Below are positions 1 to 64,000 of a stretch of DNA of 64,000 bases, piece by piece. This DNA is from Deltaproteobacteria bacterium. Lineage in GTDB: Bacteria; Myxococcota; Kuafuiibacteriia; Kuafuiibacteriales; Kuafuiibacteriaceae. The DNA lies in assembly GCA_040218735.1 (NCBI GenBank), contig JAVJQW010000003.1:64001-128000 (forward strand), written 5' to 3'. The number at the start of each line of letters is the position of its first letter. Positions within the stretch are counted from its first letter, which is position 1. The notes under the pieces were generated by a model, which had not been told where the DNA came from, did no database searches, and worked only from the letters and a program-made list of their open reading frames with translations. The translations under genes were made by a program, and so were the position numbers.

Positions 1-1139
1 CGGGTGTCGTCGAGGTTGCGCTGCGCCTGCGGGTTGCTGCCCTTGATGAGCAACGCGCCGGTCGGCGACCGACCGACGTCCGCCTGCGTGGGTGAGAACG
101 ACAGCGCGATCGAGAAGGTCTCGTTCGGCGGAAGCGTGCGCGCTTGGCCGGAGGAGGACACGACGCCGTACGCGCTCGCGGTGCCGGGCGCGAGCTCCCA
201 GGACAGGAGCGTCACCGGTTCGTTGGCGATGTTCGCGCACGCGACCGTCCCGGTCACGGTGGCGCCCGGGTTGACCTGGCCGAAGTCGAGCGACGGCGGC
301 GTGCAGGCGATCGCTTCGTTGGTGCCACGACCGACGAGCGGGACGTCGAGGTTGCACAGCGGACGATCGCAGTTGCCGATCGTCCAGCGGCCCATGTCTT
401 CGCGATCACCCTGCGCGGGGTCCGGGACGTAGCGGAGCACCACGACGATGTTCTCGTCGGGCTCGAGCATCTCGCCCTCGGGGAGGAGCGAGCGCGAGCC
501 CGGCTCGAGCTGCGGCGACATGAGCTCGAAGCGTCCGAGGCCGCCCTGGTTCACGAGCAGCGCGCGGCCGTCTTCGTCGACCTCCGTGAACAGCGGCGTC
601 GCGACGGAGAGGCGGTTGTAGATCTCCACGCTGAGGGTGCGCGCCGATCCGATCAACACGTTGCCGAAGTCGATCGGGTTCGGGACGACCTCGATGCCGT
701 GACGCACGCCGCGCGCGACGAGGTCGACGTCGCGCTCGATCGGCTGGCCGTTGTTGGTGGCGTTCGTGACGATCTTCAGCGAAGAGCGGACCAGGCCCTC
801 GGTCGCGACGAAGGGGAGGAAGCGCACGGTGACCTCTTGGGTCTGGTCGGGTGCGAGTGTGAAGTTGACCGGGCTGACCGCGAACTCGTGGCCCTCGCCG
901 GCGAAGTTGTTGCCGCGCTCGATGTCGGTGACCGTGAGGACACCGTCGCCGCTGTTGCGGACCATCAGGGCGTAGGGTTGGTCGATGCCGATCTGGACGT
1001 CGCCGAAGTCGACGGTCTCTTCGACCTCGAGATCGGGTTGGACGGCGTCGATGGACGTGCCGTCGCTGCACGCGAGCACCGCGGAAGCGATGGCGCCTAT
1101 GAGAAGGTGGGCGCCCCTCGATCGCCCGCGCTCGATCAT
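1..1139 (-). CDS. Lipoprotein with repeated Ig-like (choice-of-anchor D/ASH-type) domains; 3' end runs off the window
   Basis: Read manually on the minus strand from ATG 1139: MIERGRSRGAHLLIGAIASAVLAC (lipobox), then VDFGDVQIG...LMVRNSGDGVLTV, a typical choice-of-anchor D motif. Absent from the ORF track because it has no stop in the window. Confidence 0.75.
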   Translation of the reverse strand, partial: MIERGRSRGAHLLIGAIASAVLACSDGTSIDAVQPDLEVEETVDFGDVQIGIDQPYALMVRNSGDGVLTVTDIERGNNFAGEGHEFAVSPVNFTLAPDQTQEVTVRFLPFVATEGLVRSSLKIVTNATNNGQPIERDVDLVARGVRHGIEVVPNPIDFGNVLIGSARTLSVEIYNRLSVATPLFTEVDEDGRALLVNQGGLGRFELMSPQLEPGSRSLLPEGEMLEPDENIVVVLRYVPDPAQGDREDMGRWTIGNCDRPLCNLDVPLVGRGTNEAIACTPPSLDFGQVNPGATVTGTVACANIANEPVTLLSWELAPGTASAYGVVSSSGQARTLPPNETFSIALSFSPTQADVGRSPTGALLIKGSNPQAQRNLDDT

Positions 1140-1227
1140 CCGATTACGACCTTTCCGTGTTCGTCCCCAAGTCCTCGTCGGCGAACCGACCCCCAGCCGC
1201 GAGGATGACCGGCGGCCCAAACCGGGG

Positions 1228-2544
1228 TCAACCCTCCGAACGTCCGGACGCGAGGACCTGGACCCGCAAAACGGTCCGGCTTCCGGGGGGTTCGCCGATG
1301 AGAAGGAGCTGGTCGCCGAGGAGGACGAGGCGCTGGATGCGCGGGGCGGTCGCGACGGGCAGTCGCGTCGCACAGAAGCCGTGGTCCACGACGTAGGCCT
1401 GCAGCTCGCCGGAGATGGTGCCGTAGATCGCGGTGTCGGCGCGGTAGCGGATCAGATCCCCCGGGAACGCGAGCTCGGGGGCGCCGAGCGAGAGGAGCTC
1501 GCCGCCGGTGTACTGGAACGCGTCGGAGCCCTCGTAGACCGCGAAGATGCCGAACGCGTCGAGCTCGACCATCGCGAACATCCCGCGGGTGTCGGCGAGG
1601 GTGCTGTGCTGATCGATGAGCTGGGCGTCGCGGTAGACGTCGAAGTCGAGCAGGCCCGGCGGCGAGTACGCGACGTGGCGCGGTCCGAGGCGAAGCACCG
1701 CGGCGCGTTGCGCGCTGCCGTCGGGGCGACCGTGTTGCGCCCACTGTTCGAAGTCTTCGCCGACGGCGTGCATCAGCGCGCCTTCGTCGGACGCGAAGAA
1801 GAGGTCGTCGGCGCGCCCCGCGATCGAGACGATGTTGCCGCTCGGGACGGTCGCGGTCTGCACGAAGTCGCCGGCCGCGGTGCCGCGGTACAACGCGGCG
1901 TTGGAGCTCAGCCAGATGTCTTCGCCGTCGACGTGGATCGCGTCGGGGTTGCGTCCGAAGTCGAAGCCGACCTCGGTCGCCGATTCGGCGGTGAGCCAGT
2001 ATCCCGTGCCGCGTTCTTCGTCGCTCGGGCCGGCGAAGAGGAGCGCTTGCGTTTCGTCGACCGCGGCGACGACGAAGACGTGTCGACGATTCGGGATGTC
2101 GAACTCACGCACGACCTCGAACGTCGGGCAGACACACGGGCCGGCGTAGCGAAACGCGGACACGACATCACCGAGCGGACCTTCCTCCCAACCGTTCGTG
2201 CGCGCGCCCTCCGCGCTGAAGCGAAACACACGCGACGCGGCGGGGAGCGGCGCCGCGCCGCAGACTTCGGACGACACAGATTCGAGTCGGCCCGTTCGTA
2301 GTCCGAGCTGTTCGACGGAGGCGTCGTAGAGGAGCGCGGTGCCCGCGATGCGTTCGGCGTCGAGCTCGGCGTCGAACACAAACGCGTCGACCGAGAGATC
2401 GTGCACGTCGATGACGAGCGTGCCGTCGGTTTCGAGCGCGAAGATCAGCGTTTGGTGTTCTTCGATCGTCGGCGGTGGCTCGAGATAGATCGACGATCCA
2501 CTGCACGCGGCAACGACGACGAACGACATCGCAGCCCAACGCAC
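1228..2544 (-). CDS. Hypothetical lipoprotein, probably a beta-propeller
   Basis: Within ORF 1228..2808. Likely start is GTG 2544 or ATG 2529, giving MSFVVVAAC (lipobox) followed by a beta-rich acidic body. Confidence 0.6.
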   Translation of the reverse strand: MRWAAMSFVVVAACSGSSIYLEPPPTIEEHQTLIFALETDGTLVIDVHDLSVDAFVFDAELDAERIAGTALLYDASVEQLGLRTGRLESVSSEVCGAAPLPAASRVFRFSAEGARTNGWEEGPLGDVVSAFRYAGPCVCPTFEVVREFDIPNRRHVFVVAAVDETQALLFAGPSDEERGTGYWLTAESATEVGFDFGRNPDAIHVDGEDIWLSSNAALYRGTAAGDFVQTATVPSGNIVSIAGRADDLFFASDEGALMHAVGEDFEQWAQHGRPDGSAQRAAVLRLGPRHVAYSPPGLLDFDVYRDAQLIDQHSTLADTRGMFAMVELDAFGIFAVYEGSDAFQYTGGELLSLGAPELAFPGDLIRYRADTAIYGTISGELQAYVVDHGFCATRLPVATAPRIQRLVLLGDQLLLIGEPPGSRTVLRVQVLASGRSEG

Positions 2545-2641
2545 GTCTGCATCGTACAGTCGGCGATCGCAGATCGCGACATCTCTGTCAGGGTGTCGAT
2601 TCTTTTCACCGGTTCTCTGAAACGCTTCGTATAGGCCGAAC

Positions 2642-4285
2642 ATGAAGCGTACAGCGATGTGGATCGCGGCACCGGCGTTGGTCGTCGGCGTCGCGTACGG
2701 AACGGATGCGATCGCGTGTGGCTGCTTTGCACGGCCCGCGCCGGACGTCGACATCCTGCAGGCCGGGGAGCTTGTCGTGTTCGCGGAGCGCGACGGCAAG
2801 GTGACCATGCAGGTGCAGATCTCTTATTCGGGGCCCGCGGAGAACTTCGCGTGGCTGTTGCCGGTGCCGGCGGAGCCGGAGCTTTCGATCGGCGCGGAGG
2901 AGCTCTTCCTCGAGCTCGACCGACGCACGCAGCCGACGTTCAACGCGCAGATCCAGTTTGCGCAGAACTGCGGCGGTGCGAACGCGCGAGACGCGGCCGC
3001 GGCGCGCACGCTCGACGGCGGCGTGCAGTCGCCGCCCGCGCCGGAGATCGAGGTGTCGCGCCAATTCGTCGGGCCGTACGAAGCGGTCGTCGTCGACGCG
3101 AGCAACCGCGAAGACCTCACGGCGTGGCTCAACGCCAACGGCTTCTTCGTCGCGGACCCGGACGGCACGGCGCTCGAGCCCTACGTGCGCCCCGGTGCGT
3201 ACTTCCTCGCGCTGAAGCTGCAGTCGGATCGTTCGTCGGGTGACATCGCGCCGATCGTCATGGAGTTCGACGCGGCGATGCCGATGATTCCGATCTCCCT
3301 CACGCGCGTCGGCGCGACGCCCGACATGCCGATCTACGTCTGGGTCCTCGGCGAAGCGCGCGCGATCCCGCGCAACTTCCGGAATGTCGTCATCAACATG
3401 GAGCACATCGATTGGCTCCGCGGCGGCAGCAACTACCAACGCGTCGTCACCCGCGCCGTGGACGAGGCGGAGGGGCACCACGCCTTCGTCACGGAGTTCG
3501 CCGGCAGGACGTCGCAGTTCGACTGGACGCTCGCGCCGATCGGGCGCTTCGGATCCAGCGAGACGCTCGAGACCGTGACGGACGCCGCCGACTTCACGAC
3601 CGAGCTCCGCCGCAGGAACTTCCCGTGGCGCGATCGCATGGTGAACATCCTGCGCGACACGTTCCCGTTCCCGCCCGGCGTCGCGAGCGCTGGCGTCCCG
3701 GAGAACATCTACTACGCGGGCCTCGACTTCTACCTCACGACCTACCGCGAGCAGTTCCCGGAGCAGTTCGAGGGGGCGGACTTCTCGTTCGATCCCGTCG
3801 AGCTGACGGCGCTCCTGTGGGAGGCGATCGTGCAGCCGATGAAGGACGGCCAGGCGCTCCTCGACGCTCACCCTCACCTCACGCGTATGTTCACGACGCT
3901 GTCGCCCGACGAGATGTCGCTCGACCCGGCGTTCAGCTTCAACCCGGACCTTCCGGACGTCTCCAACGTCCACACCGCCGAGGTGACGCTCGAGTGCGAC
4001 GGCACCGGCGAGGTCGTCCTCCCCGACGGTCGCGTGCGTTCGGTCGACGAGGTCGGCGACGCCGCAATCGATCGCGCGCCCGCCACGCGACGGATCGAGA
4101 TCCTGATGGAGGAAGGCCCGGCGCAGGTGGAGGTCGACAACGAGATGGCGCTGATGCCGATGAACACGTTGGACGGCTCCTCGCTGAACCGATCGTGCGG
4201 GTGCTCGGCGACGAGCGCGAGCGGCGGCGGCGGTGCGCTCTTGCTCCTGCTGGTCATGGGTCTGGTGGTCCGACGACGGCGCTGA
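2642..4285 (+). CDS. DUF2330 domain protein with C-terminal MYXO-CTERM sorting signal
   Basis: Signal peptide, then ACGCF, FAWLLPVP, WLNANGF and PISLTRVGA motifs. The C-terminus is CGCSATSASGGGGALLLLLVMGLVVRRRR. Confidence 0.85.
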   Translation: MKRTAMWIAAPALVVGVAYGTDAIACGCFARPAPDVDILQAGELVVFAERDGKVTMQVQISYSGPAENFAWLLPVPAEPELSIGAEELFLELDRRTQPTFNAQIQFAQNCGGANARDAAAARTLDGGVQSPPAPEIEVSRQFVGPYEAVVVDASNREDLTAWLNANGFFVADPDGTALEPYVRPGAYFLALKLQSDRSSGDIAPIVMEFDAAMPMIPISLTRVGATPDMPIYVWVLGEARAIPRNFRNVVINMEHIDWLRGGSNYQRVVTRAVDEAEGHHAFVTEFAGRTSQFDWTLAPIGRFGSSETLETVTDAADFTTELRRRNFPWRDRMVNILRDTFPFPPGVASAGVPENIYYAGLDFYLTTYREQFPEQFEGADFSFDPVELTALLWEAIVQPMKDGQALLDAHPHLTRMFTTLSPDEMSLDPAFSFNPDLPDVSNVHTAEVTLECDGTGEVVLPDGRVRSVDEVGDAAIDRAPATRRIEILMEEGPAQVEVDNEMALMPMNTLDGSSLNRSCGCSATSASGGGGALLLLLVMGLVVRRRR

Positions 4286-4321
4286 AGTGATCACCCCGGC
4301 GAGGGGTGTTAGGACGCGGTC

Positions 4322-6130
4322 ATGCGATCCGCACGGCCGACCTGGCTCCTCGTCCTCACCCTCGCCGGCTGCTCGGATTTGGGGCCCGAGACGCAGACTT
4401 CGGGCGCCCCGCTCCTCGCCACGTCTTGTGACGACACCCCCGCCTTCAATCCCCTCGGCAGCGCATCGAGCCCCGAAGCCCTTGTGAGCTCCGCGGACGG
4501 CTCGGTCGTCGCGTTCACGCTCCCCGACGGCGCCGGCGGCCTCGACGTCTTCGTGCGCGACCTCGCGGCCGAGACGCAGGTCGCGCTCGGGACGGCGGCC
4601 GACCCGTCGTACCTCGACATCAGCAGCGACGGGGAGATCGTCGTGTTCCAGTACGCCGTGCTCCCGAGCATCGATCGCGCGCGGATCTTCCGCCGCGACG
4701 GGACCGAGCTCGCCGAGCTGATCATGGGCAAACCGCGGTTGTCGGCGGACGGCGGCCGCGTCGCGGTCGAGAACTACAACGGCGACATCTACTCCGTTGC
4801 GGTGCCCTCCCAGCCGGCGGGGTTCATCTACTCGGTGGACCCCGAGGGGCTCAACGGGGAGCTGCTGCACCTCTCCGCCGACGCTCGCTATCTGATGTAT
4901 CGGCCGAGCCCGGTCGCGCCCGTCGAGCGCGTCGACCGCACCACCGGCGCCATCGTCACGACGGTCGACGCGGGCCCCATTTCCTTGGCCTTCAGCGCAG
5001 ACGGCTCGAAGTTCGTGTACCGCCCGAACAGTGGACTCGGGCTGGCCGTCTACGACATCGACAGCGGCGAGCAGACGACGCTCACGAGCGGCGGCTGGGG
5101 CGACCTCGCGATCAGCGACGACGGGACCTACGCGTTCAGCGACACCGACGAACACCTCGACCCGTACCTTCACGTCGACTGGGCGCACATCTACGCGTTC
5201 AACCTCGAGACGCTGGACGTCGGTTTGATCGAGGCCGACCGCTTCGCGATCGGTCGCATCACGATGAGCGGCGACGGTCGCTTCCTCATCTACGTTACGA
5301 ACGAATCACTCGACCCGGCGGATACCAACGCGACCTACGACCTCTACGTCCAGAGCAACCCCACGCAGTGCGCGGCGTCGGCAACCTACCTTGCGCAGTA
5401 CGCCGCGCCCGGATGTGACGAGCCGGCCGCCAGCTGCGACACCGGCACGCTGGTGGAGAGCCGCGGCAACATCGGGCCGGAGCTCAACGCCCCCAACACT
5501 CTCTTCAACACGTGTCTGGACGGCAACGGCGCGGGGACCCACGCAAACGAATCCATCGAGCGCATCGTGGTGCGGTCGCCAAACGGCGCCAACATCGCGC
5601 CGTACACGGCGCTGGAGATCGATGTGACCACCAAGGCGTACGGCAACGGGACCTCCGACTTCCTCGACGTCTACTACACGGACGACATCTGGCTCGCCGA
5701 CTGGGAACACGTCGGGACGCTGCAGGGCATCGTGGGGGGCGAGCACACGTACTCGATGCAGCACTTCATCCGGACCGGGAACCAGCTCCACGCGTTCCGC
5801 GCGCAGTGGCGATACATGGGCGGCCTCACCCCCCCGGGGCCCTGCTCGCAGGGGTACTACACGGATCACGACGATCTGATCTTTTCAGTGGAACGGGCGA
5901 CGAGCTGGCAGAATCCGCACCTCCAGCACGACGTCAACGACGACGGCACCGTCTCCCCGCTCGACGCGCTCGTCGTGATCAACAAACTCGGCGCGGGCGG
6001 CACCTCGCTGCTCCCGCCGATCTACGGCAACGTCGGCCCGCCGCCCTACTACGACGTCAACGGCGACGGACACGTCACCTCGAGCGACGCGCTCGCGGTG
6101 ATCAACTACCTCGAGCAGCAGCAGAACTAG
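4322..6130 (+). CDS. Lipoprotein: TolB/PD40-like propeller + myxobacterial peptidase-associated C-terminal domain + dockerin-like domain
   Basis: LAGC lipobox; S[AS]DG repeats; SCDTGTLVESRG...NESIERI...DHDDLIFSV domain; duplicated DVNDDGTVSPLDALVVIN / DVNGDGHVTSSDALAVIN. Confidence 0.75.
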   Translation: MRSARPTWLLVLTLAGCSDLGPETQTSGAPLLATSCDDTPAFNPLGSASSPEALVSSADGSVVAFTLPDGAGGLDVFVRDLAAETQVALGTAADPSYLDISSDGEIVVFQYAVLPSIDRARIFRRDGTELAELIMGKPRLSADGGRVAVENYNGDIYSVAVPSQPAGFIYSVDPEGLNGELLHLSADARYLMYRPSPVAPVERVDRTTGAIVTTVDAGPISLAFSADGSKFVYRPNSGLGLAVYDIDSGEQTTLTSGGWGDLAISDDGTYAFSDTDEHLDPYLHVDWAHIYAFNLETLDVGLIEADRFAIGRITMSGDGRFLIYVTNESLDPADTNATYDLYVQSNPTQCAASATYLAQYAAPGCDEPAASCDTGTLVESRGNIGPELNAPNTLFNTCLDGNGAGTHANESIERIVVRSPNGANIAPYTALEIDVTTKAYGNGTSDFLDVYYTDDIWLADWEHVGTLQGIVGGEHTYSMQHFIRTGNQLHAFRAQWRYMGGLTPPGPCSQGYYTDHDDLIFSVERATSWQNPHLQHDVNDDGTVSPLDALVVINKLGAGGTSLLPPIYGNVGPPPYYDVNGDGHVTSSDALAVINYLEQQQN

Positions 6131-6148
6131 AGCCCGGCCGAAACGGGC

Positions 6149-7741
6149 TCATCCACCCTTCGGCGGAGCACCGTGCCCGCGCCCGATGATCTTCGGGAGG
6201 CGGTCCTCGTACACGAACGGCTTCTGATCTTCCTGCGCGCGGTGGCACTCGGCGCACACCCGCTCCGGGACCTCGCGCGGGTAGGCGACCTTCACCTTGG
6301 GATCCTTGGCGTGCTCGCTGCCCGGGCCGTGGCAGCTCTCGCAGCCGACGTCCACGAACGTACCCAGCTCCGCGAGGCGGCGCGGACCGCCGGGGCGATC
6401 GAATCCGGTGACGTGGCACGGCACGCAGTCGAGGTTCGACGTCTGGCGCGTGCGCTTCATCGTCGCCCAGGCCTTGGCGTGCCCGGTCTTCTTCCAGTGC
6501 GAGAACGCTTCGGCGTGGCACTTCGCGCAAGACGCGTTGCCGACGTACGTCATGTCCGCCCGCGCCGTGAGCTCGGCGTGGTTCACGACGCCGAGGTGAT
6601 CCTGGTAGCGCCGGTAGATCGCGAGGACCTGCTCGTCCTGCGGAAGATCGTGATCGAGCGGCACGAGCTCACCGGACAGGCGGTGCCGCTTCGCCGTCTT
6701 CACCGTGGCGAGGTCCTTCTCCAGCGCAATCTTGCGCGCCTCGAGCCGCTTCACGGTGGCGGCGCGCTCGGCGGCGGCCTTCGGAGCCTTCGGCGCCTCG
6801 TCCTTGGCGTACGCCGCGATGCGCTCCTCGATCTTGTCGATCTGCTCCGCCTGCATCTGCACCGCGCCCATGTCCGCGACCCGCGTCGCGCCGGGCACCA
6901 CCTCGAGCTTCACCTTCGCGACCCACTTGCCGCGGTCGCCCGCCATGAGGAACGCGCTGCGGCCTTCGCGCGCGAGCTGCAGGCGGCGCGAGGTACGGTC
7001 GTGCGCGATCACCGCGAAGTCGATGACCCCCGGCTCCAGCGTGTCGAGGATCTGCTGCGCATTCGCGAACGTCAGGTGCAGCAGCGCCACGACGATCTGC
7101 GCGCCGTCCTTCTTGGCCTGCCGCGCCGCCGCCTCCACGTGCGCGAGCGCCGGCTCCGCGCGCAGCCCGGCGCGCTGGTACACGAGGTGCGCCTGCGCCT
7201 TCGGCGGCAGCTCGGGCGAGGCGCCGACGAAGCCGATCTTCACGCCGCCGCGCTCCGCGATCGTGAACGCATCGAACGCCGCGGTGCCCGACTCCGTGTG
7301 CCGCAAGTTCGCCGACAACAGCTTCACGCCGGCGCGCTCTCCGAGGCTCCGTAACGTACCGAGCCCCAACGCGAGGTCACGCTCCCCGACGGCCATCGCG
7401 GGCGCGTCGAAGTGTTTCAAGACATCCGCGTGCAGCTGCGCGGTCGCGCGCGCCTGCGCCTCGTACCGCGGCGCCACCGTCCAGTTGCGGAAGAACAGGT
7501 CCCCCGCGTCGACGACCACCGCGGCCCCCTCCGACTGCGTCTTGATCACCTGCGCCCGACGCGCGACGCCGCCCATCTGGCGCGCCTTGCACCCGCAGAC
7601 GTCGGTGTCGCTCCCGACGTCACCGGTCGCGAAGATCGTGAGGGTCTGGGGACCAGCGGGGGGCGGAGCGACCTCGGGGGGCTTCGTCTCGGACGGGCAG
7701 CCCGCGAGGAGCAACACCAAGCACCAGCCAGCCCTACGCAC
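6149..7741 (-). CDS. Lipoprotein with 5'-nucleotidase/UshA-like domain and tetraheme cytochrome c (c554-like) domain
   Basis: GTG 7741 start, LLAGC lipobox, CGC...GGVARR, VDAGDLF. Four CxxCH motifs: CAKCH, CVPCH, CESCH, CAECH. Confidence 0.85.
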   Translation of the reverse strand: MRRAGWCLVLLLAGCPSETKPPEVAPPPAGPQTLTIFATGDVGSDTDVCGCKARQMGGVARRAQVIKTQSEGAAVVVDAGDLFFRNWTVAPRYEAQARATAQLHADVLKHFDAPAMAVGERDLALGLGTLRSLGERAGVKLLSANLRHTESGTAAFDAFTIAERGGVKIGFVGASPELPPKAQAHLVYQRAGLRAEPALAHVEAAARQAKKDGAQIVVALLHLTFANAQQILDTLEPGVIDFAVIAHDRTSRRLQLAREGRSAFLMAGDRGKWVAKVKLEVVPGATRVADMGAVQMQAEQIDKIEERIAAYAKDEAPKAPKAAAERAATVKRLEARKIALEKDLATVKTAKRHRLSGELVPLDHDLPQDEQVLAIYRRYQDHLGVVNHAELTARADMTYVGNASCAKCHAEAFSHWKKTGHAKAWATMKRTRQTSNLDCVPCHVTGFDRPGGPRRLAELGTFVDVGCESCHGPGSEHAKDPKVKVAYPREVPERVCAECHRAQEDQKPFVYEDRLPKIIGRGHGAPPKGG

Positions 7742-7801
7742 GCGGGAACGATAACGTGTTTCGCGCGGCCCGCGCCGTCGATTTTGCCCGGTCACGCCTC
7801 G

Positions 7802-8416
7802 TCAGCGACGCCGAGCGTGAATCAGCGCGTCGACCCCGGTCCCCGAGGCGCGGCGTGGACGCTCCTCGGCGACGACGGTCGACCAGGTTCGACCATCGAG
7901 CGCGCGGAGCGCGGCAGCAACGGAGACCTGGTTCTGCCGGGCGGCGGGCGTGGGTTTGCCGGTCGCGGGATCGATGGGCTGATGACCGACGAGGAGCAAC
8001 GTTCCCCCCGGCGCGACGCCGGACGCCAACCGCCGTACCATCGCTTCCTGTGCACCTTCGATGTGAACGTAGAGGCTGGCGACGAGGTCGAACGCCTCGG
8101 CCGGGGGACGCCACTTCGAAAGATCGCCTTCCACCCACGTGAGCCGCGACGCGAGGCTGCGCGCCTCGGCCACCTCACGCCCGTGCGCGAGCGCGCTCGG
8201 CGAGAAGTCGACCGCGGTCACCGTCCACCCGAGCTGAGCGAGCCACAGCGCCTCAGTCCCGCTCCCGCACCCGGCGTCGAGCGCACGCCCGGGTGACAGC
8301 CCGGACGCCACCTCGACGAGGTCGGCGTTGGGCGTTCGGCCCGCGACGACGTCGGCGTGTTCGTCCAACGTCTTGGTCCACAGCTGCTCCCAGAACGGAC
8401 GGTCGAACCGCGTCAT
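7802..8416 (-). CDS. Class I SAM-dependent methyltransferase
   Basis: ALDAGCGSG motif I and VTAVDFS. ATGA overlap with the upstream Rrf2 gene. Confidence 0.85.
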
Positions 8417-8898
8417 CGTGCGCTCCGCTTGGTGCGGGACGCCTTCGCGGATTGGCACGTCTCGTCGAGCTGACGCGCGACGAGGCGCCCGCGCACGTAC
8501 GCGTGCAGCATCGACAGCGTCACTTCGCCGAGGCGCTCCAGCAGCCGCGCCTCCGCCTCGCGAAACGCCCCGCCGAGCGCCGTGTTGACCGCGGCTTCGA
8601 CGAGGCAGTCGGGTGCAGACGTGCGGTGCCCGATCGCCAGCAAGGTCGGACTTCCCAGCGCCTCGTGGACATCGCGGAGGGTGAGCTCGGCGAGGTCACA
8701 ACAGAGCACCCACCCGCCCCCCGGCCCGCGCGTCGACTGTACGTAGCCCCGCTCGCGGAGACCGGCCATCACGCGCCGGACGACGACGGGGTTGGTGCCC
8801 ATCGACTTCGCCAAGACCTCGGAGGACACGGCTTCTTCGACCTGCGCGAGGTGAAGCAACACGTGGGTCACGCCCGACAACCGTGTATCCACATTCAT
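8413..8898 (-). CDS. Rrf2 family transcriptional regulator
   Basis: [23 protein letters not shown]...GPGGGW...TLRDV winged-HTH pattern. Confidence 0.9.
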
Positions 8899-8915
8899 GT
8901 AACTCTTACGGTTAC
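8899..8915. promoter_or_regulatory. Palindromic operator GTAAC-N7-GTTAC abutting the Rrf2 start codon (probable autoregulation)
   Basis: gtaac tcttacg gttac at 8899-8915, in a locally AT-rich patch directly upstream of ATG 8898. Confidence 0.6.
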
Positions 8916-9003
8916 GATTTAGTGTGGGCGAGTCAAGGCCTCCGGGTACAGGGAGGCGTTTGTTTCGAGCAGGACGGGCGTCGTGGAGGATCGGACGCGG
9001 CGT

Positions 9004-9861
9004 CTACTTGAGCGCCTTCAACCGCGCCCGCGCCTCTTTGGCGGCCTTCGAGCGGCGGTATTTCTGCTTCACCGTCTGGTAGAACAGCTTCGCGTCCTCG
9101 GGGAGGTTGAGCTTCTCGAAGCACTGCCCGAGGCGAAGGAGCGCGTCTGGCACGAGCTTCGAGCGTCCGAACTTCTTGCGGACGGTGTTGTAGACCGCGG
9201 CGGCCTGCTGGAAGTTCTCTTCCGCGAAGTACGTCTCACCGATGTAGTACTGCGTCTTCGCGCCGTGTTTGCGCGCGAACGCCTTGTCGTCCTTGTAGCG
9301 GATGTCGATCTCACGCAGCAGCTTGCGCGCCTCACCCGGCTGCTTCGCGTCGAGGAGCGCCTTCGCCTCCTTCAACGCCTGCGCCGGATCCTGCATCAGC
9401 CGCTCACGCTGACGGGCTTCCTCGATCGCGCGCGCCTTCTCCTCCTCGGAGTTCGCGGCGTCGATCTTCTGCTTCTCGGCGAGGCCCTGGAACCGGACCT
9501 CGACCTCCTCCTGCACCTTCGACGCGGCCTGCTCCAGCGTGCTGACCCGCTCCGAGAACGTCTCGACGCGCCCCTTCATCCGGGCCACGTCCTGCATCAT
9601 CTCGTCGAGCTGCACGCCGAGGTCGGCGTCGTTGCGGCGCGCCGCCTTCGACAGCGTGCCGACCTCCTCGGTCATCTTCGCGAGCTGAACGCGCTGCTTC
9701 TTCTCCTGCGCCTGAAGCTCGGAGACGGCCTGCTGCATCGCAGTCACCTGCGTCTGCAGCGCGTACACCTCGTTCGCGAGGCGCTCGCCGTCCTCCTGAG
9801 AGTAGTAGGCACAGGCCGGCGACAGCGCGAAGACCGCCGCGAAAGCGAGGAGTCGCTTCAC
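9004..9861 (-). CDS. cpoB: Tol-Pal system protein CpoB/YbgF-like (coiled coil + TPR)
   Basis: GTG 9861 overlaps the pal stop. Signal/lipobox, coiled coil, then QYYIGETYF and PDALLRLGQCF TPR motifs. Confidence 0.8.
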   Translation of the reverse strand: MKRLLAFAAVFALSPACAYYSQEDGERLANEVYALQTQVTAMQQAVSELQAQEKKQRVQLAKMTEEVGTLSKAARRNDADLGVQLDEMMQDVARMKGRVETFSERVSTLEQAASKVQEEVEVRFQGLAEKQKIDAANSEEEKARAIEEARQRERLMQDPAQALKEAKALLDAKQPGEARKLLREIDIRYKDDKAFARKHGAKTQYYIGETYFAEENFQQAAAVYNTVRKKFGRSKLVPDALLRLGQCFEKLNLPEDAKLFYQTVKQKYRRSKAAKEARARLKALK

Positions 9862-10628
9862 TGCGCGATGAACTCCACGCGACGGTTGCGCGACCACGCG
9901 TCCTCGTTGCTGCCGTTGTCGATCGGATCCGTCTCGCCCTTGCTGATGACGTTGAGCTTGCCGGAGTCGACGCCGAGGCGACGGAGGTACTCGGTCACCG
10001 CGCGCGCGCGACGGTCGCCGAGCGCGAGGTTGTACTCCTCGGTGCCGCGCTCGTCCGCGTGGCCCTCGATGATCACCGTGCCGCCCGCACCCTTGATGCA
10101 GTCGGCGATCGTCTGCAGGCCGTCCTTCACGCTCTTGGTCAGCGTGGCGCGGTTGAAGTCGAAGCGCACCGTCGGCCAATCGCACATCGCCTTCGACGCC
10201 TGTGAAGTCATCGCCTGGCAGCGACCGTTCACACACGACATCCCGGCGACGCAGTCCGACTGCCCGTTGCACGACAGCTGATCGACGCAGCGGTTGTCCA
10301 TGCACTTGAGGCCCGAGCCGCAGTCGCTGTTCGCGGAGCACTCGAGCTGGCACTTGCCGGAGCGGCAGATCTTGTTGCCGTCGCAGTCGCCGTTCGTCGA
10401 GCACTCGGGCTTCGCCTCGCAGCGACCGTTGTTGCAGATCTGATCCGCCGCGCAGTTCGACGCGTCCCGGCACTGCTGACACATGCCTTCGACGCAGACC
10501 TCACCCTTTTCTTCGCAGTGCGAATCCTTGTCACATTTTGGGTATTTGGGACCGCACCCACCGAGCGCGAACAGCGCGACGGTTGCGAGCGCAAAAGCGA
10601 AGAGGGGAGCGCGGCGGTCCTTGGTCAT
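9858..10628 (-). CDS. pal: Pal/OmpA-family peptidoglycan-associated lipoprotein with Cys-rich N-terminal repeats
   Basis: LGGC lipobox; about five Cys-rich repeats; FDFNRATL, IEGHADERGTEEYNLALGDRRA and NRRVEF motifs. Confidence 0.85.
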   Translation of the reverse strand: MTKDRRAPLFAFALATVALFALGGCGPKYPKCDKDSHCEEKGEVCVEGMCQQCRDASNCAADQICNNGRCEAKPECSTNGDCDGNKICRSGKCQLECSANSDCGSGLKCMDNRCVDQLSCNGQSDCVAGMSCVNGRCQAMTSQASKAMCDWPTVRFDFNRATLTKSVKDGLQTIADCIKGAGGTVIIEGHADERGTEEYNLALGDRRARAVTEYLRRLGVDSGKLNVISKGETDPIDNGSNEDAWSRNRRVEFIAQ

Positions 10629-10669
10629 ATGGTGCGGGGCGTAGTCAAACACGCGATGGGAGTCAAGAC

Positions 10670-12181
10670 TCAGCGCTCGTTACGAAACACGTAGAGCCGC
10701 CCTCCGAGTGACTTGCGCGCCACATAGTACAGCAGCAGGTCGGGCGGTTCGGTCCGGTCGGTACGGGGCGACAGCGCGAGCGTCGTGCTCGTCCCCGGGG
10801 CCGACAGCTTGATGCGCCCCTCCTCTTCGAACAGCTCGGACCGGCCCTTCAATCCCCGGTGCAGGCGCATCTCGTCGCCTCCCTGGGCGAGGATGACGTC
10901 GCGGCGCCCGTCACCGTCGAAGTCGTGCCCGAAGATCGGCGCCGTGCCCCTCAGCGCCGCGCCGACGGTCAGATCCAGCCCGTAGCTCGTCTCCAGCGTC
11001 TGGGTCGGGCTCCGCGCGAACAGGGGCCCCTCCGGGTCCGGTCGGCGGATGCGGATGTCGAGCGACAGCTTGCTGGAGAGCATCGCGCTCGACATCGACA
11101 TGATCGACACCTCCGCGTGGGGGTGGAGCATCTCGCGCTTGCCGTCTCCGTCTACGTCGATGAAACGCACGAGCGACGCAAACCCGTCGTCTACGAATTT
11201 CTGCGTGGGTTTGGGCGAGAAGCCGCCGCCCTTCAGACCCTTGTGCAGCCGAACCTCCGTCGCGAGCGTCGTGACGCCCCCGCCGATCTTGGTCAGGCAG
11301 AGGTCCGCGATCCCGTCCCCGTCGAAGTCCACGATCTCCGCCGAGACCTCCGTGTCGCGGGATTCGAGCTCCTCCGGGGTCCGCATCCGGAACCACGCCT
11401 TGTGCGCCGGCCGCTCCGCGAACCCGCCGCCCTCGGTCCCCGGATACACCTCCAGCCGATCCTCGTAGTGCGTCACGAGGTCGATGCGCCCGTCTCCGGT
11501 CTGCTCGACGAAGTCGAGGTTCGGCACGATCGTCGTGACCCGGAACGCGTACGGACGCCCCGACCGCCCGCCGCGCCCCGACCGGCGGTACGTCGAGGTC
11601 TCCGCGTCGTAGTAGCTGAACTTCTCGATCCGCAGCTCGGCCCACTTCTTCCAGGCCTCGCCCTCCCGCGCGAAGAGCCGCACGGCGCGGCGGCCCGGGA
11701 GCACCGCGGCGGGTCTGTCCCCGATCTTGCGGAGGAAGTCCCACGCGACGATGTCCTCCTCCTCCGGCTCGAGCACCAACGTCGGCGACGTGATGATGCG
11801 CGTGAGGTTCTGCGGCTTGCCGTCCTTGAAGGCCTGCGCGAACACCCCGCTCGAGGTGAGGTAGACGATCTCGTCCTGCGCGTCGCCGAACGCGTCACCG
11901 AGGTCGAACGCCGCCGCGTTCTGCGGGACGGGGAAGGTGACGTCCGGGCGCCGCCCGTACCCCTTGTCCGTCCTGAAGAAGACCGCGAGGAACCGCCCCG
12001 TCGCCGGCCCCGCCCCGCGGCGGTGGCTCACGACGAGGTCGGTGCGCTGGTCGCCGTTCAGATCGCCGGAGTCGACCCACAGCACGCTGCCGGGGACGTC
12101 GAGCGTCTGCCGCGAAAACTTCGCCTCCGCGGTCGTCGCCCACACGAGCGACGCCGCCACCATCGGCCCGACAATCCTCAT
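10670..12181 (-). CDS. FG-GAP/VCBS repeat secreted protein
   Basis: Signal peptide MRIVGPMVAASLVWATTAEA; DLNGDQRTDL, DFDGDGIADL, DVDGDGKREM and DFDGDGRRDV repeats; ATGA overlap upstream. Confidence 0.85.
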   Translation of the reverse strand: MRIVGPMVAASLVWATTAEAKFSRQTLDVPGSVLWVDSGDLNGDQRTDLVVSHRRGAGPATGRFLAVFFRTDKGYGRRPDVTFPVPQNAAAFDLGDAFGDAQDEIVYLTSSGVFAQAFKDGKPQNLTRIITSPTLVLEPEEEDIVAWDFLRKIGDRPAAVLPGRRAVRLFAREGEAWKKWAELRIEKFSYYDAETSTYRRSGRGGRSGRPYAFRVTTIVPNLDFVEQTGDGRIDLVTHYEDRLEVYPGTEGGGFAERPAHKAWFRMRTPEELESRDTEVSAEIVDFDGDGIADLCLTKIGGGVTTLATEVRLHKGLKGGGFSPKPTQKFVDDGFASLVRFIDVDGDGKREMLHPHAEVSIMSMSSAMLSSKLSLDIRIRRPDPEGPLFARSPTQTLETSYGLDLTVGAALRGTAPIFGHDFDGDGRRDVILAQGGDEMRLHRGLKGRSELFEEEGRIKLSAPGTSTTLALSPRTDRTEPPDLLLYYVARKSLGGRLYVFRNER

Positions 12182-13506
12182 CCTTCGTCCTCGGAGGGCA
12201 GCTCCAACTGGGGCAACGTCACCGTCGCCGTCCACGTTCCCGCGATCGCCGTGCTCGTCACCGTCATGACCGCCGACACGGACACCCCGCGCGGCGCGCT
12301 CGGCCGGGCCAGGCGCCGTTCGACGCGCCCCGCCTCGTCGCCGACCAGGTCGAAGGTCCGCCCGTCCGGCAAGAATATGTATGGGCTCGTGCCCGTGAGA
12401 TCGACGCGGCCCGGCACCGAGCGCGCGTAGCGATCGCTGGCGTCGAGCAACGCCAACCGCAAGGCCGTCCCCCGGGCGAGCGCCTCAGCGGAGTCGTCGT
12501 CCACGGAGACGTCGATCCGGACCGGCACGCCCAATACGTCGTCCGGGTAGAGCGCGTTGGCGGCGAGCGCGCCCTCGACGCGGTCTTCGTCCGTCGTCGC
12601 GACGACCCGAACGCGCAGGCGACCGCGGCCCTGCACGGTCAGGCCGCGCGCGACGGCCGGGAGCGCACGGATCGCGCTGTCCGGGCTCGTGACCACGAGC
12701 GACGGCGGGGATGCCTCCACGACGATCTGCAAACGTACGTCGTCGAGCTGGAGCGGCGACAGATCCGCGGCGAGGACGTCGAGGTGCAGGTCGACGGCGG
12801 TGGGGGTCGCCGTCGCGGTCACGACGTCCACGCAGAGCTCACACGGAGCACCGGCGCCGTCGTCCAGCCGCACGCGGAGGACGGACGCCACGTCCTCGGC
12901 GTCGCGCGCGCGCTCGACGTCGAGCACGGCGATCGACTCCTGCTCCCGCGCGACGAACAGCCCCTCGCCGCCGACGACGACGTGTTCGTCCGCCACGGCG
13001 CGGTAACGCCCCGCCGGGAGCACCACGGAGCGCTCCGCGAACGACTGCCCCTCCAGGAACACACGCACCGGCCTGCGCGCCTCGGCTTCGTCCTCGAAGA
13101 ACAGCTCGGCGCCGCCGTCCTCGGAGCGGACGATGGTCGTCAGGACCCCGGCGGGGCGCGCGAGCAAGTCGACTTGCACCTGCTCCGACCCGAGCGGGAT
13201 CGTGCGCTCGGCGCGCGCGACGTACGAAGGCATGAACCCTCCGACGAGCCGGGGCCCCGGTCGATTCGTTCTCGCGACCGCGCGGAACACCAGCGGCCGC
13301 TCCGCGGGGACGCCGAGCTCGACGGCCGCGAGGGGCGCCGTGACGGTGGCGCTGGCGACGACCTCGTTCTCCTGCGGATCGAGGACGCTGATCACGACGT
13401 CTTCGACACCCTCGGGGACCGCGCCGAGCCCGACGACCGCCGTCGCGATGGGCGACGGCGCACAACCGATCCAACCGACCAGACCCAGGAGCCACGCGTA
13501 CCGCAT
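12178..13506 (-). CDS. Hypothetical lipoprotein (beta-rich)
   Basis: ATG 13506 gives MRYAWLLGLVGWIGC; TGATG overlap with the upstream gene. Confidence 0.7.
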   Translation of the reverse strand: MRYAWLLGLVGWIGCAPSPIATAVVGLGAVPEGVEDVVISVLDPQENEVVASATVTAPLAAVELGVPAERPLVFRAVARTNRPGPRLVGGFMPSYVARAERTIPLGSEQVQVDLLARPAGVLTTIVRSEDGGAELFFEDEAEARRPVRVFLEGQSFAERSVVLPAGRYRAVADEHVVVGGEGLFVAREQESIAVLDVERARDAEDVASVLRVRLDDGAGAPCELCVDVVTATATPTAVDLHLDVLAADLSPLQLDDVRLQIVVEASPPSLVVTSPDSAIRALPAVARGLTVQGRGRLRVRVVATTDEDRVEGALAANALYPDDVLGVPVRIDVSVDDDSAEALARGTALRLALLDASDRYARSVPGRVDLTGTSPYIFLPDGRTFDLVGDEAGRVERRLARPSAPRGVSVSAVMTVTSTAIAGTWTATVTLPQLELPSEDEG

Positions 13507-14288
13507 CACTCCTCCTGGAACGTGACGTCGACGCGCACGTTCGGGCCTTTCGGGGGGACTTCGTCGTCGAAGAACGGGGGCGGGCGAATCGCATCCTCCA
13601 GCTCCAGGCCGGCGGGGCCTTCGCGGCTGCCGCGTACGCGGTCGGCGTAGGCGGTGAACGGCCCGGTGTCGACCGTGGCGCGGGCCACGCCAGGGCGCGG
13701 GCTCAGCGCACGCTCGAGGAGGAACGTCTCGAACCCGAGCACGTCGCCGAGCGCTTCGCGCGACTCGAACGCGACGAGGTCCGCGAGCGCGCGGCCGCCC
13801 GGTCGCACCGCGGCGCCGCGGCCGCGCGACGCGCTGCGAGCGATCTGACCGACGCCCACCGCGAGGTCGCCGTCGAGCGTGGCGAGCGTCGCGCGGCCCG
13901 CGCGCACCGTGACGGTCACGCCGGTCGGCGCGCGTTCGACGGCCACCGAGGAGCGCGACTCGACCCGCACGCGTGCAGCGCCGATCGCGACGTCGAACGG
14001 CTCGCGACCCGCTTGCACCCAGAGCCGACCGCTCGCGAGGTCGAGGCGATCCGCGTCGTGGACGAGCACGCGCGTGAGCGCGGAGAGCCTCAGGCGTGCG
14101 CCGCGTCCGAGCTGCAGCTCGGCGAAGCCTTCGTCGCCGGTGCTGACCCGATCGTTCGCGGCGAGGACCTGTCCTGTGCCGCCGTCGATCGTCGCGCCGC
14201 TCGCGCGCGCGAGTGTGGTGCCGAACGCGACGCGTACGACGCCCTCGGGCGGCGCCGCGACCGCGAGGAGGGCGAGCACGGCGATCAA
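13506..14288 (-). CDS. FecR-domain protein (exported)
   Basis: TTG 14288 after GGAGG; DRVSTGDEGFAELQLGRGARLRL...LASGRLWV is a FecR-like pattern. Confidence 0.7.
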   Translation of the reverse strand: MIAVLALLAVAAPPEGVVRVAFGTTLARASGATIDGGTGQVLAANDRVSTGDEGFAELQLGRGARLRLSALTRVLVHDADRLDLASGRLWVQAGREPFDVAIGAARVRVESRSSVAVERAPTGVTVTVRAGRATLATLDGDLAVGVGQIARSASRGRGAAVRPGGRALADLVAFESREALGDVLGFETFLLERALSPRPGVARATVDTGPFTAYADRVRGSREGPAGLELEDAIRPPPFFDDEVPPKGPNVRVDVTFQEE

Positions 14289-15775
14289 AACACAACCTCC
14301 GCGCCGACGGAGAGGACGTTCGAGACGTACTCGTGGAGGTCGCGCGCCTGGTTGTTCACCCACGTGTCCTCGACGACGACGAACACCTGATCCGTGAACC
14401 GCGCGCGCACCCCGAGCGCCGCGACGATCCGTAGCTGCGTGCGCGTCGCCGCGGGGCCGATGATCGCGAGGTCACCCACCGGCCCGTACTCCCGGAGCGT
14501 GACGCCGACGCCGGTGTAGAGCGACAGGTCGGGCGTCGCGTACGCGACGAGGCGCCCGGAGAACTCGCCGCCGATCGCGTCGAAGGCGTCGCCGAGGGCG
14601 TCGTCGTGCAGGAACGCTGCGGACACCGTGCCCGCGATGCGGTCGGCCTCCGCGTAGAGCGTGACGACGGCGCGCTGCCCGACGCGGTCGCGGTTGAGCT
14701 GGCTGACGACGTCGTCCGGGGGACTCGTGTCGATCACGTCGGCCGCGGAGCCGTACAGGCCGAGGCGGAGACGGAGGCGCGCAGCGAGCTGGAGCGTGAG
14801 GTCCGGGCCGCCTTCGATCGTAGTGGCGAAGTGCGTGCCGAACAGGTCGCCGTGGACGTCGACGAATCGCGCCGACAGCCCGAGCACCGCGAGCGACGGG
14901 TGCTGACTGAGCGGGTAGCTCAGCGCACCCGACAACGTGAGCGCGGTGATGTCGAGGCGGTCGTAGGTCTCGCGCTGCGTGAAGTAGACGTGTTGATCGA
15001 CGCGCGCGCCGAGCTGTGCGGTGAGGGGACCGAGCGGCGCGGTGACGTCGCCGTCGATGCTGAACGCCATCCTCAAGCCAGCGCGGCTGGGCTCGTTGCT
15101 GCGCGCGAGGAACGCGGGGTTCGTGGCGTGGTCGAACGACGAGCGCAGGCGGAGGTTGTAGCCGACTTCGTCTCGGCCGCGGATCGTCCCGAGGAGATCC
15201 CGCGATGCGGTGACGAGCTCCGTCGCGCCGACGAAGCCGGCCCGCGTCAACGCGAGCTCGGCGAGGCGCTCCGCACCTTGGTAGCTGCCCTGCGACGCTT
15301 CGAGCGACGCGAGCGTGAGCGACGCCATGGCGCCGCGGCGGGTCCGTTCGTCGACGAGCGGGATGGCGCGGCGGACGGCGGTGCGATCCGCGAGCGCGGC
15401 GGCGACGAGATCGGCCTCCCAGGACGAGGCGTCGTCGACGGCTTCGATGGCGTCGCGGTCGCGGCCGAGCGCGGCGAGGATCGTGGCGCGGAGGACGAGC
15501 GCCTCGGGGTCGGCGTCACCCGCGGCGAGGGCGGCTTCGATCGCGGCGAGAGCGCGCGGGTGATCCTGGGCGCGGTGCGCGGCAGCGGCGAGATCGCGCG
15601 CGTAGATCGGCGAGTCGGGATCGATCTCGTGGGCGGCTTCGAGGCAGACGAGCGCACCGGGGACGTCGTCGGTGAGGAGGCGGCGCAGACCTTCGGCGCC
15701 GAGCTCGAAGGCGCTGGAGCTGGTGGCGACGGAGCAGCCCGCCGCGCCCACCAGCACCAGCAGCGCGCTGATCAC
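14285..15775 (-). CDS. TPR + outer-membrane beta-barrel protein
   Basis: N-terminal helical TPR-like segment, alternating beta strands, and a C-terminal ...VGAEVVF beta-signal. Overlaps the smpB stop. Confidence 0.65.
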   Translation of the reverse strand: MISALLVLVGAAGCSVATSSSAFELGAEGLRRLLTDDVPGALVCLEAAHEIDPDSPIYARDLAAAAHRAQDHPRALAAIEAALAAGDADPEALVLRATILAALGRDRDAIEAVDDASSWEADLVAAALADRTAVRRAIPLVDERTRRGAMASLTLASLEASQGSYQGAERLAELALTRAGFVGATELVTASRDLLGTIRGRDEVGYNLRLRSSFDHATNPAFLARSNEPSRAGLRMAFSIDGDVTAPLGPLTAQLGARVDQHVYFTQRETYDRLDITALTLSGALSYPLSQHPSLAVLGLSARFVDVHGDLFGTHFATTIEGGPDLTLQLAARLRLRLGLYGSAADVIDTSPPDDVVSQLNRDRVGQRAVVTLYAEADRIAGTVSAAFLHDDALGDAFDAIGGEFSGRLVAYATPDLSLYTGVGVTLREYGPVGDLAIIGPAATRTQLRIVAALGVRARFTDQVFVVVEDTWVNNQARDLHEYVSNVLSVGAEVVF

Positions 15776-16242
15776 TCCTCGCCTCGCAAGTCGCGCTTTT
15801 CGTCGCGCTCACGGATGGCGGCGCGTTTGTCGTAGTGCGCTTTGCCTTTGCAGAGGCCGAGGTTGATCTTCACGCGTCCGTTCTTGAAGTAGACGTCGAG
15901 CGGGATCAGCGTGAGGCCCTTCTCGCGGACCTTGCTGTTGAGACGATCGATCTCGCGCCGGTGCAGGAGGAGCTTCCGGGTGCGGATCGGGTCGTGGTTG
16001 TAGATGTTGCCGTTGGTGTACTCGGCGATGTGGGCGTGGTGGAGGTACGCCTGGCCGTTGTCGATCATGGCGTAGGCGTCGGCGAGTTGGATCTTGCCGT
16101 CACGGAGGCTCTTCACCTCCGTCCCTTGGAGGACGACGCCGGCTTCGACCTCGTCGACGATCGTGTAGTCGAAACGCGCCTTGCGGTTCTTCACGATCAC
16201 TTTGACGCCGTCCGGCAGCTTGGGTGCCTTCTTCTTGGCCAC
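15772..16242 (-). CDS. smpB: SsrA-binding protein SmpB
   Basis: NRKARFDY, EAGVVLQGTEVKSLR, RKLLLHRREI and GKAHYDKR motifs. Confidence 0.97.
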   Translation of the reverse strand: MAKKKAPKLPDGVKVIVKNRKARFDYTIVDEVEAGVVLQGTEVKSLRDGKIQLADAYAMIDNGQAYLHHAHIAEYTNGNIYNHDPIRTRKLLLHRREIDRLNSKVREKGLTLIPLDVYFKNGRVKINLGLCKGKAHYDKRAAIRERDEKRDLRGEE

Positions 16243-16257
16243 GGTGGAGCGGGGAGC

Positions 16258-17088
16258 CTACGGATCGATGCGCACGTTGTCGATCAATCGCGTCGCCCCG
16301 ACGCGCGCCGCGACGAGCATCACCGTCGGCCCCGAGGCGTCTTCGACCTCCGCGAGCGTCGTCGCGTCGCGCAGCTCGAGGTATTCGGGGTCGACGCCGG
16401 CCTCCGTCAGGATCGTCCGGGCCGTGGCGAGGAGGGTGGGTTTGTCGGCGGTCTCGCGCCGATGGTCGCGAGCGGCGAACAGGGCGCGGTGGAGCGCGAG
16501 GGCGCGGTGGTGCTCGTCGGCGGACAGGTAACGGTTGCGGGAGGACATCGCGAGGCCGTCCGGCTCGCGGACGATCGGGCCGCCGACGATCTCCACGTCG
16601 AGGAACAGGTCGCGCGCCATGGTCCGGATGGTGGCGAGCTGCTGGTAGTCCTTCTCGCCGAACACCGCGACGTCGGGACGGACGATCTCGAACAGACACA
16701 GGACGATGGTCGTGACCCCGTCGAAGTGGCCGGGGCGGTGGGCGCCGCAGAGCCCCTCGGTCACGTGGTCGACGCGGACGAGCGTCGAGAAGCCGGGCGG
16801 GTAGACGACGTCGGCGGTCGGCGCGAAGACCAGGTCGCAGCCGCGTTCGGCGAGGAGCTTCGCGTCGCCTTCGAGGTCGCGGGGGTAGCGGTCGAGGTCT
16901 TCGTTCGGCCCGAACTGTTTCGGGTTCACGAAGATCGACGCGACGACGAAGTCGCTCCGCTGCTTGGCCTCGTCGACCAGCGAGAGGTGCCCGGCATGGA
17001 GCGCGCCCATCGTGGGGACGAATCCGATGCGACCTTCTTGCGCGCGCAGGCGGCGTTTGAGCGCGTGGGGATCGGCGATGATGTCCAT
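16258..17088 (-). CDS. panC: Pantoate--beta-alanine ligase
   Basis: FVPTMGALHAGH, RPGHFDGV, FGEKDYQQ, GLAMSSRN and RLIDN motifs. Confidence 0.97.
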   Translation of the reverse strand: MDIIADPHALKRRLRAQEGRIGFVPTMGALHAGHLSLVDEAKQRSDFVVASIFVNPKQFGPNEDLDRYPRDLEGDAKLLAERGCDLVFAPTADVVYPPGFSTLVRVDHVTEGLCGAHRPGHFDGVTTIVLCLFEIVRPDVAVFGEKDYQQLATIRTMARDLFLDVEIVGGPIVREPDGLAMSSRNRYLSADEHHRALALHRALFAARDHRRETADKPTLLATARTILTEAGVDPEYLELRDATTLAEVEDASGPTVMLVAARVGATRLIDNVRIDP

Positions 17089-17157
17089 CGGCGCGTCGAA
17101 TCTGTCATGAGCGACGAGCGACGTCATCACGGGGGCGAGTTGGTTCACAATGGCGCC

Positions 17158-18318
17158 GTGCGGCCCCTCGCTTTGCTCCTGTTGCTGCTCCCGGGCTCCG
17201 CGTTTGCGCAGGAGCTGTTGGTGAACCCCGGGTTCGAGACCGTCGAACCGATCTGCGGCTACCCCGGCGCGACCGGGGACTGGGGTGTGGACGGCGCCTC
17301 CGTCGTGACCGCGGAGGCGGGCGTCACGCCGGTCGAGGGTGCGCGCATGACGCGGCTCGAGTTCCCGTTCTTCAGCGGCGCGGGCGCGGCGTGCGTCGGG
17401 GTGGCGTCCGGGGGATCGGTCGACGTCGCGCAGCTGGTCGGCGTCGCGAACTGTCACCCGGCGGGGAACGACGCACGGCTGCGTCTGACCGCGGCGTTTG
17501 CGCGGAGCACGACGGGCGGCGTGGACGAGTTCGCCTGCACCCTACGCGCGTACGCGGGCGCGGCGTCGTCGTTCGCGAACGCGACACCGCTCGCGACGCA
17601 GACCTCGACGCGAGCGCCGGTTGCGGCCGGAACCTGGGTGACGTGCACGACCGAGCTGACGCTGCCGCCGTCGGCGACGTACGTCGCGGCGTACCTGAGC
17701 GGACGCGTCGCCGCGGGGTCACGCGAGGTGTACGTCGACGACGTCTCGGTGACCGTGGTCGCGGAGCGCTGCGGCTTCGACTGCACGGCGGCGGGGGCGA
17801 TGTGCCCGGATCCCGCGTCGCCGCCCAACGCGACGACGTGTGACCTTTCGTCGGGCCTTTGCGTCCCGCCCCTCACGCTGGACGCCGGAGTGCCCGACGC
17901 GGGCTCGCTGCCGCGGGACGGCGGCGGGGCTCGGGACGGCGGCGAGCGCGACGCCAGTGAACGGGACGGCGGCGAACGGGACGCCGGCGAACGGGACGGA
18001 GGCGATCGCGATGCCGGCGATCGCGATGCCGGTCGTCCGGACGGCGGCGAGGGCGACGCCGGCGCCATGCGTGACGGCGGGGGCGACGACGCGGGCGCCG
18101 GGCGCGACGCGGGCGTGACCGACGCGGGCGCCGCGCGCGACGCAGGCGCGAGGGACGCCGGCCGGGCCGCTTCGCCGCGCGACGCCGGCTCTCCCACGCT
18201 CGAGACCGAAGACGAAGGCTGTCGCTGCTCGGCGAGGACGGCGCGCGGTGGTTCGAGCTCGCTGGCGTGGTGGGTCTTGCTCGTCTCGATCGGGTTCGGC
18301 CGACGCCGACGCGGGTAG
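17158..18318 (+). CDS. Secreted protein with CBM-like domain, RD[AG]G repeat stalk and MYXO-CTERM-like anchor
   Basis: GTG 17158 signal peptide, LLVNPGFE, DAG/DGG repeats. The C-terminus is GCRCS...LAWWVLLVSIGFGRRRRG. Confidence 0.75.
   Translation: MRPLALLLLLLPGSAFAQELLVNPGFETVEPICGYPGATGDWGVDGASVVTAEAGVTPVEGARMTRLEFPFFSGAGAACVGVASGGSVDVAQLVGVANCHPAGNDARLRLTAAFARSTTGGVDEFACTLRAYAGAASSFANATPLATQTSTRAPVAAGTWVTCTTELTLPPSATYVAAYLSGRVAAGSREVYVDDVSVTVVAERCGFDCTAAGAMCPDPASPPNATTCDLSSGLCVPPLTLDAGVPDAGSLPRDGGGARDGGERDASERDGGERDAGERDGGDRDAGDRDAGRPDGGEGDAGAMRDGGGDDAGAGRDAGVTDAGAARDAGARDAGRAASPRDAGSPTLETEDEGCRCSARTARGGSSSLAWWVLLVSIGFGRRRRG
17880..18190 (+). repeat. In-frame ~15-bp degenerate repeats encoding RD[GA]G[ED]
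   Basis: RDGGE RDASE RDGGE RDAGE RDGGD RDAGD RDAG series. Confidence 0.8.
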
Positions 18319-18502
18319 CCGGTGGGTGTTGACGGTCGGCGCCGCTCGTCGGCGCTGCGCGGTCCGGGACAATGGGCCCACCCCGCGGAGGTGTTCGGCC
18401 TCCGTGGCACCGTCGGTGGAAGCACCATCGGTTGGTTGGGGCGGCCGGATCGAGCGTAGTTTTCTCCCCAATTCGAGCCGCGATCGGTAAGGGATAGTCA
18501 TC

Positions 18503-19969
18503 GTGCGACCTCACCGTACCTCGCCGGGTTGGTGGGCCCGGTTCGTCGCGTTCGTCGCGCGCCCGTGGACGGGCGGACGCACGCGGCGGCTCGCGACGCT
18601 GCGCATGCGCGCGGAGGCGGCGGGCGAGGACGCGCGGGAGCTCGTACGCACGGCGGATGCGTTCCGCGAGGAAGAGGAGCTGGAGCTCGCGGCGCGCACG
18701 TTCTGGCGCGCCGTGCATGTGCACCGGCGCCGAGACGAGCACACCAAGGCGCTCGCCGTGTTGAAGCGCGTCGTCGCGCTGTCCCCGAACGAACCTTCGG
18801 CGCGCACGGCGATCGGTGAGTGCCTCGAACGCCTGGAGCGACGAGCCGAAGCCGCCGATCACTTCCGCCACGCCGCGCGCCTCGCCGCCCACGCACAGCG
18901 ACCGAACGCCGCAAAGCAGCTCGACGCGCGCGCCGATCGCCTCTGTCCGCGCGGCCCCCGCAAGCTCCCCCGCGGCGCGTCCGTCCTCGCGGAGGACCTC
19001 CGGCTCCCGAGCGCGGCGCAACCCAGCCTGCGCAACGAACCCGCGCCGCAACCCAGCCTGCGCGACGACCGCGCCCCCGCGGCGCAACCCGGATCGCGTG
19101 CCCCCGCGGCGCAACCCAGCCTGCGCGACGACCGCGCCCCCGCGGCGCAACCCGGCTCGCGTGCCCCCGCGGTGCAACCCAGCCTGCGCGACAATCGCGA
19201 CGGCCGCGCCCCCGTGGCGCAACCCAGCTCGCGTGCCCCCGCGCTGCAACCCAGCCTGCGCGACAATCGCGACGGCCGCGCCCCCGCGGCGCAACCCAGC
19301 TCGCGTGAACCCGCGGCGCAACCCAGCCTGCGCGACGACCGCAACCACCGCGCATCCGCGGCGCAACCCAACCTGCGCGACGACCACGACCAACGCGCCG
19401 CCGCGGCGCAGCCCGGTCGCGACGGCCGCGACGGCCGCGACGCCCCGCTGCGGAGCGCGCCGGAGGCTCCGCCGTCGCCCCGAGCCCCGGTCGTGCGTAC
19501 GTCCGATATCATCGCGCCCGGGACGCCGCCGCCCGCGCCGAGGCGTGTCGTCGCCGCGACGCATGACGCCAACGCGCCCGAGCTCCCGGAGGTCTCGCGG
19601 TGGCCGTCGGTACCCCGCCCGCGGGCTGCGACGCCGCGTCTGGAGTACACCGCGCCCGAACCCGATCCGGTGGTCGCGCGACCACGGCGGCGCGCGGAGG
19701 CGCTCTTCCGGTCCGAAGAGACCGCGCCCGTCCACGGCACCGGGACCGAGCTCGCGCTCGACGCCGAGGCGCTGCTCCTCGACGACGATCCCGCGGAAGC
19801 CGCCACCGCCAAGGCGGCGCCGCGATCTCCGCTCGACGCCGTCCAGGCGCCGGTGGTGTTCGACGCCCCGACGACGAACTACGCGCCGATGATGCTCGAG
19901 GACCTGCTGCAGTCGGAGGAGGAGACGGTCACGACCGCTCCGATCGACCCGCTGCGCTGCGCGTCGTAG
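18503..19969 (+). CDS. TPR-containing protein with long QP-repeat disordered region
   Basis: N-terminal helical TPR-like segment (ALAVLKRVVALSPNEPSARTAIGECLERL), then QPSLRDD/QPGSR repeats and an acidic tail. Confidence 0.65.
   Translation: MRPHRTSPGWWARFVAFVARPWTGGRTRRLATLRMRAEAAGEDARELVRTADAFREEEELELAARTFWRAVHVHRRRDEHTKALAVLKRVVALSPNEPSARTAIGECLERLERRAEAADHFRHAARLAAHAQRPNAAKQLDARADRLCPRGPRKLPRGASVLAEDLRLPSAAQPSLRNEPAPQPSLRDDRAPAAQPGSRAPAAQPSLRDDRAPAAQPGSRAPAVQPSLRDNRDGRAPVAQPSSRAPALQPSLRDNRDGRAPAAQPSSREPAAQPSLRDDRNHRASAAQPNLRDDHDQRAAAAQPGRDGRDGRDAPLRSAPEAPPSPRAPVVRTSDIIAPGTPPPAPRRVVAATHDANAPELPEVSRWPSVPRPRAATPRLEYTAPEPDPVVARPRRRAEALFRSEETAPVHGTGTELALDAEALLLDDDPAEAATAKAAPRSPLDAVQAPVVFDAPTTNYAPMMLEDLLQSEEETVTTAPIDPLRCAS
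19018..19445 (+). repeat. Intragenic mosaic tandem repeat (12 units beginning gcaaccc/gcagccc; 27-45 bp)
   Basis: Unit lengths 30,36,27,36,27,45,27,45,27,45,45 bp, all multiples of 3. Confidence 0.9.
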
Positions 19970-19973
19970 ACGG

Positions 19974-21740
19974 TCAGTCGTAGCGGAAGGCGTCGGCGAG
20001 GAAGGCCATCGGCGCGATATCGCGAGGCCCGAGGCGGCGATGCCTCCGGAGCGCGCGACGCGCCGCCGACGCGAGTTTGTCCTTGGCCTCGGGGTCCTCC
20101 GCGACGGTGCGTAGACACGAGCGCGCGCGTGGGTGTTCACCGCGGTCGGCGAGGAGACGTCCGAGCACGTACGTCGCGACGAGGCGCCGTCGGGTGTCGC
20201 GACGCTGGTCGCGGGCCGCCTCGAGCGCCGACTCCGCGAGTTCGCGGCGATCCGCGCGCACGGCGACGATCCCGAGGACGAGCGCGATGGATGGGTCGTC
20301 GTCGAGCTCACGCGCGCGGAGGAGCGCTTCGATCGCGCGCGTCGTGTCGTCGTCATAGTCGATCGCGGTCTTGGCCTCGATGAACGCGAGCTCGGCCTCC
20401 GAGGTACACGATCCGGGCGCGACGACGCCGAGATCTTCGAAGGCATCGGCGTCGAAGGCGTCGACGGTGGGCAGCGCGACGTAGTCGCTCGTGGAGACCG
20501 GTGCACGTCCGTTCGCGACGTAGACGCGCTTCTGCTCCGGCCTCCACACCGAGCTGGAGACGGTGATGGACGCGGCGATCGTGTTGGGTGCGATGCGCCG
20601 CTCGCCAGAGTACGGGTCGACCTTGTCGCCGAGGATCCGCATCGCGCCAAGCTCGTCGATCGGGCCGCCATCGAGGAGCGACTGCACGCGTATCATTCGC
20701 GCGCGGGTGTCTTCGTCTACGCTCGCATTCACCGCCAGGTTGCACGCGCGCATCCTCGGCGTTCGCCAATGATTGGTGGTGACGTGCGTGTCGCCGACAG
20801 CGTCGAGGCGCGCCATACCGTTGGAGGACAGCTCGAACGTCGCGACCCGGCGCTCGGTCGTGCTCACCACGTGATAGCTCCAACCGGCGGCGGGCTTGGA
20901 GTCGGCGAGGATCGACTCCGCCTCGTCGAAGGTACGCGCGGTGCGGAGGATGTGCTGCCCGACGAGGAACACCGGGAGTCGCGCGCTCGCGACGCGCTCG
21001 GTCGGGACGGTGTGAATCGCGAGATAGAGCCCCGACGCGTTGAAGCCACACACGCCTCCGTTGTGAAAGCCCGCGGACGTCACGGTCATGAAGCGCTGAC
21101 CGCCGTCGGTCGGCGTCTGGTAGACGACGGTCGGGTGACGATCGAAGAATCCATTGAGTGGATAGTCGGTGTTGCGCCCGATGATCATGTCGCCGCCCGA
21201 CGTCGCATCCCCCCACGCCGCAAACGACGTGCATTGCGACGGCGCAGCCCCCACTGCGAGCCGCGAGAAGCGACCGAGGAGCACCTGCGCCGTCTCGGGT
21301 GCGAGCGCGGCGTCCACGATCGTCTGCACGTCGATCCCCGTGGCGTCCGCCAGCCCGTGGGCCTCCGCGAGCGCTTCCTGATCCGGGCGCAGCCGCCGCG
21401 CGTGCCGAACGCCGGTGCGCAGGATCCGTCGCGCGATGCGCTTCATCGCGTACCACTTCACGGCCGCCCCGAGCGGGCCGTTGCCGACGCTCACCTCGAT
21501 GGCGTCGGTGGCGATCCGGCTCGCGCGCTCGAGTGATCCGTCGGCGATCTCCTCCGCGAGGAGGCGCCCGTGCTGATACGCCATCGCGTAGCGATCGCCG
21601 GTGAGGTGGAGGATCCACAGGCCGTGGTGATGCTTCGCCCACGCGGGACCGAAGCGCCGCGTGCCGTCGGCGTCGACGGTGCGCTCCGTGTCGGTGAACG
21701 CGGGGGCGGGGGCGCGGCGGGCGAAGAGGAACGGGAGCAT
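19974..21740 (-). CDS. C45 family autoproteolytic Ntn hydrolase/acyltransferase with C-terminal TPR
   Basis: YQHGRLL, CTSFAAWG (catalytic Cys), IGRNTD, GFNASGL and TNH motifs; helical C-terminus. Confidence 0.85.
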   Translation of the reverse strand: MLPFLFARRAPAPAFTDTERTVDADGTRRFGPAWAKHHHGLWILHLTGDRYAMAYQHGRLLAEEIADGSLERASRIATDAIEVSVGNGPLGAAVKWYAMKRIARRILRTGVRHARRLRPDQEALAEAHGLADATGIDVQTIVDAALAPETAQVLLGRFSRLAVGAAPSQCTSFAAWGDATSGGDMIIGRNTDYPLNGFFDRHPTVVYQTPTDGGQRFMTVTSAGFHNGGVCGFNASGLYLAIHTVPTERVASARLPVFLVGQHILRTARTFDEAESILADSKPAAGWSYHVVSTTERRVATFELSSNGMARLDAVGDTHVTTNHWRTPRMRACNLAVNASVDEDTRARMIRVQSLLDGGPIDELGAMRILGDKVDPYSGERRIAPNTIAASITVSSSVWRPEQKRVYVANGRAPVSTSDYVALPTVDAFDADAFEDLGVVAPGSCTSEAELAFIEAKTAIDYDDDTTRAIEALLRARELDDDPSIALVLGIVAVRADRRELAESALEAARDQRRDTRRRLVATYVLGRLLADRGEHPRARSCLRTVAEDPEAKDKLASAARRALRRHRRLGPRDIAPMAFLADAFRYD

Positions 21741-21856
21741 CGCGTTCGAGCGAAGCGGCCCGGGGCACGCGCGGTCAAAGGGTGGACGTCCGCGACCCGA
21801 CGGACTCGGGGTTCAAAGGCCGCACGGGGACCGAGACCCGAACGCCACGCCGGCAC

Positions 21857-22025
21857 GAGGTCGCCGGAGGCGCCGCCGAGCGACGACGACCCGACGCGTC
21901 GGGACGAGGTCGCCGAAGGCGCCGCCGAGCGACGACGACCCGACGCGTCGCTGCGAGGTCACCGGAGGCGCCGCCGAGCGACGACGGCCCGACGCGTCGC
22001 TGCGAGGTCAGCGGAGGCTCCGCCC
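21857..22025. repeat. Intergenic 49-bp tandem repeat, ~3.4 copies
   Basis: Units start at 21857, 21906, 21955 and 22004 (gaggtcgccggaggcgccgccgagcgacgacgacccgacgcgtcg...). Confidence 0.92.
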
Positions 22026-22082
22026 GTGCGCCGACGTCGGCGCGAGGCTCCGATTCGCTTCGAGGCGCGCGGGCGCCCGGCC

Positions 22083-24071
22083 TCAGAGCCGGAACGCGCG
22101 CACTACGATCACCGCCGCCTGCGCGCGCGTGAGCGCGTCGGCCGGGCAGTACCGCCCCGTCGCGCAGCCGCGCACGTCGTTGCGCGCCGCGAGGCGCTCG
22201 ATCGCCTTGGATGCCCAGTGCGACAGCGGCACGTCGCTGAACGTCGGCGACGACGGCACGCGATCCGCCAACCCCAACGCCCGCCGCACGAACACCGCGC
22301 CGGCGGCGCGCGACACGCCGTCCTCGGGGCAGAAACGTCCGCTCGCGCACCCCTGCATGACCCCTCGCGAGGCGACCTCTTCGACCTCCGCGAAGCCCCA
22401 GTGCCCACGCCCCACATCGTTGAACGACGCGGACGACGGCGCGCTGAAGCTCATCCCGTCCACGCGAGCGATCGCGTACGCGAGCTCCGCCCGCGTGATG
22501 GGTTGGTTCGGGCAGAACTGTCCGGGCGCGCACCCCCACAGCGCGCCGAGCGCACGCAGCTTCTCGGCCGCGCCGTGCCCGAAGGTCCCGGCCGGGAGGT
22601 CGCTGTAGGAACCGGCCGGCGGCGCGGCGCACTGGTCGGGCGTACCCTGCGGCATCGACTGACAGCCGTTCGCGCAGCGGGTGCGGCTCCGTTCGTTGTT
22701 GTTCGCGCAGACCACGAGGTCGTTGCCGTCGCACCAGGTGCCGGCGTGGGTGTCGCAGAACGACGGCGCCGGCGCGCAACGGTCCGGGGTGCCCTGCGGC
22801 ATCGACTGGCACCCGTGGGTGCAGCGCGTGCGGCTCACCGTCGCGCCCGCGTTGCAGACGACGCGGTCGTTGCCGTCGCACCACGTCCCGGTCTTGCCCG
22901 CGCAGAACGACGGCGGCGCGTGGCAACGATCGGGCGTTCCGCTCGGCATCGATCGACACCCGTGCGCGCAGCGGTTCCGGCTGACCTGGGAGCCGTTGCG
23001 GCAGACGACGAGGTCGTTGCCATCGCACCACGTCCCGCCGTGCGTCGCGCAGAACCCACCGCCGCCGCCGGGGTTCGAGCCACGCGCTATCGCGATGAGG
23101 TCGGAGAGGCGAGCGTACAGCGCACCGCCCGGGCAGGCGGTGCTGCCGAGCTGTCGGTGCCCCTTCACGTACGTGCGGTTGAGCGTAATGCCGTACTCCC
23201 GCGAGAGCGACTTCAGGATGCGACCACCCGCCGCGAACATCGCGTTGCTCGGCGCGCGCGACGTGAACGTTCCGATGTAGCTCACGCCCGCGTTGTTCGT
23301 GTTGTGCCCACCGACGTGCGCACCGATGAGGCGCTCCGGTCGCCCCTGATAGACGCGGCCGTCCTGTCCGACGAGGAAGTGGTACCCCACGTCGCACCAG
23401 CCTCGAGAGTTCATGTGGAACGACTGGATCTGCCGGACGCGCGCGGCCTGCGACATGCTGTCGTTGTTCGGCGTGACGGTGTGGTGGACGGTGATGCGGT
23501 TGGGGCGGTGGCCACCGCTGCAGCGCGACGCGCGCGCGCCCCACGCTGAGCGCGACACCGCAACCCCGGTTGACGCGAGCCCGCTCGCGGACGTCCCGAT
23601 CTCTTCGACTTCCTCGACCGGCTGCGGATCGAAGTGGAACGCTTCCACCGCGAGGAACGACAGGTCGAGGACCTCGGAGGTCGAGAAGCGGAGCTGCACG
23701 TGGGTGCCGCCCTCGCGGACGTCGACGTGCGCGTTCTTCGCGCGCTCCTCTGAGAACGTGATCTCGGCGTCGAGCCACGCGCCGAACGTCTCCCCGCCGT
23801 CGTTCGAGACGCGCGCCTGGGCGAGCACGGCGCCGGTCGCGTCGAAACGGAACGCAATGCGATCGAACTCGACGTCGAGCGGGATGGCGTCGGTGCGTTG
23901 CCAGCCGTCTTCGACGACGAGGCGGCTCGCGAGCTCTTCGTCCTGGGCGACGAACGCCACCTCCGGCTCGTCGATCGCCTCGGCCGGGTGCAGAAGGTCG
24001 GCGTCGGCGCAGGCCACGACGAGTGTCGAAAGCGCGGCGAGGTGGAACGGACGGAGGCGTACGGCGGACAT
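22083..24071 (-). CDS. N-acetylmuramoyl-L-alanine amidase (Amidase_2/PGRP type) lipoprotein with three Cys-rich repeats and three SLH domains
   Basis: VVAC lipobox; ITVHHT, GWCDVGYHFLV, IGAHV and GHRQLGSTACPG; 3x WCDGND..VC repeats; SLH motifs FCPNQPITRAE, FCPEDGVSRAA and YCPADALTRAQ. Confidence 0.9.
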   Translation of the reverse strand: MSAVRLRPFHLAALSTLVVACADADLLHPAEAIDEPEVAFVAQDEELASRLVVEDGWQRTDAIPLDVEFDRIAFRFDATGAVLAQARVSNDGGETFGAWLDAEITFSEERAKNAHVDVREGGTHVQLRFSTSEVLDLSFLAVEAFHFDPQPVEEVEEIGTSASGLASTGVAVSRSAWGARASRCSGGHRPNRITVHHTVTPNNDSMSQAARVRQIQSFHMNSRGWCDVGYHFLVGQDGRVYQGRPERLIGAHVGGHNTNNAGVSYIGTFTSRAPSNAMFAAGGRILKSLSREYGITLNRTYVKGHRQLGSTACPGGALYARLSDLIAIARGSNPGGGGGFCATHGGTWCDGNDLVVCRNGSQVSRNRCAHGCRSMPSGTPDRCHAPPSFCAGKTGTWCDGNDRVVCNAGATVSRTRCTHGCQSMPQGTPDRCAPAPSFCDTHAGTWCDGNDLVVCANNNERSRTRCANGCQSMPQGTPDQCAAPPAGSYSDLPAGTFGHGAAEKLRALGALWGCAPGQFCPNQPITRAELAYAIARVDGMSFSAPSSASFNDVGRGHWGFAEVEEVASRGVMQGCASGRFCPEDGVSRAAGAVFVRRALGLADRVPSSPTFSDVPLSHWASKAIERLAARNDVRGCATGRYCPADALTRAQAAVIVVRAFRL

Positions 24072-24216
24072 GGATCTCGAAATACGTCCGGACCCGCGGT
24101 ACACGCAATCGCACAAGGCGAGTCATTTCACAGACTTGTGGCTATCGGGTTACAGGTGTGGATCGCGGGGTTACGGGTTGGGTGACGGACCTGCGCCACT
24201 TCGTACACTAAGAGAC

Positions 24217-25023
24217 GTGCGTTACCCGGTCGTCTTCACGTCATCGCTGCTCGTCGCCGGGTGCGTCGCGGGTACGGAGTCGCTCGAATGTACGACCGAC
24301 TTCGAGTGCGGACCGAACCGGCTCTGCGTCGAGCGAACATGCTCGGAGCCTCAGGACGGCGGCGTTTCCGCACCGACCGACGCGGGGACGAACGTTCCCA
24401 ACGACGCGGGCCCGAACGTCCCCGATGACGGCGGGACGATCACACCACCCGACGCGAGCGTCCCGCCCTACGACGGCGGGACCCCGGGGCCCTTTCCGTT
24501 CCCGCAGCCACCGCCGCACCCGGAGTGCACGATGGAGGGCCCGGTGCCGTGTACGTGTGAGGACGGGGACGACGGAACACAGCAATGCCGAAGTGACGGG
24601 ACCTTCGGCCGCTGCATCTGCGACGACGGCGAACGCTCGCGACTCGAACGCTTGCGCGGCGGCATCGTGGGCCTCTGGGGAGGGACGCGCACGTCGGTCT
24701 GGGATCAGACGAAGCCGGTGTACGTGCTGTTCCTCGAAGACGGAACCTACGGCGCGCAGTGCAACGACGCTTGCACCGCGTTCTACTGGGGCACGGATGG
24801 CCCGCCGACGCCGGCGCGCTACTACTACCTCTACGACGTCACGGCCGACGACACCGGGCGCGGCGACCTCGACCTCGTGTGGCGCAACGACGATCCGCGC
24901 GGGCAGCGCTACGCGTTGGAGCGCATCGAGCTGTCCGAGGACGAGGAGAGCCTGCGGTTCGAGTTCCGGCGGCCGGACAACAACAACCCGCTGCACTTCG
25001 ACCTGCGCCGCGTCCCCCGCTGA
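24217..25023 (+). CDS. Hypothetical Cys-rich lipoprotein
   Basis: GTG 24217 gives VRYPVVFTSSLLVAGC; DAG/DGG linker and Cys clusters. Confidence 0.7.
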   Translation: MRYPVVFTSSLLVAGCVAGTESLECTTDFECGPNRLCVERTCSEPQDGGVSAPTDAGTNVPNDAGPNVPDDGGTITPPDASVPPYDGGTPGPFPFPQPPPHPECTMEGPVPCTCEDGDDGTQQCRSDGTFGRCICDDGERSRLERLRGGIVGLWGGTRTSVWDQTKPVYVLFLEDGTYGAQCNDACTAFYWGTDGPPTPARYYYLYDVTADDTGRGDLDLVWRNDDPRGQRYALERIELSEDEESLRFEFRRPDNNNPLHFDLRRVPR

Positions 25024-25091
25024 CCTGCACGCGGGCGCTGCGACCGCGATCACGCTTTGCATCGAGGGGCCGTCGCCGGGTCTGGATCCGC

Positions 25092-26270
25092 ATGCTCCCC
25101 CGCACGTTCGCCGTCCTCCCAGTGTTCGCTTTGGCGGCGTGCGGCGGGAGCGGTTGAAAGGGTGTGTCGAGCGGCTCGAAGCCGACGAAGCGGTCGACGC
25201 CCGACGCGGGCGTGACGACCGCGCACTCGGCGTCGCCGCTATCGGAGGACACGTTTGTCTTCGAGGTTCGGGTCGCCTCGGGTGCATCCGAGATCCATGC
25301 GTTCGACGTCGCGACATCGCAGCGCCGGAAGATCTTCACGGTGGCGGACACGACGACCTGGGACCTGACCGACCTGGCGTTGTCGCCGTCGCGGGACACG
25401 ATCGCGTTCAGCTCACACTTCGGCTACGACCCGATGCAGTTCCCGCTCGAGGACGGTCTGCCGACGCAGTCGATCTGGACGGTCGGCGTGGATGGCGCTT
25501 CACCTCGTCAGCTGATGGCGCCGCTCGCCGACGACCGCGGCGCGATCGAGTGCACGCACGACTCGACGTGTGAACCGTTGGGGATGAAGTGCTCCACGGT
25601 GTTGTCGCGCTGCCGTGACTTCGCGCGGACGCGGACGGTGTCGGAGCTCGTGTGGTCGCCGAACGGGGCGGAGGTCTGGTTCGTCTACGCCGACCACGAC
25701 TGGCAGGGGACGCAGCTTCGCGGCGGCACGACGCTCGGCCGCGTCGCGGCGACGGGCGGCGCGCCGGAGCTGTTCGCGGCGAACGGCGGCTGCGCCCAGG
25801 TCACGGGTCCGGCGCCCCACCCCGTCGACGGATCGCTCGTCGCGGTGCAGAGCGTGTGCACGCGGGGTGGCGCGCGCATGGTGCGGTTCGACTCGATGCC
25901 GCCGCGTGAGGGGACGGAGCTGTTCAGCGAAGCCGACGTGGAGTTCTCGCTCGACCTCTCCGACGTCGAGTGGGCGCGCGACGGCAGCGGCTTCATCTTC
26001 GGCGCGTGGGGCGGCGCGTTTGCGTCCGACGCCATCGTCTACCTCGAAGCGGCCACGGGGACGCTGTATCTCGCATTCGAGGCCGGCGTGGGCCGGTGGA
26101 TCGAGAGCCAGGACCTCGCGCCCGATTCGAAGCGCATGGTCGTATGCGTGGGCGAGACGGGCGCCGACGGCGAGGCGCGGCGGGACCTGTACCTCGTCGA
26201 CCTCACGGCGACGACGCCAAGCGCGACGCGGCTGACGACGGACGGGATCAGCTGCAACGCGAGCTGGTGA
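25092..26270 (+). pseudogene. TolB-like beta-propeller lipoprotein interrupted by an in-frame TGA at 25155-25157 (pseudogene, recoding or sequence error)
   Basis: ATG 25092 gives MLPRTFAVLPVFALAACGGSG*KGVSSG..., and the same frame continues to 26270 with LSPSRD, WSPNG, WARDG and LAPDS propeller motifs. Confidence 0.7.
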
Positions 26271-26294
26271 GGTATCCCACAGGCTGCCTGGCCT

Positions 26295-26603
26295 CTAGGT
26301 CCCGCTCGCACAGCTCCACTTTGGATACGAGTCAGACTTGTGGCGGTTGTTCCTCCAGTGGAGCGGCTGGAGATTACTGAGATCGTCGCTACCCCCCGCC
26401 GACACTGGAACGATGTGGTCGACCTCCCATCCGAACTCCCCGGTCGTTCCGTAGCTCCCATACTTCATGGGGGCTCCACAGACATCCTGACGCCACACGT
26501 TCGCATCATATCCGGGTATCGGACGCCCCTTCGACCAGACGAGGTCCACGGTGTGATGTGAGAACCCGAATCCGATCAACGTACTTCCAAAACTTCGAGT
26601 CAT
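26295..26603 (-). CDS. Small stand-alone HNH endonuclease
   Basis: GGAGGA RBS and ATG 26603; GWEVDHIVPVSAGGSDDLSNLQPLHWRNNRHKSD is an HNH motif. Confidence 0.9.
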   Translation of the reverse strand: MTRSFGSTLIGFGFSHHTVDLVWSKGRPIPGYDANVWRQDVCGAPMKYGSYGTTGEFGWEVDHIVPVSAGGSDDLSNLQPLHWRNNRHKSDSYPKWSCASGT

Positions 26604-26631
26604 AGATTCCTCCAACGCGCGGTGCGCGACT

Positions 26632-26648
26632 ACCTCTATCTTAGAGGT
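26632..26648. promoter_or_regulatory. Inverted repeat ACCTCTA-N3-TAGAGGT overlapping a -10-like TAAGAT of the HNH gene
   Basis: Perfect 7-bp arms about 30 bp upstream of the HNH start; the minus strand reads ctcTAAGATagagg. Confidence 0.5.
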
Positions 26649-26768
26649 CGCGTGCCGCAGGACCAGCGTTTCGATTGTCGATGATCGACCTGGGATCGCG
26701 TGATCGCCCTACGACCGTTGGTTCTGGTTTGCGATCGCCACGAGATCGCGCGATCGTTCCTCGATCGC

Positions 26769-27743
26769 ATGGCAACCAGGAATCAGGACGGGAAGCGATC
26801 GCTACGACTACTGGCCAAGCTAATGGGAGGGGCCAGGCTGGATCGCAACTCAGCAGCCAAGGCACTGGGGACCGAGCCCCCTGCTGCGTATCAGCACCTG
26901 AAAGCGCTGGCTGCCACTGTTCCAGGAGTACGCTCTGTAAAGGGAGGAGGGACCACGACGTACTTCTTCGATTCCGGGCGACTCGTTGAGCCGCCAAGCC
27001 TTCCCGAGGTGATCGCAGCGTGTCTCGCAAGCAGCCTTTCCGGGCTGTTCCGCGATTCGCAGTACGAACATCGAATTCAGACGGTCTTCGACTTCATTGT
27101 TCGGTCGGCGCGAAGGCGACCGGGCTTCGCGAATATCCGGCGGAAGTTCTACTTTGTTGTCGGCGGAGGTGAGGTAGCGCTTGCTCAGAACGAGGGGCTT
27201 CTGGACGACGCAATCAACGCGCTGATCGCAAGCAAGTGGATTCGCATTCGATATGTTCATTTCAACGGTGATGAGGAAACGGTCGACATTCAACCTCTAA
27301 CGCTCGCGATCCATGACCACCAGTTGTACCTCGTTGGACAAAACTCCACGGCAAGGCACCCATACAGATTCGCGAGAATCCGAGACCTTGAAGAACTTGA
27401 GACGCGATTCTCCTATCCGACGGCCTCAGAGTACGATCCGACAACGTTGTTCCGCTCGAGCTTTGGGGTGTTCGTTTCCGAGGACTTTCCGAGTCAACGT
27501 GTGGTGGTACGGCTCCATCCTAGATGGGAGACCTACGCACTCAATCACCGATGGCATCCGTCCCAGGAGGTCAAGCGCGGCGACAATGGGATCACGGTAA
27601 GGCTGCAAGTCAGAGTGTGCCCCGAGGTCGAAGCATGGGTCCTAGGCTTCGGGAATGACGCGGTGGTCATTGAGCCCGAAGCGCTCCGGACGAAGATTGC
27701 CGGCCGCCTTAGGGCGGCCAGCGAAAGCTACGGTGGTGAGTGA
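26769..27743 (+). CDS. HTH-WYL(-WCX) domain transcriptional regulator
   Basis: N-terminal wHTH-like segment; IRYVH...VDIQPLTL..HDHQLYLVG...YRFARI (WYL); FGVF, WHPSQ and WVLGFGNDAVVIEPEALR (WCX). Confidence 0.9.
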   Translation: MATRNQDGKRSLRLLAKLMGGARLDRNSAAKALGTEPPAAYQHLKALAATVPGVRSVKGGGTTTYFFDSGRLVEPPSLPEVIAACLASSLSGLFRDSQYEHRIQTVFDFIVRSARRRPGFANIRRKFYFVVGGGEVALAQNEGLLDDAINALIASKWIRIRYVHFNGDEETVDIQPLTLAIHDHQLYLVGQNSTARHPYRFARIRDLEELETRFSYPTASEYDPTTLFRSSFGVFVSEDFPSQRVVVRLHPRWETYALNHRWHPSQEVKRGDNGITVRLQVRVCPEVEAWVLGFGNDAVVIEPEALRTKIAGRLRAASESYGGE

Positions 27744-27745
27744 TG

Positions 27746-27762
27746 TGTTGCGCTGAGCAACA
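27746..27762. terminator. Short hairpin between the convergent WYL and panB genes
   Basis: tgttgc-gctga-gcaaca; no strong U tract. Confidence 0.3.
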
Positions 27763-27767
27763 TTCGC

Positions 27768-28676
27768 CTAGACCGGCACGCCGTAGAGGCCGCCGACTTC
27801 GTCGTCGTCGTCGATCTCCTGGGGCGCGGGGCGCACCACCTCCACGGGCCGGAACAGCTGCTCCTTGGAGTGGAACGTGTGCCGCTCCTCCGGGAAGGTG
27901 CCCTCGACGACTTCGCGCTTGTACTCGCCGACCGCTTCGACGACGGCGTCGCCGAGCTTGGCGTAGCGCTTCACGAACTTCGGGACGAAGTCCTCGAACA
28001 TGCCGAGGAGGTCGTAACAAACGAGCACCTGGCCGTCGCAGTCGACGCCGGCGCCGATGCCGATCGTCGGGATCGACAGCTGCGCCGTGACCACGCGCGA
28101 CAGCTCCACCGGCACGCCTTCCAACACGATCGCGTACGCGCCCGCGGCTTCGAGCGCCTTCGCGTCGCGCAGGATGCGCTCGGCCGCCGCGGCGTCCTTG
28201 CCCTGCACCTTGAAGCCGCCCATCGCGTGCACCGACTGCGGCGTGAGGCCGAGGTGGCCCATGACCGGGATGCCCGCGCCGACGAGGCGCTCCACCAGCG
28301 GCGCGTACACCGCGCCGCCTTCGAGCTTCACCGAGTGCGCGCCGCCCTCCTTCATCAGGCGGCCGGCGCTCCTAAAGCCTTCGGTCGGGTCGGCCTGGTA
28401 GCTCATGAACGGCAGGTCCGCGACGACGTGCGCGCGGGACGCGCCGCGGACGACCGCGCGGGTGTGGTAGATGATGTCGTCGAGCGTGACCGCGAGGGTG
28501 TTCTGCGCGCCCTGGATCACCATCCCGAGCGAGTCGCCCACGAGGATGACGTCGGCGCCGCCGCGGTCGACCAACCGCGCCATCGTCGCGTCGTACGCGG
28601 TGATCATGGTGATGCGCTCGCCGTCGGCCTTCATCTGCCGCAGCGTGGACGCAGTGACTTGTTTGATTCGCTTCAT
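27768..28676 (-). CDS. panB: 3-methyl-2-oxobutanoate hydroxymethyltransferase
   Basis: [29 protein letters not shown] and IGIGAG..CDGQVLV motifs. Confidence 0.97.
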
Positions 28677-28753
28677 CGTTGACCTCTCGAGGTCGACGCT
28701 CCTCACGAGGAGAAGTCGCCGCCCCGCCTTCAGTCGGGGTGAACGACGCGTTC
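28677..28753 (-). promoter_or_regulatory. Structured panB leader with tandem hairpins, possibly a cis-regulatory RNA
   Basis: The mRNA contains CCUCGUGAGG and CCUCGAGAGG hairpins 18 nt apart plus a CCCCG/CGGGG hairpin; the proximal stem includes the SD-like GAGAGG. Confidence 0.45.
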
Positions 28754-29419
28754 TCAGCGACGCGTCGCGTAAGGATTATAGTGCTGAACGCCTTTTTTCA
28801 TTCGACGAATGGCGGAGATGACATCTTCCAAATGATTCTCCTTTTCGACGATGTCGATCTCCGAGGTGTTGATCACCAGCAGCGGCGTCCGGTCGTAGCG
28901 GAAGAAGTAGTCGTTGTACGCCGAGGACACCCGCTCCAGGTAATCCTGCGTGATCGGCCGCTCCCAATCGCGGTTCCGACTGCGGATTCGGTCGAGGAGC
29001 ACCTGCGGCCGCGCCTGCAGGTACACCACCAGATCCGGCTTCGGGACGCGGGGATCGAGCAGCCCGTAGATCCGGTCGTACAGCGCGAGCTCCGCCTCCT
29101 CGAGCGTCAGGTACGCGAAGATCCGGTCCTTCTGGAAGATGTAGTCGACGACCGTGCTGCGCGTGAACAGGTCCGGCTGCTTCAGCGATAGCTGCTGCTG
29201 GTAACGCGACAGCAGGAAGAACATCTGCGTCTGGAACGCCGTACGGCGCGGATCCGAGTAGAACTGCCGCAGGAACGGGTTCGTCTCGACCTCCTCGAGC
29301 ACCAGCTGCGCGGACAGGCGCTTCGCCAGGGATCGGGCGAGCGTCGTCTTCCCCACGCCCACGGGCCCCTCGATCGCGATCGTCCGCGGGGCCTCCTTTT
29401 CGTTCCTGCGCTTGGGCAT
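28754..29419 (-). CDS. Deoxynucleoside kinase family protein
   Basis: [14 protein letters not shown]-loop, [14 protein letters not shown] and PDLVVYLQA motifs. Confidence 0.93.
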
Positions 29420-29507
29420 TTCGCCGGCGCGACTGTACGGACCGATCCGCGCTCCGCGCAAGCGACGACGGTGGCCATACATCGAAACATATGGTCATAT
29501 TTTGCCA

Positions 29508-29735
29508 GTGAATCCGGACCCCAACGTGACACGCGCCCTGCTCAAGCTCCTCGTCGCGGTGAAGGCCAACCCCAACGCCGACGTCGACGCCCTCATCGCC
29601 GCCGCCGCCCACGCCTCGGGGATCTCCGCGGAGGGGTTGCGCGCGTATGCGATCGAGCACACGGGCTTGCTCGCCGGCGCGCCGCGGGAGGACGTTGTCT
29701 CCGTCGCCGCCGCCGCGCTGGCGAAGGGAAGGTAG
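29508..29735 (+). CDS. Small hypothetical protein
   Basis: GTG 29508, host-like codon usage, helical 75 aa. Confidence 0.5.
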   Translation: MNPDPNVTRALLKLLVAVKANPNADVDALIAAAAHASGISAEGLRAYAIEHTGLLAGAPREDVVSVAAAALAKGR

Positions 29736-29743
29736 GACCGAGT

Positions 29744-30514
29744 GTGAGCCGTTGCCATCACCGAACGCGGAGGGGAGGCGCCGCGCTGGTGTTGGTCGCC
29801 GCTCTGTACGCCTGCGAGGGATCGTCGGGCGTCGCAGAGCGTAGCATCGCCGGCAACGTCGACCTCCTCACCGCCCGCACGCTCGTCGTGGATTCGGTGG
29901 TGGAAGTGATCGTGACCGGCAACCCCAGAGCAGACGACATCGCTTACGCGCTGGACGCCGTTGTCACCGCTTCCACCGCGACCGTCGCCAATCGCCTCGC
30001 GGATCGCTTGGTCATCGGTGTGGATCGCCCCGAGGACGACGTCGTTCGCGTCCGCCTCGACCCGCTCGACAACGGCACCCTCAGCGGACAGCTGCGGCTC
30101 ACCGTCCCGTCCGATCTCGATCTCGGCGTCCTGCAGCGCGCCGCGCAGGTCACCGTCGATTCGATGGACGCCGTCGTGCAGGTCGACTCGATCGGCGCGG
30201 TGCGGATCGTCGATCCCGGCGGCTACGTCTCGGTCGGCGTGCAGACCGGCGCGGTGGTCGTGGAGTCGACGCTCCCGGTCGGCGAGACGACGGAGGTCTC
30301 GGTGCGCAACGGCGACATCCAGCTGCTCGTCCCGCAGCAGATCAGCGCCGCGATCAGCGCGACCGCCGGTGGTGCGGGGAGCGTGCAGATCCAACATCCG
30401 AGTCTCCCGCGACCCCTCGCGAACCGGCCCTACGCCGCAACGGTCAACGGCGGCCTCAACAGCGTGCGCCTGTCGACGATGAACGGCAGCGTGTTCATCC
30501 AGGTACAACAGTAA
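29744..30514 (+). CDS. DUF4097/adhesin-like beta-strand repeat lipoprotein
   Basis: ALYAC lipobox; [14 protein letters not shown] and [10 protein letters not shown] repeats. Confidence 0.7.
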
Positions 30515-30525
30515 GGAGCTCGGTC

Positions 30526-31821
30526 GTGAGCGAGAAGTTCGTCATCGAAGGTGGGTCGCCCATCAGCGGCACCATTCGTCCCAGCGGTAACAAAAACGCC
30601 GCGCTGCCGCTCGTCGCGGCGACACTCCTCACCGACGAGGAGGTCGTCCTCAGAAACCTCCCCGACATCCGCGACGTCCGCGTGCTCACCGAGATCGTCG
30701 AGCAGCTCGGCGTCACCGTCTCGCACCGCGAGCCCGGCGTCGTCTCGTTCACCGCGAACCGCGTCAACGGCAAGGAGCCGGACGCCAGCCAGTGCATGCA
30801 CATCCGCGCGTCGGTGCTGCTCGCCGGCCCGCTCGTCGCGCGCCGCGGACACGTCGAGCTCCCGCCCCCCGGCGGCGACGTCATCGGGCGCCGCCGCCTC
30901 GACACCCACGTCCTCGCCCTCGAAGCGCTTGGTGCGAAGTCCGAGTACGGCCCGAAGACCTACCGCTTCACCGCGCCGGGCCGCCTGCAGGGCGCCGACG
31001 TCTTCCTCGACGAAGCCTCCGTGACCGCGACGGAGAACGCGATCATGGCGGCCGCGCTCGCGGAGGGGACGACGATCCTCGAGAACGCCGCGGGTGAGCC
31101 GCACGTGCAGGACCTCTGCCGATTGATCAACGCGATGGGCGGATCGATCCGCGGCATCGGGACGAACCGCCTCGAGATCGAAGGCGTCGAACGCCTGCAC
31201 GGCGCCGACTACACCCTCGGCCCGGACTACATCGAAGTCGGCTCGCTCATCACCCTCGCCGCGGTCACCGGCGGCGAGCTGCGCATCCTCGACGCGCGCC
31301 CCGAGGAGCACCGCTCGACGCGGATCGCTTTCAAGAAGATCGGGATCGAATTTCACGCCGGAGAGAACGGCCGCGACATCGTCGTGCCCGGCGGCCAGCG
31401 CATGAAGGTAGCCGAAGATCTCGGCGGCGCGATCCCCAAGATCGAAGACTCACCGTGGCCCGGCTTCCCGGCGGACCTCACGTCGATCGCCGTCGTCGGC
31501 GCGACGCAGAGCGAAGGCACGGTGCTCATCTTCGAGAAGATGTTCGAGTCGCGCCTGTTCTTCACGGACCGCCTCGCGTCGATGGGCGCGAAGCTGATCC
31601 TCTGCGACCCTCACCGCGTCGTCGTCAGCGGCAAGTCGAACCTCATCGCGCAGGAGCTCGTCAGCCCGGACATCCGAGCGGGCATGGCGCTGGTGATCGC
31701 TGCGCTGTGCGCCGAAGGCACGAGCGTCATCCACAACGTGCAGCAGATCGATCGCGGCTACGAACGCATCGACGAACGCCTCAACGCCCTGGGCGCAAAG
31801 ATCCAGAGAAGCCCCGGCTGA
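30526..31821 (+). CDS. murA: UDP-N-acetylglucosamine 1-carboxyvinyltransferase
   Basis: [47 protein letters not shown] and IDRGYE motifs. Confidence 0.97.
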
Positions 31822-31855
31822 ATCCGCCGCATCCCGAATCACAAACCTAGCCCCA

Positions 31856-31929
31856 GCCCCAGCCCTTCGAGGCTCGGCGAGGCCGCGGCAAAACGGAGGC
31901 CTCAACGCTGGGAGGGCGAGGGCTGGGGC
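31856..31929. repeat. Intergenic inverted repeat (REP-like element or bidirectional terminator)
   Basis: Perfect 11-bp arms GCCCCAGCCCT / AGGGCTGGGGC with an inner GAGGCC/GGCCTC stem, between convergent genes. Confidence 0.55.
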
Positions 31930-31953
31930 GAGGGGGTCCCCTGGTCGCGGCCT

Positions 31954-32880
31954 CTAGCGCGCCACCGCAACGCTCTCCGCAACCTGATGCCCCAGATGCA
32001 CCGCCATCCCCGGGTGCCGCTTCGCCAACGCGATCAGCGCATTCAGGCTCTCCGCGTTCGCCTCGTGATCCGCCGTGAACGACCCCGGCTCCACGCCGTG
32101 GTCCCACCCCCACGCGGTGTGTGAAGTATCGCCGACGATCAACGCCGGCCCCTCCGTCGTGCGCGCCACGAACGCCAGGCTCCCGGGCGTGTGCCCCGGG
32201 ACGTGGATCGCGAACAGGCTCCCGTCGCCGAACACGTCGACCACCGCGCGCGGCGCGACTTCGAGCTCGCGCAGATCCAACCCGTCGAGCGCGCGATCCG
32301 TGGTGCCCTGCACGAACATGTACGAGAACATCGACGCCTCGTGCTCGCCCGGTCCCACGTAGACCGGCGTCCCGTCCGGCACGTCCGGCAGCCCCATGAT
32401 GTGGTCGATGTGCAGGTGCGTGAGGAACACCCCCGCCGGCGCGCCGTTGTCCGCGATCCACGCGCGCGTGTCGCGATGCACCACCAGCTTCTCCATACCC
32501 ATGACCGACGCAACCAGCGACGACAGCGCCGAGTCGTCCGCGTCGCCGTCGACCAGCGCCTGCTCCACGCCCGAGTCGACGAAGAACGCGCCCCGCTCCG
32601 GGTGGTGCAACACGTACAGATAGATCTGGATCGGCTCCTCGCCGTCCTCGAGCCCCTCCGCCTCCGGGTGGTCGAGGTTGATCAACCCACCGCGCTCCAC
32701 GGCCCAATCCGCCGCGACCACCTTCTCCAGACGGATGGGCCCCGGCGCCGCCAGCGACGCCTCCATCACCTCCATCGACACCACGGGGCCGAGCTCGGCG
32801 GGGCGCGTCGTCGCGGAGGTCACGCTACAGCCGACGCAGGACAGGGACAGGAGCCAAACGCTTCGATTCATGGTGTCCAT
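31954..32880 (-). CDS. MBL-fold metallo-hydrolase lipoprotein (AHL-lactonase-like)
   Basis: THLHIDHIMG, GHTPG, VGD and LGH motifs; CVGC lipobox. Start is 32880 or 32871. Confidence 0.85.
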   Translation of the reverse strand: MDTMNRSVWLLSLSCVGCSVTSATTRPAELGPVVSMEVMEASLAAPGPIRLEKVVAADWAVERGGLINLDHPEAEGLEDGEEPIQIYLYVLHHPERGAFFVDSGVEQALVDGDADDSALSSLVASVMGMEKLVVHRDTRAWIADNGAPAGVFLTHLHIDHIMGLPDVPDGTPVYVGPGEHEASMFSYMFVQGTTDRALDGLDLRELEVAPRAVVDVFGDGSLFAIHVPGHTPGSLAFVARTTEGPALIVGDTSHTAWGWDHGVEPGSFTADHEANAESLNALIALAKRHPGMAVHLGHQVAESVAVAR

Positions 32881-32905
32881 TTTGGGCATCCGATTCCAGA
32901 TGGAA

Positions 32906-32922
32906 ATCCGCTAAATTCGGAT
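32906..32922. promoter_or_regulatory. Putative LysR binding site ATCCG-N7-CGGAT
   Basis: Inverted repeat in the short divergent intergenic region between lysR and the hydrolase. Confidence 0.5.
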
Positions 32923-32936
32923 GCACCCATTCGATC

Positions 32937-33842
32937 ATGCATATCCCCTGGAACGACGTCGCTCTCTTCCTCGCCGTCGCCGAGACCGCGAGCTTCTCCG
33001 CCGCTGCGCGTCGGCTCGGGCTCGGCCAGCCGACGATCAGTCGCCGGATCGCCCAGCTCGAGGAGCTCCTCGAACGCGCCCTCTTCTTCCGCGGCGCGGA
33101 AGGCGCCCAGCTCACCGCGGCCGGCGAGCGGCTCCTCCCGGTCGCGCGCCGGATGGCGGAGTGCGCCGGAGAGCTCGAACGCCTCGCGACCGACGACGAT
33201 CCCACGCCCGAGGGCGTCGTCCGCGTCGCCGCGCCGCCCGGGATCGCGTTCGATTTCCTCGCCCCCTTCGCCGCGCACCTCGCGAAGCGAAGCGCCGGGC
33301 TGCGACTGGAGGTCCTCGCGAGCGTCACGCACCTCGACCTCCTCCGCAACGAAGCGGACCTCGCGCTCCGCACCAAGAAGCCCACGCTCCACGAGCTCGC
33401 GTGCCTCGCCGAGGTGCAGGTCCCCGCGCGCGCGTTTGCGTCGAAGGACTACGTCAAACGCCTCCGGCCGAAGTACGGCCCCGCGGACGTCGACTGGATC
33501 ACGTGGGCGCCGCCGTACCACAACCTGCCCCCGCGACCGCAGCTGGAGAAGCTGATCGAAGGGTTCGAGCCGTCGTTCACATCCGACAGCTTCCTGGTGC
33601 AACGCGCCGCCGCCGAGGCCGGGCTCGGCGCGATGTTCGCGGGGATCGTCGACCACCGCTTCGTGCGCCGAACCCGGCTCGTGCCGCTCGACCTCGACTT
33701 CGGCGTGGTGTCGTCGACGTACCTCGTGTGCGCGCAGACCATGGTGCGCGTCCCGCGCGTGCGCGCGGTGATCGACCTGCTCCTCGAGGAGATCGGACGC
33801 ACCGAGGGCATCGAGCTGACCGTGCAACTGGACCCGACTTGA
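32937..33842 (+). CDS. LysR family transcriptional regulator
   Basis: FLAVAETASFSAAARRLGLGQPTISRRIAQLE HTH; EADLALR. Confidence 0.95.
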   Translation: MHIPWNDVALFLAVAETASFSAAARRLGLGQPTISRRIAQLEELLERALFFRGAEGAQLTAAGERLLPVARRMAECAGELERLATDDDPTPEGVVRVAAPPGIAFDFLAPFAAHLAKRSAGLRLEVLASVTHLDLLRNEADLALRTKKPTLHELACLAEVQVPARAFASKDYVKRLRPKYGPADVDWITWAPPYHNLPPRPQLEKLIEGFEPSFTSDSFLVQRAAAEAGLGAMFAGIVDHRFVRRTRLVPLDLDFGVVSSTYLVCAQTMVRVPRVRAVIDLLLEEIGRTEGIELTVQLDPT

Positions 33843-33873
33843 CGCGCGGCGCGAGGCGCGCAGGCTGGGCGCC

Positions 33874-34566
33874 GTGCGCACCGCCGTCGTCGCTCTCGTC
33901 ACCCTCCTGATCGGGTTCGCGCTCGGGTGGGCGCTCAAACCCACGCCCTCGCCCGTCGCCGCTGCCTCCACCGAAGCGATCGCGCGCACCGAGACACGCG
34001 TCGTGACGAAGACCGTCGAGGTCCCCGCCGCGAAGCGCGAGCGCGCAACCCCCTCGCTCGAACACCAGGTCCAGCAGCTCACCGTCGACAAGGCCGCCGC
34101 CGAGGCACGCGTCGCGGAGCTCGAAGCGCAGCTCGACAACCAGCGCGCAGTGACCAAGCAGCTCGAAGGTCGCGCGATCGCGTGGCCGGACGGCGTCGAT
34201 CCGCGCTTCACCGAGCCGCGCTTCCTCGCTGCGCTGAACGACGCGATGGCGAAGGAGAAGCTCCCCGGTGAGGTCCGCGGCCTCGACTGCACGGAGTTCC
34301 CGTGCATCGCGCACGGTCAGCTCGAGCTGGACAACCCGCGCGACCGCGAGAAGCTCGAGCGCCTCTTCGCTTCGATGAAGAGCCGGTATCCGGGCGCCGA
34401 CTTCTACATCTCCCAAACCGTCCATACCGACGACCCCAACGGCAGCGATCCCGCGCAGCAACGCTTCTCGATGTCGTTTTATCCGCCCGAGAGCGACGAC
34501 GAGGCCCGACGCGCGATGAACGTGCGGTTGCGCAGCCGAAAGAACGCATACGTCGACGCGGAATGA
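33874..34566 (+). CDS. Hypothetical membrane-anchored coiled-coil protein
   Basis: N-terminal TM helix, coiled coil, CTEFPC motif. Confidence 0.7.
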   Translation: MRTAVVALVTLLIGFALGWALKPTPSPVAAASTEAIARTETRVVTKTVEVPAAKRERATPSLEHQVQQLTVDKAAAEARVAELEAQLDNQRAVTKQLEGRAIAWPDGVDPRFTEPRFLAALNDAMAKEKLPGEVRGLDCTEFPCIAHGQLELDNPRDREKLERLFASMKSRYPGADFYISQTVHTDDPNGSDPAQQRFSMSFYPPESDDEARRAMNVRLRSRKNAYVDAE

Positions 34567-34606
34567 CGATCCGGCCCCCGCGCGACGTCCAACGTCCGTG
34601 GGTGCG

Positions 34607-34635
34607 TTGACAGAGCCTCGACCTCTCCGTACGGG
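34607..34635 (+). promoter_or_regulatory. Possible sigma70 promoter
   Basis: TTGACA, 17 bp, TACGGG upstream of 34648; the -10 is weak. Confidence 0.35.
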
Positions 34636-34647
34636 TGGAAGGTCGTC

Positions 34648-35415
34648 ATGAGAGGCATTCGGCTACTCGGATTCACGATGCTCGCGGCGCTCGTCGCGGG
34701 CCCCGCCGCCGCGAAGACACCGGACGGCTGGGAGTACATCGGGACCGACAGCAACGTCACGCTGTACAAGAAGAACGTCGAGGGCAGCGACATGTTCGCG
34801 TTCCGCGGCATCACCTACGCGGACGTCCACATCGGGAAGCTCTACGAAGTCCTCCGGGACCCGGACCAACGCGCCGACTGGGTCGACCGCTACGAGGACG
34901 GCGGCACCCTCAAGATGATGGACGACGGACAGGAGTATTGGATCCACTTCGGGCTCCCGTGGCCCGTCGCCGACCGCGACTACGTGCTGCGCTCCAAGTC
35001 GAAGCTCCTCCCCGACCGCCGCACGCTCATCGTGAACATCAACTCCTTCGAGCACCCGAAGCGACCGCCGAACGACTGCTGCGTCCGCGCGCTCGCCAAA
35101 CGCACGTACTACGAGTTCACCGCGATCCCCGGCGAAGAGCGGACGAAGCTCGTCGTCGAAGTGCACACCGACCCGCGCGGCTCGCTGCCGTCGTGGCTCG
35201 TGAACATCATCCAGAAGAAGTGGCCGTCGAAGACCCTCTCGGGCCTCATCGCTCAGACGAAGAAGTCGAACCCGAAGCCCAACGTCGCGATGAAGGACTG
35301 GCACGACAAGTCGGTCGCCGCCGCCGAGCCCGCGCCCGAGCCAACGACGCCCGAAGCGCCCGCGACCGAGACGACGCCCGAGGCCGAAGCGCCCGAGGGT
35401 GAGTCCGCGCCCTAG
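34648..35415 (+). CDS. START-domain lipid-binding protein (exported)
   Basis: Signal peptide; LPWPVADRDYV and DPRGSLPSWLVN motifs. Confidence 0.85.
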   Translation: MRGIRLLGFTMLAALVAGPAAAKTPDGWEYIGTDSNVTLYKKNVEGSDMFAFRGITYADVHIGKLYEVLRDPDQRADWVDRYEDGGTLKMMDDGQEYWIHFGLPWPVADRDYVLRSKSKLLPDRRTLIVNINSFEHPKRPPNDCCVRALAKRTYYEFTAIPGEERTKLVVEVHTDPRGSLPSWLVNIIQKKWPSKTLSGLIAQTKKSNPKPNVAMKDWHDKSVAAAEPAPEPTTPEAPATETTPEAEAPEGESAP

Positions 35416-35494
35416 ACTAGGCTGAGGCCCGGCGCGGAGCGGCGGGTCCGAAGACTGTGCCAAGGTCACTCGCGAAGCGAGCGACCGTTATGGC

Positions 35495-37222
35495 TTAGGC
35501 CGCCGGCCGCCACGGGGCGGCTTCGAGCATCGTCGTCGCCGCGGACTGCGGGACGGCCCCCGCGAACAAGAACCCCTGGGCGATCCTGCAGCCCTGGCAG
35601 GCGGCGCGCTCCGCTTCGTCCGGCGTCTCGATGCCGAACGCGACCACGTCGAGTCCGAGGTGCTCCGCCATCGCGTGCATCGCGCCGAGCACCATGACTT
35701 GCTGAGGCTCGCGCGCCGCGGTGAAGCGGCGGTCGAGCTTGATCGTCGACACCGAATGGCGTGCGAGGCCCGCGACGCTCGAGATGTCGGAGCCGAAGTG
35801 GTCGACGACGATGCGAACGCCGATCTCCGAGAGAGACGTGAGGCTCGCCGCGATGGTCGGTGCCTCGAGGTCCAGCACGGCGGCCGGCACTTCGATCTCC
35901 AGCGAGGACGGCGGAACCGAGGCCTTCGCGAGCGCCTTTTCGACGGCGTCCGGGAAGCGCTTCGATTCGAGCTCGCGGCTCGAGACGTTGACCGCGACCG
36001 TGATGTCCGGCCGCACCGTCCGCCACGCCGCGAGGGCGCCGCAGGCCGAGTCCAACATCTGCTCGCCGGCGGGGACGATCATCCCGGTGCGTTCGAGCGT
36101 TCGGATGAACTGGCCGACGTCGACGTTGGCGAGCCGGTCGCTCGGCGGCCAGCGAATCAGCGCCTCGAAGCCGCGGACGGCCCCCGTCGCGAGGACGATC
36201 TGCGGCTGGAAGTACGAGACCAGGTGACCCCGGTCGACGACCTCGTTGACGGCGCTGTCGAGGGACGGGATCGACGGCGTCTTCGGCCGCATGTCCGTAG
36301 AGAACTCCACGACCCGGTTTCGACCGGACCGCTTTGCCTCGTACATCGCGCGGTCCGCGGCCTGGCAGAGGTCGGTCGTCGACTCCGACGCGTCGGGAAA
36401 GAGCGCGACGCCGCAGCTCGCCGACACCCGCACCTCGACGCCGGACTCGAGCGGAATCGGTTCGGCGAGGCTGCGGATGACACGGTCCGCGAGGGTGGAC
36501 GGCAGCCGCTCGTCGAAGGGTCCGCTGATCAGGACGACGAACTCGTCGCCGCCGAGGCGCGCCACGAGATCGTATTCGCGCACGACGTCCTCGAGACGGC
36601 GGGCCACGACGCAGAGGACGTGGTCACCGGCGGCGTGACCGTGCTGGTCGTTGATGGGTTTGAAGAGATCGAGGTCGATGTTGATCAGCGCGACGCGATC
36701 GCTCGTGCGACGCGAGCGCGCCATGTCTTGGGCGAGGCGCGACTCGAACGCCGCGCGATTCGCGAGCCCGGTGAGCGCATCCTTCATCGCGCGATCGCTC
36801 AGCCACAGCTCGTTGCGCTTGCGCGCGACGGCGTAGGTGATGGCGCGCTTGAGCGCGTTGCGATCCGCCTCGTCCTTGACCAGGAAGTCCTGGGCACCGC
36901 GGCCGAGGGCCTCGACGGCGACCATTCGATCGTCCTGTCCGCTCATGACGACGAGCGGCGTGTTCGGCGCGATGCGCCGGATGGCTTCGACGGCTTCGAG
37001 CCCGTCCGCGTCGGGGAGGCCCAGGTCGGCGACGACCAACGGGTAGACGCGCTCCGACAGCAGCTCGAGCGCGAGGTCGAGGCGATCGACGTGGTCGATG
37101 ATCCACCGCGTCTGATCGCCCTTCAGGTAGGAGCGAACGAGCGCCGCGTCGCCCGGATTGTCCTCGACGAGGAGGAGCGTCTGAACGTCCTCTCCGTGCT
37201 CCTGCTGATGTACCGCAACCAT
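35495..37222 (-). CDS. Response regulator REC-GGDEF-EAL (EAL degenerate)
   Basis: LLVEDN..D..K receiver; DALTGLANR; REYD I-site and GGDEF; EAL followed by DHFG and AFGIE. Confidence 0.92.
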   Translation of the reverse strand: MVAVHQQEHGEDVQTLLLVEDNPGDAALVRSYLKGDQTRWIIDHVDRLDLALELLSERVYPLVVADLGLPDADGLEAVEAIRRIAPNTPLVVMSGQDDRMVAVEALGRGAQDFLVKDEADRNALKRAITYAVARKRNELWLSDRAMKDALTGLANRAAFESRLAQDMARSRRTSDRVALINIDLDLFKPINDQHGHAAGDHVLCVVARRLEDVVREYDLVARLGGDEFVVLISGPFDERLPSTLADRVIRSLAEPIPLESGVEVRVSASCGVALFPDASESTTDLCQAADRAMYEAKRSGRNRVVEFSTDMRPKTPSIPSLDSAVNEVVDRGHLVSYFQPQIVLATGAVRGFEALIRWPPSDRLANVDVGQFIRTLERTGMIVPAGEQMLDSACGALAAWRTVRPDITVAVNVSSRELESKRFPDAVEKALAKASVPPSSLEIEVPAAVLDLEAPTIAASLTSLSEIGVRIVVDHFGSDISSVAGLARHSVSTIKLDRRFTAAREPQQVMVLGAMHAMAEHLGLDVVAFGIETPDEAERAACQGCRIAQGFLFAGAVPQSAATTMLEAAPWRPAA

Positions 37223-37319
37223 CTCGTCTCGCCGTGGGATCGAATCGGCCGCGGGGCCAGGTTCATGAGCGGACAAGCTTGCGACACCCTCCGGCGAGTG
37301 GTGCTATCCCCGTACCGCC

Positions 37320-37679
37320 GTGCGAATCCTCTACGTCGACGACAGCTCGGCGGACGCGATGCTCGTCCGCAGGCTCCTCGCCAAGTCGGCGATCGACGTC
37401 GAGCTCGTGCACTGCATGACGCGCGAAGAAGCGGTCGAACACGTCCGTTCCGGGGCGTTCGACCTCGTCCTCCTCGACGATTACCTCGGGCTCGTCCGGG
37501 GCGAGCAGGCCCTCGAAGCCCTCATCGGCGCCGGCTACTCCGGCCCGACGGTGATGCTCACGGGGGTCATACGCGAAGGCGCGGAAGCCTCGTTGTCCCA
37601 TTTGGGCTGTAACGTGTGGCTCGACAAGAACCACCTCGACCCGCAGGCCCTCGAAGACGCCATCCGCAAGGTCACCTGA
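37320..37679 (+). CDS. Single-domain response regulator
   Basis: ILYVDD, VLLDDYL, MLTG and LDK receiver motifs. Confidence 0.85.
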   Translation: MRILYVDDSSADAMLVRRLLAKSAIDVELVHCMTREEAVEHVRSGAFDLVLLDDYLGLVRGEQALEALIGAGYSGPTVMLTGVIREGAEASLSHLGCNVWLDKNHLDPQALEDAIRKVT

Positions 37680-37740
37680 ACCGTATCGGGAAGAAACACT
37701 CGTCGCTCCGCGGGTGCGCCTTTGGTAGTCGAACGGCGCG

Positions 37741-39312
37741 ATGCGCTGGGCCCTCCCCATACCAATCCTCCTCGCGGCGTGCGCCACGACCCCCGCGCCC
37801 ACCCCGAAGCTCGACTGCAGCTTGCCCGGGCCACGCGCCGAGGGAGCCTCCATCGAAGACGCCGCGCGCAGCTACGTCGCGGCATGCGGCCTCGCGCAGA
37901 CGAGCTCGCTCACTTCGACGCTCGTGACCTTCCCGACCGTGCGCGCCCGCGAAGGCAAGACCGGCCCGTCCTTCGTCGCGATGCGGCGCTACCTCGAAAA
38001 GTGGAGCGAACGACACGGATTCACGTTCGAGAACTTCGACGACGATCCGTGGGTGATCAGCTGGGGTGAAGGCGACCCGAGCGTCGCGTTTGTCATGCAC
38101 GCCGACGTCGTCCCCGTCGTGGAGGACGTGAAGGCCGAACGACCGAGGGTCCCGTCCGGCTGGTCGACAGCACCGTTCGAAGTCGTCGAACGCCAAGGCC
38201 GCCTCTACGGACGCGGCACCGAGGACGACAAGGGCCCGATCGCCGCGGTGCTCAACACGATGGTCACGCTGAAGTCGCTCGGCTACCAACCGCGCGGGAA
38301 GGTGCAGGCGATCCTCGGCACCGGTGAGGAACACGACTGGGACGGAATGGTCGCCTACGCGAAGAAGGCGCCGCACGCGAAGTTCGTGGTGTCGATCGAC
38401 GCCAACTTCCCCGTCGTCGTCGCCGAGAGCGGATTCGTGCGCTGGCTCCTCACCGCGCCGCGCGGTGCCGTCGGCGACGGCTGCGCCGAGGTCACCGAGG
38501 CGAAGGCCGGACAGTTCCTCACGCAGGTCCCAGGCGAGGCGCTCCTGAAGTTGTCCAGTGCGGGCGGGCTCGACATGGCCGCGCAGTCCATCTCGGACCG
38601 CGCGAACGTGAACACGCAGATCGAGGGCACGACCCTCACGGTCTACGGTCGCGCCGTGCACTCCTCCGTCGCCGACGAAGGTGACAATGCGCTGTGGGCC
38701 CTCGCGCGCGCCGCCGCGAAGCTCAACCTCTGCGACGGCGGCGTGAAGCAGCTCCTCGCCACGGTGGCGAAGTACTTCGACGGCGACCACTGGGGCGAGC
38801 GCCTCGGCGTGGCGTACGACCACGAGACGATGGGGAAGCTGCTCGTCGTACCGACGATGCTCCGCGTGGACGAGGACACGGTGACCCTCTCCATCAACAT
38901 GCGTCGCCCGGCGGGGCGCGACGTCGAAGCGTTCAACGCGATGCTGGACACCGCGCTCGAGAAGATCCGCGCGGAGGTTTCGACCGCGATCCACGAGAAC
39001 CGCGAGCGCCGCTACGTCGGCGAACCGGCGCTCGCCGACACGAAGGGTCCGCTCGTGAACATCCTCCTCGACATCTACCGAAAGGCCTCCGGCGATCCGA
39101 ACGCGAAGCCTCTGTCGATCCGCGGCGGGACCTACGCACGCCTGTTCCCCGGTGCGGTGTCGTTCGGGCCGTCCATCCCGGGCCGTGAGTACCGCGGCCA
39201 CGCACCCGACGAGTACCTCGAGAGCGAGGCGCTCCAGCTGATGAACGTCACGCTGCTGGAGGCGCTCCTCCGGCTGGATTCGGAATTCGGACGGACGAAT
39301 CCGGACGAATGA
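37741..39312 (+). CDS. M20 family dipeptidase (PepV/Sapep-like) lipoprotein
   Basis: LAAC lipobox; HADVVP, GRGTEDDKG, GEE, GGTYAR and HAPDE motifs. Confidence 0.9.
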   Translation: MRWALPIPILLAACATTPAPTPKLDCSLPGPRAEGASIEDAARSYVAACGLAQTSSLTSTLVTFPTVRAREGKTGPSFVAMRRYLEKWSERHGFTFENFDDDPWVISWGEGDPSVAFVMHADVVPVVEDVKAERPRVPSGWSTAPFEVVERQGRLYGRGTEDDKGPIAAVLNTMVTLKSLGYQPRGKVQAILGTGEEHDWDGMVAYAKKAPHAKFVVSIDANFPVVVAESGFVRWLLTAPRGAVGDGCAEVTEAKAGQFLTQVPGEALLKLSSAGGLDMAAQSISDRANVNTQIEGTTLTVYGRAVHSSVADEGDNALWALARAAAKLNLCDGGVKQLLATVAKYFDGDHWGERLGVAYDHETMGKLLVVPTMLRVDEDTVTLSINMRRPAGRDVEAFNAMLDTALEKIRAEVSTAIHENRERRYVGEPALADTKGPLVNILLDIYRKASGDPNAKPLSIRGGTYARLFPGAVSFGPSIPGREYRGHAPDEYLESEALQLMNVTLLEALLRLDSEFGRTNPDE

Positions 39313-39334
39313 GCGGATCGGCCGCCGGCCGCGT

Positions 39335-39350
39335 TGGCCCGCGCGTTGCT
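39335..39350 (+). promoter_or_regulatory. sigma54 -24/-12 promoter
   Basis: TGGCCCGCGCGTTGCT (GG-N10-GC) upstream of ATG 39365. Confidence 0.65.
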
Positions 39351-39364
39351 CTCTCACCGCATCG

Positions 39365-39949
39365 ATGTCCAACGAAACGATCCGACCGAACCTCCCTCGA
39401 CCGATCATCCAGATGAAGCCCGTCGTGTGCTGCGCCAAGGACGGGCACGTCGACTGCACCGTCCCCGCCGAACCGGCCTCCCCGTGGAAGGCGGCGCCCG
39501 CCGCCGACGCGGTGCTCGACGGACGCATCACCCAGCGGCGCGGCCAGTACGGCGGCGCCGTGCGACGCCTCCAGGCCGACCTGGAGCGACACGCACCCGG
39601 TGATGCGCCCCTCGCGACGGATGGCTACTACGGCCCGAAGACCGAGGCGCGCGTGCGTGCGTTCCAGGCGGAGCACGGACTGCAGGTCGACGGCATCGTC
39701 GGTGACGAGACGCAGGCGAAGCTCGACGAGCTCACGATGCGCGACATCCTCCTCGACGATCGCTTCACGCGGCTCCCCGAGACCACGCAGCGCGCGATAC
39801 TCGCGCTCGACAAACACGCGACGCCCGAGACGCGGCGACACCTGATCGCGATGATCACCAGCGAGACGTTCGCCAGGCTCCCCACGGAGGCGCAAGCCAA
39901 CTTGCTCGAGTGGCGTCCGATCGAAGCGCGCGTCGCGATCGGCGTGTAG
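39365..39949 (+). CDS. Peptidoglycan-binding domain (PG_binding_1) protein
   Basis: VRRLQADL...DGYYGPKTEARVRAFQAEHGLQVDGIVGDETQAKL; no signal peptide. Confidence 0.85.
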   Translation: MSNETIRPNLPRPIIQMKPVVCCAKDGHVDCTVPAEPASPWKAAPAADAVLDGRITQRRGQYGGAVRRLQADLERHAPGDAPLATDGYYGPKTEARVRAFQAEHGLQVDGIVGDETQAKLDELTMRDILLDDRFTRLPETTQRAILALDKHATPETRRHLIAMITSETFARLPTEAQANLLEWRPIEARVAIGV

Positions 39950-39952
39950 TCG

Positions 39953-40402
39953 TCAGGCGATCGCGTGCGCCTGCGGGCGCGCGACGGCCGGAACCGGATA
40001 ACCGTCCGCGCGCGCCAGCTCGGCGACGAGGTCGAGTGACGTCACCACGCCGAGCAAGTGTCCGGCGTCGTCGACGACCGCGACCCGGTGCGTTCCGTCC
40101 ATGACCATCACCGCCGCAGCGTTGGCGAGCGAAGCGTTCTTCGGGAGCATCGAGACGACCGGCGTCATGATCTGCGCGACAGAGGTCGTCCACGGGTGCC
40201 CCGAACGCGACGCGCCCAGCAACGCCGACTTCGTGACGATCCCGACGAGGACGTTGTCTTCGTCCACGACGGGGATGCCGCCGATCGACGCCTCGAGCAC
40301 CGCCCCGATCGCCTCGGCGACGCGCGTCTCCGCCGATACCGTGACGAGCTCGGTCGACATGATCCACGCGACCGGTCGTCGTAACCATTCTTCGTTGCTC
40401 AT
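39953..40402 (-). CDS. CBS domain pair protein
   Basis: IPVVDEDNVLVGIVT and VAVVDDAGHLLGVVT; ATGA overlap with the cytochrome gene. Confidence 0.88.
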   Translation of the reverse strand: MSNEEWLRRPVAWIMSTELVTVSAETRVAEAIGAVLEASIGGIPVVDEDNVLVGIVTKSALLGASRSGHPWTTSVAQIMTPVVSMLPKNASLANAAAVMVMDGTHRVAVVDDAGHLLGVVTSLDLVAELARADGYPVPAVARPQAHAIA

Positions 40403-40878
40403 CGTCGATCCCTCCACATCGTCAGCCGCTCCGGGGGCTGCTGCAGGTAAGCCGCGTGACACTGGACGCATGTCGTCGTCAGCGACGCGTAGGCCTGCGT
40501 CATGCCTTCGAGATCCTCGCGGCGCGCTTCGTCGGCGAGCCGCGACGCGTCTTCGACCAGCTGGTCCTGGAGATCGAAGAACGCCGCGGGCAGCCGACTC
40601 GCGAGCTCGGACGCGTCGTTCGCCAACGGGCGCGCGATCCGAGGCTGCGCCGCGATGTCGTCCGCGATCTCCTCGACGCTACGCGTGTCCAGGAACAACA
40701 TCGCCCAGACGAGGTCCGACATATCGCGACCGTGGGTCATCATCCGCTCCGCGAGCAGCTGACGCGCCACGAGCGGGATGTGTTCGGGCTCGGGCATCTG
40801 CCGAACGGTCGGCGCCGCGGGAGGCGGCGCCGACGCGCAGGCAACGGTCACCGGGAGTAGGAGCCACCAGGCACGCAT
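40399..40878 (-). CDS. Cytochrome c'-like (class II) lipoprotein
   Basis: TVAC lipobox, helical body, C-terminal CVQCH. Confidence 0.8.
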   Translation of the reverse strand: MRAWWLLLPVTVACASAPPPAAPTVRQMPEPEHIPLVARQLLAERMMTHGRDMSDLVWAMLFLDTRSVEEIADDIAAQPRIARPLANDASELASRLPAAFFDLQDQLVEDASRLADEARREDLEGMTQAYASLTTTCVQCHAAYLQQPPERLTMWRDRR

Positions 40879-40894
40879 CTCGCGGCCCTGAAAG

Positions 40895-40911
40895 AGCAAG
40901 GCCCGTGCCCA
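40895..40911 (-). promoter_or_regulatory. sigma54 -24/-12 promoter
   Basis: The minus strand reads TGGGCACGGGCCTTGCT (GG-N10-GC) upstream of ATG 40878. Confidence 0.65.
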
Positions 40912-40980
40912 GCGATCGCGGGAGGTGGGATCGGCCCGGCCGTTCCCCTCGGGTAACGAGGGGCGCCTCCGAGTCACCGA

Positions 40981-42348
40981 TCACTGCACGACGATGGCCT
41001 GGTCGAGGATCGCGGTGTTGCCGCTGGCGTCGGTCACCTGGAGCCGCGCGTTGTGGGTCGCGGGCGTCTCCCGGATCGTCGAGTAGAACGGGAGCGAGCC
41101 GGAGTAGGTCGGCGTCGCGCCCGGCACGTAGTCGAGCCAAAGCGTGAAGTTCGTGATCGGGCCGTTGCTGCACGACATGTCGACCGTGAACGACTGACCC
41201 GTCAGCGGCTGCGCCGGGTTCGTCGTGAAACACGCCGACAGCGTGACCCCGTTCACCGTCACGGTGAGCGGGCGCGAAGCCGTCGTGCCCACCGAGTCCG
41301 TGACGAACACCGTGTACGTGCGCGTCTGGCCCGGCGTCGCGACCGGGTTCGGGATGTCCGTCGCGGAGAGGGTGTTGCCCGGGTTCGTCCACGAGAAGCT
41401 GTACGGCGGGACGCCGCCGGCCGCGTTGGCGACGAGCTGCGAGCTACCGCCGGGCGTGATCACCGCGGGGTTCGCGGACGCGAACACACGAAGCGTCACG
41501 GTCACGGTCACGGAGCCGTGCAGCTGCGCGCCGACGGCGTCGGTCACGGTCACGTCGTAGGTCGTGGTCTGCGCGGGGAACGCAACCGGGTTGCGGATGT
41601 TGGTGTTCGACAGCGTCGCGGACGGCGCCCACTGGTAGTTGTACGGCGGCACGCCGCTCGACACACTCACGTCGAGCTGCGACGAGAAGCCGACGTTGAT
41701 GACGGCCGGGTTCGCGGTCACGGTGATGCCCGCGGAGACGGACACGGTCGCGGACGCGAGCGCCACGTTGCCCGCAGCGTCGGTGACCGTGACGTCGTAC
41801 GTCGTCGTCGCGGACGGTGACGCGGTCGGGTTCGCGATCGTCGGATCACTGAGCGTCGCGCCGTTCGACCACGCGTACGTGTACGGTGCGACGCCGCCGG
41901 TCGCGTTTGCGGTCAGCTGTGCGGTGCCGCCAGCGTTGATCGTCCCCGGGGTCGCCGAAGCGGAGACGCTCAAAGGCGTACCGACAGTGATGGTCATCGA
42001 CCCTTCGCCGAAATCATCAACCTGCGAATACAAAAAACCGACGGACGCGTTGAACAACGGCGCGATCGTCGTGGAAGCGCACAGCTCACGCGTCACGCTG
42101 CCGCGCGATCGTATCGTGTGCACGGACAGTCCCGGCGGTTCGTTGCACAACGTGAAGCCGTCCTGCGCGACCCAGTCGACGGCGCAGGGATTCGAAAGCG
42201 CGACGCACTCACCGGGGTTCATCGTGATCGACGGCGTCGTGCACGTGAGTGTCGTCGGTCGCGTGTCACAGTTCGATCGACTCCCGCACAGAACCAAGAA
42301 AGAGACCGATCCGATGAGGAGCTCACGCAAGCGACTTCGACGACCCAT
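40981..42348 (-). CDS. Secreted protein with three tandem Ig-like (SprB/PKD-type) repeats
   Basis: 3x GG..PY.Y.W...TLS...I.NP.A.P..TTTY.VTVTDA repeats plus a C-terminal PKD-like domain. Confidence 0.8.
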   Translation of the reverse strand: MGRRSRLRELLIGSVSFLVLCGSRSNCDTRPTTLTCTTPSITMNPGECVALSNPCAVDWVAQDGFTLCNEPPGLSVHTIRSRGSVTRELCASTTIAPLFNASVGFLYSQVDDFGEGSMTITVGTPLSVSASATPGTINAGGTAQLTANATGGVAPYTYAWSNGATLSDPTIANPTASPSATTTYDVTVTDAAGNVALASATVSVSAGITVTANPAVINVGFSSQLDVSVSSGVPPYNYQWAPSATLSNTNIRNPVAFPAQTTTYDVTVTDAVGAQLHGSVTVTVTLRVFASANPAVITPGGSSQLVANAAGGVPPYSFSWTNPGNTLSATDIPNPVATPGQTRTYTVFVTDSVGTTASRPLTVTVNGVTLSACFTTNPAQPLTGQSFTVDMSCSNGPITNFTLWLDYVPGATPTYSGSLPFYSTIRETPATHNARLQVTDASGNTAILDQAIVVQ

Positions 42349-42548
42349 GGTATCAATCTAGATCGTCCCAAGCATTCGAGAACAGTTGGGTTTTAGTCCG
42401 ATGGGTGCACATCCCATGCGTGTCACGGGGTCCTGACAGCAGCCGCGGCGACATAGGTACACACCCACCCCCCTTCGATCGTCACGCATTCGTCCCCCAC
42501 CTGACCGTTGCGCAGCGCGCACCACCTCGCCATAAACCTTCCGCAATC

Positions 42549-43421
42549 ATGCGATCTCGCCTGGCCTTCGTCGCAGGAACGCTCCTTCTGGTCGCTTGTG
42601 AGAGCGATCCGCTCTACGAGCGCCAGCTCCCGAGGGACGGCGGCGTCGTGTTCGTCCGCGACGGCGGCCCCGCGATCACACCCGACGCGGGCACGCCCGA
42701 CGCCGGCACGCCGGACAGCGGCGAGCCCCCCGTGGCGATGGAACCCGTCTACATCCACACCGGCCAGACGCTGTTTGCCTACGACCCCGCCACGAATACC
42801 ACCTCGCAGATCGGCGACTTCTTCGTCACGAGCGGCCAGCTCGAAGACATGGTCGACATCGCGATCGACTCGCAGGGCCGACTGTTCGGCGGCACGCGAC
42901 AAGCCGGCAGCCAAGCCGACGCGAACCGCATCTACCAGATCGATCCCGAGACTGCGGAGTGTCGCTACCGCTTCTCCTACGACGACACGCTGCACGGCCT
43001 GACGTTCCTCCCGGACGGCCGACTCGTGATCGCCGGCGAGCGCGTGAGCGTCGTCGATCCGATCAGCGGCTCACAGCTCGTCGAGTTCCCCGCGGCAAAC
43101 GCGTACCAGACCTCGGGTGACATCGTCGGCCTCCCCGACGGCAACCTCTACTGGACCGTGCGCGGCGAGCGCCGCATGGACGGCAGCTACGAGAACGACT
43201 CCGTGGTGCGCATCGATCCTTCGACGGGCAACATCTCCTGGCTCGGCGAAGCCGCGGTCACGCGCATCTACGGGCTCGGCTACGCAAACGGTCAGCTGTT
43301 CGGCTTCAGCAGCATGGGCGTCGTCGTGACGATCCAACCGGAGAACGGCGTCGTCGTTCGCCAGGCGCCGCTCGCCGGGCGCTGGTTCGGCGCTACGACG
43401 AACCCGGTGCTCTGGGAGTAG
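42549..43421 (+). CDS. Beta-propeller lipoprotein
   Basis: ATG 42549 LLVAC lipobox; DAG linker; DIAID, GLTFLPDG, SGDIV and YGLGY blades. Confidence 0.75.
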   Translation: MRSRLAFVAGTLLLVACESDPLYERQLPRDGGVVFVRDGGPAITPDAGTPDAGTPDSGEPPVAMEPVYIHTGQTLFAYDPATNTTSQIGDFFVTSGQLEDMVDIAIDSQGRLFGGTRQAGSQADANRIYQIDPETAECRYRFSYDDTLHGLTFLPDGRLVIAGERVSVVDPISGSQLVEFPAANAYQTSGDIVGLPDGNLYWTVRGERRMDGSYENDSVVRIDPSTGNISWLGEAAVTRIYGLGYANGQLFGFSSMGVVVTIQPENGVVVRQAPLAGRWFGATTNPVLWE

Positions 43422-43758
43422 GGAACACTTCCGGCTTCGCACCGCTCGCCGCGGTCGCGAGCAACGCGCGCAACGCTTCGACGAACGCGCGCACGTCGAT
43501 CCCCAACCAAACGTCCGGCGCCGTCTCGAGCACGGTGAGCGCGCGTTCGATCTTGCCGGGCGCCGCGCGCGCGCCGACGTCGTTCACGATCTTGTGGAAC
43601 GCCGCCGCGACGTGGACGAACGCGATCGCGATGTCGAACGACGGGTCGTCCTCCTCGAAACACTCCGCGACGTCCTCGAGGAGCTCGTGTGCCTCGTAGT
43701 GCTCGCCGGCCGCCCACTCGCGGAGTGCTTCGTCGAACAGACGTTTTGCCTTGGTCAC
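43393..43758 (-). CDS. DUF309 domain protein
   Basis: GTG 43758 overlaps the DHH stop; WAAGEHYEAHELLE motif. Confidence 0.75.
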   Translation of the reverse strand: MTKAKRLFDEALREWAAGEHYEAHELLEDVAECFEEDDPSFDIAIAFVHVAAAFHKIVNDVGARAAPGKIERALTVLETAPDVWLGIDVRAFVEALRALLATAASGAKPEVFPTPRAPGSS

Positions 43759-45107
43759 GGCGCCCACGCGAGCACGCGGTCGGCGACGGCGTCGATCGGT
43801 GCGCCCCAGACCCGCGCCGCTGCGGAGTGCCCGTGGCCGCCGCCGCCGAGCCGTTCGGCGATACGAAGTGCGTGCTCGCCGCCAGCGCTGCGGAGGCTGA
43901 CGGTCGTGCGATCCTCCTCCTCGAAGAGGACGGACGCGATGCCGCCGTGCTCGGTGAGGTGCTCGTCCCGGAGCGTCTTGAAGACGATGTCGAGATCGAA
44001 CCGGTGGAAGCGCGGCTCGTCGAGGCGCGCGACATCGAGCACGAGATCGAAGTACGGCGCCGGCACCCGGAGCATCGACAGCGGGAGGTCGCGGTCGTCC
44101 TCGAACGATTCGTAGGTGAGGACGTCGCCGCGCGCGTGCAGCTTGTCGAGCCGCGCCGCGAAGGGCGGAGGGAGGTTCACGAACTTCCCCTCGGCGAGCG
44201 CGCGGACCCGAGGCGAGACGTCCACGGTGATCGCGTCGCGCACGTCCGCGACCGAGCCGCCCGCGCGCTGGAGCATGAACTTGAAGCAACCGAAGTGCGT
44301 GCGGTCGATGCCGGGGTGCTCACCGAACCCGACGTCCGTCGCGAACCCCGCGAGCGCCGGGCGGTAGATCGCGCCGTACTGCCGAGAGGAGATCTGGTGG
44401 TCGAGCTTGCCGATCAACGCGGCCGACATCATCGCGGCGGCGGGGTAGCTCGCGTTGATCCAGGTGACGAAGTCCTGGTCGGGGCGCAAGCCAAACGCTT
44501 CGCGTGACGTTTCACCGCGGTGGTGGTCGACGACCGCGACGTCCTTCGCGTCGGTGAGGAGCCCGTGCGCGCCGCCGATCAGCTCGGGGCTCATCACGTC
44601 CATGACGATCGCGAGGTCCCACGACTTCCCGTCGAGATCCGCGGCGGTGCGGACCTGGCCCTGATCGTCGACGCCGTGCAGCTGCGCGGAGAGATCGTCA
44701 TCGACGCAGACGTCGACGCGTTTGCCGATCGAACGCAGCGCGCGGGAGAGTGACAGCGTCGATCCCACGCAGTCGGCGTCGGGGCGGACGTGACCGATCA
44801 GCAGCACCGATCGCGCGTCGCGGATCCGATCCACGAGCGCGGCGGGGACGTCCGGCAACGAAGCGGGATCCACGGCCGGATAGGTGCGGCACGCGACCGC
44901 CTGCTCGAGCGTGAAGCCATCGCGCAGCGCGAACGTGGTCGCCGGGGTCTTGCTCAGGCGCGGCAGCGCACCGAACCCTCGGACCGGCGGGAGCTGCGGC
45001 TCGGCCCGCTCCACGGAGGGATCCACGTCGGCCGTCGAAAGGCCGGGCGGAGCGATGAGCCCCAGGCGATGGATCCCGAACGACGCCACGCATCCTACAC
45101 CTACCAC
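43755..45107 (-). CDS. DHH family phosphoesterase (NrnA-like) with N-terminal extension; start uncertain
   Basis: GHVRPDADCVGS, VMD, VVDHH, SLRS and GGGGH motifs. Confidence 0.85.
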   Translation of the reverse strand: MVGVGCVASFGIHRLGLIAPPGLSTADVDPSVERAEPQLPPVRGFGALPRLSKTPATTFALRDGFTLEQAVACRTYPAVDPASLPDVPAALVDRIRDARSVLLIGHVRPDADCVGSTLSLSRALRSIGKRVDVCVDDDLSAQLHGVDDQGQVRTAADLDGKSWDLAIVMDVMSPELIGGAHGLLTDAKDVAVVDHHRGETSREAFGLRPDQDFVTWINASYPAAAMMSAALIGKLDHQISSRQYGAIYRPALAGFATDVGFGEHPGIDRTHFGCFKFMLQRAGGSVADVRDAITVDVSPRVRALAEGKFVNLPPPFAARLDKLHARGDVLTYESFEDDRDLPLSMLRVPAPYFDLVLDVARLDEPRFHRFDLDIVFKTLRDEHLTEHGGIASVLFEEEDRTTVSLRSAGGEHALRIAERLGGGGHGHSAAARVWGAPIDAVADRVLAWAP

Positions 45108-45169
45108 ACATGTAGGCAGTCGGTCAGGTTTTCGTCGGTCGAGCGCCCGAGACCGGACGACGCGCCGCG

Positions 45170-47584
45170 TCAGCGGACGCGGATCTGGTGCGCACCGGGC
45201 CCTGCGTCGACGACGACGCGCCCGTCCACGACGACCGGCACGACCGCCGCGCCGTCGAGGGTGACCTCGGCGGGCCCCTGAGCGGGTGCGTAGATCTCGA
45301 TGCTCCAGCCCTCGAACGTCGCCCCCGGGCTGACGTCCACGATGTGCGTACCACCTTCGCGGCGGCTGGAGATGGTCGCTCCATCGAATACCGTATATTC
45401 GGTGGATTCGCCGTCGTTCGGTGCGACGACCACCGTGAGCGCGCCCGGGTCGTCGGCGTAGCTCTCGACCGCGGTCGACGTGGTGGTCGCGAGGGTGTCG
45501 ATGTTGTCGCGGAGCATCGGCACGATGCCGCCGGCGCGGATGAAGAGCGGGAGCTTCTCGAGCGGCGCGGCGACCGTCTCGACGCCGGAGTGCTCAGCGC
45601 CGTTCCACCAGTCGTACCAAGTCCCCGACGGAAACTGCACCTCGCGCTCACGCTGGCCGCGCGTGACGACGGGCGCGACGAGCAGGTGCTCGCCGAGGAG
45701 GTACGTGTCCGACGGGTGCACGCCGAGCTCGGGGTGCGCGAGGCCGAGGGGGCGAAGGATCGCACGCCCGTCGTCCGCAAGGCGCCTTGCATAGCTCCAC
45801 ACGTACGGGAACAGCCGCATGTGCAGACGCGCGTAGGTTCGGTACAGCGCGAGCGTGTCCTCGTCGCGACCGTTCTCGGGTGTGAACACCCATGGCGGCT
45901 GCGACGACGAGTCTCCGACCTGCATGACGGCGGAGAGCGCGGTCTGCTGGAACCACCGGATGTACGTCTCCTCGTCCGGCGGGCTGTGGCGGTAGCCGCC
46001 GGTGTCGGCGCCGTAGAACGGGAAGCCGGACGGGCCGAGCGTGAGGCCCATGATCACACTCGCCGGGAGGCCGCCGACGGCGTTGTACGGGCTGTCGTCG
46101 TCGGGGTCGACGCGTTCGCGGTGCAAGGAGAAGTCGGCGTCGAGGTCGCCCGGCCAGATGACGGAGGCGTTGGCCTGGTCGCCCCACCGCCCGGCGCGGC
46201 ACAACAGGAACGCGCCGTCCTGCGGGAGCGTCTCCGCGTACACGCGGTGGTAGAGGCGGGTGTAACGATCGTGCATCGTGCGTTCGTCGCTGCCGTCCGC
46301 GAACTCCCACGCGGTGCGTGCGCCGCCGAGGCCGGAGATCAGATCCTCGGCGTAGTCGAGCTTGAAACCTTCGATGCCGAGATCGACGTAGGTCTGGATG
46401 TTCGACTGCCACCACGCGTAGGCGTCGGCGTTCGTGAGGTCCAGGAGCGGGCTCCAGTTGTTGAGGCGCACGCCGATCGTCGGTGGGAACCAGCCCTCCT
46501 CTTCGACCTTCGCGCGGTTCTCGGTCGCGTCCTGCGAGACGTACGGCACGTGCCACAACGCGACGCGGAGGCCGGCGTCGTGCGCGGTTTGGATCATCGC
46601 GGCGGGGTCCGGGTAGTCGTCGGGTTCGAAGTCGAACACACCGACGGCGGTGGCGTACGGGCGGTCGATCCAGATGCCGCTCGTCGCGAGGTCGAGCGAG
46701 CGGATGCGGCGGATGTCGTCTTCGACCTCGGCCTGGTCGCGATTCTCGTCGCGCCAGATCAGCGGCCCGTACACCCACTCCGCGGGGAGCAGCGGCGGCA
46801 CAGTGACGTCGTAGTAGTGCTTCGTGATGTCGAGCGGGTGCTCTTCGAGGAATACGTGGAACACGAGCCCCTCGCTGCTCGCCTCCGCGGTGCCGTAGGT
46901 GATCTCGACGAGGTCGTCCTCTTCACGCGCGACGTCGAAGACCCCGAACCGACGACTCTCGACGAACAGCCCCCACCCGGTCGTGCCGATCAGGAGCGGC
47001 ACGGGGACGTGCGCTTCGTTGCTCGCGCCCTCGAGCGAGAGATCTGGCTCGAGCTGCATCGATCGGATCTTGCCGCGGGAGTCGACGTCGTCGAGGTGCT
47101 CACCGAGACCGTAGAAGGCTTCGGTCGGGTGGCTGCGAACGCGGAGGCGCATGAACGCGATGGGCGCGCCCTCGGGGTCGGGGACGAGCTGGAAGCGGAA
47201 CGCCCCTTCGGCGCCGGTGGAGATCGCGAGGGAGGCACGACGGCCGCCTTCGAAGATCACGTCGATGTTGCCGTTGTCGGCGACGATCATCTCGCGCGGG
47301 GTGCGCCAACGAAGCCCGGGCGGCTCGGTGGGGTCGAAGAGGGCGTCGTCGTAGATCAACCAGAAGGGGTCGTAGCTGAGGTCCTCTTCGAGCCGGTCGA
47401 CGAAGCCGAACACAAACGCGTCCGCCTCGAAGCGAACGCGCGGCGCCCCCTCCGGTCCGATGAGGATCGTTCGGTCCTCGATGCTGACCTCGGCGCGGTA
47501 GGGCCCCGAGTCGAAGCGCGGAGCGTCTTCGTCATCGCCGGAGCAGGCGGCGAGCGCAAAGAGGATCGGGAGCCAGCGGCGCAT
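45170..47584 (-). CDS. Glycoside hydrolase family 31 lipoprotein
   Basis: LAAC lipobox; FYGLGE, WIDRPY, GFKLDYAE, WPGD, GADTGGY, YLLGEHLLVAPV and LPLFIRAG motifs. Confidence 0.92.
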   Translation of the reverse strand: MRRWLPILFALAACSGDDEDAPRFDSGPYRAEVSIEDRTILIGPEGAPRVRFEADAFVFGFVDRLEEDLSYDPFWLIYDDALFDPTEPPGLRWRTPREMIVADNGNIDVIFEGGRRASLAISTGAEGAFRFQLVPDPEGAPIAFMRLRVRSHPTEAFYGLGEHLDDVDSRGKIRSMQLEPDLSLEGASNEAHVPVPLLIGTTGWGLFVESRRFGVFDVAREEDDLVEITYGTAEASSEGLVFHVFLEEHPLDITKHYYDVTVPPLLPAEWVYGPLIWRDENRDQAEVEDDIRRIRSLDLATSGIWIDRPYATAVGVFDFEPDDYPDPAAMIQTAHDAGLRVALWHVPYVSQDATENRAKVEEEGWFPPTIGVRLNNWSPLLDLTNADAYAWWQSNIQTYVDLGIEGFKLDYAEDLISGLGGARTAWEFADGSDERTMHDRYTRLYHRVYAETLPQDGAFLLCRAGRWGDQANASVIWPGDLDADFSLHRERVDPDDDSPYNAVGGLPASVIMGLTLGPSGFPFYGADTGGYRHSPPDEETYIRWFQQTALSAVMQVGDSSSQPPWVFTPENGRDEDTLALYRTYARLHMRLFPYVWSYARRLADDGRAILRPLGLAHPELGVHPSDTYLLGEHLLVAPVVTRGQREREVQFPSGTWYDWWNGAEHSGVETVAAPLEKLPLFIRAGGIVPMLRDNIDTLATTTSTAVESYADDPGALTVVVAPNDGESTEYTVFDGATISSRREGGTHIVDVSPGATFEGWSIEIYAPAQGPAEVTLDGAAVVPVVVDGRVVVDAGPGAHQIRVR

Positions 47585-47646
47585 GCGCGGAAGGTAGCGG
47601 AAAGGGCGGGGGGTGTCGTCGGACGTCCGCGGAGGACTCGGACGCC

Positions 47647-49338
47647 TCAGTAACCCAAGCGACGTCGCGGCATCTTGCCCTCGCGCACGAACGTCCGGGC
47701 CGTGAACACCCGGCGTCGCACCCGGCGCTCGCTGAGTTTGCTCGCGAGAAAGCGCGCCGCCGCGGCGAGGGGCCAGTGGGCGTCGTCGCGCTCCGGGAAG
47801 GCCTCGGTCAGCGCGTCCGACAGACGCACCGCCGCGAAGGCCGTCTTCACGCGGTGCGCGAAGAAGATCGGCAGCACCGCGAGGCCGTCGGCGGCCCGAT
47901 CCATCAAGATGTCACCGGCCGTGGCCGGCTCCCGGAGCACCGCGGCGACCGCGGCCTGCGGTTCCTGCAGGCGGATCGCTTCGTCGAGCGTGCGCTGGGG
48001 TCCCGGCGAGGGCGGCGCGTCGAGCACGGCGAGGTGCTGGATGAACCGCGCCGACTGGAACAACCCGCGCAGGAGCTCCGGCGTCTTGTGGCGACGCAGC
48101 GACTCGTAGACGGCGTCGGCGTGGGTCAGCGCGTGCGTGACGTCGAGCCACCCCTCCTGCGCCTCCGGATCACCTTCGAGCCGGAGGTCGAACGCGAGGA
48201 GACGACGGCTCGCGGCGAGGGACAACGCCAGCGCGATCTTCGCCGGCTCCGCGCCCTGCTCGAGCGCCGCGCCGACCGCGTCGAGGGCTTCCTCGAGGGT
48301 GCCGTTCGTCGTGGCTTCGACGACGCGTTCGACGTCGAACGGCGCGTCCTGCGCGCGCTCGAAGAGGTCGTCGAGGCGCGCCTCGTACTTCGCGACGTGT
48401 TTTTGGTACGACCGCATGTACGGCAGCTGGTCTTCGCGAGTGCCGTACACGAGGCCCTCCGCGAGGGACACGAGCACCGCCGGAGCGTGCGCCTCGCCGA
48501 CCCGCTCGACGAGCTCTTCACCCTTCACCGCGTAGATGTGGCCGTGGCCGTAGTCGAAGAAGTGGTCGGTCGCGGCGTGGCGGATCCAGCGGAACGCACG
48601 CGCCACGCCGTCCGGGGCGGCACACTCCGCGGCGATCATCGAGCGCGCGGCCTCCATGTCCTCGCGTTCCACTGCCGCGCGGAACGCGGCTTCGTCGCCG
48701 CGCTCGCCGGGCTCGGGCGCGGCGATCTCCGGGAGGCGCAAGTTGGGTTGCACGATGAGCTCGAAGGCATCGACGATGAAGTAGTCGGCATCATACGGGC
48801 GCCGCTCGATCGCCGCGCCGAGGTCCGCCGCGGTGGCGAGGCCATGGTCGAAGCCCCAGCGGCAGTGTCGGGCGCCCCACTCCACGCCGAACGCGAGGAC
48901 GTCGGACGTCGATTCTCCGGCGGCGAGGAGGCGCTCGACGGCGCGGGCCGCGTGGGAGAAGTCGCCCTCGTCGAAGGCCTTCACGAGGCTCTTCTGCTCC
49001 GCGGCGACGATGGCATCGGACTCCGGCTCGGTGACGTCGAGCCACACCGTGCCGTCGCGGACCTCGACGGGGAAGGAGCGGACGTCTTCACCGCCGATGA
49101 CACACTCGCCGTCGGCGAGGTTGAACTTCCAATTGTGCCACTCGCAAGTCAGCTTGCCGTCGGCGACGCGGCCCGTGGACAGCGGATATCCTTCGTGCGG
49201 GCAGCGGTTCTCGACGGCGTAGATCTCGCCTTCCTCCGGGCGGAAGACGACGATGGGACAGTTACCGGTCTTGAGCGCGTGACAACCCCCGACGGGGATC
49301 TCGTCGACGCGGACGACCTCCAGATACTTGGACTTCAT
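47647..49338 (-). CDS. Rieske [2Fe-2S] domain fused to a large helical His-motif domain
   Basis: NRCPHEG...CEWHNWKF Rieske motif followed by about 450 aa of helical sequence. Confidence 0.85.
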   Translation of the reverse strand: MKSKYLEVVRVDEIPVGGCHALKTGNCPIVVFRPEEGEIYAVENRCPHEGYPLSTGRVADGKLTCEWHNWKFNLADGECVIGGEDVRSFPVEVRDGTVWLDVTEPESDAIVAAEQKSLVKAFDEGDFSHAARAVERLLAAGESTSDVLAFGVEWGARHCRWGFDHGLATAADLGAAIERRPYDADYFIVDAFELIVQPNLRLPEIAAPEPGERGDEAAFRAAVEREDMEAARSMIAAECAAPDGVARAFRWIRHAATDHFFDYGHGHIYAVKGEELVERVGEAHAPAVLVSLAEGLVYGTREDQLPYMRSYQKHVAKYEARLDDLFERAQDAPFDVERVVEATTNGTLEEALDAVGAALEQGAEPAKIALALSLAASRRLLAFDLRLEGDPEAQEGWLDVTHALTHADAVYESLRRHKTPELLRGLFQSARFIQHLAVLDAPPSPGPQRTLDEAIRLQEPQAAVAAVLREPATAGDILMDRAADGLAVLPIFFAHRVKTAFAAVRLSDALTEAFPERDDAHWPLAAAARFLASKLSERRVRRRVFTARTFVREGKMPRRRLGY

Positions 49339-49369
49339 GCATGCATCTTCGGCGCGCGCGCGCGGGCGC

Positions 49370-49385
49370 GCCAGCGCGGTGCCAA
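49370..49385 (-). promoter_or_regulatory. Possible sigma54 promoter for the Rieske gene
   Basis: The minus strand reads TTGGCACCGCGCTGGC (GG-N10-GC); the -12 is imperfect. Confidence 0.4.
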
Positions 49386-49411
49386 GGGATTGGCAGAAGG
49401 TTGTTCTATCG

Positions 49412-51220
49412 TCACGGCGCCGTGAGGTCGGCGCTCAGGGCCGCGTCGGCGCGCCCTGCGTAGCGCACGACCGCGTACCGGAGCACCAGCTCGGCGTCCC
49501 CGACCAGCGCGGGATCCTCGGCGAGGCGGGCGGCGAATCGTTCGAGCGTCTCCGCCTCCTCGCGGCGGAAACCTCGTGCGCCGAGCCGAGCCTCGAACGC
49601 GGCGTAGGCCTCGTCGGTCGTCGCGTAGCTCAGCGTCACCGCGACCTCCGTGGGCCCCTCGGACCGCACGAACCACGCGCGCAGCTCGCGCCGGAACAAA
49701 AAGAGGATCGCGAGCAACACGAGCGTCGGCGCGAACCACGCGACGTTTGCGTAGACGAACCGACCGAACCGATTCACGTACACCGCGACGAGCCCGACGA
49801 ACGCGTCGAAGCCCACCGACTCCTCGGGCATGTGCCGCCGGAGCCCGCTGGCTGGCGTGGGGTCGAAGGTTCGCCAGGCGCCGTCGACGTAGGCCTCCAC
49901 CCACGCGTGGGCGTTGCGCTGGCGAACGACCCAGTGCCCACCGAGCGCGTTGCGTTCCACGACGAGGTATCCGCCGACGACGCGCGCCGGTACGCCGGAC
50001 GCGCGCGCGAGGAGCGCCATCGCGGAGGCAAAGTACTCGCAGTGCCCCGTCTGGTGATCCTCGAGGAACGCGAGGACGGGGTCCTTGTCGGGGTCGTGCT
50101 CGGGGATCTGGAGCGCGTAGGTGAACGTGGCGAGCTTCGCTCGAATGGAATCCAGCGAAGGCGACGACGAAGACGTCCACGCCCGGAGCACGCGACGAAG
50201 CTCGGGACGTAGCGCGTCGGGCAACGCGAGATCGTCCTCGTCCGGCGGCAGCAGCACCCGCGGTGCCGTCGCGGCGATGCCGATGCGGTCGGCGCTGACC
50301 CCCTCGGGCGGGGCGATCACCCCCAGTTCGTCCACGGTGACGATCCCACCGGGGACGTCGACCACCTCCGCGTCCAGCGGCACGAACCAGTGTTCGTCGT
50401 CCGCGTCGACGTGTTCGACGAAGGTGGTGACGGCGCGACGGCTGACGTCGGTCCGCGCCCCCCTCGCGCCGAGTCGACCGTACCAGCGCCCCGCGCCGTA
50501 CCGCGTGTAGACCGCGCCGCGCAGGTGATCGACGTGTTCGCCGAAGACGCGGAGCGCCACCGAGTCGTCGTCGAGGATCTCGCGCAGCCCACCGAGCGCG
50601 ATCGTGTCGCCGAACCCCGCCCGCCGATCCTCGCTCCCCTCGAACCACGTCATCACGTACGCGTTGGCGACCGGCAACGCGCGACCGAGCACGGCCGTGA
50701 CCGCGAGCGCGATGAAGGTCGCGGCGATGATCGCCACGCGCTGACGCGACGCCGGGAGCGACAAGGCCCGCCGTGGATCGGCCGCGGTGAGGCCCCCCAT
50801 CGCCGCGGCGACGAAGCCGATCGTGAGCGGCACGAACGCCGTGAGGGGTCGGGCGTCGCCGAGGCCCATCACCCCCAGCATCGCGATGCCGAGCGTGAGC
50901 TCGTACCCTCCGATCGGTCGTTTGAATGGAACGCGCGCGCCGACCGCCAACACCCCGGCCAACGCGACCGCGTCGTAGAGACGCCGAGGCGCGGCCGCGC
51001 CGAGCAGGTCCTCGGTCGCCGGAACGAGCGCGGCGAACGTCGCGCCACCCACGGCGGCGAATGACGCAAACACCGCGTCCACACCGCGCGGCGCGCGCGC
51101 GACGAGCGACGGCAGCAGCGTGAGCAACACCGCCACCCCACCGACGAATGGGTGACCACCGAGCACGACGTAGCCGACCGTCGCGACGACGAGCGGCAGC
51201 CGCATCACGAGGCTCCGCAT
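49412..51220 (-). CDS. Membrane transglutaminase-like protein (TgpA/DUF3488 type)
   Basis: Multi-TM N-terminus; GHCEYFASAMALLAR, AHAWVE and FDPT catalytic triad motifs; TGATG overlap with DUF58. Confidence 0.9.
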   Translation of the reverse strand: MRSLVMRLPLVVATVGYVVLGGHPFVGGVAVLLTLLPSLVARAPRGVDAVFASFAAVGGATFAALVPATEDLLGAAAPRRLYDAVALAGVLAVGARVPFKRPIGGYELTLGIAMLGVMGLGDARPLTAFVPLTIGFVAAAMGGLTAADPRRALSLPASRQRVAIIAATFIALAVTAVLGRALPVANAYVMTWFEGSEDRRAGFGDTIALGGLREILDDDSVALRVFGEHVDHLRGAVYTRYGAGRWYGRLGARGARTDVSRRAVTTFVEHVDADDEHWFVPLDAEVVDVPGGIVTVDELGVIAPPEGVSADRIGIAATAPRVLLPPDEDDLALPDALRPELRRVLRAWTSSSSPSLDSIRAKLATFTYALQIPEHDPDKDPVLAFLEDHQTGHCEYFASAMALLARASGVPARVVGGYLVVERNALGGHWVVRQRNAHAWVEAYVDGAWRTFDPTPASGLRRHMPEESVGFDAFVGLVAVYVNRFGRFVYANVAWFAPTLVLLAILFLFRRELRAWFVRSEGPTEVAVTLSYATTDEAYAAFEARLGARGFRREEAETLERFAARLAEDPALVGDAELVLRYAVVRYAGRADAALSADLTAP

Positions 51221-52464
51221 CACAGCGTGATCGCCTCCTCGCGCTCGACGGCTTCGACGCTCACGTCCTGGCCGATGACGATCGTCCTGCACCCCACCCC
51301 GCGTCGGCGGATCTCCGCTTCGACGCGGCGACGCTCCGGGTCGTCGGCGAGTGCGACGATCACCACCGACGACAACCGATCGAGGTGCGGCGCGATCAAC
51401 GACAGCGTAGGCGCCGCCTCGAAGGTCGCCCCGGGTTCGACGACGGCGAGGAGGTCGAGGGCCTGTTCGAGGCGACCGAGGCTGCGCCCGAGCGTCAGCC
51501 GGTGCAGCTCCCCGCCGACGATCATCAGATCCACCAGCACGTCCCCGCGGACGAGGTGCGCCAACACACCCGCCGCAACTCGGATTGCGGCTTCGAGCGT
51601 CGGGCGATCCGCGGCGCCGAGATCCGTGTCGAGCACCAGCGACAGGCGCGTGAAGTACTCCTGCTGGTACTCGCGCACGACGGGTGTCCCGGTCCGCGCC
51701 CACGCGCGGTGGCAGAGATCCCGAACCGGATCGCCGGGCCGATACGGCCGCAACCCGATCAGCTCCCGCGCCTCGCCGGTCTGCGAAGCCAGGGCGATGC
51801 CGCCGGGCTGGTGTCGCGCTGTCGTCTCGAGGTCGAGCCGCGCGATCTTCGCGAGGCGCGGCAACACGAGGAACCTGAGGCCGGCCGTCTCGATGGTCGG
51901 CCCGAACGTCAGCCCGAACGTGACCGTCGCGGCGACGTGGAAAGGGTCGAGGTGGTGCTCACCGCGCGCGACGAACTCCAACGGGATGATCGCGCGCTCC
52001 GTCGCTCCCGCCGCGAGGTGTTGCAAGCCAGATTGACGCGAGAGGTAGCGACCGTCCCACGGGAGCAGCGGCCCATCGATGGCGATCGCGAAGTGGTCGC
52101 GGTCGCCGCGGTTCTCGAGCACGAACGTCACGTCGAGCCGCTCGCCCTCGCGAACGCGCGGCGCGTGCTCGACGCGCACCGAGACCTCATCCAGCGCGTA
52201 GAACCGACGTAGCGCCCAGCCCGCGACCAACAACCCCGTGAGCCCGCACCACAGGATGTGCACGGCGTTCTCGCGGACCTCGAGCCCGAACGCGCCGACG
52301 ATCAGCCACAGCACCCAGAGCACCCGGCCGACGTCGGTGCCGCCGCGATACCAACGTTCGAGCGGTCGGGCGAGGAACGCGAAGCGCCCCTGCCGGAACT
52401 TGTCCCGCCCCGTCTTGGTGTCGGGGATCAGGATGTGATTGAGGCGCGCGAAGTCGACCCGCAC
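51220..52464 (-). CDS. DUF58 domain protein
   Basis: GLRPYRPGDPVRDLCHRAWARTGTPVVREY and LVLD motifs. Confidence 0.9.
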   Translation of the reverse strand: MRVDFARLNHILIPDTKTGRDKFRQGRFAFLARPLERWYRGGTDVGRVLWVLWLIVGAFGLEVRENAVHILWCGLTGLLVAGWALRRFYALDEVSVRVEHAPRVREGERLDVTFVLENRGDRDHFAIAIDGPLLPWDGRYLSRQSGLQHLAAGATERAIIPLEFVARGEHHLDPFHVAATVTFGLTFGPTIETAGLRFLVLPRLAKIARLDLETTARHQPGGIALASQTGEARELIGLRPYRPGDPVRDLCHRAWARTGTPVVREYQQEYFTRLSLVLDTDLGAADRPTLEAAIRVAAGVLAHLVRGDVLVDLMIVGGELHRLTLGRSLGRLEQALDLLAVVEPGATFEAAPTLSLIAPHLDRLSSVVIVALADDPERRRVEAEIRRRGVGCRTIVIGQDVSVEAVEREEAITL

Positions 52465-52573
52465 GGTGATTCGGCACGGTAGCGCGATCGTCGGCCCGCA
52501 GCCACCGCACCTCGGTCGTACGGGATCGCGTTCGTTCGTGCCCCGCGACCCGCCACCGTGTTAGGCCCCGCGC

Positions 52574-53362
52574 GTGGCCTTCGATCCCGAGCGCTACTGG
52601 AACGAGCGACACGAGGCGACCCGCGGCCTCGACGGCGTCGGCTTCCTCGGGCTGCGCGGCCTGAACGAGTGGATGTACCGCGTGCGCCGCCGCGTCTTCC
52701 GTCGGACGGTGCGTCAGTCGGGCGTCGACGTCGCCGACGCGCGCGTCCTCGACGTCGGCTCGGGGACCGGCTTCTACCTCGAACGCTGGACGGAGCTCGA
52801 AGCGCGCGAGCTCGTCGGCACCGACTTCTCCGAGGTCGCCGTGGAGCGCCTGCGCGGCGCCTACCCGAACCTCCGCATCGAGCCGCTCGACATCACCACC
52901 GAGGAGCCCCTCGATGCGCTCGGCACGTTCGATCTCATCTCGGTGATGGACGTGCTCTACCACGTCGTCGACGACGACGCGTACGCCCGCGCCTTCGCGA
53001 ACCTCGCGCGGCTGCTGAACCCGGGCGGCCGCATCGTCTTCACGGAGAACTTCCTGCACCGCAGCTCCGACAAGGACCACGCGTGGCACACGTCGCGACG
53101 CCTCGACGAAGTCGAACGCGCCGTGCAGCGCGGCGGCCTCGTCATCGAACGCCGCCGCCCGTGGTTCGTGTTGATGAACGAGCCGGTCGACTCCGACTCG
53201 AAGCTGCACGCCCAGGCGTGGTGGTGGATGCAGAAGCTCAGCGAGAAGGTCCCGGGCGCCGGCTACACGATCGGCGCGGCCCTGTATCCGTCGGAGGTCG
53301 TGCTCACGCGCCTCCTCCGCGAGGGGCCCACGTCCGAGATCGCGATCGCCCGGCGCCCCTGA
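52574..53362 (+). CDS. Class I SAM-dependent methyltransferase
   Basis: VLDVGSGTG, GTDFS, DVLYH and LLNPGG motifs. Confidence 0.88.
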   Translation: MAFDPERYWNERHEATRGLDGVGFLGLRGLNEWMYRVRRRVFRRTVRQSGVDVADARVLDVGSGTGFYLERWTELEARELVGTDFSEVAVERLRGAYPNLRIEPLDITTEEPLDALGTFDLISVMDVLYHVVDDDAYARAFANLARLLNPGGRIVFTENFLHRSSDKDHAWHTSRRLDEVERAVQRGGLVIERRRPWFVLMNEPVDSDSKLHAQAWWWMQKLSEKVPGAGYTIGAALYPSEVVLTRLLREGPTSEIAIARRP

Positions 53363-53429
53363 CTGTCCGCGTACAGTCCGTGGACGGCCTCGAATCGCCG
53401 ATTTCAGCCCAACGACTGCCCGCGCGTCT

Positions 53430-53445
53430 TGGCACGCCGCTTGGA
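53430..53445 (+). promoter_or_regulatory. Possible sigma54 promoter
   Basis: TGGCACGCCGCTTGGA: consensus -24, with GG instead of GC at -12. Confidence 0.4.
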
Positions 53446-53458
53446 ATCCACGTCGGGC

Positions 53459-53908
53459 ATGAAACAGCTCACCACGACCCTGACCCTCCTCGCCCTCTGC
53501 TCCGCCTGCGGCGGCCTCGAAGACGACCTCACCGCGTCCACCTCGGACGAGGCGTCGTTCAAGACGACGTCCCCCCAACGTGACCAGCTCATTCGGGACT
53601 TCGGCATGGACGGCGATCTCTGCTTCGCCGGACAGCGCGAGGTCATGTGCGTCAGCGCGGACCGACGAACGCCCCTGTCCGTCGGCGACGCCGTCGGCGG
53701 ATCACTGTCGCTGTGCGCGGAGACGCAGCGCGGCCGCGTCAGCTGCGGCGAGCCGGACGTGCAGGCGTACTGGTGTGGTCTCGGCGGCTGTATCTGTCAG
53801 AACTACGCCGACTGTTGGAAACTCGCGGTCGAGAAGGACTGCACCGTACACCCCATCCCCTGCGCCGGGTGCCCCGTCGTGACGGGTGTGTGCACGCCGG
53901 GGCAGTGA
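53459..53908 (+). CDS. Small Cys-rich lipoprotein
   Basis: MKQLTTTLTLLALCSAC; about 12 Cys in the mature part. Confidence 0.7.
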   Translation: MKQLTTTLTLLALCSACGGLEDDLTASTSDEASFKTTSPQRDQLIRDFGMDGDLCFAGQREVMCVSADRRTPLSVGDAVGGSLSLCAETQRGRVSCGEPDVQAYWCGLGGCICQNYADCWKLAVEKDCTVHPIPCAGCPVVTGVCTPGQ

Positions 53909-53913
53909 CCGCG

Positions 53914-54417
53914 TCAGTCCCAGCTGCCCCGTCGACGCTTGGTGGAGGCGGGGCTGGTCGGGCGCTTCCCCGCCGGGCGCCGCTTGAGCGGCGACGCGGT
54001 CGGGTCGAGGAAGCTCGACACCTTCAGCGAGCCGGCCGGCGCAGCGCTCCCGAACACCGGGGCGCGATTCGAAACGGACTCCCCGACCATCCGCGCGAAG
54101 CGCGCGCGGAGCTGACGGTTCTTCGCACCGGAGGCGATCCCCAGCGCTCGAAGCGCGCGCTCGTCCTTCGCGAGCACCGCGTAAATCGTGTCGGCGATCG
54201 GCGCCGCGCGGTGCTTCGTCTCGAACAGCAACCCGAGGCGAACGAGCGCTTCGAGCTGCGCGCGCGGCTCGAACTTCTTGTCGGCGAACATCGCGTCGAG
54301 CGCGAGGTCGAGCCCCTTCGCGGCGTCGGCCTGGAAGCGGTAGCCCCCCTTGGACTTGATGACCATGCGGAGCGCGAAGTCGGCGAGGGCGGTGGTGTCC
54401 TGACGTTCTTGGTTCAT
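53914..54417 (-). CDS. Hypothetical protein
   Basis: Host-like codon usage; starts 10 bp after the upstream stop. Confidence 0.65.
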   Translation of the reverse strand: MNQERQDTTALADFALRMVIKSKGGYRFQADAAKGLDLALDAMFADKKFEPRAQLEALVRLGLLFETKHRAAPIADTIYAVLAKDERALRALGIASGAKNRQLRARFARMVGESVSNRAPVFGSAAPAGSLKVSSFLDPTASPLKRRPAGKRPTSPASTKRRRGSWD

Positions 54418-54427
54418 GGCCTAACCT

Positions 54428-55672
54428 CTACAGCTCGATCGGGGTGGTGATGGGGGGCAGCTCTTCTTCCGGCTCGGACTCGTGAACCACGTTGTCGCCG
54501 TCGCCCACGAGCACGCGGTTGCGCTCGCCTTCCGTCGCGACCAGGTTGTCACCGTCGCCGAGCACGATCCGCGCGTCGTCGCCTTCGCTCAACACGAGGT
54601 GGTCGCCGTCGTTCGCGAACGAGATGTGCGCGTCGTCGCCGGCGTTCAACACCGCGTCCGATCCGGTGACCGGCGCTTCACCGACGCCCGGACGGTACTG
54701 GCCGATCGTCACGCCGTCGCCGCTGTTGAGGTAGCGGTCGTTGCCGTCGCCGTCGACGAGCGTCGCGCCGTCGGCCGCGTTGAGGATCACGTCGTCGCCC
54801 GCGTTTCCGCCCGCGCCGATCTCGAGGCGACGTTCGGCGTCGTTCAACGACGGGTCGAGGAAGATCGTGTCGTCACCGCCGCGGCCCGCGATCTCGACGC
54901 GGTCCAGGTCGGCACCCGGCACCGACGTGAGGAGCGACTCCTCGCCGTCCGCGTTGGTGTAGTTGAGATCGTACGCCTCGCGCTCGGCGTCGTAGCTCAG
55001 ACGCATCCGATCCCCTTCGCCGGTCCCCTCGACGCGCAGCGTGCGCGCGTCGGCGTCGAGCGAGAACTCCGGCGCGGCGGTCGCGGTCACCGTGTCCGCC
55101 TGCGCGTCGTACGCGTCCTGCATGACTTCGTGCTGTCGCGTGCGATCGGGGCCGGTCGTGTCGTCGTCCGCGTCGACCTCGCTCATCGGGCGCCCGCCGT
55201 TGGCCTGGTAGTCGGTCCACGCCGCCTGAGTGTCCGGGCCCCAGAAGCCGTCGACGCCGTGCTCGCCGAGGTCGTAGCCGGCGTCCGCGAGCTCCTGCTG
55301 ACGCGCGCGGACGTGCTCGCCCTTCATGCCTTCGCCGACCTCCTCGGCGGATCCGGCCTCGGCGTAGACGCCGTTCGCGTAGCTGTCGGGGCGCGCGTAG
55401 TTCGCGGACGGCAGCTCGGGGTCGGGGCTCGTCGCGGCGGCGTCATCGCCGTCGGCCATCTCGGCGACGCGGTCGGCGCCTTCCGAGACGTCGAGCCCGG
55501 TGTCCGCCGCGCCCGCCAGCAGCCCGGCTCGCTCGGCGTCCTCCAGGTTCCCCTCGAACCGGAAATGGTCGACCGTGATGCGGGTCCCTTCGAGCGTCAC
55601 CTGCCCGGAATCCGGGTCGATGTTGCCCGTGAGGTTGGTTCCGGTGAGGCGCGTGACGTCGAGGTTGGTCAT
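54428..55672 (-). CDS. Acidic protein with PG-binding domain and RTX-like Ca-binding repeats
   Basis: VRARQQELADAGYDLGEHGVDGFWGPDTQAAW; GRGGDDTI, GNAGDDVI, GDGNDRY and GDGDNLV repeats; no signal peptide. Confidence 0.75.
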   Translation of the reverse strand: MTNLDVTRLTGTNLTGNIDPDSGQVTLEGTRITVDHFRFEGNLEDAERAGLLAGAADTGLDVSEGADRVAEMADGDDAAATSPDPELPSANYARPDSYANGVYAEAGSAEEVGEGMKGEHVRARQQELADAGYDLGEHGVDGFWGPDTQAAWTDYQANGGRPMSEVDADDDTTGPDRTRQHEVMQDAYDAQADTVTATAAPEFSLDADARTLRVEGTGEGDRMRLSYDAEREAYDLNYTNADGEESLLTSVPGADLDRVEIAGRGGDDTIFLDPSLNDAERRLEIGAGGNAGDDVILNAADGATLVDGDGNDRYLNSGDGVTIGQYRPGVGEAPVTGSDAVLNAGDDAHISFANDGDHLVLSEGDDARIVLGDGDNLVATEGERNRVLVGDGDNVVHESEPEEELPPITTPIEL

Positions 55673-55689
55673 GGGTGCCGCCGAGCAGT

Positions 55690-55705
55690 AGCACCCGGCG
55701 GGCCA
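55690..55705 (-). promoter_or_regulatory. sigma54 -24/-12 promoter
   Basis: The minus strand reads TGGCCCGCCGGGTGCT (GG-N10-GC) upstream of ATG 55672. Confidence 0.55.
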
Positions 55706-55777
55706 AACGTCCCTCCCCCCGGCGGCGGTCCGCGAGGTGTCGGATCGATCCGACACTGACGGGTCGAGCCGTCGAGA

Positions 55778-56704
55778 TCAGGTGGGCACGGCGACGCCCG
55801 CGACGATCTCTCGAACGATCTGCGCCGCGTGTTTCCCGCCGTACCGTGCCTGCTGGCCGAGCCGTAGCCGGTGCGCCAACACCGGCTCCGCCAGCGCCTG
55901 CACGTCGTCCGGCGAGACGTAGTCCCGGCCCGTGATCAACGCGCGCGCCTGCGCCGCGCGATACAGCGCGATCGCTCCGCGCGGCGACACGCCCTGCTCC
56001 AGGTCCAGGTGATCCCGCGTCGCCCGCACCAGCCGCAGCGCGTACAGCGCGACGTCGCGCTGCACTTCGATCCGGCGCGCCGCCGTGATCAGCTCCGTGA
56101 CGCGCGCACCGTCGAGCACCGGCTGCACCGCGTCGAGCGGATCGTCGGTCTTGCGATCGAAGAGCACCTCGAGCTCCTCGGCCTCCGTCGGATAACCCAT
56201 CGTGACCCGCACGCGGAACCGATCGAGCTGCGCCTCCGGCAACGGGTACGTGCCCTGACTGTCCGCCGGGTTCTGCGTCGCCAGCACGAAGAACGGCGCC
56301 GGCAACGTGCGCGTCTTCCCGTCGAGCGTGACCTGTCGTTCACTCATCGCTTCGAGGAGCGCCGACTGCGTCCGCGGCGACGCGCGGTTGATCTCGTCCG
56401 CCAACATCACCTGCGTGAAGATCGGCCCGGGCTCGAAGCGAAACGTGCCTTGCGAAGGTTCGAGGATGCTCGTCCCCAGGATGTCGGTCGGCAACAGGTC
56501 CGGCGTGAACTGCACCCGCGTGAACTCCAGCGCGAGCGCCTTCGCCAACGCCTTGGCGAGCGTCGTCTTGCCCACGCCCGGGACGTCCTCGATGAGGACG
56601 TGCCCCTCGCTCAAGATCCCGACGAGGACGAGCTCGATCGCCTCCGGCTTCCCGCGAATCACACGCGCGAGCGCCGCGCGGACCGCCTCGATCGAGCCGC
56701 TCAA
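55778..56704 (-). CDS. MoxR family AAA+ ATPase
   Basis: EDVPGVGKT, FTPDLLPTD, LADEINRASPRTQSALLEAM and LPEAQLDRF motifs. Confidence 0.95.
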   Translation of the reverse strand: MSGSIEAVRAALARVIRGKPEAIELVLVGILSEGHVLIEDVPGVGKTTLAKALAKALALEFTRVQFTPDLLPTDILGTSILEPSQGTFRFEPGPIFTQVMLADEINRASPRTQSALLEAMSERQVTLDGKTRTLPAPFFVLATQNPADSQGTYPLPEAQLDRFRVRVTMGYPTEAEELEVLFDRKTDDPLDAVQPVLDGARVTELITAARRIEVQRDVALYALRLVRATRDHLDLEQGVSPRGAIALYRAAQARALITGRDYVSPDDVQALAEPVLAHRLRLGQQARYGGKHAAQIVREIVAGVAVPT

Positions 56705-57405
56705 CGCCGGCGCTTCTTCTTCTTCACCCAGTCCACGACGCTGATGTCGTGCCGCACGCGCTCGCCGTTCTTGGCTTCTGCGGTGAGCGTCGCCGACCCG
56801 ATCGCGCGCGCCTCGACCTCACCGGTCGGCGTCACGGTGACCGCCCAGCTCGACGCGTTCCAATCGATCTTCGCGTCCTCGATCACGTTGCCGCGATCGT
56901 CGAGCACCTCGGCCTTGAAGTTCTTGATCTCACCCATCGGCATCTCGATCGGCTCTTCACTCTCCGGCGGATCCACCCAGCGGATCTTGTCGACGATGAC
57001 GGCCTCGATCGGCACCTCGGCCGACAGCTCCTTTTCGAGCTTCGTCGTGCGCGCCTTGATGACCGACTTCCCGCTGCCGAGGATCGTGACGACGCCGGAC
57101 TGATCGATCGAAGCGACCGTGCGATCCGTCGAGTCCCACTTCACGGGCGCGACGCCCATGTACACGCCGCGGTCGTCGAACGAGGAGACACGCAGCTTGA
57201 TCGTGTCGCCCTTGTTCTCGAACGTGGGGAAGACGGTCTTCGCGTCCTTCGTCTTCTGCAGCGACTCGACCGCGTCGAGTGGCCCCTTGATCCGAATCTC
57301 CGACGGCACCTTCTCGCAGGCGCTCACCACCAACGCGATCGCCGGCATCCACAGCCAGCCGCGCATTCGCTCCCAGAGTCGTCGTCGTCGCCGTCGGTTC
57401 GCCAT
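56701..57405 (-). CDS. Ig-like (Big_2) domain lipoprotein; start 57405 or 57366
   Basis: VSAC lipobox; WDSTDRTVASIDQSGVVT and VTPTGEVEA Big_2-type motifs. Confidence 0.8.
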   Translation of the reverse strand: MANRRRRRRLWERMRGWLWMPAIALVVSACEKVPSEIRIKGPLDAVESLQKTKDAKTVFPTFENKGDTIKLRVSSFDDRGVYMGVAPVKWDSTDRTVASIDQSGVVTILGSGKSVIKARTTKLEKELSAEVPIEAVIVDKIRWVDPPESEEPIEMPMGEIKNFKAEVLDDRGNVIEDAKIDWNASSWAVTVTPTGEVEARAIGSATLTAEAKNGERVRHDISVVDWVKKKKRRR

Positions 57406-57449
57406 CTTGGGGCGGGTCGTACCCCGAACGCCCCGCGCGCGGTCAATGG

Positions 57450-57896
57450 TCAACCGTACAGTCGGGCGGTGTTCGGCGGATCGGCGTTCTCTTCGACGTA
57501 GGGTTCGAACGCTGCACGGATGTCACCCGGAATGGTGGTGCTGGTGTGCTCGTCGAGGTTCATCGCCACGACCTTCACACTCGCCGTCGCGAGCAGCCGC
57601 CCCTCCCGGTAGACGCGGTACTCCACGGTCGCCGATCGGTCCGTCAGACGCGAGAGGAACATCTGCACGTCGACCACCTCACCGAAGCGCGCCGGCTCCT
57701 TGAACTCGGTCGCGACCTGAACCGTCGGGAAGCCGACGCGCCTTCCGTTGAGCACCTCCGCGTAGTTGATCTGGAGCACTTCGTCGAACCACGTCTCGAA
57801 CGTGTCATGGAACCACTCGAAGAAGCGCGGGTAGTAGACGATCCGCGCGGGGTCGGCGTGACCGAAACGAACGCGGACCTGTTTCGTCAGGCGCAT
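57450..57896 (-). CDS. Acyl-CoA thioesterase (4HBT/YbgC family)
   Basis: VRFGHADPARIVYYPRFFEWF motif. Confidence 0.9.
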   Translation of the reverse strand: MRLTKQVRVRFGHADPARIVYYPRFFEWFHDTFETWFDEVLQINYAEVLNGRRVGFPTVQVATEFKEPARFGEVVDVQMFLSRLTDRSATVEYRVYREGRLLATASVKVVAMNLDEHTSTTIPGDIRAAFEPYVEENADPPNTARLYG

Positions 57897-57939
57897 GCCC
57901 GTTCCTTAGCACCGATCGGTGGTATGGTCCGCGTCTTCG

Positions 57940-58695
57940 ATGTCGGTGCTGATCGACACGGTCCGCGAGGTCGACACACCGGAGCACCTCGCCTTCAAGG
58001 CTCGCATCGCGGGGCCCAGCCGACGCCTCCTCGCGTGGCTGCTCGATCTCGTCGTTCAGTTCTTCGTCGCCATCGCGCTACTCATGATCATCGGCGCGGT
58101 TTCGTCGGTCGGACCGTCCGGCCTCGGCACCGGCCTGTCGCTCTTCCTCATCTTCATCCTCCAGTGGTTCTACTTCACCATCGCGGAGGCGATCACCGGC
58201 GGACGCTCCCTGGGGAAGATCGCGTTCAAGCTGCGCGTCGTACGACCCAACGGCCTGCCGATCACCTGGCGCGAGTCCATACTCAGGAACTTCCTCCGTG
58301 CCGCCGACCACGGGATCTCGCCGACGCTGCTGCTCTTCGGACCGATCGTCATGATGTTCAACAAGAGCTTCCAGCGCCTCGGTGACCTCGCCGCCGGGAC
58401 GATCGTCGTCGTCGAGGAGTCGGTGAACGTGAAGAGCACGCCGACCCTCGAAGCCGACCCGAAGATCGTGCAGGAGCTCCCCGGCATCCTCCCCCTCGAC
58501 CAAGACGACCTCGAAGCCCTCGAGCTCTTCGTCAGCCGCGAACGCATGAGCGACGCCCGGCGCGACGAGCTCGCCGCGATCGTCGCGCCGCACTACGCAA
58601 AGCGCCTCGCCGTCCCGAACCCGAAGGACCCCACCAAGTTCCTCGCCGCGCTGTGGGCGCGCGCGCAGGATCCGACGCGGAGGATCGGCGCATGA
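57940..58695 (+). CDS. RDD family protein
   Basis: TPEHL..AGPSRRLLAWLLD, GRSLGK, LRNFLR and QRLGDLAAGTIVV motifs. Confidence 0.92.
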   Translation: MSVLIDTVREVDTPEHLAFKARIAGPSRRLLAWLLDLVVQFFVAIALLMIIGAVSSVGPSGLGTGLSLFLIFILQWFYFTIAEAITGGRSLGKIAFKLRVVRPNGLPITWRESILRNFLRAADHGISPTLLLFGPIVMMFNKSFQRLGDLAAGTIVVVEESVNVKSTPTLEADPKIVQELPGILPLDQDDLEALELFVSRERMSDARRDELAAIVAPHYAKRLAVPNPKDPTKFLAALWARAQDPTRRIGA

Positions 58696-59699
58696 ACCGC
58701 GAAGAGCTCGTCCGCAGCCGCCGCGAACGCTGGAACACCCTCGCGCGACTCCTCTCCAAGGCCGAAGCCGTCCGCGGGATGCACACGCTCGGTCCGGCCG
58801 GCGTGAAGGAGATGGCCGAGCTGTACCGCGCGCTCGCGGGTGACCTCATGCTCGTGCGGCGCGAAAAACTCGGCGCCGATCTGGAGCGCTACCTCGACAA
58901 CCTCGCGAGCCGCGCGCACAACGCGCTGTACGCCGGGACGTCCGTCGGCCAGCGCACCAGCCTGCTGTCGATGTTCCTCGACTTCCCGGCCGCGCTGCGA
59001 CGGAACCTCCGCTTCTTCCTCATCGCGCTCGCGCTGTTCTACGTGCCGGGCGCCGTCGCCGGGTACGCCTCCTACGTCGACGAGGGCTACGCGCTCGCGG
59101 TGATGAGCGCCGGCCAGCTGCAGAGCATGGAGGAAATGCACAGCAAGGGGCACAAGGACGGCCGCGCCGCGGACACCAACGCGAGCATGACGGGCTTCTA
59201 CGTGTGGAACAACGTCGGCATCGCATTCCGCTGCTTCGCGACCGGCGTGTTGTTCGGGCTGGGGCCGGTGTTCTTCCTGCTCTACAACGGGCTGGTGATG
59301 GGCGTGGTGTTCGGGCACCTCGCACGCACCGGGTACGGCGAGAACATCTTCAGCTTCGTGTCGACCCACGCGCCGTGGGAGCTGACCGCGATCGTGATCA
59401 GCGGTGCCGCCGGATTACAGATGGGCTTCGCGCTCGTGAAGACCTACGGCCGCACACGCGCCGGCAACCTGCAGGCGCACGGCCTCGAAGTCCTCCGCCA
59501 GGTCGCGGGCGCCGCCGCCTTCCTGGTGATCGCGGCGCTGCTGGAGGCTTGGTACTCGCCGTCGTCGCTGCCGCCGGTCGTGAAGTACTACAGCGGGCTC
59601 GTCGGCTGGATCCTCGTGGCCGGCATCATCGCGTTCGCGGGACGCAACCGCTCGCTCCCCGAGGACGTGATCGCGCTGCGCCAAGGGAGGGTCTCGTGA
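58692..59699 (+). CDS. Stage II sporulation protein M (SpoIIM/DUF95)-like membrane protein
   Basis: LYRALAGDL, NNVGIAFRCFA, HAPWELTAI and AALLEA motifs; ATGA overlap. Confidence 0.9.
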   Translation: MNREELVRSRRERWNTLARLLSKAEAVRGMHTLGPAGVKEMAELYRALAGDLMLVRREKLGADLERYLDNLASRAHNALYAGTSVGQRTSLLSMFLDFPAALRRNLRFFLIALALFYVPGAVAGYASYVDEGYALAVMSAGQLQSMEEMHSKGHKDGRAADTNASMTGFYVWNNVGIAFRCFATGVLFGLGPVFFLLYNGLVMGVVFGHLARTGYGENIFSFVSTHAPWELTAIVISGAAGLQMGFALVKTYGRTRAGNLQAHGLEVLRQVAGAAAFLVIAALLEAWYSPSSLPPVVKYYSGLVGWILVAGIIAFAGRNRSLPEDVIALRQGRVS

Positions 59700-60529
59700 G
59701 CACCTCCTTCGAGGCCCGCATCGTCCTGCGTCCGCGCTCGCTCGACGAGACGTTCGATCTCGCCATCCGCTACTTCCGCGCGACGATGCGCGACTTCATG
59801 AAGATGTACGCGATCTTCACGATCGTGATCACCGGCGGCATCGTGGGCGCGGCGATCTTATTCGATCTCTCGTTCGAGGTGCAGGGCGCGCTCGCCGTCG
59901 CGATCGTCCCGTTCTACGAGCGCGTGGTGACGGTCTTCGCGGGGCGGCACCTGTTCGCGAACCCCACGTCGGTCTCGGCCGCGTTCGGCGCGGTGCTCAA
60001 GCGGTTTGCGTTCCTCTCGATGCACGCGGCGATCATCCTGGCGCCGGTGCTGATGATCCTGCTCTCCGACGACGAGGGCACGATGGCCGCCTTCGGGGTC
60101 ATGCTCGGCCTCGCGTGGGGCCTCTTCGTGGTGCCTTCGCACATGCACGTCACGGAGGTCGTCCTGCTCGAGCAGCTCCCGGCCGGCCGCGCGATGAAAC
60201 GCGCGCGCATCCTGCTGCACAACAGCTTCGGTCGTGCGTTGGGGAGCTTCGTGTTCACCGGCGTGGTGCGCGGGTGCGTCGTCGCGATGGTGTACTTCGG
60301 GCTGAACTTCGTCGTCGGGTTCGTGCTCCAGTTCGAGTCCGCGAGCGAGCACCTCGGTCCCTACTTTGCCGTGTTCGGCTACGTGCTCGCCGCGCCCTAC
60401 GTCGCGCTCGCGCGGCTGTTCGACTACGTCGACGCGCGCACGCGCCGCGAGGGTTGGGACATCCAGGTTCGCTTCAACGCGATCGCGCAGAAGTACGCGC
60501 GCGAGGAAGCGAAGCGGCTGGCGGCCTGA
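59696..60529 (+). CDS. Integral membrane protein of the RDD/SpoIIM/MoxR cluster
   Basis: GTG 59696; LRPRSLDETFDLA, several TM helices, YVDARTRREGWDI. Confidence 0.8.
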   Translation: MSTSFEARIVLRPRSLDETFDLAIRYFRATMRDFMKMYAIFTIVITGGIVGAAILFDLSFEVQGALAVAIVPFYERVVTVFAGRHLFANPTSVSAAFGAVLKRFAFLSMHAAIILAPVLMILLSDDEGTMAAFGVMLGLAWGLFVVPSHMHVTEVVLLEQLPAGRAMKRARILLHNSFGRALGSFVFTGVVRGCVVAMVYFGLNFVVGFVLQFESASEHLGPYFAVFGYVLAAPYVALARLFDYVDARTRREGWDIQVRFNAIAQKYAREEAKRLAA

Positions 60530-63093
60530 TGCGGCGATCGCTCTCCACGCTCGCGCTCGTCGCGATGCTCACGACGTCGACGAGCGCCTTCGCCGGCTCG
60601 CCGCTGTGGGGCTACTTCGTGCGCGACGCCGACGGCGAGCTCGTCACCGCGGGCTGGCCGAAGTCGAAGTCGATCGTGTTCGGCAGCGACGAGGACGCGG
60701 ACGTCCGCCTCGACGGCCTCGCCCCCGAGCACGCGACGGTCGTCGCCGACAACGGCGCGATCCGGATCGAGCCGGAGGTCGACGGCGTCCTCGTCGACGG
60801 GCGAGCGACCGACGAAGCGGTGACGGTACACGCCGGTTCGACCGTCACGATGGGCGCGTACGCCGTGCAGTTCTCGCTGGTGCGTGCGGACTACGAGCCG
60901 GAGCCCACCGAGGAAGAGACGCCGCCCGACGAAGACGCCGAGGAGCCCCTGCCGAAGAAACTCGCGCCACCGCCCCCGGCGCGGGAGGCGGGTGCGCGGG
61001 CGTCGCTGTGGCGCGCGGAGGAGTTCGACCGCGAGGCCTACCGGTTCTGCCACGACCCGGAGTACGGCGAAGGCGGCGTGGTCGACGCGGACCTGTGCGG
61101 AATCATCGACGAGTCCTCGCGCGACGTGTGCCCGGCGGCGCTCGAGAGCTGCCCTTGGGAGGAGTACGTGGGGCGGCCGATGTTCGGTCGGTTCGGCGGC
61201 GGCGACGGGAGTCGACAGGGGACGAATGGCAGCAACGGAACGGCGCGTCCGCGGAAGAAGCGCAAGAAGATCACCGTCCCGCTGCTGCCGCCGGAGATCG
61301 CGTACACCCTCCTCGCGATCATCGTGGCGATCCTGGTCTTCGTGTTCGCGAAGTCGCTGAAGGACGCCGGCTGGGAGCGCTCGGAGATCGACCTCGCGGA
61401 GGACGAGATCGACGAAGCCGCGCTCGACCTGCAGTCGCTCCCCGAGGCGCGCTCTCACGTTCTACTGAAACTATCGGAGCGCGCCCTCGCCCGCGGTGAT
61501 CGCGAAGAGGCCGCGATCCTCTTGCACCTCGCGGTGCTGCGTCACCTCGACGACGAGGGCCTCGCGCAGTACCACCCGTCGAAGACCAACGGCGACTACC
61601 TGCGCAGCATCCGCCGGCACAAACCGCTCGCCGCGCTGTTCCGCGGCGTCGCCAACGAGACGGAGCGCGTGCGCTTCGGGGACGGCCGCGTCGACGAGAA
61701 CCGCCTCCGCGAGCTGATCGCCGAGGGCCGCGCGCTGCTCGTGCCGAACAGCCAGCCGCCCGCGCCCTTCGCCGGCGCCGCGACGCTCGCGCTCCTCGCC
61801 GCGATGTCCGTGACGCTCCAGGGCTGCCCGCAGCAGGACGAGGACTCGCGCGCGTTCTACTCGCACGCTCCCGCGGGCATGAGCGCGCTGGTGCCGACGC
61901 TGCGCGCCGCCGGATTGCACCCGAAGGTGCTCCTCGAGCCGCTCACCGAAGTGCCGCTGGACGTCGACGTCATCGTGTTCCGCACGTCGGCGTCGCGCAC
62001 AGGAAAGATCCCGAAGGACCTCGTCGTGGACGCGATCCTCGACCAGGGGATCTCGCTCGTCGTCATCGACGACCTCGGCACCGCGAAGCACTTCCTCCCG
62101 AACACCTCGACGGTCGGCCCGATCCGCGAAGAGCTCGCGCCGGTGGAGCTGACGCTCCCGATCGGCCCGGACGCCTCCGAGTGCCAGCAGCGCCTGCGCC
62201 CGGCGTCGATGCTCCTGGAGAACGACCGCGTGGTCATCCCGGACGGTCACCGCATCGCGTGGACCGGTGAAGCCGGCTACGTACCGATCGCCCAGGACCG
62301 CTTCGAGCTCGAGCCGTTGATGCGGACGAAGAACAGCACGACCGCCCTGATCGGTCCGGCGTTCACCGCACACCGCGAGCGCTCGACCGGCGCGCTGAGC
62401 GGGTGCATGTACGTGTTCTCGGACCGCGACCTGTTCACGAACGCTTCGCTCACCCGCCGGGAGAACGCGCGCTTCGTCGGGACGTTCTTCGGTTCGATCG
62501 CCGGCAACACCGGGCACGTGTGGTTCGCGGATCGACTGGACCGCTGGCTCACGTCGGGCGGCGGCGGCGGCGGTGGCTCGGCGCCGAAGAACCCCGTGAA
62601 GCCGCTCGCGGCGTCGAACATGCTGCCCCTCCTCGTGCAAGGGTTGGTGTCGCTCGGGCTGCTCTACGTCTTCCTCGGCGCCGCGTTCGGCCCGCTCCGC
62701 GACCGCGAGACGCGGCAGCACAAGGCGTTCGTGGAGCACGTCGAAGCGATCGGCCGGCAGTACGCGCGCTGCGGGAAGCCGGGGCTCACCCACGCCGCGA
62801 CGGCGCTCGCGCGGCTGGTGGTGATGCGCAACCGCGAGCGCGTGCGTGGAGACGGCGGTTGGGCCGCGGTCGCGCACGAGCTCTCCGAGAAACACGACCT
62901 CCCCGAAGGCGACGTGCGCGCGGCGCTGCGTCTTGGTATCGAGGGCAAGAGCGAGCTGGGGGCGCCGCGTCAGGACGACCCCGAGCCCGCGAGCGAGCGC
63001 ATGTTGCAGACGCTGTCGCGCCTCCTGGGAGGGCGACGGGCCGAGCTGGCGAAGAAGCCGAAGCGGTCGTTCAGGAAGGACATGAAGTCATGA
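60529..63093 (+). CDS. Fusion: FHA-like + DUF4129-like + DUF4350-like membrane protein
   Basis: ATG 60529 signal peptide; FHA-like beta domain; TM; PSKTNGDYLR; HAPAGMSAL, DLFTNASL and FGP..FVEHVEAIGRQY motifs. Confidence 0.7.
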   Translation: MRRSLSTLALVAMLTTSTSAFAGSPLWGYFVRDADGELVTAGWPKSKSIVFGSDEDADVRLDGLAPEHATVVADNGAIRIEPEVDGVLVDGRATDEAVTVHAGSTVTMGAYAVQFSLVRADYEPEPTEEETPPDEDAEEPLPKKLAPPPPAREAGARASLWRAEEFDREAYRFCHDPEYGEGGVVDADLCGIIDESSRDVCPAALESCPWEEYVGRPMFGRFGGGDGSRQGTNGSNGTARPRKKRKKITVPLLPPEIAYTLLAIIVAILVFVFAKSLKDAGWERSEIDLAEDEIDEAALDLQSLPEARSHVLLKLSERALARGDREEAAILLHLAVLRHLDDEGLAQYHPSKTNGDYLRSIRRHKPLAALFRGVANETERVRFGDGRVDENRLRELIAEGRALLVPNSQPPAPFAGAATLALLAAMSVTLQGCPQQDEDSRAFYSHAPAGMSALVPTLRAAGLHPKVLLEPLTEVPLDVDVIVFRTSASRTGKIPKDLVVDAILDQGISLVVIDDLGTAKHFLPNTSTVGPIREELAPVELTLPIGPDASECQQRLRPASMLLENDRVVIPDGHRIAWTGEAGYVPIAQDRFELEPLMRTKNSTTALIGPAFTAHRERSTGALSGCMYVFSDRDLFTNASLTRRENARFVGTFFGSIAGNTGHVWFADRLDRWLTSGGGGGGGSAPKNPVKPLAASNMLPLLVQGLVSLGLLYVFLGAAFGPLRDRETRQHKAFVEHVEAIGRQYARCGKPGLTHAATALARLVVMRNRERVRGDGGWAAVAHELSEKHDLPEGDVRAALRLGIEGKSELGAPRQDDPEPASERMLQTLSRLLGGRRAELAKKPKRSFRKDMKS

Positions 63094-63109
63094 GTACGCG
63101 GAGGAATTC

Positions 63110-64000
63110 GTGGAGCTGAGCCAAGTCAGTCAGATGTTCGAGGCGATCGAGGACGAGATCCGCAAGGTCTTCGTCGGCCAGGACGAAGTCCTGAGCAACG
63201 TCCTCGTCGCGATGCTCGCGCGCGGTCACGTGCTGCTGGAAGGTGTACCCGGCGTCGGCAAGACGCTGCTGGTGAGGACGCTCGGCCACGTGCTGGGTTG
63301 TCACTTCCGCCGCGTGCAATTCACGCCGGACCTCATGCCGTCCGACGTGACGGGCTCGACGCTCTACAACACCCAAAAGGGTGAGTTCGAGTTCAAACAC
63401 GGGCCGGTGTTCACGCACATCCTGTTGGCCGACGAGGTCAACCGTGCGCCCGCGAAGACGCAGTCGGCGATGCTGGAGTCGATGGCGGAGCGCTCCGTCA
63501 CCGTGGACGGTGTGACCCACCCGCTGCCGGCGCCGTACTTCGTGCTCGCGACCCAGAACCCACTGGAGAGCGCCGGCACCTACGCGCTCCCCGAGGCGCA
63601 GCTCGATCGCTTCCTCTTCAAGGTGTTGATTCGGCACCCGGCGAAGGACGTCGAAGAGCAGCTCCTCAGGAACGTGCGCGATGGGTTCGACGCAGCCGAT
63701 CTCGAAGCCGCGCAGCTGAGACGCGTGACCAGCGCGGAGGGGTTGGTGCGGATGCAGCAGGCGATCAACCAGGTGACGGTCGACGACAAGATCATCAGCT
63801 ACATCGCCGACCTCGTGGGCGTGACCCGTCGGCACCGCGCGGTGCAGATCGGTGCGTCGCCGCGCGCGGCGATCGCGCTCCTGCAGACCTCGCGTGTGGA
63901 GGCCGCCGTGCAGGGCCGCAACTTCGTGGTGCCGGACGACGTGAAGACCCACGGCGCCGCGGTGCTCCGTCACCGGATCATCCTGCAGCCCGACGCGGAG
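63110..64000 (+). CDS. MoxR family AAA+ ATPase (3' truncated by the window)
   Basis: GGAGGA and GTG 63110; read manually as VFVGQDEV, LLEGVPGVGKT, FTPDLMPSD, LADEVNRAPAKTQSA and LPEAQLDRF. Confidence 0.93.
   Translation, partial: MELSQVSQMFEAIEDEIRKVFVGQDEVLSNVLVAMLARGHVLLEGVPGVGKTLLVRTLGHVLGCHFRRVQFTPDLMPSDVTGSTLYNTQKGEFEFKHGPVFTHILLADEVNRAPAKTQSAMLESMAERSVTVDGVTHPLPAPYFVLATQNPLESAGTYALPEAQLDRFLFKVLIRHPAKDVEEQLLRNVRDGFDAADLEAAQLRRVTSAEGLVRMQQAINQVTVDDKIISYIADLVGVTRRHRAVQIGASPRAAIALLQTSRVEAAVQGRNFVVPDDVKTHGAAVLRHRIILQPDAE

Follow-up and report, generated by a model that had tools for sequence, protein, structure and literature searches.

In the 64-kb stretch of DNA analysed here (the window), the gene of a DriD/PafBC-like WYL regulator and a gene for a small HNH nuclease stand head to head on 1.47 kb of DNA with foreign composition, which appears to have been inserted between two convergent host genes. 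We tentatively read this pair as an acquired module in which the DriD-like regulator turns on the small nuclease when single-stranded DNA (ssDNA) appears.

Composition and limits of the cassette

The low-GC cassette lies at 26272..27740, these limits being approximate. Its GC content of 0.582 over 1470 bp is the minimum of the window (mean 0.693, sd 0.027), and no other 1470-bp stretch falls under 0.62. GC3 is 0.70 in the HNH gene and 0.64 in the WYL gene, compared to 0.86-0.95 in five flanking genes. The spacer and both genes have about 0.58-0.60 GC versus 0.69 for the window, and this similarity among the three parts fits a single acquisition. On the left, the limit falls in the stretch from 26270, where the left gene stops, to the HNH stop at 26295; on the right, it falls in the stretch from the WYL stop at 27743 to that of panB at 27768. 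Within about 25 bp of the HNH and WYL stops the GC3 is back to host-like values of 0.92 and 0.95. The flanking genes, which are convergent, encode an unknown protein of 368 aa on the left (25164-26270) and PanB on the right. The neighbours in the window are housekeeping genes with host-like codon use (panB, deoxynucleoside kinase, murA), with no defence island.

Several of these features had been described in a sequence-only reading of the window, and its description stands. Its counts of 25/60 and 45/60 G+C inside and outside the cassette are exact, and the abrupt change that it saw marks the lowest-GC stretch of the window. The open reading frames confirm the gene content that it gave, a 102-aa HNH gene with a strong ribosome-binding site and a head-to-head 324-aa WYL gene; the ORF list and Pfam agree that the cassette has neither a methyltransferase nor an obvious immunity gene. 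It was also right that integrase and transposase are absent, none being found among the ORFs of 26150-27900; the same interval has no long terminal repeat. The heptamer TGGTGAG does occur near both edges as it had noted, at 26265..26271 (plus strand, overlapping the stop of the left gene) and at 27734..27740 (plus strand, within the final WYL codons). The heptamer occurs six times over both strands of the window (a third plus-strand copy at 63270 and three on the minus strand) and, being a 7-mer, is weak evidence for a target-site duplication.

No tRNA gene was found within the 64-kb window, and an HMM search found no paralogue or fragment of the HNH or WYL genes elsewhere in it. A hairpin with a 6-bp stem, TGTTGC-GCTGA-GCAACA (27746..27762), lies between the WYL and panB stops. 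It is not followed by a T-run and was not called by the terminator scan; possibly it is the original spacer of the convergent host genes. Taken as a whole, the cassette looks like horizontally acquired DNA.

The WYL regulator and the HNH nuclease

The regulator gene (26769..27743, plus strand) encodes 324 aa from its ATG. An alternative GTG start at 26700 would give 347 aa; the ATG is preferred because the N-termini of relatives fit it. Pfam detects WYL (9.1e-9, residues 168-231 of the 347-aa form) and WCX (7.6e-15), and none of its HTH models scores above threshold. In the AF2 model (pLDDT 90), residues 2-67 form a winged HTH of three helices and a beta-hairpin, followed by a helical-bundle linker (helices 78-94, 98-114 and 123-126). 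Pfam, phmmer against PDB, AF2 and Foldseek together describe a protein of wHTH, three-helix bundle, Sm-like WYL domain and WCX dimerisation domain. A single-sequence phmmer search of PDB aligned residues 9-322 with DriD (9pfq, 8tp8; E 4e-8) and also matched entries of the DriD C-domain (2e-6) and, weakly, PafBC chains; BrxR and CapW were not found among the PDB structures at E<=1. With a profile, DriD (1.2e-37) and PafBC (5.7e-34) came up strongly and both BrxR and CapW were detected. Foldseek of the AF2 model gave DriD 2e-19, PafBC 4e-13, BrxR 3e-7 and CapW 1e-6, with TM 0.73-0.74 for the DriD C-domain; its full-length alignment to DriD takes in the wHTH as well. The BrxR and CapW entries (3e-7 to 1e-4) rank 7-12 orders of magnitude behind DriD and PafBC. 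Sequence and predicted fold both place the regulator in the DriD/PafBC class, at a much greater distance from BrxR and CapW. The sequence-only reading had modelled it on CapW and on BrxR, which is a repressor; the single-sequence and Foldseek searches speak against that model.

The WYL subfamily comprises 138 cluster representatives at E<=1e-30, among them genes of Hyalangium (P0144) and Polyangium (P0150), the closest non-self relative being 47% identical. Its longer forms (P0243, P0263, P0250, P0357) carry no informative extra Pfam domain. Plasmid matches (15 records, from Thermus, Prevotella and Persicobacter) cover the WYL-WCX half only, at 27-30% identity, and the phage collection searched with the WYL protein gave no match. 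In PADLOC the best match is a Cas-associated WYL model (2.2e-24), which is generic for the domain and points to no named system.

The nuclease gene (26295..26603, minus strand) encodes a stand-alone HNH protein of the HNN type, 102 aa from the ATG, with a ribosome-binding site GGAGGA (26608..26613, minus strand) 4 nt ahead of that codon. Pfam detects HNH (3.7e-9) and HNH_4 (2e-6). The active site is intact: an alignment of 25 family members shows no variation at the columns of the catalytic D62-H63, N77 and N86. These are spaced by 14 and 9 residues, as are D839/H840/N854/N863 in SpCas9. The AF2 model (pLDDT 92) has strands at 60-64 and 79-83 and a helix at 84-89, matching the beta-beta-alpha-metal fold. 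Its core aligns locally with the HNH domains of 4h9d, Cas9 and colicin (rmsd about 1-3 Å over 25-50 columns). Foldseek with the whole model found no match at E<=0.001, all E-values being at least 0.07, and the best one was 4h9d (E 0.073, TM 0.39-0.41). The N-terminal 55 residues or so are conserved in the family and have no solved counterpart. Against PADLOC-DB v2 the protein matched Cas9 models (E 5e-4 to 0.08) and REase_II (0.038), with no named or candidate system, and its NCBIfam matches were far under the cut-offs. Neither protein of the cassette therefore matches a named defence system in PADLOC, an outcome that the sequence-only reading had held to favour novelty.

The nuclease belongs to a widespread family of stand-alone proteins of about 100 aa, with at least 583 relatives among representative genomes, and its closest non-self relative is 62% identical. 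Only one of 74 longer candidates is a fused form, a CopG/RHH fusion (P0235). Plasmid matches amount to 14 records; the two that span nearly the whole protein are on cyanobacterial plasmids, where the annotated neighbours are uninformative. Phage matches amount to 156 records; in 155 of them the match is partial and concerns an HNH gene at the end of a mycobacteriophage genome. The remaining phage record, unannotated and from a human sample, is a near-full-length HNH match.

Conservation of the divergent pair, which the sequence-only reading had made a test of its proposal, was not borne out from the HNH side. No WYL ORF was found within 5 kb of HNH relatives at any of 80 loci (3,930 ORFs), either by phmmer with the window WYL protein (E<=1e-3) or by hmmsearch with the WYL profile A2 (E<=1). 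This profile recovers the window WYL gene at 1.4e-124, by construction, and it finds BrxR and CapW in PDB, so such proteins near HNH relatives would not have escaped. Likewise, Pfam found WYL or WCX in none of 152 immediate neighbours, and no contig common to HNH and WYL relatives was recognised among the matches listed. The literature search returned no described divergent WYL/HNH pair, as judged by title or abstract among the papers listed, and no wHTH-WYL-WCX protein with HNH; WYL-HNH fusions are mentioned in the available part of PMC4012209. The pairing of WYL and HNH looks like a one-off, lineage-specific instance and not a widespread new defence system.

What the relatives do have is a regulator on one side. 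The upstream neighbour is a regulator in 17 of 78 loci and the downstream neighbour in 3 of 74 (Fisher p 0.0014), as counted from crude longest-ORF gene calls at loci that are partly related. The upstream regulators are of the XRE, LexA/S24 (3 loci), MerR, M78 (IrrE/ImmA-type, 4 loci) and ECF sigma types; the four MerR cases are all alphaproteobacterial. LexA/S24 and IrrE/ImmA-type M78 proteins are damage-responsive switches. This enrichment upstream and not downstream suggests that the HNH family tends to bring its own switch. At about 23 of 79 loci (L080 left out) an immediate neighbour was labelled restriction, CBASS-type, toxin-antitoxin, integrase or transposase, the labels being assigned from Pfam names and the count having no background control.

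The intergenic region and a possible circuit

The divergent HNH and WYL genes have in common an intergenic region of 165 bp, in which we recognised two operator-like blocks. O1 (26680..26719) carries three GATCG (26683, 26694 and 26702) plus a degenerate CGACCG (26712), and 22 of its 40 positions are self-complementary. O2 (26730..26769) reads TGCGATCG-N6-GATCGCGCGATC-N6-CGATCGCA, is self-complementary at 28 of 40 positions and ends on the A of the WYL ATG. The two blocks contain a direct repeat of 35 nt, 71% identical and 50 bp apart. Seven GATCG occur in 90 bp (26683-26772), whereas no other place in the window has more than four, and in first-order Markov simulations of 64 kb six or more were seen in none of 200. 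The array is likely an operator, as predicted from its sequence.

A perfect 17-bp palindrome, ACCTCTA-TCT-TAGAGGT (26632..26648), is a candidate for the HNH -10 region or for a second operator. It contains the sole intergenic TANNNT hexamers, TAAGAT on the minus strand (26643-26638) and TATCTT on the plus strand (26637-26642). As an operator alone we rejected it: the window has 113 palindromes with arms of at least 7 and loops of at most 7, which gives 0.29 expected per 165 bp, and its occurrence is not significant. A consensus promoter scan of 26200-27900 found no promoter, and a terminator scan of the same interval gave a single terminator-like site, within the WYL gene, a yield not above that of shuffled sequences.

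These elements can be assembled into a possible circuit. A dimer of the WYL regulator would bind the GATCG-based palindromic O1 and O2, and since O2 abuts the WYL start codon, the regulator would also control its own gene. The WYL/WCX pocket may bind short ssDNA arising from DNA damage or from replicating foreign DNA, and the ssDNA-bound regulator would then switch on the HNH promoter, activation being the presumed sign. With its -10-like TAAGAT and no good -35, this putative promoter resembles activator-dependent promoters. Relative to the putative HNH start site the array is about 50-165 nt upstream, which is not clearly the -35 position used by DriD. The HNN-type nuclease, once made, would nick or cut DNA.

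Alternative readings and comparison with known systems

The sequence-only reading had offered a sensor-toxin acting by abortive infection, or a damage-response unit. Nothing shows a defence role, and the DNA-damage module fits better. In the anti-phage version, a BrxR/CapW-like WYL protein would repress the HNH gene until infection-derived ssDNA appears, and the nuclease, once released, would destroy the DNA of phage and host alike. Such ssDNA-sensing WYL repressors of defence operons exist, CapW being one according to the text available of PMC11662680, and Foldseek detects BrxR and CapW by fold. The overlap of O2 with the WYL start codon is typical of repression, the cassette looks horizontally acquired, and the defence or mobile-type neighbours counted above suggest that the HNH family resides in variable or defence regions. 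However, that count lacks a background control, the resemblance to BrxR and CapW is far weaker than that to DriD and PafBC and, in the single-sequence search, absent at E<=1, and PADLOC gives a generic WYL model and weak HNH matches (E>=5e-4). The housekeeping neighbours and the unconserved pair also argue against it, and we consider an anti-phage module unlikely. The cassette might also be the remnant of a larger known system, such as a CRISPR-Cas or restriction locus stripped of the rest of its genes, as the Cas-associated WYL model and the weak matches to Cas9 HNH and type II REase might hint. That WYL model is a general one for the domain. Neither ORF is broken or shortened compared to its family, the flanks turn host-like within about 25 bp, into an unrelated protein and panB, and the HMM search of the window brought up no further copy or piece of either gene. 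A remnant is very improbable.

HNH genes are classic mobile endonucleases, and the two genes could be unlinked passengers: a promiscuous, selfish or homing-like HNH gene and a WYL protein regulating itself or distant genes in the manner of DriD and PafBC, brought together by an accident of transfer. This would account for the 80 loci without a WYL neighbour, the very heterogeneous neighbours, the distance of the closest relatives (just 62% identity for HNH and 47% for WYL) and the failure to recognise a common contig among the matches listed; DriD itself controls several unlinked promoters, as stated in the accessible part of PMC10853764. Against it stand the head-to-head layout with a significant, structured repeat array filling the common 165-bp region, the equal composition of the two genes and the excess of regulators upstream of HNH relatives. 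We regard it as unlikely as well, though marginally less so than the anti-phage module. If the pair worked like a toxin-antitoxin system, with the WYL protein also binding the nuclease and thereby neutralising it, the absence of a separate immunity gene would be explained, and one HNH relative is indeed fused to a CopG-type antitoxin/RHH domain. This reading is at odds with an HNH family that mostly lacks a WYL partner, and the literature available to us in part describes no WYL regulator as a protein antitoxin. Complex prediction of WYL with HNH scored 0.00 in both runs and, its controls having not folded, is no evidence either way. We hold direct neutralisation to be extremely improbable.

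If the WYL protein drives the HNH gene, as in the damage-responsive module that we prefer, DriD/PafBC-type ssDNA-sensing damage regulation would extend to Myxococcota-like genomes, in a portable two-gene unit with a compact and easily testable operator and output. Small stand-alone HNH genes are usually dismissed as 'McrA-like'. The family is common and uncharacterised, and its tendency towards upstream regulators would give a handle on its function. A broader and quite speculative view is that the ~100-aa HNH protein is a widespread plug-in effector captured independently by LexA/S24, by XRE with or without an IrrE/ImmA-type M78 protease, by MerR, by ECF sigma and by a DriD-like WYL regulator. 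If this were true, minimal modules of the 'sensor plus tiny nuclease' kind would form a class of their own, with roles in processing DNA upon damage, in cell suicide or in defence against phages. Its first WYL-driven version would then be the one in the window, and the 138 representatives (E<=1e-30) would be a new DriD-like clade with a GATCG-type operator.

Among known nucleases, the Gme HNH nicking endonuclease of Geobacter metallireducens (PDB 4H9D) and the Cas9 HNH domain, the top Foldseek matches, have in common with the cassette protein a small beta-beta-alpha-metal core. A transcription factor that switches on an HNN-type HNH nuclease is known from Mycobacterium smegmatis, in which the ArsR regulator MSMEG_6762 turns on the DNase MSMEG_1275 under stress and this enzyme cuts the DNA of its own cell (available text of PMC9416677). 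The likeness, compared by description, is limited to that arrangement; the regulator family is another one, the genes are non-adjacent and the nuclease is far larger (catalytic H258).

Among WYL regulators, BrxR and CapW (PDB 7T8K, 7QFZ, 7TB5, 9C5G) are likewise WYL-WCX proteins adjoining the genes that they control. They head BREX and CBASS operons, whereas the cassette has no BREX or CBASS genes and HNH is the sole partner. PafBC of actinobacteria (PDB 6SJ9, 9FND), a heterodimeric WYL activator of a LexA-independent damage response, is the second-best relative. Its trigger is reported as ssDNA in the part of PMC11804915 at hand. It has two subunits or is fused, and binds its non-palindromic site only with RNA polymerase (PMC10853764, in part), unlike the single 324-aa gene and palindromic repeats of the cassette.

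The closest parallel is DriD of Caulobacter crescentus, a wHTH-3HB-WYL-WCX activator of an SOS-independent damage response (PDB 8TP8, 7TZV, 9PFQ; available parts of PMC10853764, PMC9186387 and PMC13004042), whose four-part architecture recurs in our AF2 model at only about 22% identity. The ssDNA contacts of DriD, nine residues named in the accessible text of PMC9186387, are partly kept. In the phmmer alignment Y168 and R207 are retained as Y and R, Y192 corresponds to Y187 in a near-invariant column, and W206 and Y240 are conservatively replaced by Y and F. R176, R178 and R288 are lost (to E, V and P) and R204 is opposite a gap; DriD itself no longer binds ssDNA when mutated to R176A-R178A. 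In the recognition helix, the DNA-reading R36, R37, T38 and R43 are replaced by P, P, A and L, which precludes deducing the operator by homology, and the DriD motif CGAC-N7-GTCG differs from the repeated element of the cassette. The gene arrangement is alike: driD lies at a bidirectional promoter with a DriD site (PMC13004042, in part), DriD motifs lie about 17 nt ahead of the regulator start codon (PMC10853764, in part), and in the cassette, too, palindromic DNA immediately precedes the start codon of a divergent regulator gene. DriD promoters are without a -35 element, and DriD activates the endonuclease gene bapE, according to the available text of PMC13004042. The switching on of bapE by DriD in Caulobacter would thus be the counterpart of the proposed circuit, with HNH as the target.

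A foreign two-gene cassette and its spacer

A 102-aa HNH ORF (26295..26603, minus strand) and a 324-aa WYL ORF (26769..27743, plus strand) are flanked on the left by a host-like 368-aa gene whose family is unknown (25164..26270, plus strand, GC3 0.92) and on the right by panB (27768..28706, minus strand; GC3 0.95, Pfam Pantoate_transf 9e-116). G+C of the window is about 69%. At 0.582 over 1470 bp, the cassette is the window minimum (mean 0.693, sd 0.027); nowhere else in the window does G+C fall below 0.62 at this length. GC3 is 0.70 for HNH and 0.64 for WYL, compared to 0.86-0.95 in five neighbor genes. Because the 165-bp spacer between the two start codons (G+C 0.60) has the same composition as both genes, a single foreign origin for genes and spacer is the simplest reading. 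The ORFs, Pfam families and G+C bear out the foreign two-gene cassette described in an earlier sequence-only reading. Its base counts (25/60 and 45/60 G+C) were exact on recount, and the strong ribosome binding site it assigned to the HNH gene is GGAGGA, 4 nt upstream of the ATG at 26603. TGGTGAG, which it placed near both edges, is found at 26265 and 27734; a 7-mer that the window contains six times when both strands are counted, it hints only weakly at a target-site duplication. The cassette has no integrase or transposase, as that reading had said, and neither a tRNA gene nor a long terminal repeat. A perfect GC-rich inverted repeat (GGCCGCC-TTAG-GGCGGCC, 27702-27719), with no T-run after it, lies within the final 15 codons of the WYL gene. 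The GC profile has a second dip at about 28550-29000, at a deoxynucleoside kinase gene next to panB (28754-29482, minus strand), whose GC (0.63) and GC3 (0.86) are under those of its neighbors. To the left of the cassette, a 677-aa protein (22083-24116, minus strand) has Amidase_2 and SLH domains separated by three cysteine-rich repeats of ~45 aa (TWCDGND..VC...C.HGC).

The spacer contains seven copies of GATCG within 90 bp (26683-26772). The next-densest place in the window has four copies, and 200 first-order Markov simulations of 64 kb gave maxima of 3-5 and never reached six. Two GATCG blocks, O1 (26680-26719) and O2 (26730-26769), stand in 50-bp register as a 35-nt direct repeat with 71% identity. 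O2 reads TGCGATCG-N6-GATCGCGCGATC-N6-CGATCGCA, is self-complementary at 28/40 positions, and ends at the A of the WYL ATG. Two more copies are inside the WYL gene (GCGATCGC at 26795 and GATCGC at 26841). The O1/O2 array is a clear candidate operator of the cassette; what binds it, and with what effect, we only infer. Elsewhere in the window, GATC is second-densest at 56856-57010, with seven copies in 130 bp. Nearer the HNH gene, a perfect 17-bp palindrome (ACCTCTA-TCT-TAGAGGT, 26632-26648) holds all TANNNT hexamers of the spacer; TAAGAT lies on the HNH strand about 35 nt upstream of the HNH ATG, with no good -35 before it. Since 0.29 palindromes of this grade are expected per 165 bp, the palindrome is only a candidate functional element.

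Class of the WYL regulator

The 324-aa protein has Pfam WYL and WCX domains, and its AF2 model (pLDDT 90) contains a winged HTH at residues 2-67 and a helical linker at 78-126. BrxR and CapW, the WYL repressors that the sequence-only reading took as its model, gave way in three comparisons to DriD, the Caulobacter crescentus activator, followed by actinobacterial PafBC. Single-sequence phmmer against the PDB matched DriD at 4e-8 over residues 9-322 and PafBC at 0.1-0.4, with no BrxR or CapW at E<=1. A profile of 36 relatives gave 1.2e-37, 5.7e-34, 2.4e-7, and 5.2e-7 for DriD, PafBC, BrxR, and CapW, respectively, and Foldseek of the model gave 2e-19, 4e-13, 3e-7, and 1e-6. Judged from sequence and model, the regulator is assigned to the DriD/PafBC class. 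The DriD papers (8TP8 and 8TPK, PMC10853764; 7U02 and 7TZV, PMC9186387; 9PFQ, 9PFV and 9PGA, PMC13004042) describe an activator of the DNA-damage response triggered by ssDNA, as does PMC11804915 for PafBC. By sequence, the window protein falls into a distinct subfamily. An exhaustive search gave 138 cluster representatives at E<=1e-30, 655 at 1e-10 and 3941 at 1e-3, and the closest non-self relative is 47% identical. Named members are from Hyalangium and Polyangium, and the plasmids and phages searched contained no member. One member, P0243 (595 aa), has a 270-aa N-terminal extension without Pfam family.

The DriD contacts listed in PMC9186387 were placed on the single-sequence phmmer alignment. 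Five ssDNA contacts are kept or conservatively replaced (Y168, Y192, W206 (Y), R207, and Y240 (F)), and Y192 corresponds to Y187 of the window protein in a near-invariant column of the relatives' alignment. R176, R178, and R288 are replaced by E, V, and P, respectively, and R204 falls in an alignment gap. On this balance the protein plausibly senses ssDNA, though the contacts do not establish it. At the positions of the DNA-reading residues R36, R37, T38, and R43 the window protein has P, P, A, and L, so that an operator different from that of DriD would be expected.

The small HNH family and its neighbors

The 102-aa protein matches Pfam HNH (3.7e-9) and HNH_4. Of 208 candidates from a word-indexed search, 204 are relatives; they come from many phyla, and nearly all are 87-113 aa and 50-62% identical except for one 99% copy. 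Scanning one genome per species gave at least 583 relatives. D62-H63, N77, N86 (102-aa numbering) and much of the N-terminal half are invariant in a 25-member alignment. The confident AF2 model (pLDDT 92) matched no solved structure at E<=0.001; its top match was Geobacter Gme, a small HNH nickase (4h9d, E 0.073), and HNH domains of Cas9 came next. Among PDB sequences, the family profile matched Cas8f-fused HNH domains (E ~1e-4) and nothing else. Among 74 longer candidates the sole relative is P0235 (205 aa, on a 2006-bp contig), with a CopG-antitoxin/RHH domain (Pfam 2.9e-29) ahead of HNH, which could be a genuine fusion or a frameshifted pair. The family, then, really is stand-alone, and it is uncharacterized.

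Conservation of the divergent pair, raised by the sequence-only reading, was not found: 0/80 loci of the best 80 of the at least 583 relatives (numbered up to L080) had a WYL ORF. Among 3,930 ORFs of >=50 aa up to 5 kb each side of HNH, none matched the window WYL protein by phmmer (E<=1e-3) or a 36-member diverse WYL-regulator profile (E<=1). This profile detects BrxR and CapW in the PDB, thus such proteins near HNH would show. Pfam found no WYL/WCX in the immediate neighbors, 78 upstream and 74 downstream ORFs (150 scanned at E<=1e-5, two of L079 separately; 42 upstream neighbors without family re-scanned at E<=0.01; L080 excluded as a duplicate of the Thioploca locus L065). The WYL-HNH pairing is not conserved from the HNH side, and the evidence shows it to be specific to one lineage rather than a conserved system.

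Other regulators lie directly upstream of HNH in 17/78 cases versus 3/74 directly downstream (Fisher p 0.0014; 13/78 and p 0.016 with M78 left out), as counted from crude longest-ORF gene calls at partly related loci. They are XRE-type HTH (L013, L020, L027, L028), LexA or S24 (L018, L056, L061), MerR (L034, L050, L064, L076, all alphaproteobacterial), same-strand IrrE/ImmA-type M78 peptidase (L002, L070, L012, L033), and ECF sigma region 2 (L022, L055). The M78-HNH order (L002:766-1878, L070:838-1892, L012:2663-3825, L033:4147-5303; gaps of 13, 24, 120, and 114 bp) looks like a recurrent two-gene unit, with the matches of L012 and L033 at E ~1e-4 only, yet above the Pfam cut-off. In two genomes of the candidate phyla radiation and in a gammaproteobacterium, the LexA or S24-peptidase genes are divergent from HNH (L056:4148-5264, L061:1949-2559, L018:256-1357), which suggests SOS control of this HNH family. 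The MerR-family genes (~155 aa; upstream ORFs at ~4200-4770, minus strand) are also divergent, and an XRE-type HTH gene also follows HNH in L034 and L064. That small HNH genes of this family generally tend to come together with a switch is the lead of more interest.

Readings of the pair and known systems

The cassette is a real, foreign, two-gene unit of a known type, the WYL-regulated local module. Of the two roles named by the sequence-only reading, the evidence shifts weight away from a BrxR/CapW-like repressor of an abortive-infection toxin and toward a damage-type regulator. The WYL protein reads as a DriD-like and probably ssDNA-sensing regulator, and the small nuclease would be its local output.

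That the two genes are unlinked passengers of one transfer has to be weighed between the HNH loci lacking WYL and the operator-like array shared by the pair; we consider it unlikely. An anti-phage module is slightly less probable again. At about 23/79 loci the immediate neighbor is restriction-modification, CBASS-type cyclase, KAP NTPase, AbiEii, HicAB, integrase or transposase, by labels read off Pfam names with no background rate for comparison; PADLOC and NCBIfam searches named no system for HNH. A remnant of a larger system, set against host-like flanks on both sides, is very improbable, and a toxin-antitoxin pair, which the RHH fusion of P0235 might recall in a family otherwise stand-alone, even more so.

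In a literature search thin on subscription journals, no description of a divergent WYL and small-HNH pair was found. PMC4012209 mentions WYL-HNH domain fusions, and PMC9416677 describes an HNH suicide nuclease driven by a regulator in M. smegmatis. In its layout the cassette resembles DriD. The driD gene is at a bidirectional promoter bearing a DriD site, a layout like that of the cassette spacer, and DriD promoters have no -35 element (PMC13004042), as the candidate HNH promoter has no good one. DriD motifs lie about 17 nt upstream of the regulator start codon (PMC10853764), and O2 abuts the WYL ATG. The DriD target bapE is an endonuclease gene (PMC13004042), and the partner in the cassette is an HNH gene.
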